A stretch of 64,000 nucleotides of DNA, taken from Chloroflexota bacterium (GTDB lineage: Bacteria; Chloroflexota; Dehalococcoidia; Lucifugimonadales; Lucifugimonadaceae). A program made the position numbers and the translations under genes. Below the pieces are notes generated by a model. That model was not told the DNA's origin. It saw nothing but the letters and a program-made list of their open reading frames with translations, and searched no databases. Each line of letters opens with the position of its first letter. Position 1 is the stretch's first letter. Positions 1 to 64,000 of this stretch are shown in pieces. Where the stretch lies: the NCBI GenBank assembly GCA_013204545.1, contig JABMNN010000046.1, positions 11,724 to 75,723 of the forward strand, in the 5' to 3' direction.

Positions 1-38
1 GAACGGGTCAAAAATACATTTGAGGAAATTTTAGGGAC

Positions 39-896
39 ATGGCAGAGACCAAAGGCTTCACGCCACTTACGCCCAAACAGGTACAGCGATACAGCCGCCA
101 CCTGATCATGGACGGTGTTGGCAGCGTAGGCCAGCGAAAACTAATCGATTCAAAAGTGCTGATCGTGGGCGCAGGCGGACTTGGTTCACCTGTTGCTCTC
201 TATTTAGCACTGGCTGGCGTTGGAACACTGGGTATTGTCGATTTCGATACCGTTGATATTTCTAACCTGCAGCGCCAAATCCTGCACACTGATGCAGATG
301 TTGGGCGTCCGAAGGTCATTTCCGCTAAGGAAACGATCAACGCTCACAACCCGGAAGTTAACGTAATCCTCCACGAGGAACCAATTAACTCCGACAACGC
401 GATGGACATCATCCCCAACTACGACATCATCGTGAACGGGGCAGACAATTTCGCTACTCGATATCTTGTAAACGACGCAGCGTTCCTCGCTGGCAAGCCT
501 CTTGTCGATGGAGCTATTTTGGTGTTCGATGGTCAGGCGACCACCTACCAGCCTGGTCACGGTTGCTATCGCTGCATGTTCCCAGAACCGCCACCTCCGG
601 GTGAAGTTCCGAACTGTTCAGAGGCTGGCGTAATCGGAGCTCTCCCTGGTCTTGTCGGTTCGATTCAGGCTTTGGAAGTTATTAAACTGGCCATGGGTGT
701 TGGTGAAACACTCACGAGTCGAATGCTGCTGATTGACGCACTGACGATGGACTTCCGCGAAATTAAAATTCGACGAAACCCTGATTGCAAACTTTGTGGA
801 GATAACCCGGAAGTCACAGAATTGATCGACTACGAGATTTTCTGTGGCATTCTGCCTCCTGCCCCGATAGAAGGACAGATGGTGTCGGCAGATTAG
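39..896 (+). CDS. moeB: MoeB/ThiF-family sulfur-carrier-protein adenylyltransferase (E1-like)
   Basis: 285-aa ORF. Nucleotide loop VGAGGLGSP, SNLQRQILH motif, and two CxxC zinc pairs (CYRC, CKLC) typical of MoeB/ThiF. No C-terminal rhodanese domain. Confidence 0.85.
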   Translation: MAETKGFTPLTPKQVQRYSRHLIMDGVGSVGQRKLIDSKVLIVGAGGLGSPVALYLALAGVGTLGIVDFDTVDISNLQRQILHTDADVGRPKVISAKETINAHNPEVNVILHEEPINSDNAMDIIPNYDIIVNGADNFATRYLVNDAAFLAGKPLVDGAILVFDGQATTYQPGHGCYRCMFPEPPPPGEVPNCSEAGVIGALPGLVGSIQALEVIKLAMGVGETLTSRMLLIDALTMDFREIKIRRNPDCKLCGDNPEVTELIDYEIFCGILPPAPIEGQMVSAD

Positions 897-992
897 TCGG
901 TCGGCACTGTGCCGCCGGGTGATCGGCTAAAATTTCATCTCTCGATCAGGCCGCAACCACTTAGAGATTAACAACTCACGAAAGAAATTTTC

Positions 993-1970
993 TTGGCATC
1001 AACTTTTGTCGCGCCGTTTACAGCGGTGAAATCAGACTCACTCCACGCCATAGGCAACACGCCGTTGGTAGATGTGTCGATTCTGAGTCCAGATCCTAAG
1101 ATAAAAATCTACGGCAAACTAGAGTCGGTCAATCCTACGGGTTCAGTTAAAGATAGAGCTGCTCGGTCTTTAATTGAGACGGCTGAAAAAGAGGGGCGGA
1201 TCAAACCGGGCGATACCATCCTAGAACCTACGTCTGGCAATACGGGACTCGGCTTGGCGATGATCGGGCGAATCAAAGGCTACAACGTGAAGGTTGTTAT
1301 GCCTGCAAGCGTTCCGCCAGAACGTGTTCACCTTCTCCAAGCATTTGGAGCAGAAGTCATTCTGTCGCATAAAGACAAAGGCACGAACGAATCGATTCTC
1401 ATGGCGAAGCAGATCGCTGAAGATAACCCTTCGTACTACATGCCGTTCCAATATGGAAATCCAGCGAATCCGAATGCCCACTACACCACGACGGGGCCAG
1501 AGATCGCAAGAGATTTACCAGATATCGATACTTTTGTCGCTGGCCTTGGAACAGGTGGTACTTTGATGGGAGTAGGTAAGGCTCTTCGTGAGCACAACCC
1601 GAACATCCAGATAATTGCAACGGCACCGCATCCAGACGACAAGGTGCAGGGGTTGCGTTCCATTGAACATGGCTTCATCCCGCCGATCCTTGATCTCGAC
1701 AAACTCGATGGGCGAATTCTCGTGGACGGCGAAGAGGCCTTCTACTGGACACGTCGATTGCTCACGGATGCCGGGTACTTCGTTGGTGTTTCATCGGGCG
1801 CAACTTTCGCTACTGCTCGAAAAATCGCTCAAAAGTGGTCCAAAGAGGGGCGCGAGGGCAAAATTGTAGCGATGTTTGCTGATGGCGGCTGGAAGTATCT
1901 GTCAACCGGTATTTACGGCGAAGATTTCAAATTCAAACAGTCGGAAATCGAAGGTAAAACTTGGTGGTAG
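993..1970 (+). CDS. cysM: PLP-dependent cysteine synthase, CysM type (resembles the sulfur-carrier-dependent O-phosphoserine sulfhydrylase of mycobacteria)
   Basis: 325-aa ORF with a TTG start. Motifs GNTPLV, PTGSVKDR (PLP lysine), EPTSGNTG, YQYGNPANP, GLGTGGTLMG, ADGGWKYLSTG. From memory, the C-terminal tail resembles M. tuberculosis CysM. Confidence 0.85.
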   Translation: MASTFVAPFTAVKSDSLHAIGNTPLVDVSILSPDPKIKIYGKLESVNPTGSVKDRAARSLIETAEKEGRIKPGDTILEPTSGNTGLGLAMIGRIKGYNVKVVMPASVPPERVHLLQAFGAEVILSHKDKGTNESILMAKQIAEDNPSYYMPFQYGNPANPNAHYTTTGPEIARDLPDIDTFVAGLGTGGTLMGVGKALREHNPNIQIIATAPHPDDKVQGLRSIEHGFIPPILDLDKLDGRILVDGEEAFYWTRRLLTDAGYFVGVSSGATFATARKIAQKWSKEGREGKIVAMFADGGWKYLSTGIYGEDFKFKQSEIEGKTWW

Positions 1971-2001
1971 CAGCCTGAACGGATGAAATAGCGTTACTAT
2001 C

Positions 2002-2040
2002 ACGACCCCCAATCGCTTTTCGGCTGGGGGTCGTTTTGTG
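2002..2040 (+). terminator. Rho-independent terminator after cysM
   Basis: 10-bp perfect stem ACGACCCCCA (2002..2011) / TGGGGGTCGT (2025..2034) followed by TTTTGTG. Confidence 0.65.
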
Positions 2041-2098
2041 AGGAGCCGTTGGCTCGTTTTCTGGGTGCCAATGGTACCGTTTCATGAGGTCAGAGTAA

Positions 2099-3541
2099 TT
2101 GTCAGATAGTTCTTTGAGTGCAGCTGAAAAATCAGAGCTTGTGTTTAAGGGAGCGCGTGAGCAAGCTCACTTGGTCGCCAGTGGTGATATATCGTCGGAG
2201 GAATTGGTGAGTGCGCACCTTGCTCAGATCGCACGAGTGAACCCTGCCGTAAATGCGATGGTGACACTGGTCGTAGATTCGTCTCTGGAACAGGCTCGGG
2301 AAGCTGATAAAGCTCGTAGTTCAGGCGTGAAACTCGGTGCACTGCATGGGCTACCAATTGCAATCAAGGACTTGCAGGACACGGCAGGAATTCTCACGAC
2401 CCAGGGATCGCCCATTTACAAAGACCATGTCCCAGCTACCGATGCGCTGATAGTGCAACGCGTGAAAAATGCAGGCGCGATAGTTATTGGTAAATCGAAC
2501 ACCCCGGAATTTGGGGCGGGATCGCAAACATTCAACGCCGTGTTTGGCTCGACCAAGAATCCATATGACGTGAGCAAAACTTGCGGTGGTAGTTCGGGTG
2601 GTGCTGGTGTGGCTCTGGCTACAGGTATGGTGTCGATTGCTACGGGTTCTGACTTAGGCGGCTCGCTAAGAAATCCCGCGGCCTGGTCTAATGTCGTTGG
2701 CATTCGACCTAGTCCGGGGCGAGTTCCTTCGGTTGGTGGTGACTTGGGTTGGCTAAATCTTTCTACGGATGGTCCGATGGGGCGCACTGTCGACGACGTT
2801 GCACTGCAACTGAGCGTAATGGCTGGTGATGATCCTCGATCGCCACTGTCGCTGCGGGAGTCGGGAGCGCAATACGCTGGATCATTAGAACGAGATTTTA
2901 AAGACGTTCGAATTGCTTGGAGCAAAGACCTTGGCGGTCGACCTATCGACGCAGAAAACAGTCGGGTCACAGAGTCGGTGAAGCATGTGTTCGATGATCT
3001 GGGCTTGATCGTCGAAGATGACGAGCCAGACTTTTCAACGACTGACGAGATTTTCCAAGTGTTGCGGGCTTACAGCTTTGCGATCAAGCACGAGACTCAC
3101 CTTCGAGATCATCCCGAAAAGCTGAAAGAAACGGTTCGATGGAACGCAGAACAGGGGTTGAAGCAATCGGCGATCGACGTTGCTCACGCAGAACGACTTC
3201 GAACCCGATTGTGGGAACAGCTTTTGAGGTTCTTCGACAAGCACGCATTCCTAGCCATGCCGGTTACGTCCGTTCCACCGTTCTCGATTGATCTGGAGTA
3301 CCCGAACGATATCAACGGCGTAGTGCCAGAGACATATCTCGACTGGATGTGGCCGTGTTACACGATCTCAGTGACCGGCCTGCCCGCAATGTCAGTTCCG
3401 GCTGGATTTACAAAAGACGGCCTACCGGTCGGTTTACAACTAGTAGGTCGACCTCGCGGCGAGATGGGGCTATTGCAGTTGGCGAGCGCATTTGAGAGTG
3501 AAACCAATTTTTGGAAACAGCGCCCGAGCGTGGTCAGATAA
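2099..3541 (+). CDS. Amidase-signature family amidase (GatA-like)
   Basis: 480-aa ORF. Gly/Ser-rich amidase signature GGSSGGAGVALATG...GSDLGGSLRNPA and a conserved K (PIAIKD). Confidence 0.85.
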   Translation: MSDSSLSAAEKSELVFKGAREQAHLVASGDISSEELVSAHLAQIARVNPAVNAMVTLVVDSSLEQAREADKARSSGVKLGALHGLPIAIKDLQDTAGILTTQGSPIYKDHVPATDALIVQRVKNAGAIVIGKSNTPEFGAGSQTFNAVFGSTKNPYDVSKTCGGSSGGAGVALATGMVSIATGSDLGGSLRNPAAWSNVVGIRPSPGRVPSVGGDLGWLNLSTDGPMGRTVDDVALQLSVMAGDDPRSPLSLRESGAQYAGSLERDFKDVRIAWSKDLGGRPIDAENSRVTESVKHVFDDLGLIVEDDEPDFSTTDEIFQVLRAYSFAIKHETHLRDHPEKLKETVRWNAEQGLKQSAIDVAHAERLRTRLWEQLLRFFDKHAFLAMPVTSVPPFSIDLEYPNDINGVVPETYLDWMWPCYTISVTGLPAMSVPAGFTKDGLPVGLQLVGRPRGEMGLLQLASAFESETNFWKQRPSVVR

Positions 3542-3568
3542 CGTGATTTCGAATCAGAGGGCAATATC

Positions 3569-4369
3569 ATGAATCTCAAACTTCTTGGCAAACGGGCATT
3601 GGTTACAGGCGGAAGCAGAGGAATCGGTAAGGCAATTGCTCGCATGCTGGCCGAAGAGGGCGTTTCGGTAGTGATCTCGGCACGTGGGGTTGAAGCACTT
3701 GATGCAGCTGCCGAGGAGCTGACGAACGAAACTGGGTCAACTGTAATCGCGATCGTCGCCGATACCGGTTCAGACGATAGTGTCAGGAACCTGATTGTCG
3801 AAGCCAAATCCGTCATGGGAGGTATCGATATCCTCGTGAATTGTGCCGCTCGTCCGGGCGGACAAAGCACGGTGCCGACGCTTGCAAGTGTTACCACCGA
3901 AGAGTTCAACGATCATATGAACGTAAAAGTCATGGGCTATCTGAGATGTGCTCGTGAAGTCGCGCCGATAATGACCGAGCAGGGCTGGGGTAGGATTATC
4001 AATATCTCTGGGCTGGCATCCCGAAGTACCGGAACGGTAGTCGGGTCAATGCGCAACGTTGCCGTCACTGCGATGACGAAGAATCTGGCCGACGAATTGG
4101 GACCCCACGGCATCAATGTGACTGTGATTCACCCCGGTATGACTCGCACTGAAGCAACTGATGGTGTCATCGCCAAGCGTGCTGCTGACGAAGGCGTGAG
4201 CGAAGAAGAGATCGAGAGAAAATTGGCTCAAGGAAATTCTTCACGAACGATAATTGAAGCAGCCGACATTGCATACGTAGTCGCCATATTGGCATCGCCA
4301 CTATCGATCGCCATTAATGGCGACGGAATTGCAGCTGGCGGTGGTGTAGGAACAGCGATCTACTATTAG
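3569..4369 (+). CDS. Short-chain dehydrogenase/reductase (SDR)
   Basis: 266-aa ORF with the TGGSRGIGKAIA cofactor loop, and SDR length and layout. Confidence 0.85.
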   Translation: MNLKLLGKRALVTGGSRGIGKAIARMLAEEGVSVVISARGVEALDAAAEELTNETGSTVIAIVADTGSDDSVRNLIVEAKSVMGGIDILVNCAARPGGQSTVPTLASVTTEEFNDHMNVKVMGYLRCAREVAPIMTEQGWGRIINISGLASRSTGTVVGSMRNVAVTAMTKNLADELGPHGINVTVIHPGMTRTEATDGVIAKRAADEGVSEEEIERKLAQGNSSRTIIEAADIAYVVAILASPLSIAINGDGIAAGGGVGTAIYY

Positions 4370-4547
4370 AACATCGTTGTTTTTAACATTGGCATAGGTA
4401 TGCTCCAGATTCTGGGCTTGGTTGACGGGCATTTGCGATAGTGAATCAGCAAGTATGATTGTGTGTCTCCAGTACTGGGATTTTGATCTCCGTACCTGAA
4501 GTAGATGATCAAGATTCAATAATGAGCCGCACGGAGAATTCCGCCAA

Positions 4548-5324
4548 ATGACCAAGCTTGCCGCCAACCTTTCAATGATGTTCACTGAGGTGGATTTCCT
4601 CGACCGATTCGAAGCGGCCGCAAAAGCCGGTTTCAAGGGGGTCGAGTATCTGTTCCCGTATGACTTCCCTGCAGATGAGATCAAAGAAAAACTCGAACAA
4701 AACAACCTAACTCAGGTTCTGTTCGACTTCCCCGCCGGGGATTGGGCGGCTGGTGATCGTGGCTGTGCCTCGTTCCCTGATCGAGTCGGTGAGTTTCAGG
4801 ATGGCGTCGGTAAGGCTGTCGAATACGCCAAGGTTCTTGGCTGCGATCGACTGACCGTCCTTGCTGGTAAGGCCACATCAGGCGTAAGTGCGATGAAGAT
4901 GCAAGAAACGCTGATCGACAATATGAAGTTTGCTTCAAGTGCTGTCGCCGGGACTGGCATCATAATTTTGTTGGAGGCGATCAACATAATTGATATCCCG
5001 GGTTACTCGGTGTTCCGAACGAACCAGAGTCGAGCCGCTGTTGAGGCAACTGGTGCTAACAATGTGAAGGTGCAGTACGACATTTACCACATGCAGATCA
5101 TGGAAGGCGACGTGACGCGATCGATCGACGCCAACCTTGATGTAATTGGGCACTTTCAACTTGCTGACAACCCCGGGCGCCACGAGCCGGGAACAGGCGA
5201 GATTAATTATGACTTCTTACTCCCGCACATCGATTCCAAAGGCTACGACGGCTGGGTCGGTTGCGAATACGTTCCTGCCGGAGACACAGTTGCTGGACTT
5301 GGTTGGGCAGCGAAGTACTTGTAG
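4548..5324 (+). CDS. hyi: Hydroxypyruvate isomerase-like TIM-barrel protein (paralog 1)
   Basis: 258-aa ORF. N-terminal AANLSMMF, then YHMQIMEGD and QLADNPGRHEPGTGEINY, typical of the Hyi/OtnI family. Confidence 0.8.
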   Translation: MTKLAANLSMMFTEVDFLDRFEAAAKAGFKGVEYLFPYDFPADEIKEKLEQNNLTQVLFDFPAGDWAAGDRGCASFPDRVGEFQDGVGKAVEYAKVLGCDRLTVLAGKATSGVSAMKMQETLIDNMKFASSAVAGTGIIILLEAINIIDIPGYSVFRTNQSRAAVEATGANNVKVQYDIYHMQIMEGDVTRSIDANLDVIGHFQLADNPGRHEPGTGEINYDFLLPHIDSKGYDGWVGCEYVPAGDTVAGLGWAAKYL

Positions 5325-5426
5325 TTCATAAATTATTCTATTTGCCGCTCTGTGTGAAAATTTTTGCGGAAAATTTATTAACGAGTGTGTGTATCGATGT
5401 GACGCTTGTTTGCAAAGGGACCATAA

Positions 5427-6200
5427 ATGCCGAGGCTTGAAGCTAATTTGCAGTGGATGTTTAATGAGTACGATCTGATTGATCGGTACGACGCAGCTGC
5501 TCGCGCAGGCTTCAAAGGTGTCGAGCTACAGGCTCCGTATTCTCTGGAAGTTCAACAGATCGTTGAGCGCCTCGAAAAAAACAACCTTAAGCACGTCATC
5601 ATCAACTCACCCGTAAGTGATCCTGACACCGGCAAGGGCAACGTCGGGCTTCGTGCAGATCGTAAAGATCTCTACAAGGAACGAACCGCTCAGGCGGCGA
5701 AATACGCATCTGGTCTAGGCTGTATTGGCGTCAACATCGGGTGCGGCCCGATCGATGACATCGATCCTGACGAGGCGCACGAGACGTACATTGCTAACAT
5801 CTACCATGCCGCCGAAGAACTTGGCAAAGTTGGAGTCATTGCGCTCGTAGAGCCTATAAATACCCGAGATCAGCCAGGGTTCTTTGTTAACACCTCGAAG
5901 CAAGCACTCGCCGTCATAGCAGAAGCGAATCATCCTAATCTAGCGTTGCTGTACGATTTCTATCATATGCAGATTATGGAAGGCGATCTTGCTATGACAG
6001 TGAAAGAGAATCTTTCGTCTATCAAGCATATTCAGATCGCCGACAATCCGGGTCGTAACGAACCAGGCACCGGCGAAATCAACTACAACCATCTACTCCC
6101 ATATCTTGATGAAATCGGATATGAAGGCTGGATCGGCTGTGAATACGGTCCTACCGGCAATACCGAGCAATCTCTTGGCTGGGCATCGGCCTGGCTTTAG
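5427..6200 (+). CDS. Hydroxypyruvate isomerase-like TIM-barrel protein (paralog 2)
   Basis: 257-aa ORF collinear with the preceding gene, sharing the same motifs (EANLQWMF, YHMQIMEGD, QIADNPGRNEPGTGEINY). Confidence 0.8.
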   Translation: MPRLEANLQWMFNEYDLIDRYDAAARAGFKGVELQAPYSLEVQQIVERLEKNNLKHVIINSPVSDPDTGKGNVGLRADRKDLYKERTAQAAKYASGLGCIGVNIGCGPIDDIDPDEAHETYIANIYHAAEELGKVGVIALVEPINTRDQPGFFVNTSKQALAVIAEANHPNLALLYDFYHMQIMEGDLAMTVKENLSSIKHIQIADNPGRNEPGTGEINYNHLLPYLDEIGYEGWIGCEYGPTGNTEQSLGWASAWL

Positions 6201-6243
6201 CCGTATTTTTGACATTCAACCACTCCTGAGGTCGCCTGACAGT

Positions 6244-9006
6244 ATGAGCACTCAAGACATCACCCCATTCGATAGCGAAGATGCTGACTTGCGCGCAGAT
6301 ATTCGCAGAATGGGCGACATTCTCGGCGAGACTCTGCGGAATCTTTGGGGTGAAGAGTTATTCGAAATGGTCGAGTACGTTCGTGCTTCAACCCGCACGC
6401 TGCGCGAGTCACCGAATTCAGCACTTCGTGAAGAGTTGCTAAAGAAACTCGATGAATCGTCACTGTGGTTGGTTATTCGAACGGTGAGAGCCTTCACCAG
6501 TTACTTTCACCTTGCAAATGTTGCCGAACAGCACCACCGAATAGAGTTCAAAGGCGTCGCTGGGGCTCGTAGGGAATGGCTGGAAGAGGCATTTGAGCGT
6601 ATCCGTGGAGCAAATATTCCTGTTGACGAAATAAGCAATCTCATAAATCGGTTGGAAGTACGACCTGTCTATACGGCTCACCCAACCGAGGCGGTGCGAC
6701 GTTCGATTCTGAATAAACTGCGCCGTGTTGGCGAGCTACTCAACGAACGTTCGAACCCATTTTTGCTTGATTCGGAAACTCGACGCATCGATCGTCGAAT
6801 GTCTGAAGTAGTCGAAGAAATTCTCCAAACTGACGAGCTACGGCACCAGCGACCGTCACCCGCTGATGAAGCCCGAAACATCATGTTCTACATGGAGGAT
6901 ATGTTCGGTTCTGCGATTGCTGAAGTTGAGGAAGCACTGGATGACCAGCTTGAAACGTTCGGTATATCAAGATCGCCAACTACTCGTTCGATGCGATTTG
7001 GAACCTGGGTCGGTGGGGATCGCGACGGAAACCCGAACGTTACACATGAGCTAACTCGGGAGATTCTCGATCTGCAGTATGAGCGGGCTCTGAAAATATT
7101 CGCGCCTGCGATAGCAAAACTTGCCCAAACGTTGAGTCAATCGACACGGATTGTAAAAATCAGCGATGAACTCGAAAAATCTCTCGAAAAAGACCGTGCC
7201 GAGCTACCCTCCGTGTGGGATCTGTTTTGGAATCTTGACGCGGATGAACCATACCGTCTGAAGTGCGCATATATCTACGAACGGCTTCTCAATGCCATCG
7301 CAGCGGCTGAGGGTTCCCAGCGTGACAAGCCATCATATTCGGATGTTGAATCGTTGCTTGCGGATCTTCAATTGATGTTGGATTCTCTCGAAGTAAACCA
7401 GAGTAAGGCAGCCGCTAGCGGTGAAGTTCGACGCGTGATGCAACGGATTTCGGCTTTCGGAATGACACTTGCAACAATGGACATTCGACAGCACGCCAGT
7501 GTTACTGGAGAAGCTGTGAACGAACTAATTGACAGAGTGGAATCGATCGATGGCGGGTTCGGCGGTCTGTCGATGGGCGAGAGATCAGCTCGATTGGTAA
7601 AAGAACTGAATTCGAAACGAGTTCTTAGTTCCAGAACAGCATCGTTCTCGACACAAACGACTGAAATACTCGACCTAGTCGAGACCATTCGACAGGCGCA
7701 GAAGGACTATGGAGATCAGGTGATAGAGAGTTGGGTCGTAGCAATGACGCGCGATACTGATGACCTTCTTGCAGTGCTGGTTCTGGCGAAGGAAGCTGGG
7801 CTTGTAGTGCCTTATGAAGGTATTTCACGAATATCGGTCGTTCCACTATTTGAAGAAATTGAAGACCTACGACGCAGCCATGAAGTGATGGATCGTTACC
7901 TGTCGATACCTGAGGTCAAATCATTGGTGGTGGCGTCAGGCGGGATTGTTGAGGTTATGCTCGGTTATTCAGATTCGAACAAAGACGGCGGAGTTACTAC
8001 TTCTCAATGGGAGCTTTATAAAGCGCAACGAGAACTCCGTACCGTTGGTGAGAAACATGGGGTTTCGATTCGACTGTTCCACGGTCGAGGGGGAACGGTT
8101 GGCCGGGGTGGTGGTCCAACAAGAGATGCGATCATCGCTCAACCATATGCGACGGTTGATGGGCGTATAAAAATTACCGAACAGGGTGAAGTGATTTCCG
8201 ACAAGTATGGCTTGCCTGAACTGGCTCGTAATCACCTGGAATTGTCGGTTGCCGCCGTTATCGAAGCCTCGCTACTTCATGCAGAACCGGCTCACTCCGA
8301 AGAAAAGTTAGAAGAGTGGTTCGCTGCAATGGATTGGATATCAGACAAGGCATACGCGAAGTATCGAAGTTTGATCGATACCGAAGGATTCGTCGACTAT
8401 TTCATGGATTCGACTCCCGTCGAAGAACTTGCTGGAATGAACATCGGTTCGAGGCCATCACGACGGTCTCCTGCCGACGGCCAACGAAGTATCGACGGCC
8501 TTCGGGCAATTCCGTGGGTGTTCGGGTGGATGCAGAGTCGTCAAATCGTTCCGGGATACTTTGGGGTTGGTCAAGCTTTGCATGAGGCCCGGGAAGCTGG
8601 GATGGAAAATGTACTTGCCGAGATGTTTAGGGAATGGCCATTCTTCAGCACGTTCATATCGAACGTCGAAATGACCCTTGTTAAGTCGAGCATGGAGATC
8701 GCTAGTCGGTATGTCTATACGCTGGTCCATCCGAGCCTCCATCACATCTTTGAAGGTATCAAAGAAGAACGGAATAAAGCCGTTCAAGAACTTCTGAAGA
8801 TTACTGGACAGGAGAATTTGCTCGATAATCAGCCAGTATTGAAACGGACTCTCGCTGTTCGCGAGTATTACGTCGATCCACTTAACTACCTACAAGTTTC
8901 GCTTCTGGCACGACATCGTTCCACAGACGGCGACGATCCGTCTGTGGAACGAGCATTGCTGCTTTCAATCAACGGTGTCGCCGCCGGTCTGAAAAACACA
9001 GGTTAG
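6244..9006 (+). CDS. ppc: Phosphoenolpyruvate carboxylase
   Basis: Motifs VYTAHPTE, GSWVGGDRDGNP-like (GTWVGGDRDGNPNVT), GYSDSNKDGG, FHGRGGTVGRGGGP, and the C-terminal GLKNTG. Start moved to ATG 6244 (MSTQDITPF) because the ORF-track start at 6106 overlaps the preceding gene. Confidence 0.95.
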   Translation: MSTQDITPFDSEDADLRADIRRMGDILGETLRNLWGEELFEMVEYVRASTRTLRESPNSALREELLKKLDESSLWLVIRTVRAFTSYFHLANVAEQHHRIEFKGVAGARREWLEEAFERIRGANIPVDEISNLINRLEVRPVYTAHPTEAVRRSILNKLRRVGELLNERSNPFLLDSETRRIDRRMSEVVEEILQTDELRHQRPSPADEARNIMFYMEDMFGSAIAEVEEALDDQLETFGISRSPTTRSMRFGTWVGGDRDGNPNVTHELTREILDLQYERALKIFAPAIAKLAQTLSQSTRIVKISDELEKSLEKDRAELPSVWDLFWNLDADEPYRLKCAYIYERLLNAIAAAEGSQRDKPSYSDVESLLADLQLMLDSLEVNQSKAAASGEVRRVMQRISAFGMTLATMDIRQHASVTGEAVNELIDRVESIDGGFGGLSMGERSARLVKELNSKRVLSSRTASFSTQTTEILDLVETIRQAQKDYGDQVIESWVVAMTRDTDDLLAVLVLAKEAGLVVPYEGISRISVVPLFEEIEDLRRSHEVMDRYLSIPEVKSLVVASGGIVEVMLGYSDSNKDGGVTTSQWELYKAQRELRTVGEKHGVSIRLFHGRGGTVGRGGGPTRDAIIAQPYATVDGRIKITEQGEVISDKYGLPELARNHLELSVAAVIEASLLHAEPAHSEEKLEEWFAAMDWISDKAYAKYRSLIDTEGFVDYFMDSTPVEELAGMNIGSRPSRRSPADGQRSIDGLRAIPWVFGWMQSRQIVPGYFGVGQALHEAREAGMENVLAEMFREWPFFSTFISNVEMTLVKSSMEIASRYVYTLVHPSLHHIFEGIKEERNKAVQELLKITGQENLLDNQPVLKRTLAVREYYVDPLNYLQVSLLARHRSTDGDDPSVERALLLSINGVAAGLKNTG

Positions 9007-9011
9007 CCAAG

Positions 9012-9524
9012 ATGTCGAACTCCCAAAACGCACAACACCAGAAGAATTCTGCTGTTTCTTTTATCGCCGAGACCATCGCCACCGGACTTGGTTCTGGGCG
9101 TTGGCCTTTCGTGGCTCCCGCCACTGTTGGAACGTTCGCTGCTTTGATTGCATACTGGCTACTAGATGTTGGAGTGTTTGGCGGTGAAGGTGATTCGATT
9201 TGGTTCTTTTCGCTGATCATAGCTGTGACTGCAGCGGGGATTTGGTCGACTGATTACATCGACTCAACAGACGATCACGATCCGAAACGAGGCGTTATCG
9301 ACGAGTGGGTTGGTGTTTGGGTAACGGTGTTGTTTTTACCCGTGACCTTGCCGTGGATGATCGCTGGATTCTTCATATTTCGAGCGTTGGACATCTTCAA
9401 ACCCCTCGGTGTGAGAAGAATCGAGGCGTGGCCCGGCGGGTGGGGTATCATGTTCGACGATATCGCCGCTGGGATTATCGGTGCTGTGATACTGAATGCG
9501 ATTCGGCTGATTTTCTTCACTTAA
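9012..9524 (+). CDS. pgpA: Phosphatidylglycerophosphatase A
   Basis: 170-aa membrane ORF with GSGRWPFVAPATVGT and DPKRGVIDEWVG, which are PgpA-like motifs. Confidence 0.75.
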   Translation: MSNSQNAQHQKNSAVSFIAETIATGLGSGRWPFVAPATVGTFAALIAYWLLDVGVFGGEGDSIWFFSLIIAVTAAGIWSTDYIDSTDDHDPKRGVIDEWVGVWVTVLFLPVTLPWMIAGFFIFRALDIFKPLGVRRIEAWPGGWGIMFDDIAAGIIGAVILNAIRLIFFT

Positions 9525-10339
9525 CCGCTGGAACGCATTTTAAGTACTTGCCCGAAGAACGTATTGACTAACATAACGAACCGTTCTGGTTGGGCATCGT
9601 GCATCCCGTGGCCCACATCGTCCCATTTCACGTACCGACCAAGTGCAAGTAGGTCGCTCGCTCGTGTGGCGTCGACATCGGTTAGCGCAGCGCCCTTGTC
9701 TGGGTTTGCCTGCATGAGAAGCACCGGCAACTCTATTTCGTTCAATACTGCGTCTGGAGCCCAAGACTCCGCTATGCGCCCTTCGCCAGGGAATACCCAG
9801 ACCTCTGGGTCGACTTTGGTAATTGAAATCGCCCTTCTGAGAATTACCTCATCCGTTGATTTTTCATCCGTTTTTCGCAGCTCAGTGGCGGTGTTTTTTA
9901 CGCTGAGATTCTTGTTGCGAATATCGAGGGACGCCTGAAATTGAGAAGTTTGCTCAACATATAACGGAGGGTCTTCCAGTACTGCCGCAGCCACGAGGTC
10001 TGGAGTGACAGCACACACGCCGCTCGCCGTCACTGCACCTAGTGAGTGACCTACGAGGTATGCAGGTTGCCCAACCACATTTCGCAGGAACTCAACGACT
10101 TCAATTGGGTAATCGATGAACCGGTAAGCACCGGGAGTTCTACCGGAATCACCGTGCCCTCGAAGATCTATGGCGTAAATGTGCCAATTCTCAGAGAATT
10201 CATCAATTACGGCTGACCAATTTGCCCAGCGACCGCCTATACCGTGAATCAACACCATTGGAGGTCCGTTATCTGGACCTTCCGCGTAGTTCACTTCGAT
10301 CGAACTGGATGAAAATTTCTTTTCTGGATAAATGATCAT
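9521..10339 (-). CDS. Alpha/beta hydrolase
   Basis: 272-aa ORF with the HGIGG oxyanion region, the nucleophile elbow GHSLGA, and a C-terminal GH. Confidence 0.8.
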   Translation of the reverse strand: MIIYPEKKFSSSSIEVNYAEGPDNGPPMVLIHGIGGRWANWSAVIDEFSENWHIYAIDLRGHGDSGRTPGAYRFIDYPIEVVEFLRNVVGQPAYLVGHSLGAVTASGVCAVTPDLVAAAVLEDPPLYVEQTSQFQASLDIRNKNLSVKNTATELRKTDEKSTDEVILRRAISITKVDPEVWVFPGEGRIAESWAPDAVLNEIELPVLLMQANPDKGAALTDVDATRASDLLALGRYVKWDDVGHGMHDAQPERFVMLVNTFFGQVLKMRSSG

Positions 10340-10423
10340 AGAAATATCTGTGTGGGGAGGTTAGCAGACCGTGTGAATCACTCGCAATTACTGTTTGTGA
10401 TGTACTTAGTTCACGATTGAAAC

Positions 10424-11251
10424 TTACTCTCGCCAAAAACGTGCTACGGCTCGGATGAAGTCGTGGTGACGGGCGATGTGTGGTGAGTGCCCGACTTTCG
10501 GCCATGAGATAAGTCGAGCATCGGGAATTAATCCAACGACTCGCTTGGCTTCTTCTTCAGAAAGAATTCCACCCTTGTCAGCGGCTCCAATTATCACCAA
10601 CGTCGGACAATTGATTGCCGAGAAAAGACCGTCAAAGGTCTCAGAGTCCTCAGATCGACTAATCGGACCCTCTTCCAGCACCGGGTCCATCTGGAACCAC
10701 ATGTTAGCGATTCGCTGGATGCTGTCATCAGAAGCACCATAGTATTGATCGGAAACTGCGGAGATCAGATCTTTGGGCGTGGTGGCCAATCGAATTTGCT
10801 GAGCCCTAGCACTACGCCGTTCTGGCGGACGCTCCCGTATTTGTTTACGGACCTCTGAATTTGCCCCGGAATAAGGTTCGACAAGCACCGCTTTCGACAC
10901 GAGAGTAGGATACTTAGATGTGACTGCTGCTGTGACCCAACCACCCAGCGAATGTCCAACCAAAAACACCGCTTGGTTGCTGAGTGCTGGAATGATGTCG
11001 GCTACATCGTCTGCCCATGTTTGCCGCGTTGACGCCACACCGTAGCGTCCTGATCGCCCCATTCCTCGTAGATCGAGCGTGAACAGGTGAAATTCTAACG
11101 CCAGTTTGTCTACCACTCGACCCCAAGTGTTCGAGTTCGATCCATATCCATGAATTAACACCATCGTAGGTGAGTCAGGCGACGGAGCTTCCCATTCCGT
11201 TACGTTCAGTGCAATTTTTCCGGTGTGAACGTAGCGTTGTGTAAAGGTCAT
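10424..11251 (-). CDS. Alpha/beta hydrolase
   Basis: 275-aa ORF with HGYGS, the nucleophile elbow GHSLGG, and a C-terminal GHSPH. Confidence 0.8.
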   Translation of the reverse strand: MTFTQRYVHTGKIALNVTEWEAPSPDSPTMVLIHGYGSNSNTWGRVVDKLALEFHLFTLDLRGMGRSGRYGVASTRQTWADDVADIIPALSNQAVFLVGHSLGGWVTAAVTSKYPTLVSKAVLVEPYSGANSEVRKQIRERPPERRSARAQQIRLATTPKDLISAVSDQYYGASDDSIQRIANMWFQMDPVLEEGPISRSEDSETFDGLFSAINCPTLVIIGAADKGGILSEEEAKRVVGLIPDARLISWPKVGHSPHIARHHDFIRAVARFWRE

Positions 11252-11269
11252 GGATGAGAACTGCCCAGC

Positions 11270-12145
11270 CTAAGAGCCGAGTACTTCCTTCATCTTGGCA
11301 CCGATCAACGTGGGGGATTCAACGACGTGTACTCCCGCTTCTGCGAGTGCTTTGTTCTTCTCGGAAGCAAGTGCTGCCTTACCGGTGATGATCGCACCAG
11401 CATGACCCATGCGTTTGCCGGCAGGAGCGGAATTGCCAGCGATGGCAGCAACAACAGGCTTCGTGACATGTTGTTTGATGTAATCGGCTGCGAGCTGCTC
11501 TCTAATTCCACCGATTTCGCCGATTAAGACAATTGCTTCCGTTTCGTCATCTGCTTGGAACAGTTCGAGAACATCGGTAAAAGTGGTGCCGTGAACTGGG
11601 TCGCCACCGATACCTACACATGTTGATTGACCCATTCCGTACTGGACGAGCTGGGCGATAGCCTCGTACGTGAGCGTACCAGAGCGTGAGACAACTCCAA
11701 CGTTTCCGGGTTGAACGATATTGCCAGGAATGATGCCGACTTTCGCCTTGGATGCTGGGCTGAGAACACCCGGGCAGTTCGATCCGATTAGCCGAGTGGG
11801 CTTGTCTTTGATGTACGCCATCACCTTGACCATGTCGAGAACCGGTACGCCTTCGGTGACGCAGACTACGAGCTCGAGTCCTGCGTCGACTTGCTCAATG
11901 ATGGCGTCCATTGCGAACGGTGCTGGGACGAAGATTAGACCGGTGTTTGCTCCGGTCTCTTCAACAGCTTTCGCTACTGTAGAGAAGTAAGGAACTTCGT
12001 CTTCAAATTTCTGACCGTCACGACCCGGGTGAACAGCGGCGACCATGTTTGTGCCGTATGCACGTGTTCGGTTCGCCTGAAAACTACCGTCTCGCCCGAG
12101 ACCCTGAATCAGGAGTCGAGTGTCGGATCCAACGAGTATCGCCAT
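11270..12145 (-). CDS. sucD: Succinyl-CoA synthetase alpha subunit
   Basis: 291-aa ORF with SRSGTLTYE and the GHAGAII phosphohistidine loop. It overlaps the sucC stop by 1 nt (TAATG). Confidence 0.95.
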
Positions 12146-13323
12146 TAGTTGGAACCTCCGAGTTCTAGTAATTTCGCTTTCAACACAACAGCGGCTCCAG
12201 CAAGGTCGGGGACACCGGTAATGTTCAAGCCTGAATCAGCAAGAATTTGAATTCCTTCTGCGGCGTTCGTTCCTCGCATTGCCACGACCATTGGTACTGC
12301 AGTTTTTGTTTCTTTTGCCGCCGAGACTATGCCTTGCGCTACTACGTCGGAGCGTGCAATTCCCGCAAATAGGTTTATAAGAATTATTTCGACATCGGTA
12401 TCGTCGACGATGATCTTGAATGCCTCTTCGATTCGCGCCTGATCGGCGGAACCTCCGATGTCGAGGAAGTTAGCGGGGTCGGCACCGGCTGCTTTCGTAA
12501 TATCCATCGTTGCCATAGCGAGACCCGCGCCGTTGACCATGCAGCCAACGCGTCCGCCATCAAGCTTTACGTAAGCGAGGCCGGCTTTGTCGGCCCGTTG
12601 TTCAAGGGGGTCTTGCTGATTTGAGTCACGCAAGCCAGCAAGTTCGGGGTGGCGAAATAGTGCGTCGTCTTCGAGATTTATCTTGACGTCGAGTGCGAAT
12701 ACCTGATCGTCTTCGGTGATGACGAGTGGATTAATCTCCACAAGAGAGCAGTCGTTCTCGACAAATACCTGATAGAGATCAGTGATGAGTTTGGTTGTGG
12801 CTCTTACTGATTTGTCGGGCACTCCAAGAGCAAGAGCAATGTCGCGAGCGCGATATGTGGTTAGCCCTATGAGTGGATCTCCAGCGACTCGGAAAATTTT
12901 CTCAGGAGTTGATTCCGCAACCTCTTCAATATCCATGCCACCCTCAGTGCTGGCCATTACGACCGGAGCACCGATATCACCGTCAACTACGATTGAAATG
13001 TACAACTCGTCTTTGATGTCGAGGGCTTCTGCGATCATCACTTTTTCTATGGGTACGCCTGCTGCACCGGTCTGTTTGGTAACGAGTCGTGTGCCGAGGA
13101 GAGAAGCGGTTACTTCTTCAGCCATCGCTGGAGAGTCGACAAGTTTTACACCGCCGGCTTTTCCTCTACCGCCTGCGTGAACTTGTGCTTTCACTACTAC
13201 TCGTCCGCCGATACGTGAAGCAATTTCTTTTGCTTCTGCGGGAGTGGATGCAACCTCGGCCCTTGGTGTCGGGACACCGAATTTATCGAGGATTGCTTTC
13301 GCCTGATACTCGTGGATATTCAC
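12145..13323 (-). CDS. sucC: Succinyl-CoA synthetase beta subunit
   Basis: 392-aa ORF with the N-terminal MNIHEYQAK and an ATP-grasp layout, followed directly by sucD. Confidence 0.95.
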
Positions 13324-13492
13324 GAACGATTACTCGGTTCTAATTATTTACGATCCCGCGAACATTGCCTAAATAGGGCAGAGCGGGTGTGCTTTAGTTT
13401 TCTAAACCGCGAACCATCGTACCGAGGGTGATGGTCAGTGTCTACGCAATACATCGTTACCCGCTGATGCCGAAGAAACCGATATTAGGATT

Positions 13493-13520
13493 AAACAGAG
13501 CAAACCCGCAAAAATGCGGG
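13493..13520 (-). terminator. Candidate intrinsic terminator after the CheX-like gene
   Basis: On the minus strand, CCCGCA-UUUU-UGCGGG (13505..13520) is followed by UUUGCUCUGUU. Confidence 0.5.
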
Positions 13521-13571
13521 CAAGCTTTGAAGTTATACGAATTTTGAGAATTACTCAGAAAAACTGAATTG

Positions 13572-14057
13572 CTACGCAGCTTTTTCTACGTAGCGAGCGT
13601 TCTCTGAGAGACCAATTCTGGCGGTAAGAGTACCGAGTTCGCTCTTGAACGTGACGAGGATCTGCTTTGGAACAGTCGAAGTCAGAGTCGAGCCACGAGG
13701 TTCAATGATCACCGGAGGGCTGATGTCACAGGTGAAACCATTTGCTGCCAGCGCTGTGGCTGCGTTACCGGTAATTACGTTTGCGATTTCACCGAGGGCT
13801 GAAAGAGCCATCGGGTCACGGGCATCCATATCTTCACCGATCATTCGCTTGACTACTTCAGACGACACTTGGTCACTGAAGCCGTAAAGAACGTTACCTT
13901 GAAGTTTTCCACTTACGCCGATGATCGCTGTGATGTCGTCGGTTGTGTACTGGTACGACACAGCCTCTGCGCTTGCGATTTCTAGCGGTACACCAAATTC
14001 CTTTAGCCACACCATCTGGGCGGGACCTAGGAATGGGTTAACAAACTCTTGCCGCAT
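13572..14057 (-). CDS. CheX/CheC-like phosphatase-fold protein
   Basis: 161-aa ORF with the N-terminal FVNPFL, then LGEIANVITGNAATALAANGFTCDISPP. This matches the E-x-x-N ... P active-site pattern of the CheC/CheX family. Confidence 0.7.
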   Translation of the reverse strand: MRQEFVNPFLGPAQMVWLKEFGVPLEIASAEAVSYQYTTDDITAIIGVSGKLQGNVLYGFSDQVSSEVVKRMIGEDMDARDPMALSALGEIANVITGNAATALAANGFTCDISPPVIIEPRGSTLTSTVPKQILVTFKSELGTLTARIGLSENARYVEKAA

Positions 14058-14295
14058 GAGTCAGAACCTTAACCTTGTTATAGATTTACTTTGCCAGCCC
14101 CATTCGGACCAAGCGTCAGACGAAGTTAGGTGAATGCATCACCTTCGCCCCGTTCAATGTTGTTCAATCTACGGGTGCTTAGATTCTGCCACATCAGTAA
14201 AAGTACCTAGTAGGCACATTGGAATGTATGTGCTCTGAGCCTATGTGCCACCGCTTCATGTAGATATCGGCTGAGGAGAGTCCGCTTCGGCAGTT

Positions 14296-17094
14296 TTATT
14301 CTGTCGAACCTTCGACTTGTGTGACAGGGGCAATGTTTCTTGCGACCACTGCCATCAATGCGGTGATATCGGCAAGTCTGGGCGGCTTAATGAGAATTCC
14401 GACAATACGGGCGGAGATCGTATCAACATCAAGCTGGCGGTCGGCCCAACCTGTCATGAGTATTACTTCTGTATTGGGCGATTCAACCTCGATGAACTCG
14501 GCAAGCATTCGCCCATTTAAGATCGGCATCTCGATATCGGACAAAACAACATCGAACGGTTCACCTGCTTTGTATCTTTCTGCAACGATTTTCGAAGCTT
14601 CAGGACCACCAGATGCCACCTCGACTGTATGGCCTTCGGATGCGATCATTTCTTCAACCACCATCCTGAGCATCGGCTCATCATCGACTACTAACACCTT
14701 TAGTCGAATTTGAGCGCGCTCTTCGGCAGCTTTTGGTTTACTGGTTGATATAGAACCCTCTACAGGAAATACTAGTCGGACGGTCGTTCCCTTTTCCCTG
14801 CCCGGAAGAATGGAAACAGTACCGGAATGGCGTTGCATTACCTGTTGAACCATCGGAAGGCCAAGACCAGTGCCACGGTCGCCTTTTGTTGTGAAGAACG
14901 GTTCCAATGCTCTTAGTGCTGTTTCACTGTTCATCCCAGAACCTTCATCGGCGACCTCAATGATTACACTCTCAGGATCAATTGTTCTGCCATTGTCCGT
15001 TGGTTCTGGTTCTACGTGTCCGGAAATTACAATTCTTCCACCGCCTGGCATCGCATCTACGGCGTTCAGCACAAGGTTCGTCAACGCTTCACGAATTTCA
15101 GTGTCGATCCCAGGAACCTGAGGAAGCACACGGGCAAAATTGGTTGAAATTCTTATCTCAACACCGTTCCCTGTTTCATCTCGCCACTTTGGGCGGGTAA
15201 GTTCGATTGTTTCTCGAACCATTTGTCGGAGGTCTACCAACTCGAAGGTCAACCCATCGGCTTCTCGATCTTGATAGAGCTGGCGCATTCTTTCGACGAT
15301 GCGTGAGATATCGAGTGCCGCAAGTCGGATGAGTTGGAGAAGTTTCCTGGAATGATCATCAAGTTTTCCGGAATCTTGCAAAAGCATGTCCGAGAAGCCA
15401 ATGACCGGCGATAGAGCGTTGTTGATGTCATGCGTTATTCCACTCGCCATCTGTCCGAGTGCTCTCAATCGTTCCTGCTTCATTGCCTGTTGCTGAGTTT
15501 CAACGAGTTCTACGTTCAGCAGCCGCAGATCATCAACGAGTCGTGCGCCGTAAATGGCTTGCGCTACAGCCGCACCAACCGCGTTTATTAGTTCAACTTC
15601 AGCTGTCCCCAGTGCATCTGACTGCTTCCGCGCAATGATGATTGCCCCGTATATTTCACCATTGGCAGTCAAAGTGTGTGCGACCACTGAATTTAGGCCA
15701 GCGGCAGCGAATCGATAGGCTGAATCGTCGAGATATCCGCGGCTGTCCGCTAGGTTGTGAACTCCGTCTTCATCACCGGAATTGAGGAACGTCGAGTCGG
15801 AGATTATTGAATTGACCGGAATAGGATCTGGTGAGTATGCTCCTGACGTGTTGGTCACAGTGAACTCACCACTGGTTGAGTCGAACCCTAGCCCTACCGT
15901 GTGGTCGGCAGGTAGTAATTTGGCAAGTCGTGATGTGGCCACCGCCATGATAGATTCGACATCGTGCATCTCAAAAACAGCCGTCGTTATCGCGTTGAGC
16001 GTGGTGATTCTGGCCAAGCGCCTCAGCGCTTCTGATGCTCTTCGTTGCTCGGTCACATCTCTGAGAATTACCAGACGGCCAGTTGAACCGCGTTTAGTGG
16101 CGCCGTCCGAGAGCTCGGTGACTGTCGGTGAATATATTAGTGATTCGAGCTCCGACTCACTTGTTAATACGACGTCATTGGTAACGGCAGTAGGCACACC
16201 CGAACACAACTCGTGGTCGGCTACGTAGCCGGGAAGCACATCGCAGAGATGCCTTCCGATCAAATGGCCTTCGACGGGCATAACTAGACGCTCTGCAGCT
16301 GGATTCACATCGATTATGTATCCAGACGATTCGAGAACAAACATTGCATCAGGTATGCGCTCAACGAGTACATCTAGAGCGATCGGAACAAGATCGAACA
16401 ACTTAAATCGAGCGTAACCGTAAGCAACGATTACACCTGAAAAGGCGAATGACATCGGAGTCGGATCAAAATCACCAAGTGGGTTCATATCCGTTAGAAA
16501 CAGCAGATTTGCTGCCAGTGGAATCGTTCCTGCAGCGATGGCCGCAATCATCTGGCTACGGAACAAAGAAGTTTCGGTGAACGCCCTGTACAGAAGGAAG
16601 CCGAAACCGCTAAAGAAGGCAGCATACGAATAAACCCAAGATATCCAGAACCATGCTCCACGATCAAAAATGATTGAGATGTTGCCTGGCTCTCCAACGA
16701 CGTGCGCGTCATGCCACATCAAGTTATGAGAACTGTTCGTAGCGGTTAGCACTACGGTGATAGCGGGAATCACGAGAACGGTAATCAGAAATCGCAGTGA
16801 CACAGTGCGAATTCGACCCGTTAAATGGGCTGCCGTTATGAAAAAGAAAACTGGGACCGTTGTGATCCCGACGTATTCGAGTGGTACTAGGAGTAGCTTG
16901 TCATCGAGATTTTCGAGTAGAACCTCAATGCCATATCCGCCCGACCATATGGCCGCTGCGATCATCAACCATGCTACCCCAGCGGCGCCGGGTGCCTGAC
17001 GCCGGTTCCACATGAACGCCGTCATGATGAGCGCTATCAATGCCGCAACAAATGTTGCGGATGCGACGAAAGATGACGTTTCAAACAGGGCCAT
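14296..17094 (-). CDS. Hybrid sensor histidine kinase (multi-TM N-terminal sensor, PAS/GAF-like region, HisKA, HATPase, C-terminal receiver)
   Basis: 932-aa ORF. About 7 predicted TM helices at the N-terminus, H-box GITHDINNALSP, ATP-lid motifs DEGSGM and GTGLGL, and a receiver domain (VLVVDDEP...VLSDIEMP). Confidence 0.9.
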   Translation of the reverse strand: MALFETSSFVASATFVAALIALIMTAFMWNRRQAPGAAGVAWLMIAAAIWSGGYGIEVLLENLDDKLLLVPLEYVGITTVPVFFFITAAHLTGRIRTVSLRFLITVLVIPAITVVLTATNSSHNLMWHDAHVVGEPGNISIIFDRGAWFWISWVYSYAAFFSGFGFLLYRAFTETSLFRSQMIAAIAAGTIPLAANLLFLTDMNPLGDFDPTPMSFAFSGVIVAYGYARFKLFDLVPIALDVLVERIPDAMFVLESSGYIIDVNPAAERLVMPVEGHLIGRHLCDVLPGYVADHELCSGVPTAVTNDVVLTSESELESLIYSPTVTELSDGATKRGSTGRLVILRDVTEQRRASEALRRLARITTLNAITTAVFEMHDVESIMAVATSRLAKLLPADHTVGLGFDSTSGEFTVTNTSGAYSPDPIPVNSIISDSTFLNSGDEDGVHNLADSRGYLDDSAYRFAAAGLNSVVAHTLTANGEIYGAIIIARKQSDALGTAEVELINAVGAAVAQAIYGARLVDDLRLLNVELVETQQQAMKQERLRALGQMASGITHDINNALSPVIGFSDMLLQDSGKLDDHSRKLLQLIRLAALDISRIVERMRQLYQDREADGLTFELVDLRQMVRETIELTRPKWRDETGNGVEIRISTNFARVLPQVPGIDTEIREALTNLVLNAVDAMPGGGRIVISGHVEPEPTDNGRTIDPESVIIEVADEGSGMNSETALRALEPFFTTKGDRGTGLGLPMVQQVMQRHSGTVSILPGREKGTTVRLVFPVEGSISTSKPKAAEERAQIRLKVLVVDDEPMLRMVVEEMIASEGHTVEVASGGPEASKIVAERYKAGEPFDVVLSDIEMPILNGRMLAEFIEVESPNTEVILMTGWADRQLDVDTISARIVGILIKPPRLADITALMAVVARNIAPVTQVEGSTE

Positions 17095-17213
17095 ATATTA
17101 GCTGCTTAACTGACGACCAATGCGTACGGATACGTTAGATGAAGTTGTGGCGCGTATCGAAGATTTTGGCGGATGCCGTTATTTCATATGGTAATGACAA
17201 TCTACAGACTACA

Positions 17214-17624
17214 TCACACGCTTGGGATTTCAATTAATACAGTCACTCCCATATCGAGGTACTTATTGCGGAGTTCCGACTGATAGTTGCGAATGCAAAG
17301 CTTTGTATCGGTGTCTGTCAGTAGCTTCACAACATGTTCAATGCAGTCATCCTCAGTTTTTAGTGGATGCTCGGGGTTCGTTTCCCTGTTAAACGAAAGA
17401 TCAGAAGGCCCCAATGACAGGCAATCAACTCTAGGCAGTGCGAATGACTTTGCACGAGTACCGGCGCTTAGTGATTCTATTCGAAACCACAATACTCCGT
17501 TGCGAATGCGGTGCTTAAGGTTTGTCTTAATAGTCACGATTGTTGTTCCAGCGAAGGCCGAGTGTTGATCGGAGCAAAATGTCCGCGACCGGCATATTAG
17601 CCGAAGAGATGGGACCGCGTGCAA
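17214..17624 (-). pseudogene. Truncated HpcH/HpaI/CitE-type aldolase remnant (C-terminal half only)
   Basis: The C-terminal ~90 aa (WFRIESLSAG...LPRVDCLSLGPSDLSF...KYLDMGVTVLI) fit the C-terminal half of the HpcH/HpaI aldolase barrel. The N-terminal half is absent and the upstream DNA is occupied by tRNA-Ser. Confidence 0.4.
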
Positions 17625-17677
17625 TTATCGTCGACGGGCCGGGAGCGAGACTGACCACGCTAGCCGGGATAAAAATG

Positions 17678-17767
17678 TGGCGGAGGGGACAGGATTCGAA
17701 CCTGCGATGCCGTTACCGACATACTTGTTTTCAAGACAAGCGCATTCAACCGCTCTGCCACCCCTCC
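17678..17767 (-). tRNA. tRNA-Ser (anticodon UGA), encoded CCA
   Basis: Minus-strand sequence GGAGGGGTGGCAGAGCGGTTGAATGCGCTTGTCTTGAAAACAAGTATGTCGGTAACGGCATCGCAGGTTCGAATCCTGTCCCCTCCGCCA. It has a 7-bp acceptor stem, anticodon loop CTTGAAA, a long variable arm, and a GGTTCGAATCC T-arm. Confidence 0.9.
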
Positions 17768-17981
17768 GCAGAGGTGCCGAGGTTTCAGTATGAAACCGCA
17801 CAGAAGGTAATTCTAATAGCAATTAGTGACAATCAGAAGCGGTGAAACGCTACAAATTCCTCAGTGATCCGATGCGATAGACGTTTTCAACGAGAACATA
17901 CTGTGTTTAAAGAGCGTAAACCTCGCTGATATTTGCTGAAAATATTCGACTGAAGACTTGAAGCGCTCTTAAGGAGTGATC

Positions 17982-18206
17982 ATGAAACAGCTTGCTGAAT
18001 GGTCAGGCACGTGGGTCATAGTCGCCGGTGTTTTGATCGCAGCGGTCGGAATCATAGTTCTGATAGTCACTGAAGAATCCTGGATTTTGTACGCGAGCGG
18101 ATACGCAGTGACCATAATTGGAATTCTCATACTTTTCTGGGTAGCCCTTCGTGACAGATTACGCGCCCGAAAGACCGATGATCTTGACGACGTCGGGTTC
18201 AACTAG
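17982..18206 (+). CDS. Small two-TM membrane protein, unknown function
   Basis: An AAGGAG Shine-Dalgarno (SD) sequence at 17971..17976 lies 5 nt before ATG 17982. Two hydrophobic helices and a basic C-terminal tail. Confidence 0.5.
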   Translation: MKQLAEWSGTWVIVAGVLIAAVGIIVLIVTEESWILYASGYAVTIIGILILFWVALRDRLRARKTDDLDDVGFN

Positions 18207-18218
18207 GTTTCGTCAGGT

Positions 18219-19031
18219 TTAGCTCTGGCAGTTCGAGCAGTAATAGGCAGTCCTGCCACCAAATTTCAATGTCGAAATCGGGATTTCGCATCGTGGGCAG
18301 AAAGTTCCCGGTTTTCGACGTAACAGCATTCGCTCGTCATAGGCATCGACGATGTACGGTCGACCAAGTTCGTCGGGATGACTCAAGATAAATTCGAGAG
18401 CATGTTCGAGCGATGCTCGTATGGCTTCAAACAGCGACACAAGGACGGTTTTCGGAATAGTGTTCAGGTGTCTTGCGGGTGAGATGCTGACTCGGTGAAG
18501 AGCTTCGTCGGCGTAGATATTGCCGATACCCGCGACTACTGACTGATTTAAAAGTAGTGGTTTTACCTGTGCGGTTCGACCTTCCATGATACTGACGAAT
18601 TCACTGGCTGCGAAGTTCGGATCAAGAGCATCTGGTCCTAGTCCGGCAAAGGCGTGATCGAGTGATTCGAAACGCTGGATCTTCGCCCAACGGCGCGGGT
18701 CTATTAGAGTAACTCGATGATTTTTTTCGAGGGTGAACTCAACCCGAGTGAATCTTGGCGGAGCTTCGTCGGGCGCAAGTACATGTACTTGCCCGGTCAT
18801 TCCCATGTGAAAGCCCAGCACGAAATCGTCGAGTACCAACGACAGCTGTTTGCCTTTACGCTCGATGCTTGTGACCGTTCGATCGATCACTTGACGAGCG
18901 TAAGCAATGGTCCCAGTGCGGTTCGCACTTTCCGGCTTGTCTTCAAGTTGAACTTTTACGAATTTCTTGCCAACAACATCCTCTCGAATGAGGTATCGAC
19001 GTAGCGATTCGACTTCAGGAAGTTCGGGCAT
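18219..19031 (-). CDS. mutM: Formamidopyrimidine-DNA glycosylase
   Basis: N-terminal MPELPEVE and a C-terminal zinc finger CPRC...CSNC. Confidence 0.9.
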   Translation of the reverse strand: MPELPEVESLRRYLIREDVVGKKFVKVQLEDKPESANRTGTIAYARQVIDRTVTSIERKGKQLSLVLDDFVLGFHMGMTGQVHVLAPDEAPPRFTRVEFTLEKNHRVTLIDPRRWAKIQRFESLDHAFAGLGPDALDPNFAASEFVSIMEGRTAQVKPLLLNQSVVAGIGNIYADEALHRVSISPARHLNTIPKTVLVSLFEAIRASLEHALEFILSHPDELGRPYIVDAYDERMLLRRKPGTFCPRCEIPISTLKFGGRTAYYCSNCQS

Positions 19032-19111
19032 GAGAGGGCTTTTATAGAAGACTAAAGACGATATTGCAGGGTGAAAGGCGGCGCTTGAAGGCTAATACCG
19101 TGCACGCCACG

Positions 19112-22012
19112 CTAACCCACCGAATCCATATCGCCCCATGTTGGGCCGGTTTTGGCTTCGACCAATAGCGGTACGGAGAGATCCATTGCGGCAGGCATCA
19201 TGGTTGTTACCATCATCTGCATCTCCATGAGTTCTCCGGGAGCGATCTCGAAAATCAATTCGTCGTGAACTTGGATAGACATTTTCGACCGCATCTTTTG
19301 GTTTTTCATCTCGTTTGAAATGTTGATCATTGCAAGCTTGATAACGTCAGCAGCAGTGCCTTGAATCGGCATGTTTACCGACACTCGTTCGGCGGCGGCT
19401 CGGTGACCCGGATGACCGGCATTGATGTCAGACAAATAACGCCTGCGACCTGTGATCGTCTGCGCATAGCCAGTTTCACGGGCTGATTGCTTCACCTGCT
19501 CGATGTAATCACGAATTCCCGGGTACTTGCCGAAGTACAGATCTATGAACTCCTGTCCCTGCTGTCGAGTGAGATCAGTCTGGCGAGCAACGCCGACAGG
19601 GCCCAGACCGTAAATGACTCCAAAGTTCAGTATCTTGGCAATTCGGCGTTGATCCGGCGAAACTTCTTCAACGCCATACATCGCCTGAGCTGTGGCAGCG
19701 TGGATGTCTTCGCCTTTGTGAAATGCCTCAAGCAGTCCGGGTTCTTGTGACAGGTGGGCAAGAATCCGAAGTTCGATCTGCGAGTAGTCTGCGGCAAGGA
19801 ATTGCCAGCCGTTGGCTGTATCTGCAATAAATGCTTTACGCACCCGTCGACCAAGTTCGGTACGTACAGGAATGTTCTGCACGTTGGGATCATTACTGGA
19901 GAGTCGCCCCGTCGCCGAACCGACTTGGTTGAAGCTAGTGTGAACTCGTTGCGTTTGTGGGTTCACCAAAAGTGGCAGAGCGTCGACGTAAGTCGACTTG
20001 AGCTTGCTGAGTTCTCGGAATTTCAGAACAGCGTCGGCGATTTGGTACACACGGTCGTCAAGCCCGCTAGTTTCGTTGATTTTCTCAAGAGCTTCAGCAT
20101 CCATCGAGTAGCCGGTTTTGGTTTTACGAGTCTTTGGCGCACCTAGTTCATCTATCAAGAGAGCCGCTACTTGCTGATTCGACGCGAGATTCATTTCGCG
20201 ACCACCAATTACTGCTGTGGCTGCCTGTTTGATCAGCTCGACATCTGCCCCGAGTTGCTCCGACATTTCTGTGAGTGCTGCTTTGTCGATCATCATGCCG
20301 TTGCGCTGCATTTCGATGATGACTGGTAGCAGCGGTAGCTCGATCTTTTCGTTCACATACCGAGCTTCGTGTACGTCGATTTCGGGCTCGAAATACTCAT
20401 AAAGTCGCCACGTGAAATCGGCGTCGGCTGCGGCGTAAGGACCCGCAATATCGATTGGCACGGTCGCCATCGTGACCTGTTTTTGACCAACACCGATGAG
20501 GGTCTTGATCTCAGTCATTTCCGCCTGAAATAGCTCGAGAGCAAGCTGCTTTAGTCCGATAGCACGACGACCGCAGAGGGCTGCAGCGATCATGGTATCG
20601 AATGAAATATTCTTCACAGCGATTCCGGCAGTAGCGAGGACCATCAGGTCGAAGTTAGCGTTGTGGGCGATTTTTTTGATCGACTCATCTTCAAATAGTG
20701 GCCTTAGCGCGGCTAGGCCTTCGGCGAATGGCACCTGGTCACCTTCGTTGTGTCCAATAGCGACGTACCAAGCATGCTGAGATTTGATCGAGAACGACAG
20801 CCCAACGAGATTGGACGTCATCGAGTTGAGTCCGGTCGTTTCGGTATCGAACGCAAATTCGCCCTTGGCTCGTAGTGTTTCTATCATGACTTTCAGATCG
20901 GTCATACTGGTCACAACTTCGTAAATGCCAAGCGGCTTTAGCTGGTCTTGACTGATTAGAGCCTCGGTCGGTGGAGCCTCCCCCATCATGTCCATCTGTC
21001 CGCTCGCGGTTATTGATGGTGCCTCATTTGGTTCCCATCCAGGAGCGGTTTCTACCTTCGTTGATAGGGTGGCGACTGATCCTCCTTGTGGCTCGATTCC
21101 CAACTTCGGGAGCCTGTTCGCAACAAGACGCATTTCATAATTCATCAACGTCTTGATTACAGCTTCGCGGTCGAAATCTCCGAATCTAGATTTTGCCTCG
21201 TCAAATTCAACGGGTACGTCACGGACGATAGTGGTGAGTACGAGGGCCATGGCAGCAGTTTCGCGATGTTCCTCAAGCAGATTCATCGTGCGCTTTGCGC
21301 CACGCAATCCTTCAATGTTTTCAACTTCGTCGAGCTTCTGAAACAGCGTGTCGAAGTGGCCCAGTTTCGTGAGCACCGTACGGGCGGATTTCTTACCAAC
21401 TCCCGGTACACCAGGAATATTGTCGGAAGAATCGCCTTCAAGTGCTTTGATCTCGGCGACATACTCAGGTCCGAGCCCATCGTATTTCTCAGCGACTCCT
21501 GCAGGATCATACGTGCGCATGTCGCCGAATCCGGTGTACATAAGGAGCGATGTATGTTCGTCGACCAACTGTAGCTGGTCAGCATCGCCGGTAAGAATCA
21601 ATGTCTTGATTCCTTGCTCGACCGCCTGTTTTGAGAGAGTACCAATTAGATCATCGGCTTCAAATCCGTCGTACTCGAAAACCGGAACACCCATCGGTCC
21701 GAGAATTTCTTTTAGGATCGGAATCTGCTCATGTAGGGCTGGATCAACTTCCTGTCGATGTGCCTTATATTCCGGGAACATCTCCTTTCGGAAAGTTGGA
21801 GCTTTTGTGTCGAACGTAACTGCTATGTGAGTTGGCTTCTGCTCTCTAATCGTCTTTAGAAACATCGTCATGAAGCCACTTGCGCCAGTTGTGTTCTGTC
21901 CAGACGCCGTGATCAAGTGATCCCGCATGGCAAACCACGCCCGGAACACGATTGCGTGACCATCGATTAGCAGGAACAGTTGGTCGTCAGAATTTGCTTT
22001 AGAAGTTGTCAT
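19112..22012 (-). CDS. polA: DNA polymerase I
   Basis: 966-aa ORF with a 5'-nuclease N-terminus, a 3'-5' exonuclease region (FDTETT), and polymerase motifs (DYSQIELR, QVHDEL). Confidence 0.95.
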   Translation of the reverse strand: MTTSKANSDDQLFLLIDGHAIVFRAWFAMRDHLITASGQNTTGASGFMTMFLKTIREQKPTHIAVTFDTKAPTFRKEMFPEYKAHRQEVDPALHEQIPILKEILGPMGVPVFEYDGFEADDLIGTLSKQAVEQGIKTLILTGDADQLQLVDEHTSLLMYTGFGDMRTYDPAGVAEKYDGLGPEYVAEIKALEGDSSDNIPGVPGVGKKSARTVLTKLGHFDTLFQKLDEVENIEGLRGAKRTMNLLEEHRETAAMALVLTTIVRDVPVEFDEAKSRFGDFDREAVIKTLMNYEMRLVANRLPKLGIEPQGGSVATLSTKVETAPGWEPNEAPSITASGQMDMMGEAPPTEALISQDQLKPLGIYEVVTSMTDLKVMIETLRAKGEFAFDTETTGLNSMTSNLVGLSFSIKSQHAWYVAIGHNEGDQVPFAEGLAALRPLFEDESIKKIAHNANFDLMVLATAGIAVKNISFDTMIAAALCGRRAIGLKQLALELFQAEMTEIKTLIGVGQKQVTMATVPIDIAGPYAAADADFTWRLYEYFEPEIDVHEARYVNEKIELPLLPVIIEMQRNGMMIDKAALTEMSEQLGADVELIKQAATAVIGGREMNLASNQQVAALLIDELGAPKTRKTKTGYSMDAEALEKINETSGLDDRVYQIADAVLKFRELSKLKSTYVDALPLLVNPQTQRVHTSFNQVGSATGRLSSNDPNVQNIPVRTELGRRVRKAFIADTANGWQFLAADYSQIELRILAHLSQEPGLLEAFHKGEDIHAATAQAMYGVEEVSPDQRRIAKILNFGVIYGLGPVGVARQTDLTRQQGQEFIDLYFGKYPGIRDYIEQVKQSARETGYAQTITGRRRYLSDINAGHPGHRAAAERVSVNMPIQGTAADVIKLAMINISNEMKNQKMRSKMSIQVHDELIFEIAPGELMEMQMMVTTMMPAAMDLSVPLLVEAKTGPTWGDMDSVG

Positions 22013-22207
22013 GACTCAATGAGGTCGGCGATGGATAGGCGAAATAAACGTGACACTAGGTGATGTCGAAGCAGGCGGTGAGCGGATTATAGCTTCAGAA
22101 GCCAGCAGTAACGTACTCGTCATCACAAGATTGACATGCCTAGCGAGCCAATGTATCGTTCGGATAGGTATTATGCTACTCGAGTTAAAGCAGCACTGTG
22201 AGAGCAT

Positions 22208-22627
22208 GTGACAACGACCACTAAGCCTTTGAATGATCTAGCCAGCATTAGCTACTGGCAAACGTTGAATCGAAAAAGCCTTCTGAGGTTTTTCATGTTG
22301 CAGCAGTTAAGCCAGAGACCGATGCACGGTTATGAGATCGGCACCCGGATTGCACTCTGTTGTGACACGCGACCTACCGATGCCATGATTTACCCGATGC
22401 TCAAGGAGCTGGAAATTGGCGGTTACGTAGAGTTGGAGGTGGCCGTAATCAATGGTCGTGAACGCAAAATATACGCTCTCTCCGAACTGGGTATAGAGGC
22501 ATACAGGGCATCGGCTCAGGCGTGGTCTACCGTGTTACCACAACTGGAGTCAGCGGTCAAAGAAGCGGGGGTTGAACCTGCTTGCTGTACAACGATGGTC
22601 ATTGATTCCAGTATTTTAGGAGATTAG
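22208..22627 (+). CDS. PadR-family transcriptional regulator
   Basis: 139-aa ORF with a GTG start. Winged-helix motifs PMHGYEI and YPMLKELEIGGYV. Confidence 0.85.
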   Translation: MTTTTKPLNDLASISYWQTLNRKSLLRFFMLQQLSQRPMHGYEIGTRIALCCDTRPTDAMIYPMLKELEIGGYVELEVAVINGRERKIYALSELGIEAYRASAQAWSTVLPQLESAVKEAGVEPACCTTMVIDSSILGD

Positions 22628-22631
22628 GAAT

Positions 22632-23465
22632 ATGGAAAAGAGTCCATTTGGGATATTGACGCCGATCAGTGCCGATGCAGCCTGTTGCAGTGGCGCAAAT
22701 GACGCAGAAATTACTAATGCTCAACTTGATTCGATCACAGCTGCTGTACAGCACCAGTACGGAGCATTGGCGACGAATGCCGCTGTTAGGGCGACGGACG
22801 GCTCGATAGTAAAAGCGACGGACAAGTTCTATTCAGATGAACAGCGTAGTGTTTTGCCAGATGAGGCGGCAGGGGCATCAGCTGGTTGCGGAAATCCGGT
22901 CGGAATTGCCGATGCACTGCCCGGCGAAACTGTTCTCGATCTCGGTTCAGGCGGTGGAATCGATTGTTTCCTTGCTGCTAAAGAGGTCGGTCCAGGAGGA
23001 CATGTGATCGGCATCGACATGACGCCACGCATGATCGAACTGGCGCAAAAGAACGCTGCCAGCCTTGGTACCGAAAATGTTGTATTCAAGTTGGGGCACA
23101 TCGAGTCGATCCCTCAGCCTGACAACACGGTCGATCTTGTAATTTCGAACTGTGTCATAGCACTTTCTGAGCAAAAGGATCGAGTGTTTTCTGAGATACA
23201 CAGAATCTTGAAGCCCGGCGGACGGTTCGTGATTTCCGACATGGTCACTTCACATGCGCTACCAGCTGATGTACAAGCGTCGGCAACTGAATGGGTTGCC
23301 TGTGTCGGTGGTGCAGCGGTCATGAGTGAATACCTTGAGATGGTAAACGACGCTGGCTTCGGTAATGTCGATGTGATCAAAAGTGTCCCGAGTTACCCTG
23401 ATTCTGACGACTGGCGCTCGTTGATGATCAACCTGACTCTACGGGCATTCAAGCCAGCATCGTAA
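22632..23465 (+). CDS. arsM: Arsenite S-adenosylmethionine methyltransferase-like protein (ArsM/AS3MT family, all four conserved Cys present)
   Basis: N-terminal CC pair (AACCSG), GCGNP, SAM motif VLDLGSGGGIDCF, ISNCVIAL and WVACVGGA. Confidence 0.75.
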   Translation: MEKSPFGILTPISADAACCSGANDAEITNAQLDSITAAVQHQYGALATNAAVRATDGSIVKATDKFYSDEQRSVLPDEAAGASAGCGNPVGIADALPGETVLDLGSGGGIDCFLAAKEVGPGGHVIGIDMTPRMIELAQKNAASLGTENVVFKLGHIESIPQPDNTVDLVISNCVIALSEQKDRVFSEIHRILKPGGRFVISDMVTSHALPADVQASATEWVACVGGAAVMSEYLEMVNDAGFGNVDVIKSVPSYPDSDDWRSLMINLTLRAFKPAS

Positions 23466-23613
23466 GCGTCAAACACTTTTGTATTCGGCTGAGAGATCGG
23501 ACTCTAAAATGTTTTGGCGGGACTGATGTTTTCTCAAAACACTCAAATGAAGCATTGAGACTGCGTATTGCAGTACGATATGAATAGAATCCAGCATCTT
23601 TGGAGATTCAGAA

Positions 23614-24468
23614 GTGGAAGCCCGGAAGTTCGTATTTTTATCGCCTGATTACGGCAGTTCGATTACCGAAAACGGTTGTTGTGGTTCCGGCTGCTGCGAT
23701 TTTGAAGCCGTGGTGCTTTCTGGAAACGCGAAAGACATCACGAATGCGGTGAAGCAGCGCTACGGTGCCCTTGCGGAACGAGCTGGTAAACGCGGACTTA
23801 AGGCATCCGACAACAAAGCATCAGATCAGTTCTACTCGGAAGATCAACGTTTGGCTTTAACTGACGAAGCTGCTGGAGCTTCGACTGGATGTGGAAACCC
23901 GGTTAAAGTTGCCGATGTCAAAACGGGAGAAACAGTACTTGATCTTGGGTGTGGTGGTGGTATTGATTGCTTCCTCGCAGCCAAAAGCGTTGGGAATACT
24001 GGTCGGGTAATCGGCGTCGACATGACCCCACGGATGATCAGTCTCGCACGTAACAACGCGAAGAAATTGAATGCATCTAACGTGGTGTTCAAGAGGGGTC
24101 ACATCGAGCAGATTCCACAGGACGAAACCACGGTGGATCTTGTTATTTCAAACGGGTCAATCTCACAGTCTGAGTGGAAGCACTTGGTCTTTTCAGAGAT
24201 TTTTAGAATTCTGAAAGCAGGTGGCCGCTTCGTTATTTCCGACATTATTACTACTGAACCGCTTCCCGACAGCGTTCGGGATTCGACCGCTAGGTGGGTT
24301 GAAGGCGTCGGTGGGGCTGCCGTGAAGCGCAGTTATCTGACCATGATCGAAGCTGCCGGGTTTGTCGATGTTGAAATTCTTGAGGAACGAGCGAGTACGA
24401 GAGGGAATGAAGAGTGGAGTTCATCGGTTGTAAACCTCACTCTAAGGGCGCACAAGCCCGCTAAGTAG
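23614..24468 (+). CDS. ArsM-like SAM methyltransferase paralog lacking two conserved Cys
   Basis: GTG start preceded by GGAGA. Cys-rich N-terminus NGCCGSGCCDFE, GCGNP, and VLDLGCGGGIDCF. The other two sites read ISNGSISQ and WVEGVGGA, with Cys replaced in both. Confidence 0.7.
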   Translation: MEARKFVFLSPDYGSSITENGCCGSGCCDFEAVVLSGNAKDITNAVKQRYGALAERAGKRGLKASDNKASDQFYSEDQRLALTDEAAGASTGCGNPVKVADVKTGETVLDLGCGGGIDCFLAAKSVGNTGRVIGVDMTPRMISLARNNAKKLNASNVVFKRGHIEQIPQDETTVDLVISNGSISQSEWKHLVFSEIFRILKAGGRFVISDIITTEPLPDSVRDSTARWVEGVGGAAVKRSYLTMIEAAGFVDVEILEERASTRGNEEWSSSVVNLTLRAHKPAK

Positions 24469-24550
24469 AGTAATTTTCACGATTGGAAACATCGTTTCCT
24501 TCTCCCTCCTCCTTTCGTACTCTGGCGTACCCGTACACTTGTAATTCACC

Positions 24551-25504
24551 ATGTTGATTAATCCCTGGGTTCGAAACTATGAAAAAGACGATCATGCCGC
24601 GCTTGGCCGAGTTCGTGAATGGGCCGCCAACAAACTCGGCAGCAACGTCGACTACGGTTTCGGCTACGGCACATGGGTATTCATTGGCACCGAGACGGTA
24701 ATCAAGATCGACCCCGAAGTTGGGCGATCTGAGCGATTCAGTCATGAACTCGCAGCCAGCCAGTTAGAGATCCCGGGTGTCGCAACGCCCCATGTACTAG
24801 AGACTGGTGCCCTCGAGGGCAGGGCGTGGGTGATTCTAAACCGACTGCAAGGATCGAGCGGGTACAACGTTTGGCCGGGGCTAGATCAAGATGGTCGCAC
24901 TAATCTCACAACTCAACTAGCGACCGCACTTGGGCATATGCAGCAGTTTGTCCCCGACGAAGGATTGCTTCATGCCGAAACCAAGGACTGGGCGCTACAC
25001 ATTCGAAAGTCGTTCAACCGTGCTCTTAGAGCTGTCGACGCGGTAGTACCAGGACGTGTGCTCACATCGTCGCAGGGTGCGTTTGCTCAGTGGGCAGAGG
25101 CACTTGACGAACGACCTCGAGTGCTGTGCCACGGTGACTTGTGGCTTGGAAATATTCTGGTCAATAACGAGGGTGCCTTAGCGGGAATACTCGATTTCGA
25201 TCGAATGGCTTTGGCACCAGCCGACTACGAGCTCGACATGCTGTTGCGGTTCTGGCGATACCCGTGGAATTTTGTGCCCGAACAGCTAGAGGCGGTTTAC
25301 AACGATCCGCTTGATATCGAGCTCATGAAGCCGTTCGTCGAGCTTTGCCAGGGTGACTTAAGCAATGACGCTTTGGCGGCTCGGCTGAGTACGTTGGAAC
25401 TGATCTACCGCCTGAATCTAGTCAACCGATTCGGCTGGAACGACGAACACGCCGCCATGTTCGAAACCGTGCTGAGTGGTGACTGGGCAGACGGTCTGGT
25501 TTAG
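24551..25504 (+). CDS. Aminoglycoside/choline-kinase-like phosphotransferase (APH fold)
   Basis: 317-aa ORF with the catalytic loop CHGDLWLGNILV and the Mg-binding ILDFD. Confidence 0.75.
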   Translation: MLINPWVRNYEKDDHAALGRVREWAANKLGSNVDYGFGYGTWVFIGTETVIKIDPEVGRSERFSHELAASQLEIPGVATPHVLETGALEGRAWVILNRLQGSSGYNVWPGLDQDGRTNLTTQLATALGHMQQFVPDEGLLHAETKDWALHIRKSFNRALRAVDAVVPGRVLTSSQGAFAQWAEALDERPRVLCHGDLWLGNILVNNEGALAGILDFDRMALAPADYELDMLLRFWRYPWNFVPEQLEAVYNDPLDIELMKPFVELCQGDLSNDALAARLSTLELIYRLNLVNRFGWNDEHAAMFETVLSGDWADGLV

Positions 25505-25874
25505 GGACGGTGCAACTTTATTCTATTATTCATTTACTACCGCCGCGATCGAACCCACCACGATCGAAACGTCCACACCATAATCCTAAACTTGATTCAG
25601 AATACTGATCGCTCCGCTGAGGCAGTACAGATTCCAAATACGGTTGACTGAGAGTCATCGTTCTCCCTCAGGGTGATGGCTGGAATTGACTGTATGGATA
25701 AAACAGTCCTATGTCGTTTTGTTGCACAGAATATTTGTGATGCCATGGCTGTGTGGTCAATTCTTTATCCTCGAACACCCGGTCATCCGATCTCTAGACA
25801 AACTATGAATCGGCAATCATAGTGTGCCCAACGAGATAATTAGGCTAGAAAACTAACAAATAGGAGATGTCGTA

Positions 25875-27026
25875 TTGAAAGCGGTCGTATTCAAAGAGCC
25901 ATTTAAGGTTGCTGTTGAAACGGTTTCGGATCCGCAAATCCTTCACCCGAACGACGCCATCGTGAAAATCACTTCGTCCTGTATCTGTGGGTCCGATCTC
26001 CACATGTACGAAGGTCGTACTTCAGCCGAACCCGGCATCGTGTTTGGTCATGAGAACATGGGCATGATCGTTGAAGTAGGTTCCGCCGTCAAAAACCGCA
26101 AGGTTGGCGACAGAGTCGTAATGCCGTTCAATGTGGCGTGTGGCTTCTGTAAGAACTGCTTGGGTGGTTATACCGGATTCTGCACAACTGTAAATCCCGG
26201 CTTTGCCGGTGGAGCCTACGGATACGTTTCGATGGGGCCATGGGTTGGTGGTCAAGCAGAACTAATGAAGGTTCCGTTTGCTGATTTCAACTGTCTGCTT
26301 CTCCCAGATGGCACAGATCATGAAGCAGATTTTGCGCTTCTTGCCGATATCTTCCCGACGGGTTATCACGGGACGGAACTTGCTGGCGTGAAACCGGGTG
26401 AGAGTGTTGCCGTATTTGGTTGCGGCCCAGTGGGTCTGATGGCTTCATACAGCGCGATTCTCCGTGGTGCCTCTATGGTCTTCGCTGTTGATCATGTTCA
26501 GGAGCGACTCGATAAAGCAGCCGAAATTGGAGCAATTCCAATCAATTACGACGTAGCAAATCCTGTAGAACAGATCAAAGCACATCTAGGTGGTGCAGGG
26601 GTCGATAAGGGCATTGATGCAGTCGGTTATCAGGCAACCGCAGCTGGTTCATCAGCGGTCGGCGGTGAGCAGGATGAGGTGCCGAATATCGTTCTCAACC
26701 AGCTAATCGATGTTGTGGCGCCTACAGGTGCTCTTGGAATCCCTGGCCTGTATGTGCCATCAGATCCCGGCGGAGTAGATGAGCATGCCAAACACGGTGC
26801 CCTCTCCATCAATTTCGGCCAACTGTTCGAGAAGGGGCTTCGGCTCGGTACCGGACAGTGCAATGTGAAGCAGTACAACGCTCAATTGCGTGATTTGATC
26901 ATTGCGGGTCGAGCGAAGCCGAGTTTTGTTGTTTCGCATGAAGTGTCGCTAGACGATGCACCTGCCGCTTATGAGAAATTCGACCGCCGCGAAGACGGCT
27001 ACACCAAAGTGATATTGCATCCGTAA
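25875..27026 (+). CDS. Zn-dependent alcohol dehydrogenase, glutathione-independent formaldehyde dehydrogenase-like
   Basis: 383-aa ORF with a TTG start. Motifs CICGSDLHMYEGR, GHENMG, PFNVACGFCKNC, NPGFAGGAYGYV, and GCGPVGL. From memory, it resembles the Pseudomonas FdhA family. Confidence 0.85.
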   Translation: MKAVVFKEPFKVAVETVSDPQILHPNDAIVKITSSCICGSDLHMYEGRTSAEPGIVFGHENMGMIVEVGSAVKNRKVGDRVVMPFNVACGFCKNCLGGYTGFCTTVNPGFAGGAYGYVSMGPWVGGQAELMKVPFADFNCLLLPDGTDHEADFALLADIFPTGYHGTELAGVKPGESVAVFGCGPVGLMASYSAILRGASMVFAVDHVQERLDKAAEIGAIPINYDVANPVEQIKAHLGGAGVDKGIDAVGYQATAAGSSAVGGEQDEVPNIVLNQLIDVVAPTGALGIPGLYVPSDPGGVDEHAKHGALSINFGQLFEKGLRLGTGQCNVKQYNAQLRDLIIAGRAKPSFVVSHEVSLDDAPAAYEKFDRREDGYTKVILHP

Positions 27027-27042
27027 GGAAACACAAACAACG

Positions 27043-27093
27043 CAGCCCTGCGTCGCTTGGTTCGTTGATCGAACGTGAGCGAGCACAGGGCTG
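27043..27093. terminator. Composite hairpin between convergent genes (possible bidirectional terminator)
   Basis: CAGCCCTG (27043..27050) pairs with CAGGGCTG (27086..27093). The inner helices are TCGCT/AGCGA and GTTCG/CGAAC. Confidence 0.4.
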
Positions 27094-27289
27094 AGTGGTT
27101 GATTCTATTTCGTTACGCGCCGGTCGTTCATTTGTACTTGGGCACTTTGCGAATTATCTGGCAATAAGCCAGTTGTCGAACTGGAGGCGTTACGCGACCC
27201 CGCACTAGATCCCTCGGCTTCGATGACTTCGCTCGGGAAATCATTGTTGGCTTTTGGTTCCTATGTGCAGGTGTTTCAGCAAACCAGAA

Positions 27290-27895
27290 CTAGTCGGCGA
27301 CGTATGCTGTTGGGCGGGCGTCGAGGAGATCAATACCACCTCGGACCTGACCAAGCGTGTCGGCGATTCGTTCTTCCAGCGTGAACAACACCTCACGAGC
27401 GTAGTTGTCTGCGCCCGTGCGTCGTTGGCTTGCTGAAGTCTCTGCCTCGTTCAAAATTCCGTTCACTTGGCTCTCTGCATCATCGATAATCTTGCCAGCA
27501 CGCTTCTGTGCATCGGCTTCGATTACAGTTGCGTTCTCGTTAGCCATTCGAGTGATCTCAGTATCCTGAATCATCTTGTGGGCTTCTGCTTGTGAAGTTG
27601 TGAGCAGCGTGTTTGCCTGCTCTTCCGCCAAATTGCGGATGGTGGTGGCTTCCTCGTCAGCGTAGGCGCGAATTCGGCGGGCTTCGAGTTCAGCCTGCTT
27701 GATGATCGCATCCTTCTGACGAACAACACCCTCTGCTTCATTCAACTGATTAGGCATCTCACCCTTCATCTCTTCGATGACGGCTATGATTTTTTCCAGG
27801 TTTACGAGCGTTCGTGCGGTTCCGGGTACTCGACCTTTGACGATCATCGCCTCTAGGTCTTCTAGCTGTGACATAAGTGTCATTTCTGCCTCCAT
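27290..27895 (-). CDS. Coiled-coil protein of unknown function (ATPase subunit b/H-like heptad repeats)
   Basis: 201-aa ORF directly downstream of rsmD-coaD. Ala/Glu/Gln-rich helical repeats and no enzymatic motif. Confidence 0.6.
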   Translation of the reverse strand: MEAEMTLMSQLEDLEAMIVKGRVPGTARTLVNLEKIIAVIEEMKGEMPNQLNEAEGVVRQKDAIIKQAELEARRIRAYADEEATTIRNLAEEQANTLLTTSQAEAHKMIQDTEITRMANENATVIEADAQKRAGKIIDDAESQVNGILNEAETSASQRRTGADNYAREVLFTLEERIADTLGQVRGGIDLLDARPTAYVAD

Positions 27896-27918
27896 GCGTG
27901 TCGACTGACGCGTGCTAA

Positions 27919-28431
27919 CTAACTGTGTTGCTTACTTTTCTCATCATTTCGTTTGGCTTCAAGCCTCTCAACCAGAAGCTTCCAAACGTTTTTTGGAACT
28001 AAATCGGACACATCGGCGCCGAGTGCCGCTACTTCCTTCACTCTTGATGAACTCAGAATCTGAAATTCCAGAGCGCTGAAAAGACAAATCGTTTCGACAT
28101 CTTCAGCCATCCTGCGGTTCATTAGTGCCATTTCACTCTCATACTCGAAATCGCTTGTGATTCGTAGACCACGAACAATCACTGTTGCGCCGATTTTTCG
28201 GGCTGCGGTGACTGTTAGGCCTGAGTACGATTCCACCGATACATTTGGCAGGTGCGCCACTGCTTCGGTGAACATTTTTATCCGCTCGTCGACGTTGAAC
28301 ATGGTTCGTTTCGACGAAACTTCTACCACCCCAACCGTCAGATGATCGACAGTATGTGATGCTCTTTCGACAATATCTACGTGCCCGTTTGTCACCGGAT
28401 CAAAGGTTCCGGGATAGATCGCTCGCGCCAT
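27919..28431 (-). CDS. coaD: Phosphopantetheine adenylyltransferase
   Basis: N-terminal YPGTFDPVTNGHVDIV (the H-x-G-H nucleotidyltransferase motif) and typical length. Confidence 0.95.
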   Translation of the reverse strand: MARAIYPGTFDPVTNGHVDIVERASHTVDHLTVGVVEVSSKRTMFNVDERIKMFTEAVAHLPNVSVESYSGLTVTAARKIGATVIVRGLRITSDFEYESEMALMNRRMAEDVETICLFSALEFQILSSSRVKEVAALGADVSDLVPKNVWKLLVERLEAKRNDEKSKQHS

Positions 28432-29040
28432 CTATTCGCCCCCTCCCAATGATTGAGTCGGTGAACCTGAAGTAGGCTGAGATTTATAGACCGAAACTGC
28501 TGTATCGCCGTAGAGTCGATGAGTCGACAACCTGAGCCCGGGTAGAGATTCGGGAAGATCGGTCATCTTCGAATGTTCAAGAAATACAATAGCGTTCGGT
28601 GCGATCAAACCGGCCTCGTTTACCCGTTGGAACAGTGCCTCGAACTCGATTAGTTCGTATGGTGGGTCGGCAAAAATCAAATCAAACTCACCCTTCAGTC
28701 TTCCGACTGCGTTCAGTGCGCTTCCTCTTTTAACTGATCCTTGCATTGCCAATCTGTGTCGTTCCAGAGCCTTTTTAATCTCGTCGCAACGGCGACTGTT
28801 TTGTTCGATAAACGTGGCAGTTGTCGCACCACGTTGTAGAGCCTCGATCCCAAGCGCCCCGGTACCCGCATAGATGTCGAGCACCCGAAGACCACTGGCT
28901 CCGGCCGGTCCGAGCATAGAAAAAATCGCAGATCTCACTTTGGATGTGGTTGGGCGAAGATCGCTTCCACTTGAACCGGGTGATCGCCGGAATGATGACG
29001 ATCCGCTGCGCCTATTGTTCATCGCACTTTCGATCCGCAC
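28432..29040 (-). CDS. rsmD: 16S rRNA (guanine966-N2)-methyltransferase
   Basis: Motifs RPTTSKVR, LDIYAGTGALGIEA and FADPPY. Conserved rsmD-coaD adjacency. Confidence 0.85.
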   Translation of the reverse strand: MRIESAMNNRRSGSSSFRRSPGSSGSDLRPTTSKVRSAIFSMLGPAGASGLRVLDIYAGTGALGIEALQRGATTATFIEQNSRRCDEIKKALERHRLAMQGSVKRGSALNAVGRLKGEFDLIFADPPYELIEFEALFQRVNEAGLIAPNAIVFLEHSKMTDLPESLPGLRLSTHRLYGDTAVSVYKSQPTSGSPTQSLGGGE

Positions 29041-29355
29041 TTGAAACCCCTGATTTCCCCTGACAACCGATGGGATGGAAGCGATTATTCCCGTAATGAC
29101 GCGTTCTTGACCATCGTGAGTTGTTACCGGTTTTCATCGTTTTACACGGAAGCTGTGGCAACCACTCGGTGAATCTGTGGGCTTTCTGTTGCCTACGTAT
29201 TCACAGGCTGTTCAGTAGCTGGCTTAGAATGAGACGCTGCAATGGTGTTTCGCGAGTGATTGCTTCACTGAGTCAAAATCAATGCAGAGCCGTAGAGGGT
29301 TGCGGCTAGATACGCCAGATACGAGTGACAGCAGGATCTTTCTGCGCCGATAAAT

Positions 29356-30915
29356 ATGACCGACCAAGATCAACAAGAACAGCCGAATCAAAAAGAAACG
29401 GCAGTGGGCGAACAAAAGCTCATTGAAGATCGTCTTACCAAAACAGCGCAGATTCGGGCTAAGGGAATAGACCCATATCCGCCTCGATACGATCGCACTC
29501 ACACTTCAGATGAGGCGACAAAGCTGTTTGAGTACGCCGAGATTATGGCAAGCAACGTTGGTGGTGAAGCTGCTGAACATCCACGTACAGAAACCATCCG
29601 AGTCGCAGGACGTGTGATGGCTCGGCGTGGAATGGGTAAGGCTGCATTTATCGACCTGAAAGATGGTTACGGCAGGATTCAAGCGTTCGCACGACAGAAC
29701 ACGATGGGCGACGAAGCGTACGAGATCGTGAACTTACTGGATATTGGCGACATCATTGGTGTCGAAGGTCAGGTAATTCGTACCCGGCGTGGCGAGATCA
29801 GTGTGGAAGCTGCCAAAGTGACGGTGCTGACCAAGGCGATTCGCCCCTTGCCAGACAAATGGCACGGTTTGCAGGATCAGGAGATTCGATTCCGACAGCG
29901 TTATCTAGATCTGATTTCGAACGACAAGGCAATGAGTAATGCCTTGCTCCGGTCGAAAATAGTCCAGTCGATGCGATCGTTCATGCACGGTCGAGGGTTT
30001 ATAGAGGTCGAAACGCCGATTCTGGTCCCTGTTGCCGCCGGCGCTCAGGCGACTCCGTTTCAGACCCATCACAATCAGCTCGATCGTGATTTGTATCTGC
30101 GAATTGCCACTGAGCTTTATTTGAAAAAGCTGATCGTGGGCGGCATAGAGCGAGTTTTCGAAATCGGTCGACTGTTCCGGAATGAGGGACTCGATCATGA
30201 CCATAATCCAGAGTTCACGACCATAGAGAGTTATCAGGCTTACGCCGACTACAACGATGTGATGGAGATGGTCGAGAACATGGTGGCGCAGATAGCGAAG
30301 GAAACGACCGGCTCTATGATCCTGCCGGAGGTTGAAGGCATTCGACCCGAGATCAATCTCACACCGCCGTGGCCACGACTTGATCTTCGCCAAGAAATAA
30401 AGACCCGAACAGGAATCGATTTTGTCGATACACGTGATACTGAGTCACTTGCTGTTGCAATGCACGAACGAGGAATTCACGTTGAAGTAGGTTCTGCTTG
30501 GGGACGTTTGCTCGATAAAGTCATCTCATCCGAAATTGAACCTCACCTCATTCAGCCGCATTTTCTGGTCGACTACCCGGTCGAAATGTCGCCACTTGCC
30601 AAGCGTAAACCCGACTCAGATGAGATAGTCGAACGCTTCGAGGCATTTGTGATGGGAACAGAACTAGCGAACGCTTTCACCGAACTTAACGATCCGGTCG
30701 ATCAACGCGAGAGATTTGAGCAGCAAGAGCGAATGCGTGAGCAATTCAACGATGATGAAGCCGATCGACTTGATGAAGATTTCTTGATCGCCATCGAGCA
30801 CGGAATGCCGCCGACTGGCGGGCTAGGACTCGGGATTGATAGGCTTACGATGTTGATCGCTGGTGAGTCCTCGATTCGCGAAATCCTGCTATTCCCGGCG
30901 ATGCGTAATACATGA
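29356..30915 (+). CDS. lysS: Lysyl-tRNA synthetase, class II
   Basis: 519-aa ORF with an OB-fold N-domain and class II motifs (FRNEG, GGLGLGIDRL). Confidence 0.95.
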   Translation: MTDQDQQEQPNQKETAVGEQKLIEDRLTKTAQIRAKGIDPYPPRYDRTHTSDEATKLFEYAEIMASNVGGEAAEHPRTETIRVAGRVMARRGMGKAAFIDLKDGYGRIQAFARQNTMGDEAYEIVNLLDIGDIIGVEGQVIRTRRGEISVEAAKVTVLTKAIRPLPDKWHGLQDQEIRFRQRYLDLISNDKAMSNALLRSKIVQSMRSFMHGRGFIEVETPILVPVAAGAQATPFQTHHNQLDRDLYLRIATELYLKKLIVGGIERVFEIGRLFRNEGLDHDHNPEFTTIESYQAYADYNDVMEMVENMVAQIAKETTGSMILPEVEGIRPEINLTPPWPRLDLRQEIKTRTGIDFVDTRDTESLAVAMHERGIHVEVGSAWGRLLDKVISSEIEPHLIQPHFLVDYPVEMSPLAKRKPDSDEIVERFEAFVMGTELANAFTELNDPVDQRERFEQQERMREQFNDDEADRLDEDFLIAIEHGMPPTGGLGLGIDRLTMLIAGESSIREILLFPAMRNT

Positions 30916-30966
30916 TCTAATCGAATTCAAACTAAGTCGCTGTAACAACGTAGTTCAGAGTTAAAA

Positions 30967-32229
30967 ATGCTTTCACTGGAACAGATAGTCCGAGATCCTG
31001 AGAAATTCCGAGCCGCCCTGGTTCGTCGCGGTGAAGCCCCCCCAATTGAAAGGATTTTGGAGCTAGATTCTCGAAGAAAACAGTTGATCCAAAACGCCGA
31101 CATTGATCGTGCTAACCGCAACAAAGTTAGTAAGGCGATCGGTGATGAAAAGCGAAAGCCGACGCCCGATGAGATTACGGAGATGCGAGAGACCGGCGAC
31201 CGCATCAAAGGGGTTGAAGCTGAACTGTCAGCTGTACTTGAAGAGCTAGATGCAATCCTGCTCCCAATTCCTAACACGCCTTTGGAAGATGTTCCGGATG
31301 GACTCGACGAAACTTCTAACGTTGTAATCCGCACTTCTGAAGGTGAAACGTCAGAGCACGGTAATGCCCACTGGGACGTTGCTACAAAACTCGGAATTCT
31401 CGATTTAGAAGCGGGTGCAAGCATCGCCGGTGCTCGATTTTTCGTGTTGAAAGGCAAAGGTGCGCGACTCCAACGTGCACTTGCCGCCTGGATGCTAGAT
31501 GTTCAGACCGATGAACATGGGTACACCGAAATTGACCCGCCACTGTTGGTCCGTGGAGAAACGATGACCGGTTCAGGCAACCTGCCAAAGTTCAAAGACA
31601 ATCTGTACAGAGACAGTGAATCAGATTTGTGGTTGGTGCCGACAGCTGAAGTAGCGCTGAACGGTTTGCATCAAGGTCAGATCATCGATGCTGGTGTTCT
31701 GCCAATGAAGTACGTCGCGCAAACTCCGAGCTTTCGAAAAGAGCACACATCGGCGGGTCGCGATGTTCGTGGGATCAAGCGAGTTCACCAGTTTGAAAAA
31801 GTCGAGATGTTCCGCTACGTAGAACCGGATACTTCAGTTGAGGCACTTGAAGAAATGGTCGCTGAGGCGGAAACGCTCTGTCAGCGACTGGGATTGATCT
31901 ACCGAGTACTGAAGCTGTGTGCTGGCGATATTGGATTTCAGTCTGCCAAAACGTACGACATTGAGGTTTGGTCACCAGGTTGTGCCGAGTGGCTAGAAGT
32001 TAGTTCGATTTCAACTTGCACAGACTTTCAAACACGTCGTAACGGCACTCGATACCGACCAGAGGTTGGTGCTTCAACTAGGCTCCCACATACGCTGAAT
32101 GGATCGGGACTGGCTCTGCCTCGTATTTGGATTGCGGTGATCGAGAATGGCCTCCAAGAAGATGGTTCAGTGATCATTCCTGATGTTCTAGTGCCATACA
32201 CCGGCTGGAACCGCATCGAGGCTTCTTAA
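30967..32229 (+). CDS. serS: Seryl-tRNA synthetase
   Basis: 420-aa ORF with an N-terminal coiled-coil arm and class II motifs (FRKE, NGSGLALPR). Confidence 0.95.
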   Translation: MLSLEQIVRDPEKFRAALVRRGEAPPIERILELDSRRKQLIQNADIDRANRNKVSKAIGDEKRKPTPDEITEMRETGDRIKGVEAELSAVLEELDAILLPIPNTPLEDVPDGLDETSNVVIRTSEGETSEHGNAHWDVATKLGILDLEAGASIAGARFFVLKGKGARLQRALAAWMLDVQTDEHGYTEIDPPLLVRGETMTGSGNLPKFKDNLYRDSESDLWLVPTAEVALNGLHQGQIIDAGVLPMKYVAQTPSFRKEHTSAGRDVRGIKRVHQFEKVEMFRYVEPDTSVEALEEMVAEAETLCQRLGLIYRVLKLCAGDIGFQSAKTYDIEVWSPGCAEWLEVSSISTCTDFQTRRNGTRYRPEVGASTRLPHTLNGSGLALPRIWIAVIENGLQEDGSVIIPDVLVPYTGWNRIEAS

Positions 32230-32360
32230 CACCGGTGGATCATCGATTCGTTAGCAAGATAGTGACGTATTACTGGTATCGAAAACCGAACGGTGCATGC
32301 TTGGATATGCCAATCTGCATTCATTTCCGAAAACATCGATAGCTATTCACAGGGCGACGT

Positions 32361-33350
32361 ATGAATTATCGAAAACTGGGCAATACGGGACTAGACATTT
32401 CCGAAATTATTTTCGGCGGTGGTGCCGTCGGCGGAATTTTAATCGACGCAGATGATGACACTCGACGTAAAGCTGTGCGGATAGCGTTGAACGCTGGGAT
32501 CAATTGGATCGACACAGCCGCAAGTTATGGCAACGGGCTTTCTGAGACCGCTATCGGCTGGTTGATGAAAGAATTGCCGGAAAATGATCGTCCTTATATC
32601 TCAACAAAAACAGCGTTTGACCGTGCTGCGGGTGATTACGTCGGGCAGGCTGAGAAGGCACTCACCGCGAGCCTCGAACGTCTACAGATGGACAGCATCG
32701 ATCTCTATCAGATTCACAATAGAATTGCCGCTTCGCCCGATACGATCACTAACGGTATAACTCCGGACGATCTACTCCATTCAGGCGGGATCGCTGATGC
32801 CATGCAGGCGATGGTCGACAAGGGTTTAACTCGGCATGTCGGGTTCACATCGACCGGCGAAGCCGAACCGCTGCACGAGGTAATCGCAAGCCAGCGATTT
32901 TCTTGCGCTCAGATTTACTACAACCTGTTGAACCCTTCAGCGGGCAGAGTTATGCGACACAACTGGTCGGCGTATGACCACAAGAACATCATTGCTGCGT
33001 GTGCAAATAATCAAATTGGAGTGCTGGTGATTCGGGTTCTTGCAGCTGGCGTCATTGCCACCGATGTCAGGACAGGGCGTGAGGGTGGTGTTGCACTCAA
33101 TAACGATGTCGAGTCCGATGTTCAGCGAATGAAAAAGGTCCTGCCGTTACTTAAACCAGAGCATGGTGCACGTTCTCAGGTGGCAGTTCGGTACGCGCTC
33201 CGTAACCCAGGAGTATCTGGTGTTGAGGTCGGAATGGCGGAGCTAGAACATCTCGAACTGGCGATCAGAGCCGCCGAGATGGGGTCCTTGCCTGATGCTC
33301 TTCTGAGCGAACTCGACGATCTAGCCGATGCTAATTTCGGCATCAGCTGA
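32361..33350 (+). CDS. Aldo/keto reductase
   Basis: 329-aa ORF with MNYRKLGNTGLDISEI, IDTAASYGNG and DLYQIHN. Confidence 0.85.
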   Translation: MNYRKLGNTGLDISEIIFGGGAVGGILIDADDDTRRKAVRIALNAGINWIDTAASYGNGLSETAIGWLMKELPENDRPYISTKTAFDRAAGDYVGQAEKALTASLERLQMDSIDLYQIHNRIAASPDTITNGITPDDLLHSGGIADAMQAMVDKGLTRHVGFTSTGEAEPLHEVIASQRFSCAQIYYNLLNPSAGRVMRHNWSAYDHKNIIAACANNQIGVLVIRVLAAGVIATDVRTGREGGVALNNDVESDVQRMKKVLPLLKPEHGARSQVAVRYALRNPGVSGVEVGMAELEHLELAIRAAEMGSLPDALLSELDDLADANFGIS

Positions 33351-33365
33351 TCATTGGGGGCTTTC

Positions 33366-34463
33366 TTACGCAATCGGACCTTTGTACGTTCCGTCGAACG
33401 TTGATCGTATGTATTGGTCCTGCCAGCCCGTTGCTGCGCCATCGAGATGTGCCTGAGCATACAGTGGCCAGTATGGATTCCTGAGTAGTTCGCGCCCAAC
33501 GAAAATGGCGTCAGCTTGCTCGTCGACGAGAATTGCCTCCGCCTGTTCGGCTTCGGTAATTAACCCCACAGCCCCAGTGAGAATTCCAGTTCTTTCGCGA
33601 ATTTCCGCAGCGAACGAAACTTGGTAATTGGGCTCTGCAGTCATTTGCTGTGCAGGGGAGTTGCCACCTGACGAGCAGTCGACCAAATCAACCCCGGCGT
33701 CTTTCATCCATTTGGTCAATTGGATCGACTGTTCGATGTCCCAGCCGCCTTCGACGTATTCGGTAGCAGAAATCCGAGCAAACAAGGGTACCGAATCCGG
33801 TATGGCACCCCGCACCGATTTGATTATGTCCAACGAAAATTTAGCTCGGTTTTCGAGCGATCCGCCGTACTCGTCTGTCCTACGATTAGAAAGAGGCGAC
33901 AAGAATTCGCATCCTAGATAACCGTGAGCTAGATGAAGTTCAAGAACTCTGTACCCGGCATCAACAGACCGTACCGCAGAGTCAGTAAATGCACTCACGA
34001 TGTCGGAGATTTCTTCTTTTGAAAGCTCTTCAGGCATTCCTGATTTTTCATCGTACGGAAGCGCGCTCGGAGCAACTGGAATCCATCCCTCGCCATCTTC
34101 ACCGAGATAACCGGTTCCAATCCACGGAGCAGCGTGCGCTGCCTTTCGACCTGCATGAGCTAATTGAACAGCTGGAACAGAGCCCTGCGAGGAAATGAAC
34201 GCGGTTATAGGTCGGAGCGCATCTACGTGAGCATCTGACCAAATACCCTGATCCCACTGTGAAATCCTGCCTTCGGGCCGGACAGCGGTTGCTTCTGCCA
34301 TGACCATACCTGCACCACCGGAAGCCCTAGAACCAAGATGAACCATGTGCCAATCGGTAGCAAGCCCATCGGTCTTGCTCGAATACTGGCACATGGGTGA
34401 AACGAATACGCGGTTCGGAATAGTCTCACCTCGGATTGTGAGAGGACTAAATAACTTGCTAAT
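33366..34463 (-). CDS. namA: NADPH:flavin oxidoreductase, Old Yellow Enzyme (YqjM/NamA type), probable ATT start
   Basis: SPMCQYS motif and conserved HLAHGY. The frame extended upstream gives (I)SKLFSPLTIRGETIPNRVFVSPMCQYS, the canonical family N-terminus. A GGAG lies 8 nt before ATT 34461..34463, and there is no ATG/GTG/TTG in the open stretch. Confidence 0.85.
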   Translation of the reverse strand: MSKLFSPLTIRGETIPNRVFVSPMCQYSSKTDGLATDWHMVHLGSRASGGAGMVMAEATAVRPEGRISQWDQGIWSDAHVDALRPITAFISSQGSVPAVQLAHAGRKAAHAAPWIGTGYLGEDGEGWIPVAPSALPYDEKSGMPEELSKEEISDIVSAFTDSAVRSVDAGYRVLELHLAHGYLGCEFLSPLSNRRTDEYGGSLENRAKFSLDIIKSVRGAIPDSVPLFARISATEYVEGGWDIEQSIQLTKWMKDAGVDLVDCSSGGNSPAQQMTAEPNYQVSFAAEIRERTGILTGAVGLITEAEQAEAILVDEQADAIFVGRELLRNPYWPLYAQAHLDGAATGWQDQYIRSTFDGTYKGPIA

Positions 34464-34512
34464 CGTGATTGCTCCAGATTTAAATAAACTGACAAGACTA
34501 GGAATTCAGCAT

Positions 34513-36660
34513 CTAAGGATAGATGCTTAAAGTGTAGTCCGTAGGCAAAGTAGATTGACGGGTGACTGCGCTAATCACTACGACGATCAAATCATCGTCG
34601 CCTACGCCCTCAACGGTTAGGCTTCCCACTGCATCGGTTCCAATTGGAATTTTGTATATAACCGGATCACCAGCATCTTTTTCATGAATGACTTGGACGA
34701 GGTACTGCGTGGGGATGGTCTCTTCTACTCGAACGAAACCGTTCGTAACCCAGTCGCCCGATGATGAAGTATCGTCCGTCCAATCGAGCTCAGGGATTTC
34801 AAAATCGTCGAAGCAAGCACCTTTTGAGAACACAGCATCGTCAGTGATGTACTCAAACCGTAGTAGGATCTGTCGACCGGCGTACTGCGATAGATCTGCG
34901 GAATCCTGAACCCAACCGAGGCTAGTTCCTGTCAGTCCTGCGCCATAGGAATTTCCGTTTGGATTGTCGTTGATAGCCCGCTCAGTATCGAGAATGTCCC
35001 AAGTTTCGCCATCGTCAGTTGAGACCATGGCGTACCCATAATCCCAAAACTTTTCGATTTCGTAGTTCACCCAGTACTTCAACGTTGCAGAACTAATCGA
35101 ACGGAGATCGACAATACGCGTGAGGGTCGAATCTATCGAATCGCCGTGATTCGACCACCAACAGTTATCGCCTGAGTGCGGTGCTGCGTTCAGGAGAGAC
35201 GTCTCTGGTTCTCCTCGAAAATCAATGGTCATTCGACCTGACCCACTAGAGGTCACAACATAGTCGGCACCAAACGACTTAACTGCTCCTGAGAGTGAAT
35301 CTGGCGCTCTTTTATAGATATTTCTTACCGGAGGTACGTATTGGTCTTTGTAAGAGTACGGTCCCTCACTAGTACTCAAATAGTTAGCGACTAGCCAATC
35401 GGCAAACACATCATCTGCCGTGACATCGAAACCCCGTTCAGTGAGGGTGCTATCGATCGACTCAATACCGTCCTCTTGGTTTTGCGCAATTGCAGACAGC
35501 ATTTCGTTGCCGCCGTAATGTGCAGCTATGAATGCGAAAAACAGATTTGCGGCGCCGTAATTTGCTGCTGATACTGTGATGTCTTGAGCCCACGCTGTGA
35601 GAGAAGTCGCGGGGGCGCGAACAAAAGCCGATGCCGCCGATCTAGCGAAGCCGGCAATTTCGGCTGAAACTTCCGATAGACCTTCGTTGACCCAGGAATC
35701 TTCGCTGCTGTCGGTCGCAAAGTGTGTGGCGTGTTGTAATTCGTGGGCGATCACGCTCAGATATTCAGTGCTGGTGAGACCGACTCGATTGGCCGACATG
35801 TACAGGGCTTCACGCTGGTTTGAGTGTGGGCGAATTTTGCTTGGGTACGAGTCTGCCGCGGAGAAGTATCCGGCAACACCCGTGCGGAGGACGCTGGTGT
35901 AGACTACCATCCGGTCGTCGCCGTCGATTCCAGGCGTTATTGGCAATCCGAATACACTGGTGACTGCTGGCCAAACATTTGTTTCGAAATTATTTGCCAC
36001 TGTCTCAATGTCGGCTGGTTCCGGTTCATATCCGTGTTCGAACACCCAGTAAACGTGATCGGAAATGTGTGAAACTTCCCCACTCGCAAGGATGTTTCCA
36101 CCGTCTCGTGATACCCAGAAATCCACCTGCTTACCGAGCGTGAGAGGTTCCAATGGAAGAATGGTTGTGTGCTCGGAGTAGCCAGCGACTAATCTTCTCC
36201 CAAGCTCCTGAAGATCACGGTCGGGTGGTGTTGGAATTTCAGGCTCAGCGAGTGCGGGTGTGAAAGTGGGTTTTGTTGTTGCTGTGGGGTTTGTTTGCTT
36301 TGCAAGCGTGGGAGTTTCAGCGAGCGCCGTCCCAAATTGAGTAGGAACGGCAACTTCGGTTTCGATCGGTGATGATGTTGGGGCCGGAACTGGCGATACG
36401 GTGGGGGGTGTCGCGGTCGGATCAGAACCCTGAGGTGTTGGTGATCCTTCGGCATCGAAAGTAGTTGGCGTCACCTGAGCAGGTTGAACAGACGGTGAAG
36501 ATTGCGGGGAAGGATCTTGTTGACCATCAGCCGGATGGTCGGTCTGCTGGCATGCAATAGAGAGTAGTGCAAGGCTCCCTAAAATAGCCAAAGCAACAGA
36601 CCTGATTAGTGCAACTGGGATTCCAGATAGTTGATTTGATAAAATGGATCGAGGCATCAA
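34513..36660 (-). CDS. Secreted/lipoprotein gluzincin metallopeptidase with a Pro/Thr-rich linker
   Basis: 715-aa ORF. Signal peptide ending LLSIAC, a ~110-aa P/T/S-rich low-complexity linker, and HELQH followed by WVNEGLSE (the HExxH...NEG gluzincin pattern). Confidence 0.75.
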   Translation of the reverse strand: MMPRSILSNQLSGIPVALIRSVALAILGSLALLSIACQQTDHPADGQQDPSPQSSPSVQPAQVTPTTFDAEGSPTPQGSDPTATPPTVSPVPAPTSSPIETEVAVPTQFGTALAETPTLAKQTNPTATTKPTFTPALAEPEIPTPPDRDLQELGRRLVAGYSEHTTILPLEPLTLGKQVDFWVSRDGGNILASGEVSHISDHVYWVFEHGYEPEPADIETVANNFETNVWPAVTSVFGLPITPGIDGDDRMVVYTSVLRTGVAGYFSAADSYPSKIRPHSNQREALYMSANRVGLTSTEYLSVIAHELQHATHFATDSSEDSWVNEGLSEVSAEIAGFARSAASAFVRAPATSLTAWAQDITVSAANYGAANLFFAFIAAHYGGNEMLSAIAQNQEDGIESIDSTLTERGFDVTADDVFADWLVANYLSTSEGPYSYKDQYVPPVRNIYKRAPDSLSGAVKSFGADYVVTSSGSGRMTIDFRGEPETSLLNAAPHSGDNCWWSNHGDSIDSTLTRIVDLRSISSATLKYWVNYEIEKFWDYGYAMVSTDDGETWDILDTERAINDNPNGNSYGAGLTGTSLGWVQDSADLSQYAGRQILLRFEYITDDAVFSKGACFDDFEIPELDWTDDTSSSGDWVTNGFVRVEETIPTQYLVQVIHEKDAGDPVIYKIPIGTDAVGSLTVEGVGDDDLIVVVISAVTRQSTLPTDYTLSIYP

Positions 36661-37313
36661 TTTGGGTTTTGTGCTTCACCACTGCCCTTGGCGTTAAACA
36701 TATTCATAGCGTTATCAAAATCACCGCTGACTATCATCGTTATTGCGTCGGCCGCCATATTTGCAGCCGATCTCACGAGGTCTCGGGATTCAGGATCGAA
36801 TGTTCCTAGTACGTGATCGACTTGGTCGGCAGATGTGTCAGGAATTCCGACCCCGATTCTCACTCGAGGGAATTCGTTGGTGCCCAACGACGTGATTATC
36901 GATTTGAGTCCGTTGTGCCCGCCGGGACCACCCTGTTTTCTGATACGTAAGGAGCCGGGTTTGAGGTTTATGTCGTCGGTGACAACAAGGATTTTCTCAG
37001 GAGTGGTTTTGAATCGATTGGTTAGATAACTGAGTGCCATCCCCGAATGGTTCATGAAAGTGCGAGGGTAGGCGAGAACTGTTGGCGATCCTCCTAATTC
37101 AACTTCAGCAAATCGTAGTTCTTTACGTTTGCGGTTTAGTTCTGCATCTGTGCGTTTGACCAGTTCGTCCATGCACCACCAACCGACGTTGTGGCGCGTG
37201 TTTTTGTACTCGGCACCTGGGTTGCCGAGTCCGACAACGATCCACGGTGAACCTTCCGATCCACCGCCATTGCCGCTAGGAAACAGCTTGTCTAAAAGTG
37301 AGGAGACGTCCAA
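36657..37313 (-). CDS. pth: Peptidyl-tRNA hydrolase
   Basis: Motifs VGLGNPGAEYKNTRHNVG and GGHNGLKS. TTG start, and a 4-nt ATGA overlap with the downstream peptidase gene. Confidence 0.9.
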   Translation of the reverse strand: MDVSSLLDKLFPSGNGGGSEGSPWIVVGLGNPGAEYKNTRHNVGWWCMDELVKRTDAELNRKRKELRFAEVELGGSPTVLAYPRTFMNHSGMALSYLTNRFKTTPEKILVVTDDINLKPGSLRIRKQGGPGGHNGLKSIITSLGTNEFPRVRIGVGIPDTSADQVDHVLGTFDPESRDLVRSAANMAADAITMIVSGDFDNAMNMFNAKGSGEAQNPN

Positions 37314-37735
37314 TCGTTTATATTTCCGTTTGATCCACTTGGCCTGCCAAACAATTCGTTTAGAAAGGATATGACCTTATCGTCGAAAACGTTCGCGAGG
37401 TCAGACAAATCTCCAGCGGAATTGAGCCTGAATAGACTCATGAGCTTGTCGGTATTTTTGCGATTCCATCACCAATGTAGCGACAATTGACGCCAATCGA
37501 TCACGATATCCATTGAATCGTCGATCTATCGTGGGAATGATATCGGTGACGTCGGTGTGATTGGGTGGCTGCCCGAGCCCACCGCCACAATTTAGACGGG
37601 CTGAGGCTTTCCAGCGAGGTCTGAGGCGAACGAAAATCGCACAGAATTGACCTGTGTTGACGGATTTGCGAACGAAACCAATACGAAGATATCCAACAGC
37701 ATTTGAGGTCGCCGATGGACTCAACGTTATCGGCT

Positions 37736-39856
<2,121 letters not shown>

Positions 39857-40082
39857 CTACCAACATGGGATTCTAAACCCATAATCACTTATTGAAATTC
39901 ATGCTCGAAAAGTGGTGTGCCGAGTATAACAACGTCACATAAATTCAACTCGCCCAGAATATTCTGAACTAATGTTTAGAATGACTGCACTGAGCGAACA
40001 GATAGCCGGTAATACTAGGTCTATACTCGTTCGTCTATTCGCACCGGATAATACGTAGTAATACACTAATCTCGTAATCGAT

Positions 40083-41378
40083 ATGGCAGAAATTCAGCCT
40101 TTCAGGGCAGTACGTTACAACCCAGATGTAGCAGGCGATGTGAGTCTTCACATTTGCCCGCCGTTCGACGTGATCACGCCACAGCTGCAGCAAGAGTTAT
40201 ATGACCGTTCACCCTACAACATCGTCCGGCTGGAACTGGCACGACGTGGGCTCTCATCTGATCCATACGAACTAGCAGCTGAAACTGCTCAGGTTTGGAC
40301 CGAATCGGGTGTGCTTAAGCATGAAGAAGCTCCTTCGATTTATGTGACCGAAGAGGAGTTCGAATATCAAGGTCAGAAACTGTTAAGACGCGGATTTGTC
40401 GCAGCGGTAAGGCTCGAGGACTACGACAAAAAAGTCATTCTCCCGCACGAAGGTACTCGTTCCGAATGGGTTGCCGATCGTGTGAAACTGATGGGCGTGG
40501 CGCAGTCGAATTATAGCCCGTTACTTGTGATTTATCGAGATGATCTGATATCGAGCGTAGGCAATTTAGTTCGGGCGATAGCGGGTGGTAAACCCACAGC
40601 TGTATTCACTCCTCCCGACATGCCACAGTTGCGACTCTGGCGGGTATCTGACCCCGGAACGATCCATGTACTTCAAGATGCTTTGAAGAACTCCGAAATA
40701 TTCATTGCTGACGGGCACCATCGTTATGAGGCAGCGCTCCGCTATCGGGGGAGTGTGCGGGCTGAGCGTGAAGTAGGTCATGACGAATCGATCAACTTCC
40801 GGATGATGCTTATGGTTTCGTTCGATGAGCCGGGTCTGATCACTCGTGGCTATCATCGGCTCATCGAATCGCCTACTGAGGTCGAATTCGCAGCGATCGT
40901 GAAGTCGATAGAAACTACTTGCGATCTGGAAGAGTGGACCCCTGACCGAGGTCTATCGACGGCTGACCAAATTGAAGAATTTTCAGTGGCTCTGGGTGAA
41001 CGACAAGGTGATGAAGTTACTTTTGGCCTGTTTTCAAAGGAGCCGGGTAAGTTCCATATCGCTCGAATGAAATCCCCCCCTCCAGCTGAGAATGCCCTCG
41101 ACAACTCTGAGTATTCTCAACTGCACTCGCACATCATTCGGCCGGCAATCCCAGCGGAACGGGAAGAACAGGTTATTAGCCCTCACCATGATGCCGGGCT
41201 AATCGCCCGCCAGATCGAAAGCGGTGCTGCTCGAATGGCGTTCATCATGCGACCAGTGCCGCTCAGAGAGTTCGTTGCGATAGTAACCCGCGGTTGGCGA
41301 TTACCAGCCAAGGCAACGAATTTTTACCCGAAGCCACCCGCAGGGGCAGTTATTCAAAGATTTGGTGACCAGCTCTAG
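40083..41378 (+). CDS. DUF1015-family protein
   Basis: 431-aa ORF with the N-terminal IQPFRAVRYNP and the central IADGHHRYEAAL. The family assignment is from memory. Confidence 0.75.
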   Translation: MAEIQPFRAVRYNPDVAGDVSLHICPPFDVITPQLQQELYDRSPYNIVRLELARRGLSSDPYELAAETAQVWTESGVLKHEEAPSIYVTEEEFEYQGQKLLRRGFVAAVRLEDYDKKVILPHEGTRSEWVADRVKLMGVAQSNYSPLLVIYRDDLISSVGNLVRAIAGGKPTAVFTPPDMPQLRLWRVSDPGTIHVLQDALKNSEIFIADGHHRYEAALRYRGSVRAEREVGHDESINFRMMLMVSFDEPGLITRGYHRLIESPTEVEFAAIVKSIETTCDLEEWTPDRGLSTADQIEEFSVALGERQGDEVTFGLFSKEPGKFHIARMKSPPPAENALDNSEYSQLHSHIIRPAIPAEREEQVISPHHDAGLIARQIESGAARMAFIMRPVPLREFVAIVTRGWRLPAKATNFYPKPPAGAVIQRFGDQL

Positions 41379-42016
41379 GCTGCGCCAGTGCTAAGCGACT
41401 CTTCGATTATGGAGAGCACTTCATCGACAGACGGTCGATCGCTCGGTTCGGCTGCCACTAGCCTCGCAATTAGGCTGCCGTGAGCGTTGAAAATGAAGCT
41501 GGCGGGATTTGGCTGACCATTGTTGTCTAAATCGAAAACCCGCCAATCGTTCGCCACTACATTGAGTGGATCGGCGATGAGTGAAAAATCGAGGCCAAAT
41601 TCATCGCGCATGTCGATCACTTGATTAGGCAGATCGGACACGATAACCACCACCTCGGCCCCCAAATTTTCGAACTCGTTGATCTTCACCTGAACGTCGC
41701 GCATCTGCGATATATCCAATTCGTCGGTCGAACTCGGTATGAACAAAAGATAGATGGGTACACTCCCTAGCAGGTCTTCGAGTCGAATATTTTCTCCAGC
41801 CACTGTTGTAACTGAGAAAACAGGGGCGAGTGACGCTGATGGCTCTTTCTGAACCACAGACGTTGGCGTAACTGCTTTCTCGGACGTTTCTACCGTAATG
41901 ACGAGCCCTTCGGAGGCCGGGCTTGGGTGTGAGTCGGCCTCCGAAGGGCTCGCACATGCCGTGGAGAAGAACAGCATTACGATGAAGGGGATAATCGAGA
42001 CAGCGCGGAGATTCAT
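41375..42016 (-). CDS. Redoxin/AhpC-TSA-fold lipoprotein lacking redox-active Cys
   Basis: Signal peptide with lipobox FFSTAC. Thioredoxin-fold layout collinear with the upstream gene, but the CxxC position reads LLFIPSSTDEL. The mature protein contains no Cys. Confidence 0.7.
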   Translation of the reverse strand: MNLRAVSIIPFIVMLFFSTACASPSEADSHPSPASEGLVITVETSEKAVTPTSVVQKEPSASLAPVFSVTTVAGENIRLEDLLGSVPIYLLFIPSSTDELDISQMRDVQVKINEFENLGAEVVVIVSDLPNQVIDMRDEFGLDFSLIADPLNVVANDWRVFDLDNNGQPNPASFIFNAHGSLIARLVAAEPSDRPSVDEVLSIIEESLSTGAA

Positions 42017-42026
42017 ACGTATGAGT

Positions 42027-42725
42027 CTAGCCGAGCTTTTCGATTTGTTCGATTATTTCTTCTGCTTCGACTTGATGGGTGTAGTTTAGGCCAACGTTTT
42101 GCCAAACGATCTCACCGTTTGTGTCGATAAGGAATACCGAAGCAGAAGCTAGTCCGTCGCCAAAAAGATTGAACACCCCGTACTGTTTCGGTATTTCCGG
42201 ATCGAGTGATGTAAATAGAATAGGAAATTCGTAACCTTGTGCGGCAGCCAGAGCAGCGGGGCCATCAAGATTGTCGGTGCTTATGGCCAGAATCTGAACT
42301 CCAGCGGCATCGAGTTCAGCCTGAGATCGTTGCAACTTCCCGAGTTGCCTTCTGCAGAACGTTCACCAATAGGCTCGGTAGAACACCACTGCCACCGGTT
42401 TGTCGCCTCGGAACTGTGAAAGTGTGTACTCGGTACCCTGGATAGACGGTAACGTGAAATCTGGGGCGAGTTTCGATGCTGGGCCCGGAGTGTTGACTAA
42501 TGGCGGCTCGGTTGGCGTCGGAATAGCGTCGATTGTCGAAGTCGGCTGTGTTAATTCAGAACCTGCTGTAGTTGCGGTTGGCGATCGCTCGGCTGCTGCG
42601 GCCGGTAATGACTCGACCGGATCTGAAGCCGGAGCGTCAGATTCGGCGGCCCCACATGCTGTAGTCAAAACGAACAATCCGACAATCAACAAAATCGTGA
42701 TTGTCATTCGGTCGCTTCGTGTCAT
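42027..42725 (-). CDS. Candidate selenoprotein: AhpC-TSA/redoxin-fold lipoprotein with in-frame UGA (U-T-F-C)
   Basis: ORFs 42363..42782 and 42027..42335 share one frame and are split only by TGA 42363..42365. Read-through gives VAVVFYRAYW-U-TFCRRQLGKLQRSQAELD. Lipoprotein signal MTRSDRMTITILLIVGLFVLTTAC. The start is placed at ATG 42723..42725, though GTG 42782 is possible. Confidence 0.65.
42321..42357 (-). promoter_or_regulatory. Candidate bacterial SECIS stem-loop
   Basis: mRNA fold CUG-C-AGA-AG-GCAACU-[CGGGA]-AGUUGC-AACGA-UCU-CAG, starting 5 nt after the UGA. The apical loop begins 20 nt after the UGA. Confidence 0.5.
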
Positions 42726-42781
42726 ATCTAAGCTCATCAGAGCAGTTCGTCCAAACAAGTACATCGCCATGTAGAAAGGCA

Positions 42782-42797
42782 CAGTCGACTTCGACTG
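42782..42797 (-). terminator. Possible terminator hairpin after the aminotransferase gene
   Basis: CAGTCGA/TCGACTG inverted repeat, followed on the minus strand by UGCCUUUCU. Confidence 0.3.
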
Positions 42798-42856
42798 CGC
42801 CTATTCATAGTTCGCTCGATTAGATGTGACCGCCAGAAAAACGATCACAGCTTAAT

Positions 42857-43957
42857 TTACGAAGTCATCGACTTGAGGGTTTCCTCTGCTGCCTTCAAAG
42901 CTTCATCGATGTGCGATTTTTCGACCCACCCCATGTGACCAACTCGGAATATTTTTCCAGCTAGTGACTTTTGACCACCGCCAAGAATCACGTTGTAATT
43001 CTTGGTGACCTGCGCCAAGAATGCTTTGCCGTCGAGACCCTCCGGCAATTTGATTGCGGTAACGGTGTTGGAAGCAAATTTTGGGTCGGGCAGTAGTTCG
43101 AGACCAAGAGCCTTCGCTCCGTCTCGGGTGTGCTGCGCGATTTCGTGGTGACGTGCAAAGACGTTTTCAATGCCTTCATCGACCATCGATTGTAGTGCGA
43201 ATTCAAGAGTGAATATAGCTGGCAGGCACGGCGTGAACGGCGGTTGGCCGATCTTGCGGTAGTCTTCGTATTGTTGGATGTCGAGATAGTACTTCGGAGT
43301 GGTCGACTCGCCGTAAGCCTTCCACGCCTCTTCTGAGAACGTGACCATGGAAATACCGGGAGGCGAAATCCAACTCTTCTGCGATGCGGTAGCAACAACG
43401 TCGATGCCCCAAGCGTCGACAGCGATAGGAACGCCACCGGCGCTGGATACAGCGTCGACAAGGATCAGGGCGTCTGACTCCTCGTGAATGACTTTGCAAA
43501 GGTCTTCAAGTGGGTTAGAAACACCGGTCGAACTTTCGTTGTGAGTGAAGATCACTGCCTTCACATTCGACATGCCCTTGAGAGTCTCACGGACTTTATC
43601 GAGATCGGCAGCCTGCCCGAGATCGAATGAAAGGCGATTGACATCTGCGCGGTATGCCTCGGCAATTTCTGCGAATCTTTCACCGAACGCACCGATGATG
43701 ATCGATAGAACTTTATCGCCAGGTGAAAGGGTGTTCACCACTGCGGTTTCCATCGCTCCAGTTCCCGACGACGTGATGAAGTACACATCGTTCTGGGTCA
43801 TGAACACCGTCTTCAAATTTCTCGTCATGCGATCAAGCATGTCGGCGTACTCAGGGCCCCGATGATTGATCATCTGCGACCCGGCGAGTTTGAGGACATC
43901 GTCGGGTAGTGGTACTGGTCCTGGGATTCGAAGGTTTGGCTGGTTCTGGCTGCTCAC
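42857..43957 (-). CDS. Class V PLP aminotransferase (serine-pyruvate / alanine-glyoxylate type)
   Basis: 366-aa ORF with a GTG start preceded by ACGGAG. N-terminal IPGPVPLP and the PLP-lysine context ATASQKSW. Confidence 0.9.
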   Translation of the reverse strand: MSSQNQPNLRIPGPVPLPDDVLKLAGSQMINHRGPEYADMLDRMTRNLKTVFMTQNDVYFITSSGTGAMETAVVNTLSPGDKVLSIIIGAFGERFAEIAEAYRADVNRLSFDLGQAADLDKVRETLKGMSNVKAVIFTHNESSTGVSNPLEDLCKVIHEESDALILVDAVSSAGGVPIAVDAWGIDVVATASQKSWISPPGISMVTFSEEAWKAYGESTTPKYYLDIQQYEDYRKIGQPPFTPCLPAIFTLEFALQSMVDEGIENVFARHHEIAQHTRDGAKALGLELLPDPKFASNTVTAIKLPEGLDGKAFLAQVTKNYNVILGGGQKSLAGKIFRVGHMGWVEKSHIDEALKAAEETLKSMTS

Positions 43958-44732
43958 CGGAGTGCTCCGTTCATACGGAATGTGACTACTAAATTATGTA
44001 AAGTTTCGACCGTTGCCATGATTGCTTTTGCAATCGATCAATGGACGACCGTCAAGAATTCTAACTCTCACCATGTAAAACGGCTGTAAATTCAGTGCGA
44101 GGAGTTAGTGAGGGGTATTACCGATTCTCAACAAAGCCCTCGATCTGAATATCAAAGATCTTTATATCTGATCAACATCAAGTCAACATAACGGAGTTAC
44201 TATGGCTGCGGTCTGATTAGACGATTCCAATGCGGGGCCGAACTAACAAAATACGGAGTATCAGTGAATGACAATTCCCGGAATGTCTGTAACAGCTATT
44301 CTGTTGATAACTACCACCCCGTTTTTTTGTCTAGGGATTGGAGTTCTGAAGCGCAGGAAGTATTTGGTGTTAGTCCACTGGTCTCAGAGTAGACTACCTC
44401 GACTTGCTGAATCCCACCCGCTCTCAATCGAGTCACTTGGGCTGGCACGGCATACGAATCGATCCCCTGGCTTTACTAGCAATTCACCAATTCGATTCGA
44501 CGGATGCTTTCTGCCTAGCTTGATAGTGTCTGGACCAAATGAACGCCTTATGCAAGCACAAACCCGTCCCGAGTGGCAAGCGTTAGTAGCCTTGCCGGAT
44601 ACTTGGGCTTCCCGAATGTTCGTAACTTTTTTTTGGTGGACTGGGTCTAGTAGGCGGAATCGTCTTGACAATCTTCGCGATTTATTTCGGTTACAGCATG
44701 GAAGTGTGAACATGCTGGAACTCTCTAATTGC

Positions 44733-46046
44733 CTACTCCGCTAGCTTCACTAGCGAGTAGTTTTTGCGACCTCGCCTGATAACGAGGAGACGATCTTCGA
44801 CGAGATCATCGACACCGACCGAACGACCTGCGTCGACTATCTGCTCACCGTTGAGGTACATGCCGCCCTGTTCGATGGTGCGTCGTACGTCGCCACCTGA
44901 TTTTCCTGCTCCGGCCGAAACAGCGAGATCCACGAATCGAATGCCTTCGCCGGATAGCTGATCTCGATTTACATCGGTAACCGAAGAACCTTCGAGCACG
45001 TCTTCCAGTTCGTCAGCAGATAGTCCGGATATATCGCCACCAAAGAACGCACGAGTCACTTTCAAAGCCTGATCGAGTCCGCCATGACCGTGAATCGTTC
45101 GCGTTACTTCTTCGGCAAGTGCTTGCTGAGCTTCACGCTTCTGTGGCTCGATGCTCACAGCTTCCGCCAAGCCACCCACCTGAACCTGATTCAGCATAGT
45201 GAACAGCTTCACGTAAGGCACTGCGTCAGCGTCTGCAACGTTCAAAAAGAATTGATACAGCTTGTAAGGTGATGTTTGCTTGGGATCGAGCGTTGGCGCA
45301 CCACCAATCGACTTCCCGAACTTCTCTCCAGTCGAGCTACTCACCAAGGGGTAAGCGATTCCATGGGCCCGTGGCCGACCTTCGGAGTCGGCTCCATGAA
45401 TCCTTCGAATCAAGTCGACGCCACCCAGAATGTTGCCCCACTGGTCGCTACCGCCGGCCTGAAAGCCAACATGGTCTTGCTCGTAGAGCGTCAGAAAATC
45501 ATATGCCTGAAGCAACTGGTAGCTGAACTCTGTGAACGATATTCCGCTGTCTCGATCGAATCGACCTTTTACGGACTCGCGCCCCATCATCGAATTAACA
45601 GTGAAGTGTTTACCAACATCTCTTAGGAACGGAAGCAATTCTGTTGTTCGAAGCCAGTCGGCGTTGTTGACCATACGCGCTGGATTGGATTTTGCTTTGA
45701 AATCCAAAAACGGTTCGAGTTGCAGGCGAATTGCTTCGACGTTATCGTCGATTTCAGCGATCGACATTAACGTTCGCTCATCAGCGCGACCCGAAGGATC
45801 ACCGATCATGCCTGTACCGCCGCCGACAAGCGCTACGGGTGTGTGACCGTAACGTTGAAGTCGAACAAGTCCCATAACCGGAACCAGATTGCCAATATGA
45901 AGACTGCTCGCCGTAGGGTCGAAACCGTTGTAGCAAGTGACTTTTTCAGTGGCGAGTGTGTGAGTTGCACCAGGGGTGGCGTCGAAGAGTGCACCTCTCC
46001 ATTCGAGGTCTTCAGCTACGTTTTGAAATTCAGTGTCGGTAGTCAT
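44733..46046 (-). CDS. tyrS: Tyrosyl-tRNA synthetase
   Basis: 437-aa ORF with the HIGH-type motif SLHIGNL, the KMSKS-type motif KFGKS, and a C-terminal S4-like domain. Confidence 0.95.
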   Translation of the reverse strand: MTTDTEFQNVAEDLEWRGALFDATPGATHTLATEKVTCYNGFDPTASSLHIGNLVPVMGLVRLQRYGHTPVALVGGGTGMIGDPSGRADERTLMSIAEIDDNVEAIRLQLEPFLDFKAKSNPARMVNNADWLRTTELLPFLRDVGKHFTVNSMMGRESVKGRFDRDSGISFTEFSYQLLQAYDFLTLYEQDHVGFQAGGSDQWGNILGGVDLIRRIHGADSEGRPRAHGIAYPLVSSSTGEKFGKSIGGAPTLDPKQTSPYKLYQFFLNVADADAVPYVKLFTMLNQVQVGGLAEAVSIEPQKREAQQALAEEVTRTIHGHGGLDQALKVTRAFFGGDISGLSADELEDVLEGSSVTDVNRDQLSGEGIRFVDLAVSAGAGKSGGDVRRTIEQGGMYLNGEQIVDAGRSVGVDDLVEDRLLVIRRGRKNYSLVKLAE

Positions 46047-46103
46047 CTGAGTGTCCTGAGTTCAGCCGGTTCTCCGGCCTTTGAGATCGGATACGAAGTC
46101 GAA

Positions 46104-47030
46104 TTAGTTGATTGCCAGAATTTGGCGGGTTTGCTCGACGTCTTTATTCATTTGCTCGATTAGTTGTTCCACAGATTCGAATGCGACCTCTGGCCTGAGT
46201 CGTTTCACGAACTCTAGGCGAAGCCGCTTTGTATACAGATCACCGTCAAAGTCTAGGAGGAACGCTTCGATAGTACGACCCCCATCGGTTTCGAAAGTTG
46301 GTCGTACGCCGATGCTGGTCGCCGCATTATGAGCGATGCCGTCTACGTCGACTAGGGTTGCGTAAATCCCATTTTTAGGAACAGTTGATGAAAAATCAGG
46401 CTCGATGTTTGCAGTTGGAAAGCCCAATTCGCGCCCACGTTTTTCACCATTTGCTACAACCCCCGAAATTGAGTAGTTTCGCCCCAGCATTTTGGCGGCA
46501 GTGTCGCAATCACCCGCGGTAATCGCATTGCGAATTGCAGAGCTGGAAACAGCTTGCTCATCAACAACAGCGGCTGGAACACTGATGAAATCGATGCCGC
46601 TGAGTTCATCAGTGTTCGAAAGCTGTTCTACATTTGATCGGTCTGATCCAATCATTGCCCCCGGTCCTAGAACTAAGGCGTTCAGCCCTACGTGGTCGCG
46701 TAGAGCATTGATGAATTCGACAGACGACAACTGCTGAATAGTCGTTCCAAACTCAAGTTCGACAATTCTGTCGATCCCGGATCCACGGAGGATACTTCTG
46801 CGCTCTTCGAAACCGCTTAGGTATGAAACTTGTGAGCCTGGTTTGATGAACGCACGCGGCTGCTCTTTGAACACAAAAACTACCGATTTCGCACCGCGAG
46901 CAGACGCTTCGTCCTGCACCCGCCGCAGTAGCGACTGGTGGCCAAGATGAACACCATCAAACGTGCCGACGGTGGCGACCGTCGGGCCAGTCATGGCATC
47001 TATTGAAGCGAACAGATCGGTTATCGACAT
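46104..47030 (-). CDS. ribF: Bifunctional riboflavin kinase / FAD synthetase
   Basis: 308-aa ORF with GTFDGVHLGHQSL, GFPTANI and a C-terminal riboflavin kinase domain. Confidence 0.9.
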   Translation of the reverse strand: MSITDLFASIDAMTGPTVATVGTFDGVHLGHQSLLRRVQDEASARGAKSVVFVFKEQPRAFIKPGSQVSYLSGFEERRSILRGSGIDRIVELEFGTTIQQLSSVEFINALRDHVGLNALVLGPGAMIGSDRSNVEQLSNTDELSGIDFISVPAAVVDEQAVSSSAIRNAITAGDCDTAAKMLGRNYSISGVVANGEKRGRELGFPTANIEPDFSSTVPKNGIYATLVDVDGIAHNAATSIGVRPTFETDGGRTIEAFLLDFDGDLYTKRLRLEFVKRLRPEVAFESVEQLIEQMNKDVEQTRQILAIN

Positions 47031-47087
47031 GATCGTCGGTTGCTGGAATATGCGGCTCGATGTAAGTGAACCACGGTTCTCAGCTTT

Positions 47088-48125
47088 CTAGCTCAGGGTT
47101 GCGTGCGCCTCGCGGAGTAATACTTCGGTGGTCTCCCAGTTGATGCATGCATCGGTGATGGAGACACCGTACTTCAAATTGGCGGGATCGCCCAGTGACT
47201 GGTTCCCCTCGTTTAGATGACTTTCCAACATCAGACCAATCACACCGTTATTACCAGCGATTCGTTGCCGGATGGCATCGCGGAATACGATGGGTTGGCG
47301 ATTGTGATCTTTATTGCTGTTCGCATGCGAGCAGTCGATAACAACGTTTGGCTTCAATCCAGCGGCTTGGAGAAGGTGGGAGGCTTTTGCCACCCATTCT
47401 TCATCGTAGTTGGGGCCTGCTGAGCCACCACGAAGGATGAGATGTTGCGCTTTGTTACCTGCCGTGTGGACCACAGAAGCTCGACCATCGAGATCGATGC
47501 CGAGAAATGCATGTGGCGACCGAGCAGCCATCATTGCGTCGACCGCGATCTGGAGACTGCCACCGGTTCCGTTTTTGTAGCCGATTGGCATTGAAAGGCC
47601 ACTCGCCATCTGGCGGTGAGTTTGGCTTTCGGTTGTTCGTGCGCCAATTGCGCCCCACGAGATCAAATCTGCGAGGTACTGCGGAGTGAACGGGTCGAGG
47701 AATTCAGTTCCTGCTGCGAGGCCGAGCCCCAACACTTCAAGCAGGAACGCCCGGGCACGTTTGAGACCGGTTTTCATATCGAATGTGCCGTCGAGGTTGG
47801 GGTCGTTGATAAGACCCTTCCAACCGACGGTGGTACGAGGTTTTTCGAAATAGACCCGCATTACAACAAGAATCTTGTCTTTTACTTCATCCGCGATGAC
47901 AGCGAGTTTCTTTGCATATTCGAGCCCTGCTTTTTCATCGTGAATCGAACATGGCCCAACAAGCATGACCATACGGTCGTCGGTTCCTTGTTCGATATTC
48001 TCTATGGCCGCACGGGCATCGAGAACGACTTTCGCTAGTTCAGGAGTAATTGGTTGTGAATCGATGAACGATCGAGGGGAGTCGAGCGGTTGTATTTCGG
48101 TAACTCGGACATTTGATGTTGACAT
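47088..48125 (-). CDS. aroG: 3-deoxy-7-phosphoheptulonate (DAHP) synthase, class I alpha
   Basis: 345-aa ORF with GPCSIHD, MRVYFEKPRTTVGWKGLINDP, WGAIGARTTESQ and ESHLNEGNQS. Collinear with E. coli AroG/F/H from memory. Confidence 0.95.
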   Translation of the reverse strand: MSTSNVRVTEIQPLDSPRSFIDSQPITPELAKVVLDARAAIENIEQGTDDRMVMLVGPCSIHDEKAGLEYAKKLAVIADEVKDKILVVMRVYFEKPRTTVGWKGLINDPNLDGTFDMKTGLKRARAFLLEVLGLGLAAGTEFLDPFTPQYLADLISWGAIGARTTESQTHRQMASGLSMPIGYKNGTGGSLQIAVDAMMAARSPHAFLGIDLDGRASVVHTAGNKAQHLILRGGSAGPNYDEEWVAKASHLLQAAGLKPNVVIDCSHANSNKDHNRQPIVFRDAIRQRIAGNNGVIGLMLESHLNEGNQSLGDPANLKYGVSITDACINWETTEVLLREAHATLS

Positions 48126-48264
48126 GATCGGATCAGGTTTCTATTGAGCTGTTGAATGAATGAAATTACAGATGTCATGATTCATTCGGTCAGACCGGCA
48201 CAGTTGCATGCTGCGGGAGGGAGAGCTTAGTGAATCCAAGGGGCTGCGGGACGATCAGGCAGTA

Positions 48265-48417
48265 CTAGCTGCGATATGAACGTCCATACGTAAACAGCCC
48301 GCCGGTATAGCCAGCATAGAAGAAGCTATACGTGGATGAACGCGGAAAGGCGAAACCAAACGATTGTGAATCGCTTCGGCTTGAGTTTGAATTCGTCTGT
48401 AGGTTGCGCTCTGACAT
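48265..48417 (-). CDS. Candidate Phe/Tyr-rich leader peptide upstream of aroG
   Basis: The ATG lies 4 nt after the aroH stop. The 50 codons read MSERNLQTNSNSSRSDSQSFGFAFPRSSTYSFFYAGYTGGLFTYGRSYRS, with 6 Phe and 5 Tyr in the last 31 residues. The stop codon sits in the apical loop of a long stem-loop. Confidence 0.4.
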   Translation of the reverse strand: MSERNLQTNSNSSRSDSQSFGFAFPRSSTYSFFYAGYTGGLFTYGRSYRS

Positions 48418-48421
48418 ATCG

Positions 48422-48814
48422 TTATGAATTTGCCGTTGAAAGATCAGGGCGAAGTTTAGCAGCATCGTTCAAGTACGCGTGCCTGATTTCGTTCTGAGCT
48501 TTGTCAGTATTCCAGAAAATAAGTATACGTATGCATTGGGCTAATGCACCCGGTCGAGCCATCTCATGACCGCACATGAGAGGAACATCGTTCCATCCGA
48601 ATTGCTCTCGTGCAACAACGGCAGGAAATTCAGCGACAAGATCTGGACTGGTGGTGAATTGCACCGCTGCGACATCGTCTTGATCAATGCCATTCGCATC
48701 AATCAAGATCGATAGCAGCTGTGCAGTTGCCGCTAGTACGTCTTCAGCCGACGTACCGTTGGTGGTTGTCGCGCCTTTGACGCCTCGAACCTTCGTGGCC
48801 AATCTGTAACTCAT
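48422..48814 (-). CDS. aroH: Chorismate mutase, AroH type
   Basis: 130-aa ORF with VRGVKGATT, TSPDL...FPA, CIRILIFWNTD and RPDL. Collinear with B. subtilis AroH from memory. Confidence 0.85.
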   Translation of the reverse strand: MSYRLATKVRGVKGATTTNGTSAEDVLAATAQLLSILIDANGIDQDDVAAVQFTTSPDLVAEFPAVVAREQFGWNDVPLMCGHEMARPGALAQCIRILIFWNTDKAQNEIRHAYLNDAAKLRPDLSTANS

Positions 48815-48869
48815 TCTGGGTGCGGGTTAATGTTTGGCGGATCATACCTGATCCAGCAATTCAGGCGAC

Positions 48870-49688
48870 CTAGTTTGCCACGACTTTTCGAGGCGTGCCG
48901 AGTGTAAGAGACTTTATATACGTTCCTGCACGTTTCGCTGCACCGGATGCTTCACCATCGGTAAGTGTGTTGATGAGGGCACTTCCAACAATTGCTCCGT
49001 CGGCAAATTTAGCAACCTCGGCCACGTGGGCAGCGGTCGAAATCCCGAATCCGATAGCAACAGGAATGTCGGTGAATCCGCGAATCTTGTTGGCGAGGCC
49101 TTCAACTCGCGATGATACAGTTGCTCTTGCGCCGGTTACACCCAGAACCGAAACGCAGTAAATGAAACCGCCAGCGCGCGTGCACGCGTGCTCGATTGAA
49201 TGATCGGTTGATGTGAGCGCTACCAGTGGGATTAGGGACAATCCAAACCTGTCACAAGCATCATGAAGCGGCCCCGCCTCAGCGGAAGGAAGATCAGGGA
49301 CAATCAGACCATCAACGCCTACGCTCGCAACTGACTTGCAGTACTTGTCGAGCCCCATGCTAAATATGGTGTTGTAGTAGCCCATGAAAATGATCGGGAC
49401 TTTAATACCCGCGGCTCGGATCTCTTTCACTGCTTCGATGCACGTTATCGGGGTCACACCGTTTTCGAGTGCCCTGTGACCTGAAGCCTGAACAGTGGGG
49501 CCATCTCCGAGCGGATCGCTGAAAGGAACGCCCAGTTCAATAATATCGGCTCCCGCTTCAACCACTGATCGAACGATATCGGTTGTGAACGCCAGCTCTG
49601 GAAACCCGACCGTGATATATGGTATAAGAGCGATTCGGCCTTCTGCTTTTGCCTTTTCGAACGCTTCTTTAATTCTGTCAGTTGCCAT
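48870..49688 (-). CDS. trpA: Tryptophan synthase alpha chain
   Basis: 272-aa ORF with IPYITVGFP, ELGVPFSDPLGDGP, and GFGIS near the C-terminus. Confidence 0.95.
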   Translation of the reverse strand: MATDRIKEAFEKAKAEGRIALIPYITVGFPELAFTTDIVRSVVEAGADIIELGVPFSDPLGDGPTVQASGHRALENGVTPITCIEAVKEIRAAGIKVPIIFMGYYNTIFSMGLDKYCKSVASVGVDGLIVPDLPSAEAGPLHDACDRFGLSLIPLVALTSTDHSIEHACTRAGGFIYCVSVLGVTGARATVSSRVEGLANKIRGFTDIPVAIGFGISTAAHVAEVAKFADGAIVGSALINTLTDGEASGAAKRAGTYIKSLTLGTPRKVVAN

Positions 49689-49761
49689 CTAGCTGGTTTG
49701 CGCCTTATTAGTTTGTGGGATGTAATTTGGTTGCCACAAAACGGTGGAAGTGTCAGTGCGA

Positions 49762-50703
49762 TCAGTTGAACGTGACGTACTTTGCAATGAGGACGGCAAC
49801 CGTATTGTGCAGCCCATGAGCGAATATTGCTGGCCAAATCGAACCGGTTTTAAGGTACACCCAGCCGAGGCCTAATCCCAATGCAAAAGTTGGAATTATG
49901 GCACCCGGATCGATATGAAACAGTCCAAAAATAAATGATGAAATCAAAAAAGATCGCCCGATACCGAACCGCTTGACCAGACCCGGAAGCACGAAACCTC
50001 GGAAGAAAATCTCTTCGGCGATAGGGCCGAGAATACCCACGAGAACAATTGTGGCGACGATGCTCCCACCGGCTTCATCGAGGGCTTTCTTCGCTGTGTC
50101 TGGCGGCACAAGTGAGTCAACACCGAGCCACACCAGAGCCTGAACCCAGAACATCAACACACTGAGTCCGATGATCCACATCGCTACGGCGAGTAAATAT
50201 GGCTTGATGCCGATAGTTTTAACGAATCCGAGCGAGGAAAGAGGTTCGCGATAACGAACCATTGCGAAAGCGAACCCGGTTGCAGCGAAAACACCTGACA
50301 TAGCGGTGGCTGCAATGATGCCGACCGGGACACCTAAAAACTCTGCGGTCCCATCGCCAGAATCGTTACCGAATTGGTAGCTGGCTACCGTTATGCCAAT
50401 CCCTGTTGAAAGAGCGAGGGCCATCGGCCAGATGGGCGACCGAAATAGCCGTAGCAGCACAAGAGTTAGCCCGGCTGAGAGAAGGCCGACATAGTATCCG
50501 AGAGGGGACGTCACAGTGGTGTCGTAACCTGCATTCGTACCGAACGCGCCCCCAACGCTCAAAATGGCAATCACTACGAGCATCGTCACCATTGCAGCGA
50601 CAATTACATCCCACACGCCCCATTTCACATCATTTACGGTGACGACATTCCATGGCGTATTTGTCGGAGGTTGTGGAGGGTTCAAATGATTAGTGGCTCG
50701 CAA
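49762..50703 (-). CDS. CPBP-family intramembrane glutamic endopeptidase (CAAX protease-like)
   Basis: 313-aa polytopic ORF with EEIFFRG, FGLFH and HGLHN. Confidence 0.85.
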   Translation of the reverse strand: MRATNHLNPPQPPTNTPWNVVTVNDVKWGVWDVIVAAMVTMLVVIAILSVGGAFGTNAGYDTTVTSPLGYYVGLLSAGLTLVLLRLFRSPIWPMALALSTGIGITVASYQFGNDSGDGTAEFLGVPVGIIAATAMSGVFAATGFAFAMVRYREPLSSLGFVKTIGIKPYLLAVAMWIIGLSVLMFWVQALVWLGVDSLVPPDTAKKALDEAGGSIVATIVLVGILGPIAEEIFFRGFVLPGLVKRFGIGRSFLISSFIFGLFHIDPGAIIPTFALGLGLGWVYLKTGSIWPAIFAHGLHNTVAVLIAKYVTFN

Positions 50704-50724
50704 TTTTCATTTGAGAGGCAATTT

Positions 50725-51393
50725 CTACGCCCACGTTACGTCGCCAGATAAAGTTGGATCAAGTGGCCTAGAGGTGAACGCAGCATACTCACGATTAGAT
50801 TTAGCGATTGTCGTGAATTCCCCGTGTCCAGGGAGTACAACAGTCGATTCTGGCAGTGTGAATATGTGCGTTTCGAGCGATTCAAAAATCTTCTTCAAAG
50901 CTTTGTGGGATGACGATTTGCCTGGTCCACCCGGAAACAGTGTGTCGCCAGTGAAAACGTGCGAGGGCTCGCCAGCCGCTATCGATTCCGTGGATTCGAG
51001 AATGTAGCAGGTCGAACCGGGTGTGTGCCCCGGTGTCGCCATCGCTCTAATTGAAATATCGCCAATATTCAGATTCTGGTTCGTTGAAACATCAATTCCA
51101 AAAGTATTTGGAATTGGGAGGGAAGGTCTATCGTCTTGCCCAATTCCAACTAGTGAATCTGAATCACCGTTGACATCATTTAAACCTTCGATGTGATCTT
51201 GGTGCCCATGGGTAATCAAGATGAACGTTGGATTGGTTTTCTTTCGGGCTTGGATTAGTTCAATCGGATTTGCTGGTGTGTCGACGACGACTGAGTTGTT
51301 CGTTCTAGCACAAGTGATCAGGAACGCGTTATTTGAGTATCCAGACACGAATCTTTGAATTGACCAGAATTTGCCTGTGAAGACGATGCTCAT
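50725..51393 (-). CDS. MBL-fold metallo-hydrolase (glyoxalase II-like)
   Basis: 222-aa ORF with THGHQDHIEG (HxHxDH), TPGHTPGS and a distal PGHG. Confidence 0.85.
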   Translation of the reverse strand: MSIVFTGKFWSIQRFVSGYSNNAFLITCARTNNSVVVDTPANPIELIQARKKTNPTFILITHGHQDHIEGLNDVNGDSDSLVGIGQDDRPSLPIPNTFGIDVSTNQNLNIGDISIRAMATPGHTPGSTCYILESTESIAAGEPSHVFTGDTLFPGGPGKSSSHKALKKIFESLETHIFTLPESTVVLPGHGEFTTIAKSNREYAAFTSRPLDPTLSGDVTWA

Positions 51394-51438
51394 TTTATTT
51401 TTCGCCGTTTCAATTCGTAATCGATGATTTACTAAGCA

Positions 51439-51463
51439 GAAACGGCGCTAAAAGCGCCGTTTC
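51439..51463 (-). terminator. 10-bp hairpin downstream of ftsH (no clear U-tract)
   Basis: GAAACGGCGC (51439..51448), TAAAA loop, GCGCCGTTTC (51454..51463). Confidence 0.35.
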
Positions 51464-51513
51464 AATAGTCCTATTTTGTTGATGTTCGAAAGCTGTTAAG
51501 TGTCAAACCTGAG

Positions 51514-53451
51514 CTATGTCGACTGTAGTTCAGGATCGGCACCATCGCCAACTTCTTGGTCAATTTCACCAATCGGTTCTTGAGGTTCGGTCGGAACTAC
51601 CGGTACGTCGGTCGCCAACGGGCTAGCGAGCAGAGGGTCCTTTCCTTCGATGATTGCAATGAATTGTTCGGAGTCGATCGTCTCGTGCTCCAACAGGAAC
51701 TCAGCAATGCCTTCAAGTTCTTTATTATGCTCAGTAAGGAGTTGAATAGCTCGATCTTCACCCTCACGCAGCAGTCTATTGATTTCGTCGTCGATGATGC
51801 TTTCGGTCTTGAGCGAGTAGTCACGCTCCTCCGACATCTCTCGACCCAAGAACACAGCGCCACCCTGTCTCTTGCCGAAGGATCTCTTCGATAGTTTGTC
51901 GCTCATCCCAAGGCGCATAACCATTTCACGTGCGATTGCGGTTGCCTGCTCAAAGTCATTCGAAGCACCAGTTGTGACATCGCCGACTTTCAACACTTCA
52001 GCGGCTCGTCCACCCATCGCAGCTGCGATCTGGGCTTCTAGTTGCTCCTTCGAAGCGTAAGACTTGTCTTCCTGTTGCCATCGAGTGAATCCACCGGCCT
52101 GACCACGAGCAATGATCGATATCTTGCCGATTGGTGATCCTCCTGGCATCAAATGGGCGACCAGGGCGTGACCAGCCTCGTGATAAGCAGTGATCTTGCG
52201 ATCCTTCGGGCTAATCACTTTGCTCTTGCGTGCCGGTCCCATCGAAACCCGGTCGATAGCCTCTGTAAGGTTGTCGTAGTTGATAAGTTTCTGATTATTT
52301 CTTGCAGCGAGCAGCGCAGCTTCATTGATCAGGTTCGCAAGATCAGCACCAGAGAAGCCAGGTGTCTGCTTTGCGATGTTCGCTAGATCAACACCTTTTT
52401 CGATAGGCTTTCCTTTTATGTGCACGTCGAGAATCGCAGTGCGACCACGAATGTCAGGGTTGTCTAGGATTACCCGCCGGTCGAAACGACCAGGTCGTAG
52501 CAATGCAGGGTCGAGAATGTCAGGGCGGTTTGTTGCTGCTATGACAATAACGTTCGTTGTTGAGTCGAAACCGTCCATCTCAACTAGCATCTGGTTCAGC
52601 GTCTGCTCACGTTCATCGTGACCACCACCTAGACCAGCACCGCGGTGTCGACCAACAGCGTCGATTTCGTCGACGAAGATGATGCATGGTGCGTGACGCC
52701 GAGCCTGTGCAAATAGATCTCGCACGCGAGATGCACCCACACCAACAAACATTTCTACGAATTCAGAACCTGAAATAGAGAAAAACGGCACACTGGCTTC
52801 ACCGGCGACGGCTCGAGCTAGAAGCGTTTTACCTGTGCCTGGAGGGCCAACTAAGAGCACGCCCGCGGGGATTTTTGCGCCCAGAGCTTGGAATCGTTCA
52901 GGGAACTTGAGAAATTCAACAACTTCTTCGAGTTCTTCTTTGGCTTCAGGTACACCCGCCACATCGAAGAATGTGACTGTCGCCTTGGTGCCGATGAACA
53001 TTCGCGCCTTGCTCTTGCCAAAGCCCATTTGCTGATTACTGCTGCCCTGTGCTTGACGCATCATGAACAGTAGGAGTCCTCCAAACAAGATGAGAGGCAG
53101 GAAGCCGAGTAGGATTCCGAATATGCTTCCGAACCCGCCGCCCTGATCGACTTTAAGCGAGTAGTTCGAGATTGGGACTTCGGCATTGCTGAGGAGTTCG
53201 GCGACACTGGAACCTTCTTCTTTTACAGACGTGAAGGTAGTCAATCCATCTGTGATAGTTAGCGAATCGCCTTTGACTACTATCTCAAGCCTGGAAGATC
53301 CAGTACTGTTTTTCGCCAACTCAACAACTTCGTTAATGCCGATTTCGTGTGAGCCGCTCAGCGGCTGATCGACAAACATGAAGAAAACGGTGATCACTGC
53401 GACGATGATCACGAGATAGACGAGGCTATTCCGCATCCAGCGGTTACTCAT
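51514..53451 (-). CDS. ftsH: ATP-dependent zinc metalloprotease FtsH
   Basis: 645-aa ORF with an N-terminal TM pair, Walker A GPPGTGKT, the second region of homology (SRH) of AAA proteins, and the zinc site HEAGHA. Confidence 0.95.
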
Positions 53452-53679
53452 TTGTCTTGGCCGTCCTATCGCTACTACTAAATCTGTTCAATCGGAATTC
53501 ATCTGTCTAATACGATGAAAACCTAGTTACTACGATGCAACCGATGTTCTAGAGCCAATATTGGAGAACGTTTTGCTTTACCAAAGTGTTGTAATCGTAA
53601 CATAGCGGCCCACTCGCGCCGCGCCAGAGTGGACAGTGTTACGTATAAGAAGTGTGTAAAGATTCGTACGGGTATTCAA

Positions 53680-53708
53680 TTGAGAATCGGCTGTATGATT
53701 GGTATATT
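53680..53708 (+). promoter_or_regulatory. Candidate sigma70-type promoter for infC-rpmI-rplT
   Basis: TTGAGA (53680..53685), a 17-nt spacer, then TATATT (53703..53708). It lies about 105 nt upstream of the proposed infC start. Confidence 0.35.
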
Positions 53709-53815
53709 GAAAGTCTGACCAATTCGACATTGGCAAGAAGTGCGCGCCAGCGATCTAGTTTTTAGACGTGCATTTCGGTGGGAATCACCCATTCGATGTC
53801 ACTAGGAGTGCGAAC

Positions 53816-54433
53816 ATAGCAAAAGAATTTAGGGTGAATCGCCGAATTCGAGCTGAAGAAGTTCGGGTGATTCGTGGCGAGGATGCTTCTGTCTCGACAG
53901 TGATGAATATTCGTGATGCACTGGAGATGGCTGAGGAAGAAGGCCTCGATCTTGTTGAGGTTGGCCCTAACCAAACTCCACCTGTGTGTCGCCTGCTTGA
54001 TTATGGTCGTTTCAAATTTATTCAAGGGAAGAAACAAAGAGAAGCTAGAAAAGTCTCTCGTAGTGCGAGCAAGCAAAAAGAAGTAAGGCTCAGCCCTGTG
54101 ATGTCGGACAACGACATCGAAACGAAAATTAAAATGACTAAACACCTTCTTGAAGAAGGTGCGAAAGTCAGAGTGTTTGTGCGGTTTCGTGGACGACAGT
54201 TTGCCCACCCCGAAATCGCAATGAAAGTATTGAGAAAAGTCGCGGAAGGTGTCGCTACCGTCGCGAAGTTGGAGAAACCGCCAGGAATGGAAGGTCGAGT
54301 GTTGAGCATCTTGCTTGCGCCATCGCCTATAGCCAAAGAGCGGATTCGACAGGAAAAGGCGACCTTGGTTGCTGTTACTGCCCCGGCAGTAAGAAGTGCC
54401 CCCGCTGATGTGGGCATTGCAGAAGAAGAATAG
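53816..54433 (+). CDS. infC: Translation initiation factor IF-3, probable ATA start
   Basis: (I)AKEFRVNRRIRAEEVRVI is the canonical IF-3 N-terminus. AGGAG at 53804..53808 lies 7 nt before ATA 53816..53818. The upstream in-frame GTG at 53768 has no SD. Confidence 0.9.
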   Translation: MAKEFRVNRRIRAEEVRVIRGEDASVSTVMNIRDALEMAEEEGLDLVEVGPNQTPPVCRLLDYGRFKFIQGKKQREARKVSRSASKQKEVRLSPVMSDNDIETKIKMTKHLLEEGAKVRVFVRFRGRQFAHPEIAMKVLRKVAEGVATVAKLEKPPGMEGRVLSILLAPSPIAKERIRQEKATLVAVTAPAVRSAPADVGIAEEE

Positions 54434-54497
54434 ATTCAGGTCACGATTGCCTGAACAACGGATCTGAAAAAAGAACTGAGAACGGAAACTACCTGAT

Positions 54498-54701
54498 ATG
54501 CCGAAGATGAAGACCCATAAGGGCGCCAAACACCGGTTCCACATTAGTGGTACTGGGAAGTTGCTGCGATCAAAGGGTCCGAAGAGTCACTTCCGCCGAC
54601 GTAAATCTGCGCGCATGAAGCGTTTGCTTGGCGGTAAAGTTGCCCTTGACTCAACCACGTTCTCAAGAACCATCAAACAGGCTCTTAGCGCACTTCGCTA
54701 G
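54498..54701 (+). CDS. rpmI: 50S ribosomal protein L35
   Basis: MPKMKTHKGAKHRF..., 67 aa and highly basic. Confidence 0.95.
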   Translation: MPKMKTHKGAKHRFHISGTGKLLRSKGPKSHFRRRKSARMKRLLGGKVALDSTTFSRTIKQALSALR

Positions 54702-54779
54702 AAATTTCTACGTAATTATTTGCATGCATTGCTGAGCCCAATTGCTGGTTCAGTAATTGTCTGATCGAGGAGAAGTAAG

Positions 54780-55139
54780 TTGGCTAGGATCAAAGCCGGA
54801 AAAACGACGAGAAGGCGGCATAAGGCCGTTCTAAAGGCAACAAGCGGGCATAGGGCATCGCGTAGCCGACGATACCGTGTCGCTCGTGAGTCTCTAACTC
54901 ACGCCCTAGCATATTCAACGGCTCATCGCCGTCTGAAGAAGCGTACGAACCGATCACTCCAGATCGTACGAATCAACGCCGCAGCTCGTGCGCTTGGGAT
55001 CAATTATGGAAGCCTGATTCATGGGCTGATATTGGCCGGCATCGAGCTCGACCGTAAGTCACTCGCTGAATTGGCAATCCGTGAGCCGGATGGATTCACC
55101 GAAGTTGTAAAGACAGCACGGGCAGCACTGCCTGTTTAG
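54780..55139 (+). CDS. rplT: 50S ribosomal protein L20
   Basis: TTG start after GGAGA. MARIKAGKTTRRRHKAVLK..., 119 aa. Confidence 0.95.
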   Translation: MARIKAGKTTRRRHKAVLKATSGHRASRSRRYRVARESLTHALAYSTAHRRLKKRTNRSLQIVRINAAARALGINYGSLIHGLILAGIELDRKSLAELAIREPDGFTEVVKTARAALPV

Positions 55140-55144
55140 TCCGG

Positions 55145-56152
55145 CTAGTCGGTAGAGACTTCTGGTTCGCCAGATGTCTTGGCTGCAGGATTTATGGACA
55201 AATGTGAAATACGAGGCGCACCAAGGTGCGCCTCGTAGAATTTAACCAACTTTTCAACGTAGGCCTTCGGTTGAGTTCGAAACGAACCAGTATGACCTGC
55301 ACCCGGTACGATCCAAACTGTTTCAGCGTTATCTTCGATTTCGTCGAAGCTGGCACCTATTGCCCGACCGAGAAGGCGCGCATGTTCTACTGGGATTACT
55401 TGGTCGTCTTCACCGTGTATTACTAGAACCGGTGTATCGGAGCGTGCTACCGAACGTGCCGGAAATATGTCCTTGATATCTATCCCGTAGATCGATCTTG
55501 CCATAAATTCCATTCCGGTGAGTATGAGTCTCAACGGTCGTTTGATTCCAGTCATAGAGCTCTTTACCACAAGAGTGAAATCGGCGAATGAGCTATCGGA
55601 AACGACAGCTCCGAAATTATTTGGGTTCGATCCTGCAATAAGTGCAACAGCACCACCGAGCGAGAATCCCAGTACGCCGATTCTGCTTCTATTCGCACCT
55701 TTGCTAACAAGATAGTCGGACGCTCCTTGCAGATCGAGTCGCTCAAAATAGCCTGCCGACGACAATGCTGCCGGTGAATCTCCCCGACCGCGCAGGTCGA
55801 ACATGAAGACACCGAACCCATGCCTGACCAGTTCACGGGCAATACCTAGGGTGCCTGTCTTGGGGTCGCTCCTGTTGGCGTTATCACCATTAACCATGAC
55901 AACCCACGATGTCTCTCGAACAGTTGCGTGAGGCGAATCGGATTCTGGGGTGATTATCCATCTGGACAGTTTTGTGTCACCCCCGCGGCTGGTGAACCTG
56001 ACATCGCTGTACTCAACACTTACTGATTTGGGAGTTTGCTCTGATCGAATTCGCGCAGTTCTTGTAAGGCTTGCCGCCATCGCTGATGACACACCAACGT
56101 AGCTGCCCCCAGCAAGGCCAATCAATGTGAATGTAGTTTTAAGGAATCCCAC
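55145..56152 (-). CDS. Membrane-anchored alpha/beta hydrolase
   Basis: 335-aa ORF with an N-terminal TM helix, the nucleophile elbow GFSLGG, and a distal GAGH. Confidence 0.75.
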   Translation of the reverse strand: MGFLKTTFTLIGLAGGSYVGVSSAMAASLTRTARIRSEQTPKSVSVEYSDVRFTSRGGDTKLSRWIITPESDSPHATVRETSWVVMVNGDNANRSDPKTGTLGIARELVRHGFGVFMFDLRGRGDSPAALSSAGYFERLDLQGASDYLVSKGANRSRIGVLGFSLGGAVALIAGSNPNNFGAVVSDSSFADFTLVVKSSMTGIKRPLRLILTGMEFMARSIYGIDIKDIFPARSVARSDTPVLVIHGEDDQVIPVEHARLLGRAIGASFDEIEDNAETVWIVPGAGHTGSFRTQPKAYVEKLVKFYEAHLGAPRISHLSINPAAKTSGEPEVSTD

Positions 56153-56249
56153 ATCAACATCTTAACGTCTAACAGGTATGTTGTTTAGCGTCATGAACCC
56201 GATCGAAATCGAAATCTGGCCCCGGTTAGCGGTTCTGATGACAGCGGAG

Positions 56250-57149
56250 CTAAGCCACCACAGAATCGACCATTACAAGGACGAAGAATAGTGCGAGAAA
56301 CAGCAGCGAATATTTGTATAGCCTACTCGCTGCTGGGCGGTCAGGATATTTAGTCAGTTTGTACGCGTACCAGAAAAACGCGAGACAAAGGGCTAAGGCA
56401 CCAACCATGTATATCAAACCGAGTGACTCGGAAACCACGCCAAAAATTATAGTCAGAACGGAGAGAATCACGGTGTAAAGCATGATCTGAATAGTCGTGT
56501 GCTCTACACCACGTACTACCGGCAACATAGGGATGTTGGCCCTAGCGTAGTCGTCTTTGATCATGATCGCGAGCGCCCAGAAGTGAGGCGGGGTCCAAAA
56601 GAAAACGATGATGAATAAATACCAAGCTGCAAGATCAATCGTGCCCGTGGCAGCAGCGTAGCCTACGAGAGGTGGCACTGCACCGGCCGCTCCACCTAGA
56701 ACAATGTTCTGAGTAGTTGTCCGCTTTAAAAGCACGGTATACAGTCCGAAATAGAGAATTGTTCCGGCAATAGCGAGTGATGCGGCAAGAACGTTGGTCA
56801 TAAGCGCGAGAATGACGAACGAAACGACGTTCAGGCTGACACCGAAAACAATCGCAGCGAATGCCGAAATTCGACCCTCTGCTACAGGTCTATTCTTGGT
56901 TCGACCCATGCGTCGGTCGAGATCTTTCTCGTACGCCATGTTGAGGGATGCCGCTCCACCGGAGGCGAGAGCCCCGCCAATCAGTACAGCGATGACAACT
57001 TCGAGAGTAGGTGTTGATCCAGTACCTAAAAATGCACCAGCGATGGCGGACACAAGTAACAGCGACATGACACGCGGCTTCGTTAAGGCGATGAAATCGC
57101 CCATCAAAGTCATCGCCGAACCACGCTCGACCGTTTCATTGGTAGTCAT
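56250..57149 (-). CDS. ctaB: Protoheme IX farnesyltransferase (heme O synthase)
   Basis: 299-aa polytopic UbiA-family ORF with YEKDLDRRMGRTKNRP and PPHFWAL. Confidence 0.9.
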   Translation of the reverse strand: MTTNETVERGSAMTLMGDFIALTKPRVMSLLLVSAIAGAFLGTGSTPTLEVVIAVLIGGALASGGAASLNMAYEKDLDRRMGRTKNRPVAEGRISAFAAIVFGVSLNVVSFVILALMTNVLAASLAIAGTILYFGLYTVLLKRTTTQNIVLGGAAGAVPPLVGYAAATGTIDLAAWYLFIIVFFWTPPHFWALAIMIKDDYARANIPMLPVVRGVEHTTIQIMLYTVILSVLTIIFGVVSESLGLIYMVGALALCLAFFWYAYKLTKYPDRPAASRLYKYSLLFLALFFVLVMVDSVVA

Positions 57150-57173
57150 AAGTGAATGTTAGCCGGTCTGAAT

Positions 57174-58238
57174 TTAGTTCGCTTCTTCGCCATCTGATTC
57201 TGAAAGTTCTCGACCAGGGATTGGTCTAAGAATGAGCGCCACTATTAGCACCATGTTGCCCCAAACGAGGGTAGCCAGAGTGAGATGCCCTGCCTGGGCC
57301 CACTCAGCGAAAGTTGTCCATGGGTTAGCTGCTCCCATGAGCATCTGCGCAAAAATGATTATTGCCGACCCGAGAGCGGCGAATCGCAGTGCTCCTGAAA
57401 TATTCGGCAGTCGCCACACTCTATGGCCAGCGAGAAGTACCATCACGATCGACACGAACGAGAGCACTCGGTGGGCCATGTGTATCCACGCGAAAGTTGA
57501 TTCGGGGATAAAATCGCCGCCACACAATGGCCATGATGCACAAACTGCGCCGGCTTCTTTCCAAACTGCGTAAGAACCAGATAACAGAGCAACCAGCACA
57601 AATACTCCCGCAGCCGCTGCCAAATTGATGGCAGTTCGATGCTCATCGCTCACTCTGCCCCACAACCAGGGCGAGCTTCCTGAGATTGAACTTGATCTTC
57701 CGTATGAAGCTGCAACGAGAGCCATGACTGCCAATAAAGCCACGATCTCGGCTAGGAACAGGTGGACGGTTCGAATCGCCGGATCGAGGTCGTTTAGAAC
57801 CACAGCTCCACCAAGCATTCCGACTATGAAAATCATGCCTAATTCGGCCGTTGCAAGCCACGCAACAACTTTGTTCGCTCGATGGCGCACCCACACACGA
57901 ATAACTGCAGCAATGATCACCAATCCGAGCAATGATCCGACTGAACGGTGGCTGTATTCGAGAAGCACATTGTGCGGCCGCGGGGTCGTCAGTTTAGGAC
58001 CGTCATACAGTTGGTCAATGGTTGCCTGATCGAGCGGAGGGAATGCCCGTCCGAAACAGGTAGGCCAATCAGGGCATCCATCGCCTGATCCAGTGACTCT
58101 CACGACGCCGCCGAGCGTAATCTGCAGAATTACACCGATGATCGAGATCGAGAGCAAGATGAGTAGCAACTTGTCTTTCCATATTGCAGCTTGTTTTACG
58201 TTCTCGTGAGGCGGGCGGTCAGACGATTCCATTGTCAT
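57174..58238 (-). CDS. ctaA: Heme A synthase (COX15/CtaA family)
   Basis: 354-aa polytopic ORF with Cys pairs in extracytoplasmic loops (GDGCPDWPTC, CASWPLC) and conserved His in TM helices. Adjacent to ctaB. Confidence 0.85.
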   Translation of the reverse strand: MTMESSDRPPHENVKQAAIWKDKLLLILLSISIIGVILQITLGGVVRVTGSGDGCPDWPTCFGRAFPPLDQATIDQLYDGPKLTTPRPHNVLLEYSHRSVGSLLGLVIIAAVIRVWVRHRANKVVAWLATAELGMIFIVGMLGGAVVLNDLDPAIRTVHLFLAEIVALLAVMALVAASYGRSSSISGSSPWLWGRVSDEHRTAINLAAAAGVFVLVALLSGSYAVWKEAGAVCASWPLCGGDFIPESTFAWIHMAHRVLSFVSIVMVLLAGHRVWRLPNISGALRFAALGSAIIIFAQMLMGAANPWTTFAEWAQAGHLTLATLVWGNMVLIVALILRPIPGRELSESDGEEAN

Positions 58239-58403
58239 CCAGTTTCAATTTTCGGGAATGGCGGGCCGTTTTTAGGCCGACAATCGGCAGTCGGAACAGG
58301 CTCTGTGATCAGCCACAAATAATGATCGCGCAAAAAATGGCAGTTCGCGGGTGGAGTCTGGCTCGTGATTCCATGTTTTGTCACTGAGAAATGTTGACGA
58401 CTG

Positions 58404-59309
58404 TTAGAGCGGGCGGTAGGCAATTAGAGTAGCGTTGACCAATACTCGTTGATCGTAAACTCGTGGAGGCCAGCAGGTTACGAGAGTTATTTGTGCGTCA
58501 CTCGAGTTACTCAGGAGGAGTTCGCTTTGGTGAATCTGGTTAGTACTAGTGACCCTGTAAATGTATTCAGCCAGAGGAGTTTCGAGATAAACATCGACAG
58601 GGTCCTGTTTTATTAACTCAGTAATTTCAGGAAGATGTCGGAAAATATTGCCTTCTCTCGCTGCGAAGCTTTCTAGATGGGCGAAGAACCACCCGCTGCC
58701 CTGTTGACCGGGAAGCGAAGTCTCTGGAATGTGTCCAACAGTATTGTCTGGAGTCTCGTACGACTTTTGATTCCCGAGATCGACTATTTCAAGGTCTGTA
58801 ACCGTTGAATCGACGTTGATTGCTGGGATCTTTATTCGAGTGGCACTCACCGTCGGGTCGAAATCTCGAAACAGATCAGTAGAAAGAACAGGTATAAACT
58901 CATCAGGTATTGATGGGCCGCCGAAGGGATCAGAGCCCGCCCATTCTGGCTCCGACCAGTATTTTGGATTGAGAAAATCGCCAGGGTAGAGACTGGCAAA
59001 CCGCGCCACATCAGGTGATTTCAGTTGAAGTGGAATTGGCTGCTCGCCACTCGAAGGTGCTTTCTGTGTAGGGGTGGTGGCACCTTTACCCAGATGGCTG
59101 CCCAATGTTTCATCGGATATTGAGTAGGCGTATTTGACAGCATCGGAGCCTGAGCGTGATCGGGAGTAAATGTACATGACCGAAACGGCAATAAGTACGA
59201 TACCGATAATAGCCGTCGAGTAAGCGACGAACGAGGATAACGTAAACCTTGTTTTGTCCGCCCCTACGGTTTGCCGTTTATCGGCAGAGGAGCGATGTGA
59301 ATCAGCCAT
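58404..59309 (-). CDS. Sortase-family transpeptidase (class E-like)
   Basis: 301-aa ORF with an N-terminal TM anchor, a His region (GWFFAHL) and the catalytic TLVTCWP (TLxTC). Confidence 0.8.
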   Translation of the reverse strand: MADSHRSSADKRQTVGADKTRFTLSSFVAYSTAIIGIVLIAVSVMYIYSRSRSGSDAVKYAYSISDETLGSHLGKGATTPTQKAPSSGEQPIPLQLKSPDVARFASLYPGDFLNPKYWSEPEWAGSDPFGGPSIPDEFIPVLSTDLFRDFDPTVSATRIKIPAINVDSTVTDLEIVDLGNQKSYETPDNTVGHIPETSLPGQQGSGWFFAHLESFAAREGNIFRHLPEITELIKQDPVDVYLETPLAEYIYRVTSTNQIHQSELLLSNSSDAQITLVTCWPPRVYDQRVLVNATLIAYRPL

Positions 59310-59357
59310 GTATATTCATGTACGACTTTATTGCCGGTACGGATTGAATGGCTAATG

Positions 59358-59726
59358 CTATCTTACTCGAGCACCTTGAATGATCGGCTCGTTGACGTGG
59401 ATTTCACCGTTTCGGATCTTCAAGTTGAATTCGCATTCAGGATTGGTGCATACCCATGCTTTGTAATGAACTGATGCACCCTGAGCACCGAAATCAGACA
59501 GAGGAACCAATCGACCTTCTTCGCAGTTCATACACTCAGGCCAACTACTAGTATCCGCCACGTTTACTCTCTCTGGTTGGACATTTATTAGGAACGCATC
59601 GTGCAGTTTTTCGGCTGAATGCAAAAAAAATAATTCAGATGAAGACGATATGTCTAGACTCGATGATGAAGGATAGTGCTGCCCGAACATAGGTAAATTC
59701 ACGGGCTTGGGCGTTACATTGAACAC
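59358..59726 (-). CDS. Small zinc-ribbon protein, unknown function (start uncertain)
   Basis: CMNC ... CTNPEC cysteine pairs. The N-terminal 55 codons are low-complexity. GTG at 59559..59561, preceded by GAGAGAG, would give a 67-aa product. Confidence 0.45.
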   Translation of the reverse strand: MFNVTPKPVNLPMFGQHYPSSSSLDISSSSELFFLHSAEKLHDAFLINVQPERVNVADTSSWPECMNCEEGRLVPLSDFGAQGASVHYKAWVCTNPECEFNLKIRNGEIHVNEPIIQGARVR

Positions 59727-59732
59727 ATAAAC

Positions 59733-60791
59733 ATGAATATTTTAGGAATAGAAACTAGCTGTGACGAAACATCCGTAGGGATAGTCGATGGTGAAGGGCG
59801 TGTTCTCGCAAACGTTATTGCCACCCAAGTAGATATCCATGCTCGCTACGGTGGAATTGTTCCTGAGGTCGCGTCGCGTCAGCATGTACTCGACATTCGG
59901 CCTGTGTGCGAACAGGCGGTCGAAGAAGCTGGGATCGAGTGGGGTGATATTGATGCTGTGGCAGCAACACACGGTCCGGGTTTGGCTGGTTCTCTGATTG
60001 TTGGACTGAATTTTGCCAAGGGACTTTCAGCCGCACTAGGTGTCCCGTTGGTCGGCGTGAACCATATGGATGGCCACGTGTACGGAGCATGGGCCAGAAC
60101 GGAAGATCATGATATTGAGCCGTTTCAGGAACTTGTCGGCGAACAACCAATAATGTGTCTGGTAGTTTCAGGCGGGCACACCGAACTGGTTCTACTCGAA
60201 GCTCACGGTAAGTTTCGACTGTTGGGTGAGACCCGCGACGATGCGGCGGGAGAGGCCTTCGACAAGGTGGCACGAGTACTGGGTCTGCGTTATCCAGGAG
60301 GTCCAGAAATTCAACGTGTTGCTGAAGGTGCCCCTGAAACCGAGGCTTTACCACGTGCATGGATGAATGGAACAGATGAATTTTCATTTAGCGGACTGAA
60401 AACAGCAGTTTTGAATCGAGCAAGGGCTCTTGGTATCTATCCACCAAATGTAACCGAAGAACGCGCTGATTCTCAAATAATCGCCGGATTGGCAAAGGCA
60501 TTTCAGGATTCAGTTGTGGATGTATTGGTAACCAAGTCCATTGCTGCAGCAAAACGAGAAAATTGCGCAGGCATCGTACTTGTGGGCGGAGTTGCAGCAA
60601 ACCGAGCACTACGCGAATCACTGCTGAGTAAGTCGCCGCTTCCCGTGGCAATTCCGCCGTTGAAGCTCTGCACCGACAATGGGGCGATGATCGCTATGAG
60701 CGGACTTGTGAACTACCGGAATGGTCGACGGGACGATTGGGACCTCGACGTGATTCCAAGCTTGCGAATTGGAACCAGTTCACTGGTTTAA
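59733..60791 (+). CDS. tsaD: tRNA N6-adenosine threonylcarbamoyltransferase
   Basis: MNILGIETSCDETSVG, metal-binding HMDGH, and SGGHTEL. Confidence 0.95.
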   Translation: MNILGIETSCDETSVGIVDGEGRVLANVIATQVDIHARYGGIVPEVASRQHVLDIRPVCEQAVEEAGIEWGDIDAVAATHGPGLAGSLIVGLNFAKGLSAALGVPLVGVNHMDGHVYGAWARTEDHDIEPFQELVGEQPIMCLVVSGGHTELVLLEAHGKFRLLGETRDDAAGEAFDKVARVLGLRYPGGPEIQRVAEGAPETEALPRAWMNGTDEFSFSGLKTAVLNRARALGIYPPNVTEERADSQIIAGLAKAFQDSVVDVLVTKSIAAAKRENCAGIVLVGGVAANRALRESLLSKSPLPVAIPPLKLCTDNGAMIAMSGLVNYRNGRRDDWDLDVIPSLRIGTSSLV

Positions 60792-60873
60792 CGCAAATTT
60801 CTACCACGACGATTTGATCGACCGGCCTTTTATGTATGTGGAATCGGCAAGAGTGGGAACTCAGCCAGGTTAA

Positions 60874-61446
60874 TCACCCCGATGGGTAGTTGCGAAAAGG
60901 GGCGCTAAGTCGGTTTGGAACCAATCTACGTTTCGCGTCTTCCACATCGCGGGCGAACTCCATTGCGAGAGTAGTTTTTCCGCCTACTTCTCCGCCGATG
61001 GTACTGCCTCCTGAAATGTGGAACTCCAAATGAACTCCGGAAGGGCGAATCCAGTAGTCGCCCATTAGTACCAGCGATATCGCCGCCACGGCGACGGCGG
61101 CAATTATTCCGACATTAGAAGAGGGCGTCACTTGCCACACGCCAATCGCCGCGAATAAACCGACCATCCCCCAACCAGCACTTCGGCGCGCACGCGGTCG
61201 TCGTGAAATCTGAATCGAGCTAATGTCTTTCAGTTGCGCTGAAGCATGGACGGTACTAGATTCCGGACCACCCCGAAATATCACACGTGCGTGAGTGAGT
61301 TTAAAATTGTCGCCATCTCCAGGGGCAAGTTCGGAAACTACTCGCTCGCCCGGCAAAAGTCCGGTGTTGTTCCGAGAAATGCCGATGCTGCCAACGCTAG
61401 GAAGATCGACTGTACGAACGCGTTCTCTACTGGTTTCAACTGACAT
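60874..61446 (-). CDS. Hypothetical membrane protein
   Basis: 190-aa ORF with two central TM helices flanked by soluble segments. No recognised motif. Confidence 0.5.
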   Translation of the reverse strand: MSVETSRERVRTVDLPSVGSIGISRNNTGLLPGERVVSELAPGDGDNFKLTHARVIFRGGPESSTVHASAQLKDISSIQISRRPRARRSAGWGMVGLFAAIGVWQVTPSSNVGIIAAVAVAAISLVLMGDYWIRPSGVHLEFHISGGSTIGGEVGGKTTLAMEFARDVEDAKRRLVPNRLSAPFRNYPSG

Positions 61447-61504
61447 GTGTGTAATCGTAACGGGTTCCTGATGTGTTTGGATGTGTGTATCTCAACATTC
61501 CTCC

Positions 61505-62890
61505 TCACAGTCTTGTTTTGCACACCGTGCTTTGCACGCCAGGAAGCCTTGGCTGGCGAGCTTGGATTCCATGCCGATACATCTCTCGGTAAAGGGTGAT
61601 CAGCCCCTGTTGATCTCGAGCCGTGGTAATTTCTGGTATTTCATAGTCGATGCTGAGTGCTACTTTGGCCTCTTTTGTGATGGAATTTTCTACGAGTTTT
61701 GGGTGAGATGAATACAGTTCAAGTGCTCGATTTTTGATTCGTTTACTGCCCACTTGCCCAACATTTTGACGCGTTGATATCGCAAATGCAGCTGGCAGTA
61801 AGACGTTCACCACAATCTCAGATGCACGGGCCGCTCCGAGCACAGTTACATGATCGTTTTCGACAAAACCGCTTGGCCTCAACATGCTCGATAAATCAAC
61901 GGAGTTCTTACAGTCAAGCACTTTTTGTTCAACAGCCCTGGCAATTCCTCCAAGAGTGAACCACCAGGCCGCCAGTTCAGATATTGCCTTGATGCGAAGT
62001 TGCGGAGCGTTAGCAGGGCGCCCCCATGGTTGAACCCATCTGGGGATTGAACCTCGCAACGGCAATCGAAAGATAGGCCCCGAGGTGGTTTCGTCAGAAA
62101 ATCCCGATGCCTGAAGAAGGAGCTGCTCCAGTTCGGACGAGGTTTTACATATTAAAGCCGTTTGCCAATCGACGCGCCCACCGACAACTCGAAAAGCCCG
62201 TTTGTTTCGTGGATAGCCGAGCGCACCCAGGATGCCCAGCCAGAGTGCCTGATCCGCTCCAAACACCTCAACGTCTAAAGCTATTCCAGCAGCCTGAGAG
62301 TGAAATCGCTCTAGTCCTGCTGTATTAATATCCAACAACTGTTTTGGCACCGGCGGCACTATAAATTCTGTGCCAACTGCAGCGCAGGAATATGTCGGGC
62401 CTGCTTCCAATGATGAATTTGGCTCTGTGTTTTTCCAGTTCAGCGCCAAGAGCGGAATTGCAGCGCCAATCTTTGTGACCGCCAGTGTCGTACTGCCGTT
62501 TGATTCAGAGGCTATGACGTGGAGAACTACTCCGTTGTAACGAGGGTCGGTGTGATGACCGTGAGATCCCCAGTCCGATTCTCTGACGTGAATTTCAACG
62601 TCACCACGAAACACAACTCGATCATCGCGCTCAACCACGGCATCAGTGAAATCTGGTCCAAGTGACCCGCCGGGTTTGCCACCATAAACGATCTTGTATA
62701 AATGACCGTCTCGCCCTCGGACATGCGCCCTTTCTAGACCAGCTTGTCTCCACGCCATGTGAAGAATCGCTTCTGGTCCAAGCGGCTTTTTCGAGCTCCC
62801 GTATTTACGGGGAGATTCTCTAACGACAAATGCCGACGGACGTAATTTGTACGCCGTCGGCATTCGATAATCGAGAACCGTATTCATCAA
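61505..62890 (-). CDS. DUF2851-like protein
   Basis: 461-aa ORF. GPDFTDAVV...GDVEIHVRESDWGSHGHHTDPRYNGVVLHV matches my recollection of the DUF2851 signature. Confidence 0.65.
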   Translation of the reverse strand: MMNTVLDYRMPTAYKLRPSAFVVRESPRKYGSSKKPLGPEAILHMAWRQAGLERAHVRGRDGHLYKIVYGGKPGGSLGPDFTDAVVERDDRVVFRGDVEIHVRESDWGSHGHHTDPRYNGVVLHVIASESNGSTTLAVTKIGAAIPLLALNWKNTEPNSSLEAGPTYSCAAVGTEFIVPPVPKQLLDINTAGLERFHSQAAGIALDVEVFGADQALWLGILGALGYPRNKRAFRVVGGRVDWQTALICKTSSELEQLLLQASGFSDETTSGPIFRLPLRGSIPRWVQPWGRPANAPQLRIKAISELAAWWFTLGGIARAVEQKVLDCKNSVDLSSMLRPSGFVENDHVTVLGAARASEIVVNVLLPAAFAISTRQNVGQVGSKRIKNRALELYSSHPKLVENSITKEAKVALSIDYEIPEITTARDQQGLITLYREMYRHGIQARQPRLPGVQSTVCKTRL

Positions 62891-62970
62891 AACGCAACCT
62901 GTTCTTCAACGATAGAAGTGTGCCACCGGTACAGCCAATGGCAAGTAGGTTACGACATCGCTACTCCGAA

Positions 62971-63723
62971 CTACGAACCCAGTTTGTCATTCTTATGCGC
63001 AGCAACAAATGCTCGAGCTTCGCCAAGCATTAACTCAGCTATGCCAATGCCGGTCGTTAGATCACCACCGGCTGTCTTACCCGCAGCCCGCGCGCGAGCT
63101 TCCACATCTAAGGTCGCCGCAATTCGGTCAGGATGATTCGGCTCGCCTGGGTGCCCGAGCGACTGTGCGAAATCGTGAGGCCCGCCGGTTACGCCCGTGA
63201 GCCCTGGAACAGCTAGAATGGCGTCGAGGTCATCCCATGCTTTCTTATCTTCGATCTGCGCAACTACAAGCATGTTCGCGTTCGACCATTTTGCGAACCC
63301 GAGTTTGCCGCCGTACTTTTCGTCGAGAACCGTCTGGTCATTAAATTCGGTTCCGCGACCGCCACCCCAAGATCGTTTGCCCTCAACTGGGAATAGACAC
63401 GCGTCGGCGAGTGCCTGCGCTTCAGCGCCGGAGTTGATGTGCGGACCAGTAACGCCCTGAATCCCTCGATCCAGATAGAGATTAATCTGGTAAGCAGCAT
63501 TGTCTGGTACTCGGGCGATCACAGACATTCCAAAGCCGTTTGCGGTGCGGCAGATGTCGTCGATGGCTTCTTCTGGAAAGCCGCCATGCTCGCCATCAAT
63601 GGTTATGGCGTCAAATCCAACGTGTGCGGCCATTTCGATCATGTACAGCGCTGGATGTGCCAGAGCGAAAACAGTGGCCTTACGACCTGCCTTGTTTGCA
63701 ACAAGAATTGAATTTTCAATCAT
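62971..63723 (-). CDS. HpcH/HpaI-family aldolase
   Basis: 250-aa ORF with an AGGAG SD. FDAITIDGEHG, then VAQIED...PGLTGVTGGPHDF. Confidence 0.85.
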   Translation of the reverse strand: MIENSILVANKAGRKATVFALAHPALYMIEMAAHVGFDAITIDGEHGGFPEEAIDDICRTANGFGMSVIARVPDNAAYQINLYLDRGIQGVTGPHINSGAEAQALADACLFPVEGKRSWGGGRGTEFNDQTVLDEKYGGKLGFAKWSNANMLVVAQIEDKKAWDDLDAILAVPGLTGVTGGPHDFAQSLGHPGEPNHPDRIAATLDVEARARAAGKTAGGDLTTGIGIAELMLGEARAFVAAHKNDKLGS

Positions 63724-63882
63724 TCCTAAAATCTCCTAGTGCCCGGTTGAGCAATTATTTTGAAACCAGATGGGTTGTGTCGTTACTAATTAATATCGTT
63801 TGAGATCACATAGTTCTCGGTGCAGTTCTTCAACTTCCGCGGAGAATAACCTTGCTCTCTCAACAAAGCATGCCGGTAGTAC

Positions 63883-64000
63883 CTAAATTCCTCGGACTGT
63901 GCCTCCTGCAGAAGTGACCTTAGTCAGGGGCGGATGGGCCGCTATTTCGGCTTCGTTTAATTCGAGACCAAGACCGGGTGCATCAGAAAGCTCTACGTAG
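63883..64000 (-). CDS. C-terminal fragment of an enolase-superfamily (mandelate racemase/muconate lactonizing) enzyme, truncated by the window edge
   Basis: The minus-strand frame reads YVELSDAPGLGLELNEAEIAAHPPLTKVTSAGGTVRGI-stop. PGLG(L/V)EL(N/D)E is the typical C-terminal motif of this superfamily. Confidence 0.5.
   Translation of the reverse strand, partial: YVELSDAPGLGLELNEAEIAAHPPLTKVTSAGGTVRGI

Follow-up and report, generated by a model that had tools for sequence, protein, structure and literature searches.

A gene of the SAR202 clade (Chloroflexota, Dehalococcoidia) very probably encodes a membrane-anchored, extracytoplasmic oxidoreductase of the thioredoxin fold whose attacking redox residue is selenocysteine (Sec). 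It lies in a window of 64 kb, by which we mean the whole stretch of DNA that was analyzed, where gene callers report it as two open reading frames (ORFs) separated by a UGA. These two ORFs are one gene, which is real and routinely mis-annotated, and from comparison of its relatives the active-site residue is almost certainly a Sec encoded by that UGA. A first-pass annotation of the same DNA had put forward a candidate selenoprotein here, and this reading is now supported by conservation of the UGA, by Cys at the same position in homologs, by selection on the sequence downstream, and by a covarying hairpin that resembles a bacterial Sec insertion sequence (SECIS).

One gene divided at an in-frame UGA

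Two ORFs on the minus strand, 42363..42782 and 42027..42335, share a single frame, and the sole break in it is a TGA at 42365..42363. The first base of this TGA and the first base of the downstream ORF are offset by 30 nt (42365-42335), so that the shared frame and the offset reported by the first-pass annotation are both borne out. Read through, the product is ...KPVAVVFYRAYW-(TGA)-TFCRRQLGKLQRSQAELDAAGVQILAISTD..., and the gene has the following parts:

42027..42737, minus strand: complete read-through coding sequence, 236 codons plus stop, with the predicted Sec as codon 125
42363..42365, minus strand: in-frame UGA, predicted Sec codon (U of W-U-T-F-C), identified from the TGA column across relatives
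42354..42356, minus strand: partner (resolving) Cys of the UxxC motif, codon TGC, invariant in all homologs and placed by HMMER alignments to PDB chains

The start codon is most likely the ATG at 42737..42735 (MSLDMTRSDR...). Ortholog N termini have about 12 residues ahead of the hydrophobic core; other candidate starts are the ATG codons at 42725 and 42770, and the GTG at 42782 is merely the longest extension made by the ORF finder. The TTG with which the downstream ORF appears to begin (42335..42333) is a Leu codon within the 3' arm of the hairpin described below, and this apparent start is therefore an artefact of the caller, as had been suggested; in the cultured relative L013 the same in-stem codon is CTG. 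Orthologs are split by gene callers in the same way, for example into proteins of 167 aa and 102 aa in GCA_018664885.1, and SAR202 metagenome-assembled genomes (MAGs) show the gene in two pieces (a truncated "redoxin domain-containing protein", for instance), just as standard annotation had been expected to report it.

A thioredoxin fold with a predicted W-U-x-x-C site

When the stop is replaced by Cys, the conceptual protein matches the Pfam family AhpC-TSA (PF00578) over residues 85-208 of 232 with E 4.5e-25 and 88.4 bits against a cut-off of 26, and the Redoxin family (PF08534) with E 2.9e-19. Both matches cross the junction between the two ORFs, and together with the lipobox described below they uphold the proposal that the ORFs form one thioredoxin-fold lipoprotein. 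The domain is delimited by Pfam and PDB sequence matches:

42102..42473, minus strand: AhpC-TSA/redoxin (thioredoxin-fold) domain, extending across the TGA

The PDB chains matched in sequence include the DsbE-like 3gl3 as well as AhpE, and the alignments to PDB chains settle where the motif sits in the fold. The WCGPC of 3gl3 aligns with W-[U]-TFC of the query (E 6e-11), whereas in alignments with AhpE/BCP chains the predicted Sec falls opposite the conserved Thr of PxxxTxxC, and the Cys that follows takes the place of the peroxidatic Cys. Because of this latter alignment, the site is best described as a thioredoxin-like W-U-x-x-C on a peroxiredoxin (Prx) scaffold, not as the peroxidatic residue of a Prx. 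The earlier placement of the TGA at the redox position of a W-C-x-x-C layout thus holds, and in Prx terms the column is that of the Thr in PxxxTxxC.

Conservation of the UGA and selection beyond it

The TGA is present at the same column in all orthologs recovered from SAR202/Dehalococcoidia. It occurs in loci L001-L008 and L010-L023, which include Candidatus Lucifugimonas marina JH545 (L013; complete genome NZ_CP046146.1) and SAR202 MAGs (L021, L022); GCA_018664885.1 and OY759581.1 are examples of MAGs with the gene. In addition, at least 131 unique metagenomic sequences have TGA at this column; since the metagenome scan demanded TGA by design, the ratio of Sec to Cys forms is not derivable from its counts. 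In these 131 sequences the TGA is followed by an intact stretch of about 110 aa in the same frame wherever the contig reaches far enough, and a conserved TGA in so many sequences with an intact frame downstream far exceeds what chance would produce. Moreover, some 50 proteins deposited for diverse Chloroflexi/Dehalococcoidia stop without exception exactly at ...VFYRAYW. The first-pass annotation had proposed asking whether this column is Cys in homologs, and it is: TGC occurs in a full-length syntenic ortholog (L009/P0003) and TGT or TGC in L024-L035, with Acidobacteriota homologs among the Cys forms. All non-TGA homologs except one have Cys here, the exception being P0002, with Trp (TGG).

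The roughly 110 codons 3' of the TGA have dN/dS of 0.03-0.10, against 0.04-0.10 for the upstream part, with dS above 1.3. The sequence 3' of the UGA is thus translated, since it is under purifying selection. Immediately after the UGA, synonymous variation is itself low: codons 1-11 (42330..42362) have a mean pairwise synonymous difference of 0.158, and codons 12-110 one of 0.548 (Mann-Whitney p = 3.6e-5), even though dS has reached saturation between the genes compared. This suppression right behind the UGA marks an RNA element that overlaps the coding sequence there:

42330..42362, minus strand: synonymous-suppressed stretch, in which codons 1-2 vary and codons 3-11 (42330..42356) are near-invariant

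A SECIS-like hairpin downstream of the UGA

Within this stretch lies a hairpin of the kind that the first-pass annotation had recommended looking for downstream of the TGA; its geometry is that of a bacterial SECIS (bSECIS) and its pairs covary:

42332..42348, minus strand: SECIS-like hairpin GCAACU-CGGGA-AGUUGC, stem of 6 bp, apical loop of 5 nt and rich in G

The bSECIS model calls for a loop of 3-9 nt, an upper stem of 4-16 bp and a UGA-to-loop distance of 16-37 nt, and in addition for a G in the first two loop positions and a minimum free energy (MFE) of -7.5 kcal/mol or lower (PMC13188914). The window hairpin spans nt 15-31 after the UGA, and its loop (CGGGA, 5 nt, with a further G behind the leading one), its stem (6 bp) and the start of its apical loop 20 nt after the UGA all fit the geometry, as do 113 of the 131 TGA-form relatives among the matches listed with respect to constraints i-iii. 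Folded alone, the hairpin has -5.2 kcal/mol, and the UGA plus 51 nt, hairpin included, has -12.1, a value that varies with the stretch folded. Taken on its own, the window hairpin does not stand out from synonymous shuffles (p = 0.25), and the whole-region MFE, a weak measure, gives z = -0.42 for the 86-nt fold of the window and a family median of z = -0.86. The significance of the hairpin is therefore wholly comparative.

The comparison is informative in several respects. In an alignment of 39 sequences, 78.5% of cells are paired, 36 cells are double changes, and none of 500 shuffles reaches the observed score; six of eight pairs have changed on both sides, and slid registers are only 17-55% paired. 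The pair at alignment columns 21/31, for example, is GC in 20 sequences, AU in 16 and GU in 3, and is never unpaired. In L013 the hairpin change is doubly synonymous, CAA to CAG together with UUG to CUG. A hairpin of -4 kcal/mol or lower in the SECIS zone is found in 95% of the 131 TGA forms among the matches listed versus 29% of 14 Cys forms, and the best-hairpin mean is -7.7 as observed versus -3.4 in synonymous shuffles. The stem sequences differ among subfamilies, yet all conform to the SelB-dependent bSECIS model in where the hairpin lies, in loop size and in the leading G. A conserved lower stem (CGUU/AACG, +2..+5/+32..+35) was considered and rejected: it pairs in the window and is lost in L010 and L013. 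An Rfam search of the region matched no family.

How the UGA is probably decoded

Neither selA, selB, selD nor tRNA-Sec is present in the 64-kb window, as searched with ARAGORN and Rfam and with Pfam on 38 further ORFs, and the parent contig (ENA ERZ27059400 k141_15906, 98.8 kb) has no Sec machinery within 10 kb beyond either window end. ARAGORN returned no tRNA-Sec on 155 fetched loci (839 kb), and in the same 839 kb a tblastn search with E. coli SelA, SelB and SelD as probes gave a single match, L091. This match was rejected as SelD: it is a HypE/ThiL-like relative of the AIR synthases, below the NCBIfam SelD cut-off. Other in-frame-TGA gene pairs in the window were likewise set aside, since each overlaps real genes in a different frame or on the opposite strand, and no second selenoprotein candidate was found in the window. 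Sec-rich Dehalococcoidia have already been documented.

It is decidedly unlikely that the UGA is instead read through as Trp, Cys or Gly, by near-cognate decoding or a suppressor tRNA, with the hairpin merely slowing termination. This possibility draws on the lack of Sec machinery in the window and 10 kb to either side, on the TGG of P0002, and on the modest stability of the window hairpin. However, 6 of 50 genes in the window use TGA as a normal stop, with Pfam alignments that extend to the ends of their proteins, and the genome is therefore not recoded; the only tRNA in the window is a tRNA-Ser with anticodon UGA (ARAGORN, Rfam), not a suppressor. Furthermore, Cys, the residue that Sec replaces, occupies the column in every non-TGA homolog but one, a CxxC redox center that is otherwise invariant would be lost with Trp or Gly, and the hairpin agrees with the SelB-dependent model in position, loop size and leading G.

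A smaller chance still attaches to the UGA being a genuine stop, in which case the product would be an N-terminal lipoprotein cut short, perhaps alongside a separately initiated C-terminal piece, and the hairpin would have a role in coupling, attenuation or the like. Gene callers do yield precisely these two ORFs, and a TTG lies 30 nt 3' of the TGA. Against this, such a stop would sever the thioredoxin fold inside its active site, with W on one side and xxC on the other; the TTG belongs to the stem as a conserved Leu codon and is replaced by CTG in L013; all 131 listed sequences keep the downstream part in the same frame, and constraint on it equals that on the upstream part; and full-length Cys orthologs occur in the same synteny.

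That the gene is a decaying pseudogene, in which a Cys codon was mutated to a stop, is hardly credible. The change from TGC or TGT to TGA is a single substitution and the annotation does resemble gene fragments, but the TGA is common to species with saturated synonymous divergence, and dN/dS of 0.03-0.10 after the stop effectively refutes decay. Further disruptions in relatives, named beforehand as a sign of decay, are absent: close and distant relatives alike keep the TGA, with no extra stops or frameshifts in a clean frame. Finally, the chance of a sequencing or assembly error is negligible, and error is ruled out because the TGA is identical in independent assemblies (NCBI, ENA, JGI, Logan) and in one finished isolate genome.

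A predicted lipid anchor, a tether and a tandem paralog

The Sec protein is predicted to be exported and lipid-anchored, and thus extracytoplasmic. The features that bear on this, together with the gene that follows, are:

42654..42737, minus strand: lipoprotein signal peptide, with lipobox Cys codon TGT at 42656..42654 (..LFVLTTA-C-G)
42474..42653, minus strand: low-complexity tether rich in Pro, Ala, Thr and Ser (P 18%, A 16%, T 14%, S 14%), between lipid anchor and catalytic domain
41375..42016, minus strand: tandem paralog, an AhpC-TSA lipoprotein with both redox residues replaced (..LLFIPSSTDELD..), PF00578 E 5.1e-14, with a lipobox

The lipobox IVGLFVLTTAC matches a regular expression of the PROSITE PS51257 style, as do 48 of 49 ortholog N-terminal fragments, in agreement with the lipoprotein-type signal noted at first pass. 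The tether varies in length and sequence among orthologs. A sortase gene within the window fits a monoderm envelope; neither Lgt nor Lsp, nor a CcdA/DsbD partner gene, was found among the window genes scanned. The paralog starts 10 nt past the stop of the Sec gene, with which it is probably co-transcribed, and this Cys-less copy is also kept in L001, L006 and L010-L018. It may be a partner of the Sec protein.

Proposed mechanism and significance

We propose that the hairpin, acting as a bacterial SECIS, would recruit SelB-GTP-Sec-tRNA(Sec) to a ribosome with the UGA in its A site, and that, with the Sec machinery assumed, Sec would be inserted in place of termination. The precursor would then leave via the Sec translocon and be lipidated at Cys28, and the tether rich in Pro, Thr, Ser and Ala would hold the protein to the outside of the cytoplasmic membrane. 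There the selenolate would attack a disulfide, sulfenate or peroxide substrate and form a selenenylsulfide with the C of U-T-F-C, and a CcdA/DsbD-type membrane electron shuttle, or another donor, might reduce this again.

In the ocean interior SAR202 group I belongs to the most abundant heterotrophs, and its cultivation is recent. Candidatus Lucifugimonas marina is the only cultured SAR202 species; cultures of Candidatus Lucifugimonas are extremely slow-growing and light-sensitive, and its species description makes no mention of selenium. No link between SAR202 and selenium was found in the SAR202 literature searched. The gene implies that SAR202 group I would decode UGA as Sec and would need selenium, which bears on medium design for this hard-to-grow clade. 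In addition, a selenoenzyme that faces outward from a lipid anchor in an aerobic monoderm would offer a tractable test of Sec versus Cys in an oxidizing extracellular setting. One may go further and propose that SAR202 group I depends on selenium for a surface U-x-x-C selenolipoprotein that, with its redox-dead paralog, defends the envelope from external oxidants. We regard this broader proposal as unlikely; if true, selenium limitation would let the UGA terminate translation and the envelope defense would be lost, which could contribute to the slow growth and light sensitivity of Candidatus Lucifugimonas cultures. What is new here is the use of Sec in SAR202, the lipoprotein anchor, and a family that no NCBIfam model covers, while the known principles of Sec decoding and of Sec/Cys exchange in thioredoxin-fold proteins are unchanged.

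Comparison with known systems

The hairpin is like the bSECIS consensus, whose prototype is that of E. coli fdhF, in its loop, stem, placement of G and spacing, and differs in that on its own (-5.2) it stays above -7.5 kcal/mol, a value reached only with flanking pairs.

At the protein level, the AhpE/BCP/PrxQ peroxiredoxins have the same fold, and their peroxidatic Cys corresponds in the alignment to the Cys of UxxC, but the canonical PxxxTxxC is absent: FYRAYWUTFC has Arg for Pro and Sec for Thr. In PrxU (TxxU) the Sec is peroxidatic, whereas the predicted Sec here lies three residues upstream. The NCBIfam equivalog cut-offs for Prx are widely missed (BCP-type 42.6 vs 140, PrxQ 34.2 vs 260, PrxU 30.3 vs 270, AhpC 22.6 vs 272). 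Proteins of the TlpA/ResA/DsbE/Etrx type (3gl3, 4nmu, 1jfu, 2yp6, 4hqz) are similar in being tethered to the membrane, facing outward, and having W-C-x-x-C at the start of helix 1, but they use Cys, not Sec, and their NCBIfam cut-offs are missed as well (ResA 40.9 vs 170, TlpA 26.6 vs 230, DsbE 20 vs 123, StoA 20.7 vs 210).

Eukaryotic SelL is a Prx-like protein with UxxU. The best NCBIfam model is that of the SelL-related redox protein, NF040769, which covers the N-terminal half of the fold and the redox motif; with 52.9 bits against a cut-off of 120 the window protein is not a member by the NCBI criterion, and five soil relatives and one SAR202 relative also score below the cut-off (38-59 bits). 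The Rcas_1661 thioredoxin-like (seleno)lipoprotein, NF041057, is alike in concept, being a lipoprotein of the thioredoxin fold with optional Sec, and its name presumably refers to Roseiflexus, a genus of Chloroflexota; however, at 26.1 bits against a cut-off of 190, with only the signal and N-terminal part matched, it is a different family. The curated selenoprotein models tried and rejected (SelL-related, Rcas_1661, WAxxUGC, TUGYCR and PrxU) are all under cut-off, and neither the window protein nor any of six relatives attains the cut-off of an NCBIfam model. Because of this, one new Sec-aware model would rescue at least 130 distinct genes from ocean and soil data.

The closest known system is that of the Prx-like thiol:disulfide oxidoreductase selenoproteins, which are defined by PF00578 and UxxC, not TxxU and not UGC (PMC9312934, PMC1088965). 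These have been called "Prx-like protein" in Sargasso Sea data and "Prx-like 1" in GOS data, have UxxC or UxxU, and are abundant in marine metagenomes; the family has been known since 2004-2005, with WP_010940744.1 as one of its reference proteins. UxxC selenoproteins of this kind have thus been familiar from ocean metagenomes for about 20 years, and by domain and motif definition alone the predicted protein matches the family. Common to both are PF00578, Sec as the first residue of a UxxC that replaces the TxxC or TxxU of true Prx, Cys homologs, and a SECIS in the coding region, to which the SAR202 clade adds a lipoprotein-type signal, a long tether and, in tandem, a Cys-less paralog.

A very probable selenocysteine gene read as two ORFs

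Two ORFs of the window share one minus-strand frame, separated only by a TGA, and translation through this stop gives ...GDKPVAVVFYRAYW-[TGA]-TFCRRQLGKLQRSQAELDAAGVQILAISTD... When Cys is put in at the stop, the 232-aa product matches the Pfam families AhpC-TSA (E 4.5e-25, residues 85-208) and Redoxin (E 2.9e-19) across the junction, and its N terminus carries a lipobox (..LFVLTTA-C-G), behind which comes a tether rich in Pro, Ala, Thr and Ser. The TTG at 42335..42333, the apparent start of the downstream ORF, is a Leu codon within the 3' arm of a hairpin. The first-pass annotation had described exactly this: two ORFs in the same frame, a thioredoxin-fold domain over the junction, a lipoprotein-type N terminus and a Leu codon mistaken for a start. 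Its further reading, a candidate selenoprotein with the motif U-T-F-C, is supported by a conserved TGA column, Cys in homologues, low dN/dS downstream and a covarying hairpin, and we regard the locus (hereafter the Sec gene) as very probably a genuine selenocysteine (Sec)-encoding gene. The local gene order is as follows:

TyrRS gene (tyrS)
Class V aminotransferase gene
42363..42782 and 42027..42335, minus strand: Sec gene, with the TGA at 42365..42363
41375..42016, minus strand: second redoxin-like lipoprotein
DUF1015 gene, opposite strand
NAD-dependent DNA ligase gene

This order around the Sec gene is shared by Chloroflexi/SAR202 MAGs. Among genomes, the best matches are to SAR202-type MAGs, at 88% identity, and, at 84%, to Candidatus Lucifugimonas marina JH545, which was the first SAR202 to be cultured; the ENA contig ERZ27059400 k141_15906 also matches the window. 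By Pfam annotation, the window genes are ordinary housekeeping genes plus a sortase. Between the aminotransferase and tyrS, 776 nt (43957..44733) are without a supported gene; the sole ORF there (158 aa) is unsupported, Rfam gives no match, and the counterpart in locus L001 is ~416 nt. A 260-aa minus-strand ORF without family match (53762..54544) is probably spurious; the plus-strand ORF at window 53768..54433 is called translation initiation factor IF3 on the matching contig, where ribosomal protein L35 is adjacent. Two neighbouring SAM-dependent methyltransferase paralogues (Methyltransf_31/25/11) lie at 22632..24468 on the plus strand.

Conservation of the TGA and of the frame beyond it

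A protein search brought up about 50 diverse database proteins, every one of them ending precisely with ...VFYRAYW; the gene callers thus all stopped at one and the same column. The nucleotide sequences of the related loci L001-L008 and L010-L023 all have TGA here; among these loci, L013 is from L. marina, L021 and L022 are from two SAR202 MAGs and L023 is a Dehalococcoidia chromosome. Homologue alignment places Cys at this column in the syntenic orthologue L009 (protein P0003; TGC, motif YW-C-PP-C), and the codon is TGT or TGC in ten Acidobacteriota and in two further Dehalococcoidia. A metagenome scan with the pattern VFYR[AG][YF]W-TGA-xx-Cys returned at least 120 stretches, mostly from soil, a number unusable as a frequency estimate since the scan demanded TGA by design. 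Together with the earlier loci, at least 131 unique TGA-containing sequences are available, and in those listed the frame stays open for ~110 codons after the TGA wherever the contig is long enough.

Comparison of the window with eleven SAR202 orthologues gave a dN/dS of 0.03-0.10 over the 110 downstream codons, with dS saturated (>1.3), indistinguishable from that of the 45 codons upstream of the TGA. This match excludes both a pseudogene and an untranslated tail after the TGA. Genome-wide reassignment of UGA is likewise ruled out: TGA is the rarest stop in 50 window genes (TGA 6, TAG 27, TAA 17), and the genes it ends, e.g. those for a class II aminoacyl-tRNA synthetase, an aldo-keto reductase and Pth, have Pfam alignments running to the protein and profile ends, thus it acts there as a normal stop.

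Several relatives deserve separate mention. The L023 chromosome (OY759581.1) carries three tandem TGA paralogues at 2530, 3105 and 4421, each with its own hairpin variant, and the Sec genes have thus expanded locally; a 122-bp tandem repeat (3546..4019, 3.9 copies, 90% identity) lies between the second and third. The metagenome relatives (L036-L155, at least 120 contigs), mostly from soil, read VFYRGYW-U-PxC. The lone exception at the column is P0002, from an 834-bp ENA contig, with Trp (FYRAFW-W-AACK, presumably TGG), whose nearest relatives L019-L022 have TGA; this Trp would inactivate the redox centre, and P0002 may be either an error or a variant that has lost its function. In the Cys-form genome L009, an upstream paralogue (~9045..9985) seems frameshifted exactly at its YWCTAC active site, which could be a real pseudogene or an indel error, the latter because the assembly is from long reads.

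A SECIS-like hairpin

The hairpin GCAACU-CGGGA-AGUUGC lies +15..+31 past the UGA (42348..42332). Taken alone it is weak (-5.2 kcal/mol, p = 0.25 vs synonymous-codon shuffles; z = -0.42 for an 86-nt window fold). Comparative support for the predicted structure is strong. In twelve SAR202 sequences, synonymous variation is nearly absent in codons 3-11 after the UGA, and the mean synonymous pair difference is 0.158 in codons 1-11 vs 0.548 elsewhere (p = 3.6e-5; dS saturated). Across 39 sequences of the same register, 78.5% of cells are paired and both-sided changes occur in six of eight pairs (36 cells); none of 500 shuffles reached the observed covariation, and slid registers fall to 17-55% paired. 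At the central pair, 20 sequences have G-C, 16 A-U and 3 G-U, and none is unpaired; its switch in L. marina was made through a pair of synonymous substitutions, CAA to CAG (Gln) and UUG to CUG (Leu).

Moreover, a hairpin of -4 kcal/mol or lower is present in this zone in 95% of the 131 TGA forms listed vs 29% of 14 Cys forms; the mean energy of the former is -7.7 vs -3.4 in synonymous shuffles, whereas Cys forms lie at their own shuffle level. Among the sequences listed, subfamilies differ in stem and even register (loop centres +19, +23, +26.5, +27.5), but a small G/U-rich loop is always kept (AGUUA, AGUUG, GGUC, CGGGA, GUG). The metagenome relatives L036-L155 have other stems and registers and retain G/U-rich loops such as AGUUA, AGUUG and GGUC. 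The bSECIS model specifies a loop of 3-9 nt with a G within its first two positions, a stem of 4-16 bp, a UGA-to-loop distance of 16-37 nt and an MFE no higher than -7.5 (PMC13188914). The window hairpin fits this geometry (loop 5, C-G-G-G-A; stem 6; spacing 20), as do 113 of the 131 TGA relatives listed, and reaches the energy threshold only if flanking pairs are included (-12.1 for UGA+51 nt).

Inferred decoding and a probable Cys-less partner

No selA, selB, selD or tRNA-Sec was found in the window, 10 kb to either side or any fetched locus, and we infer the Sec-insertion machinery in the host. Class-level precedent exists: in BSepDB, 49 and 46 selenoprotein genes are recorded for two Dehalococcoidia MAGs (PMC13326102), and Sec-containing formate dehydrogenases are reported from marine Chloroflexi (PMC5736913). 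An AIR-synthase-superfamily protein (HypE/ThiL/SelD-like) encoded 6 kb from a soil family member (L091, 6853..7881) scores below every cut-off and is rejected as SelD by NCBIfam criteria.

The paralogous AhpC-TSA lipoprotein gene begins 10 nt downstream of the Sec gene, so the two are probably co-transcribed. Both redox positions of its product are replaced (FIPSSTDELD), and it adjoins the Sec gene in 11 of 11 SAR202 group I loci examined (L001, L006, L010-L018). This conservation suggests a functional pair, in which the paralogue appears to be a conserved, redox-dead member.

By what is established for Sec insertion in bacteria and for extracytoplasmic thioredoxin-like lipoproteins, the hairpin would tether SelB-GTP-Sec-tRNA(Sec), which would decode the UGA, and the precursor would be exported and lipidated at Cys28. 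At the membrane's outer face, the selenolate may attack an oxidised substrate, and the resulting selenenylsulfide with the Cys of U-T-F-C may be re-reduced by a CcdA/DsbD-like shuttle or another donor.

Relation to known families

In the SAR202 papers searched, selenium is absent except in author names, and Sec use by SAR202 appears unreported in that literature, as apparently do the clade's lipoprotein architecture and the Cys-less partner. The gene is of use for annotation and SAR202 physiology, though no surprise to a selenoprotein specialist.

In a PDB sequence search, WCGPC of the DsbE-like thiol:disulfide interchange protein 3gl3 aligns to W-[U]-TFC (E 6e-11), and the peroxidatic Cys of AhpE/BCP peroxiredoxins aligns with the second Cys of U-T-F-C. 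Where the Prx motif PxxxTxxC has Pro and Thr, the Sec protein has Arg and Sec, which rejects a canonical peroxidase and points to a redox centre of thioredoxin type carried on a Prx scaffold. Neither the Sec protein nor the relatives scored likewise, five from soil and one from SAR202, reach the cut-off of any NCBIfam model; for the Sec protein, the best score is that of the SelL-related redox protein model (52.9 bits vs a cut-off of 120), and the Rcas_1661 (seleno)lipoprotein, ResA-like WAxxUGC, PrxU, ResA and TlpA models lie far from theirs. For the UxxC 'Prx-like' selenoproteins the reviews cite a reference, reportedly Kryukov and Gladyshev 2004. These proteins are listed with PF00578 in reviews of the prokaryotic selenoproteome (PMC9312934), and 225 'Prx-like 1' sequences were found in GOS (PMC2398784). 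By the reviews' operational definition, domain plus Sec motif (PMC9312934), the Sec gene, with its predicted U-T-F-C, is a member of this UxxC Prx-like family.

Follow-up and report, generated by a model that had tools for sequence, protein, structure and literature searches.

In the SAR202 operon trpA-aroH-leader-aroG-ribF-tyrS, a short open reading frame (ORF) situated between aroH and aroG is probably a translated, cis-regulatory leader peptide gene. Rich in codons for Phe and Tyr, it most likely senses a shortage of either amino acid through ribosome stalling, a known type of control that is met here in an unusual, terminator-less form. The first-pass annotation of this DNA had proposed such an aromatic-amino-acid leader peptide, and the proposal is now supported by several lines of evidence: the conservation of the frame in all 35 related loci, aromatic anchor positions within the peptide, compensatory changes in the hairpin H1, the classical leaders that precede aroG in other lineages, and the precedent of the aroR leader.

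The leader reading frame and its conservation

The genes concerned, all located within the 64,000-nt stretch of DNA that was analysed (the window), are as follows.

48422..48814, (-) strand: aroH, AroH-type chorismate mutase (Pfam PF07736, E = 4.9e-40)
48265..48417, (-) strand: leader ORF, 50 codons and TAG, translating to MSERNLQTNSNSSRSDSQSFGFAFPRSSTYSFFYAGYTGGLFTYGRSYRS
48274..48360, (-) strand: aromatic-codon zone of the leader, codons 20-48
47088..48125, (-) strand: aroG, type I DAHP synthase (Pfam PF00793, E = 7.2e-86), presumed to be the gene regulated by the leader
46104..47030, downstream of aroG: ribF (Pfam domain)
44733..46046, downstream of ribF: tyrS (Pfam domain)

The ORF had previously been described as occupying a 296-nt gap between aroH and aroG. 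Every sequence statement in that description proved correct on recomputation, including the extent of the gap (48126..48421). The ATG (48415..48417) is situated 4 nt past the aroH TAA, and the TAG (48265..48267) closes the frame 139 nt before the co-directional aroG, an arrangement common to 35/35 related loci. A recount of residues 20-48 likewise returned 6 Phe and 5 Tyr, with TAT at all five Tyr codons and no Trp codon anywhere in the ORF. These 11 aromatic residues among 50 compare with a Phe+Tyr content of 5.96% in the 48 long ORFs of the window (binomial P = 1.4e-4), and for the last 31 codons the binomial probability of the enrichment falls to P = 9e-7; among randomly generated open frames of 50 codons and matching first-order composition, only 0.7% reach 11 aromatics. 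The peptide is of low-complexity Ser/Arg/Gly/Tyr/Thr composition and has no match in Pfam, and annotation pipelines miss this ORF or label it 'hypothetical protein'. An in-frame upstream start (ATG 48465), which would yield a 66-aa ORF, was rejected: the leader start is 1, 2, 4 or 5 nt from the end of aroH depending on the locus, so that its frame relative to aroH is not conserved.

Conservation among SAR202 relatives was assessed in 24 genome loci and 11 contigs reached through the leader peptide, giving 35 readable loci, of which the 34 unambiguous ones were scored (L019, which contains N bases, was left out). The first-pass annotation had set this comparison as its refuting test. The leader frame is open in 35/35 loci, always between aroH and aroG, and the aromatic enrichment is kept. 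The ATG is found 1-5 nt past the aroH stop in 31/35 loci and overlaps it (ATGA) in one; aroH is the upstream neighbour in every related locus, and in the window its stop adjoins the leader start. Start and stop positions are conserved, and the length ranges from 40 to 73 codons, with 17 different lengths represented and every indel preserving the frame. Identities of aroG among these loci are about 77-92%, with an aroG pS of 0.67, a synonymous divergence near saturation. A chance ORF in a structured spacer would find some support in the fairly stop-poor character of two of the three frames here, and in the fact that about one in five random sequences of matching composition has an open 50-codon frame. 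Such an explanation is nevertheless refuted by the 35 open frames, the conserved start and stop and the frame-preserving indels over 17 lengths, given that only 12/34 and 11/34 scored loci are free of stops in the other two frames; its probability is negligible. Conservation is the decisive evidence that the leader ORF is not a chance ORF.

The aromatic content of the leader is shared by its orthologues, in which Phe+Tyr make up 18.2% of residues (range 12.5-23.1% over 34 ORFs) vs 5.96% in the proteins of the window, with Tyr at 10.1% and Phe at 8.0% vs 2.2% and 3.7%, respectively. TAT accounts for 73% of the Tyr codons in leader ORFs compared with 36% genome-side, and relatives gain further Tyr codons through insertions of Gly-Tyr (GGCTAT) repeats. 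Three anchor positions, counted back from the stop, are aromatic in nearly every peptide: Tyr -14 in 49/49, Phe -9 in 47/49 and Tyr -3 in 46/49, with interchange of Phe and Tyr occurring at these positions. The anchors are encoded by TAT (-14, 33/34 loci), TTT (-9, 31/34) and TAT (-3, 30/34), and TAT and TTT are the rarer codons. The longest aromatic run per leader is 1 in 11 loci, 2 in 20 and 3 in 4, such that the aromatic codons are dispersed over about 30 codons rather than arranged in the tandem runs of trpL/pheL/aroR-type attenuators.

Constraint on the leader is not restricted to its aromatic positions. The non-aromatic C-terminal residues (G, L, T, G, R, S) are 84-96% conserved and, at Thr -8, AC is kept while the third base is free to vary, a pattern that hints at some peptide-level or loop-sequence constraint. 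A functional peptide could account for these features, either through a TnaC/SpeFL-type arrest at or near the stop on a free metabolite, with GGLFTxGRSYRS as the C-terminus, or as a trans-acting small protein in aromatic metabolism. The C-terminal 15 residues are indeed highly conserved (most positions 84-100%), the variation at Thr -8 is synonymous, the stop keeps its distance from the motif or is displaced by exactly 3 codons (QAA, QTA or LSA extensions), and the RNA immediately beyond the stop is C-rich, a feature shared with the tnaC rut site. However, the pN/pS of the leader is 0.49-0.59 (0.49 in the C-terminal 15 codons) vs 0.126 for aroG, and its synonymous sites are twice as conserved as those of aroG (pS 0.315 in the C-terminal 15 codons vs 0.665). 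Nearly all of the conserved non-aromatic codons lie in paired segments of H1 and change together with its non-coding 3' arm, whereas conservation is absent from the middle of the peptide. The low-complexity composition and lack of a Pfam match also speak against a functional peptide, and stalling in response to a metabolite normally switches on catabolic genes, a logic that does not suit aroG. Additionally, homologues occur in the aroH-aroG context only: a profile search with the leader peptide returned just 26 small proteins, and 11/11 of those with contigs retrieved shared this context. A RiPP precursor or a domain of a larger protein was rejected on the same grounds, with small proteins alone being recovered and no modifying enzymes located near the 11 loci. 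Because synonymous sites are constrained while the amino-acid constraint is weak, selection appears to act on the RNA, and the substitution pattern is more consistent with a cis-acting leader than with a functional peptide, which is quite improbable.

RNA structure of the spacer and the search for a switch

Four structural features and the initiation region of aroG can be distinguished in the leader and the untranslated RNA that follows it.

48353..48382, (-) strand: H0 hairpin, AAGCCGAAGCGAUUCACAAUCGUUUGGUUU, in the first half of the ORF (about codons 12-22)
48241..48300, (-) strand: H1, three-segment hairpin with the stop TAG in its apical loop
48179..48236, (-) strand: H2/H3 domain, 58 nt, closed by H2 (GAUUC/GAAUC)
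48199..48215, (-) strand: H3 hairpin, CGCAG-CAUGCAA-CUGUG, inside the H2 domain
48126..48178, (-) strand: A/U-rich, G-poor stretch (G about 12%) up to the aroG ATG

The 5' arm of H1 is composed of the last 11 codons of the leader, G-L-F-T-Y-G-R-S-Y-R-S (GGGCUG ... GGACG ... GCAG), and its C-rich 3' arm (CUGC ... CGUCC ... CAGCCC) lies in non-coding RNA. The anchor codons fall within the 5' arm of this covariation-backed hairpin. The stop codon had earlier been placed in the apical loop of a long stem-loop, and both folding and compensatory changes confirm that placement. The H1-H3 structure was drawn by hand and then tested by pair counts. In H1, 82-93% of cells are paired and 5/8 pairs of the middle helix have changed on both sides; H2 is 98.5% paired, with 2 pairs changed on both sides; and H3 is 94.8% paired, its second pair occurring as AU, GU, UA and GC (7 sequences changed on both sides). 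Across the three helices, 89.6% of cells are paired vs 29-38% with the partners slid, and the 12 both-side pair changes compare with 4.8±1.3 in shuffles (0/500). H1, H2 and H3 are thus supported by covariation. A hairpin shaped like H0 is predicted at the matching place in 17/18 orthologues of differing sequence (z-scores -4.3 to +0.5), and the residues encoded over it are not conserved, whereas the hairpin is. RNAalifold applied to the whole spacer returned a weak consensus (-4.55 kcal/mol), owing to the misalignment of the variable hairpins by MAFFT.

Two pairings suggested by single-sequence minimum free energy (MFE) folds were discarded. A closing helix, ACCGGC/GCCGGU, was rejected by eye, as variation in its 5' partner is not compensated, and the GACAUGUC pairing between the two start codons, frequent in MFE folds, is explained by the fact that both ORFs start with ATG-TC and thereby share a self-complementary CAUG core. 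Rfam returned no match for the window at the gathering threshold; the more permissive cutoffs of E ≤ 10 for 47900..48700 and E ≤ 1 for five related loci returned none either. The Phe_leader, Trp_leader, His_leader, Leu_leader and Thr_leader covariance models had no match in the window, this region or the five loci, and no T-box riboswitch was matched in 47900..48700 even at E ≤ 10.

The H2/H3 domain, which holds a C-rich strand, H3 and the near-invariant CCGGUCUGACCGAAU, occurs only in this leader context. Its unpaired nucleotides (GCAAC and CCGGUCUGACCGAAU) hardly vary, at a divergence that saturates the synonymous sites of aroG. It may be asked, then, whether the structured RNA (H0, H1 and especially H2/H3) is itself the main regulator, serving as a protein or ligand site or as a processing/stability element, with the ORF as a passenger that, for example, keeps ribosomes coupled to RNA polymerase across the aroH-aroG spacer and senses no amino acid. 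Besides these unpaired nucleotides, the strong covariation of H1, H2 and H3, the constrained synonymous sites of the leader ORF and the failure to model a ribosome-dependent switch all speak for this explanation. It nonetheless leaves unexplained the 4.5-fold enrichment of Tyr and 2.2-fold enrichment of Phe, the interchange of Phe and Tyr at fixed positions, the TAT/TTT bias and the Gly-Tyr repeat expansions, as well as the start 1-5 nt past the aroH stop and a frame kept through many indels. Furthermore, the RNA matches no Rfam family, and the occurrence of classical Tyr/Phe leaders at this junction in other lineages speaks for codon sensing as the ancestral logic. Regulation by the RNA alone is considered unlikely, and codon sensing by a translated leader remains the preferred reading.

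How such a leader would communicate with aroG was sought in several forms. No intrinsic terminator (GC hairpin and U tract) was found by a scan of 47900..48900, or by eye in 34 aligned orthologues, and the earlier caveat to this effect holds. T-rich stretches situated 10-15 nt past H2 are adjacent to no stem, and a few canonical intrinsic terminators are present at gene ends elsewhere in the window. No conserved, mutually exclusive '2:3' antiterminator helix was found either. The sole conserved alternative, a 2:4 pairing, joins the 3' arm of H1 with the 3' arm of H3 plus CGGUC. Although 80% pairable, it lacks covariation (226/500 shuffles are as good) and is kinetically awkward.

The first-pass annotation was also right in seeing no strong Shine-Dalgarno (SD) sequence for the leader, and SD-like motifs precede only 17/49 long ORFs in the window. 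The stretch 48126..48178 is the SD-less translation initiation region of aroG and contains a conserved UAGAAAC 13-20 nt upstream of the ATG. With respect to sequestration of the ribosome-binding site (RBS), no conserved helix covers the aroG start region. Pairing of the H3 loop CAUG with the CAUGUC of aroG was rejected, being lost when the loop varies, as were the short and non-conserved GGUUUC/GAAACC and GUUU/AAAC pairings. Folding with a ribosome footprint at several positions leaves the accessibility of the aroG start unchanged (0.50 vs 0.49-0.50) and barely shifts H3 (0.60 vs 0.53), with no consistent switch emerging. A simple scan of 47900..48900 found no sigma-70-like promoter; one within the conserved H2/H3 block was rejected for want of a scan match and, by eye, on account of the -35-like and -10-like hexamers being the variable parts of that block. 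The 90 nt past the leader stop have a mean composition of 37% C and 21% G over 34 loci, which corresponds to the 95th percentile of C-G skew in the window, and much of this RNA is paired in H1-H3.

Relation to known leader systems

Leader-peptide attenuation is textbook in Proteobacteria and documented in Actinobacteria; a literature search yielded no account of it from SAR202 or any other Chloroflexota. In other uncultured lineages, including other Dehalococcoidia, textbook Tyr/Phe leaders with an antiterminator and a perfect terminator are present upstream of aroG. These were found in L031/L094-L097, L118/L133/L137/L147 and L109 (L094 is the same contig as L031), the metagenome-contig search having been made with the L031-type aroG. 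In L031 and L094-L097 the leader is directly upstream of aroG, and the aroH-leader-aroG junction is confirmed for L031. Example peptides include MIENYFTYYYYF..., MIENYFTYYYYFKKKGRIIAFR, MKQFIYTYYYFRR and ...FYFYFW.... These leaders are 13-26 codons long, contain runs such as YFTYYYYF, and are followed by a GC hairpin with a U7-9 terminator and by an SD before aroG. The SAR202 leader has in common with them the regulated gene and the enrichment in Tyr and Phe, but lacks runs of that kind, the terminator and the SD.

Classical leaders carry runs of 6-8 regulatory codons. As in the E. coli pheL (pheA) and pheM (pheST) leaders and the trp, his, leu and thr leaders, the SAR202 ORF is rich in cognate codons and overlaps the 5' arm of a hairpin; it differs from them in its lack of an Rfam match, of a 1:2/2:3/3:4 scheme and of a terminator, and in its much greater length. 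E. coli pheST is a synthetase operon under a leader of this kind (PMC11802643), a parallel to the position of tyrS downstream of the SAR202 leader. An experimental precedent concerns DAHP synthase itself: in Corynebacterium glutamicum, as outlined in PMC11802643, the aroR (Phe-Tyr-Phe) leader controls the aroF (DAHP synthase) operon, with stalling at the Phe/Tyr codons raising operon transcription, and is described as a transcription attenuator (Neshat et al. 2014). Both aroR and the SAR202 leader are short upstream ORFs with Phe and Tyr codons before a DAHP synthase gene, although they have no sequence relationship. Whereas aroR contains a compact Phe-Tyr-Phe cluster, the SAR202 leader has dispersed aromatics over 40-73 codons and no intrinsic terminator. 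Unlike aroR, it also adjoins the stop of the upstream gene, is followed by a conserved extra RNA domain and precedes tyrS as well.

Rho-dependent attenuators with a leader ORF include Salmonella mgtL/mgtA and E. coli tnaC and speFL, in which ribosome position or stalling governs access to downstream C-rich RNA. The SAR202 leader resembles these in the succession of a leader ORF and C-rich, G-poor untranslated RNA with no intrinsic terminator. In tnaC and speFL it is the nascent peptide that detects a free metabolite, a mode of sensing that the substitutions in the SAR202 leader do not favour, and no alternative helix masking a rut site was found in SAR202. T-box riboswitches are the typical control of tyrS/aro genes in Firmicutes and some Chloroflexi; one would provide the same input (tRNA-Tyr charging) and the same targets, but SAR202 has a conserved ORF instead of the specifier-loop/T-box architecture. 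The cys leaders and LEU element of Actinobacteria, predicted to act through sequestor/antisequestor hairpins (PMC1262725), resemble the SAR202 leader in having regulatory codons near the stop and no classical terminator. They sequester an SD, in contrast to the SAR202 aroG, which has no SD and no conserved helix over its start region.

Proposed control and its implications

Ribosomes leaving aroH, or initiating de novo, would start at the leader ATG, 4 nt past the aroH stop, and translate about 50 codons; in the second half they would meet many Tyr and Phe codons, of the wobble-read forms TAT and TTT. With the 5' arm of H1 made up of the last 11 codons and the stop in its apical loop, the position of the lead ribosome would decide whether H1 forms and whether its C-rich 3' arm is free. 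This position would depend on charged tRNA-Tyr and tRNA-Phe, and we infer that it sets the extent to which transcription or expression continues into aroG-ribF-tyrS, with scarcity of Tyr or Phe raising both DAHP synthase and tyrosyl-tRNA synthetase. Given that neither an intrinsic terminator nor a detectable RBS-sequestering helix is present, a factor-dependent (Rho-type) output is the most likely. The best guess for this step is Rho-dependent termination in the C-rich, G-poor untranslated 139 nt, which would be gated by H1 and H2/H3. For a simple Rho model to predict a response of the right sign, the sensing stall must occur upstream of H1.

From the sequence comparisons, the SAR202 leader would represent a known kind of control, here terminator-less and without a detectable RBS-sequestering switch. 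It is conceivable, if doubtful, that it constitutes a distinct attenuator, in which a translationally coupled ORF of 40-73 codons places wobble-read Tyr/Phe codons in the internal loops of H1 and its stop in the apical loop, no terminator is used, and the 58-nt H2/H3 domain acts as an independent sensor (of a protein or ligand) or as a Rho gate. If true, DAHP synthase and tyrosyl-tRNA synthetase would be under dual-input, terminator-less control in a very abundant deep-ocean bacterial group.

The classical Tyr/Phe leaders upstream of aroG in several uncultured lineages suggest that leader control of DAHP synthase exists in more lineages than C. glutamicum, the single experimentally studied case. 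An attenuator sensor with neither a terminator nor an RBS-sequestering helix would also provide a case for the coupling of sensing to output in SD-poor bacteria, and the leader may additionally involve a new conserved RNA domain (H2/H3). The element is carried by Ca. Lucifugimonas marina JH545 (locus L004), a cultured member of SAR202 (PMC10444878). In this marine clade, which is abundant worldwide, the leader would provide a concrete, testable regulatory link from the charging of tRNA-Tyr and tRNA-Phe to tyrS and to entry into the shikimate pathway.

The aroH-aroG spacer and its short ORF

The genome containing the window is that of a SAR202-type Dehalococcoidia, and a scan of genomes with AroG places its nearest aroG loci in marine Chloroflexota MAGs and in Candidatus Lucifugimonas marina JH545. 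The genes concerned form a single run:

48870..49688, minus strand, trpA, first in the run
48422..48814, minus strand, aroH (chorismate mutase), after trpA
296 nt, minus strand, aroH-aroG spacer, holding the leader ORF
47088..48125, minus strand, aroG (DAHP synthase), 3' of the spacer
46104..47030, minus strand, ribF, after aroG
44733..46046, minus strand, tyrS, after ribF

The sequence, when re-read, agrees with the first-pass annotation: an ATG (48415..48417) 4 nt past the aroH TAA opens an ORF of 50 codons that ends at TAG (48265..48267), with six Phe and five Tyr codons in residues 20-48, all five of the latter TAT, and no Trp. Upstream, the frame also runs without a stop through the 3' end of aroH as far as an ATG at 48465 (48418..48465, minus strand; a 66-aa ORF), and gene callers sometimes predict this longer form in relatives (P0004, P0016, P0023; MLL[NSD]F...). 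The extension was rejected, as it is the conserved aroH C-terminus in another frame and its frame relation to aroH is not kept in relatives. The leader ORF and aroG both open with ATG-TC(N), or Met-Ser (48409..48417 and 48117..48128, minus strand), and in most relatives the leader start region (GACAUGUC) is a perfect palindrome of which the CAUGUC part is common to both starts. The two start regions pair with each other in single-sequence MFE folds of most orthologues, which is put down to the CAUG core being self-complementary rather than to a real helix.

The claimed aromatic enrichment holds: Phe and Tyr make up 22% of the leader ORF, as opposed to 5.96% in the window's 48 long ORFs (binomial P = 1.4e-4), and random open frames of like composition match it in just 0.7% of cases. 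For a single ORF this is significant but not overwhelming; the comparison of related sequences supplies evidence beyond chance that we consider decisive. Among species-representative genomes, the AroG scan recovered 23 loci with the order aroH, spacer of about 300 nt (263-327 nt), aroG. In 20 of these, an ORF of 42-56 codons with a common aligned stop codon begins at an ATG 1-5 nt past the aroH stop; in the three most diverged loci the same frame is open from a TTG or GTG lying a few codons further on. Additionally, a leader-peptide profile search matched 26 small predicted proteins among 5.8 billion, none with a Pfam domain and the named ones labelled just "hypothetical protein"; all 12 whose contigs were looked up are flanked by a CM_1 and a DAHP_synth_1 gene, and 11 of the 12 contigs are new loci with readable DNA. 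The Phe/Tyr-rich ORF is thus kept in all 35 readable loci, at 40-73 codons and 17 different lengths. It starts with ATG in 32 and stops at TAG or TAA within the loop of a hairpin (H1, below) or, where that codon is mutated, at TGA three codons downstream. In 28/28 loci where the conserved 3' motif can be anchored, its distance from the start is divisible by three, and the other two frames carry stops in 22 and 23 of the 34 loci scored for frames and composition (L019 was excluded for its N bases). The possibility of a chance occurrence, which the first-pass annotation had allowed, is refuted by the comparison, with frame, start and stop all kept across the 35 loci.

Aromatic codons and RNA structure

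Across the 34 scored leader ORFs, Tyr is enriched 4.5-fold and Phe 2.2-fold. TAT accounts for 73% of leader Tyr codons; the window's genes favour TAC (64%). Three positions near the C-terminus are almost always aromatic.

Aromatic positions of the leader peptide, counted back from its conserved ...RS end
Position -14: aromatic in 49/49 peptides (Tyr 48, Phe 1); TAT in 33/34
Position -9: aromatic in 47/49 (Phe 46, Tyr 1); TTT in 31/34
Position -3: aromatic in 46/49 (Tyr 42, Phe 4); TAT in 30/34

The 21 residues N-terminal of position -14 are on average 26% aromatic, and length variation in this part consists largely of Gly-Tyr (GGCTAT-type) repeats, which add Tyr codons. In L093 (820-1041), L088, L090, L015 and L084, mid-ORF Gly-Tyr or Gly-Tyr-Thr-x-x-Asp repeats grow and shrink (e.g., GYAPADGYTFADGYTSGDGYTGG), so that Tyr codon number differs between close relatives. 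These repeats are built of GGCTAT-like hexamers, with the segment TATAGCTATAGCTATA itself palindromic, and probably vary by replication slippage.

Constraint on the leader peptide itself is weak: the pN/pS ratio is 0.49 in the last 15 codons (pS 0.315) and 0.59 in codons 2-9 (pS 0.488), versus 0.126 in aroG codons 41-140 of the same genomes (pS 0.665). A function of the leader product at the peptide level is, with that disparity between its last 15 codons and aroG, improbable; the highly conserved non-aromatic C-terminal residues and the AC-N pattern at Thr -8 speak for it and leave some room for a nascent-peptide effect. Conservation at synonymous sites is about twice as high in the leader ORF as in aroG. 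Selection therefore falls chiefly on the RNA and on certain codons, as it should in a cis-acting leader and should not in a functional protein.

The predicted hairpins of the leader RNA are as follows:

48353..48382, minus strand, H0, over codons 12-22
48241..48300, minus strand, H1, a three-segment hairpin supported by covariation
48179..48236, minus strand, H2 (GAUUC/GAAUC), closing a 58-nt domain
48199..48215, minus strand, H3, within the H2 domain

The 5' arm of H1 is formed by the final 11 codons (GGGCUG / GGACG / GCAG) and its 3' arm is non-coding (CUGC / CGUCC / CAGCCC). The stop codon does lie in the apical loop of a hairpin, as had been proposed, and several relatives have a loop made up of UAG or UAA alone. 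Between outer and middle helices, the internal loop holds the conserved UUU and, after it, the variable codon -7 (Tyr in 22/49 peptides); the internal loop between middle and apical helices holds the UAU at -3. The model of H1, H2 and H3 is well supported by a 27-sequence alignment, in which 89.6% of cells are paired versus 29-38% with partners slid, and 12 pairs change on both sides versus 4.8±1.3 in shuffles (0/500 reach 12). Compensatory changes occur in 5/8 pairs of the H1 middle helix, where Ser-to-Pro and Ser-to-Ala codon changes are matched in the non-coding arm, and AU, GU, UA and GC all occur at the second pair of H3. An H0-shaped hairpin is predicted at the same place in 17/18 orthologues from quite different sequences, and the residues encoded over it are not conserved. 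The 58-nt domain comprises a C-rich strand, H3 and a near-invariant CCGGUCUGACCGAAU; no further copy of it was found in the rest of the window or in unrelated loci.

In one subclade (L084, L088, L090, L093; P0001, P0002, P0004-P0006, P0008) the stop in the H1 loop is replaced by a sense codon, CAG (CTG in L088/L090), and the ORF runs on for three codons to a TGA within CUGCCUGA, a conserved part of the 3' arm, so that the peptides end in QAA, QTA or LSA; a 9-nt shift of the stop within H1 is thus possible with the element retained. In the most diverged clade, the Gly-Leu-Phe codons (GGGCUGUUU in L017; GGGUUG.UU in L019) are complementary to segments about 100 nt downstream (AAACAGCCC and AAGCAACCC), with two changes that look compensatory. 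This pairing, which L016 lacks, may provide the H1 5' arm of that clade with an alternative partner at long range.

Known elements, output signals and classical leaders

The leader region matches no Rfam family, even at E ≤ 10, and simple scans found in it no promoter-like site and no terminator-like one, in keeping with the earlier caveat that a hairpin-plus-U terminator is absent. Canonical terminators do exist at a few gene ends (e.g., after 1970 on the plus strand; below 13572 and below 51514 on the minus strand). Over the window, sigma-70-like promoter matches (7-13) fall below shuffles (~17-18) and terminator-like matches are at background level. The sole Rfam match in the window is an 87-nt tRNA (17681..17767, minus strand; 60.8 bits), which is long enough that it may be of class II (Leu, Ser or Tyr type). 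The 775 nt 3' of tyrS (43958..44732) hold no Rfam match at the gathering threshold and no convincing gene, just mechanically listed ORFs that overlap one another on the two strands (e.g., 44268..44744, plus strand).

Directly upstream of aroG, 53 nt rich in A/U and poor in G hold a conserved UAGAAAC and lack an SD. A loose SD-like motif precedes just 17/49 long ORFs in the window; an SD-less aroG start is normal for this genome. The 90 nt past the leader stop contain 37% C versus 21% G and are C-rich and G-poor in all lineages.

Classical leaders for the same gene occur in other lineages. In L031, a Dehalococcoidia MAG locus whose AroG is 55% identical to the window's, a textbook attenuator stands between an aroH-like gene and aroG. 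Its ORF, MIENYFTYYYYFKKKGRIIAFR (~2847-2915; 1347-1415 in L094, the same contig), has AAAGGGC directly after the aromatic run, complementary to GCCCUUU in a perfect terminator (CCCUUUCA-UAAC-UGAAAGGG-U7); an SD (GGAG) and the aroG ATG come next. A metagenome scan with this AroG returned three close relatives of the same design, L095, L096 and L097 (MIQNYFTYYYYFKKRRANCRV, MKQNYFTYYYYFMKEGACSRV and (L)RQRKFTYYFYYGNEWVNLHL, ~150 nt upstream of aroG at 1501); each L031-type leader is followed by a perfect hairpin with U7-9 and an SD, and none matches Rfam. The scan also returned at least two further unrelated designs with a strong hairpin and U8-9 ahead of an SD: MKQFIYTYYYFRR or MKKFFYTYYYFRL in four AT-rich marine contigs (L118, L137 and L147, ~145-152 nt upstream of aroG at 1501; L133, ~149 nt), and MYPTIRVSTSFYFYFWAYDPGGKRCA in a GC-rich contig (L109, ~167 nt upstream of aroG at ~603). 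L108 possibly carries another, (L)IIFYTFYFF, in which no intrinsic terminator was seen. These further leaders thus amount to two or three unrelated types, all ahead of a type I DAHP synthase.

The closest functional counterparts of the SAR202 leader are these classical Tyr/Phe leaders and the Corynebacterium glutamicum aroR leader (Phe-Tyr-Phe) upstream of the aroF operon, transcription of which rises under Phe limitation; Escherichia coli pheST is a synthetase operon under control of the aroR type (PMC11802643). Of the features that define the classical family, the SAR202 leader lacks a tandem codon run and an intrinsic terminator. For Actinobacteria there are predictions of leader ORFs that have regulatory codons near the stop and work with no classical terminator (PMC1262725); no published description of such elements in SAR202 was found. 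Alternative helices are a third defining feature of the classical family. No conserved helix competing with H1 in that manner was found here; one alternative helix, which joins the H1 3' arm (CGCAG, GACCG) to the H3 3' arm plus CGGUC, is pairable in 80% of cells and lacks covariation.

Proposed mechanism

Taken together, the leader ORF is somewhat more probably than otherwise a Tyr/Phe sensor, and the sensor half of the putative attenuator is well supported. The leader start adjoins the aroH stop, which suggests translational coupling, and Tyr/Phe codons of the wobble-read type are concentrated within and just before the H1 5' arm. With the stop in the H1 loop, the progress of ribosomes along the leader would therefore determine if H1 can form and if its C-rich 3' arm is left free. 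When ribosome footprints were placed at different sites in partition-function folding, the aroG start region stayed equally accessible and H3 did not change appreciably. The lack of a ribosome-dependent change, together with the near-invariant unpaired nucleotides of H2/H3, speaks for an element centred on the RNA, with the ORF not acting as sensor; this main rival is considered unlikely. The same nucleotides leave room for a second input, a protein or ligand, at H2/H3.

For the output of the Tyr/Phe sensor, we favour factor-dependent termination gated by H1 and H2/H3, which we infer from the C-rich, G-poor 90 nt, by elimination, and from the analogous cases of mgtL, tnaC and speFL. For the response to have the right sign, stalls upstream of H1 would need to leave H1 folded, or H2/H3 would need an unseen role. 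The element may accordingly be filed as a Tyr/Phe leader that lies inside an operon, is long and structured, lacks a terminator, and would control aroG-ribF-tyrS.
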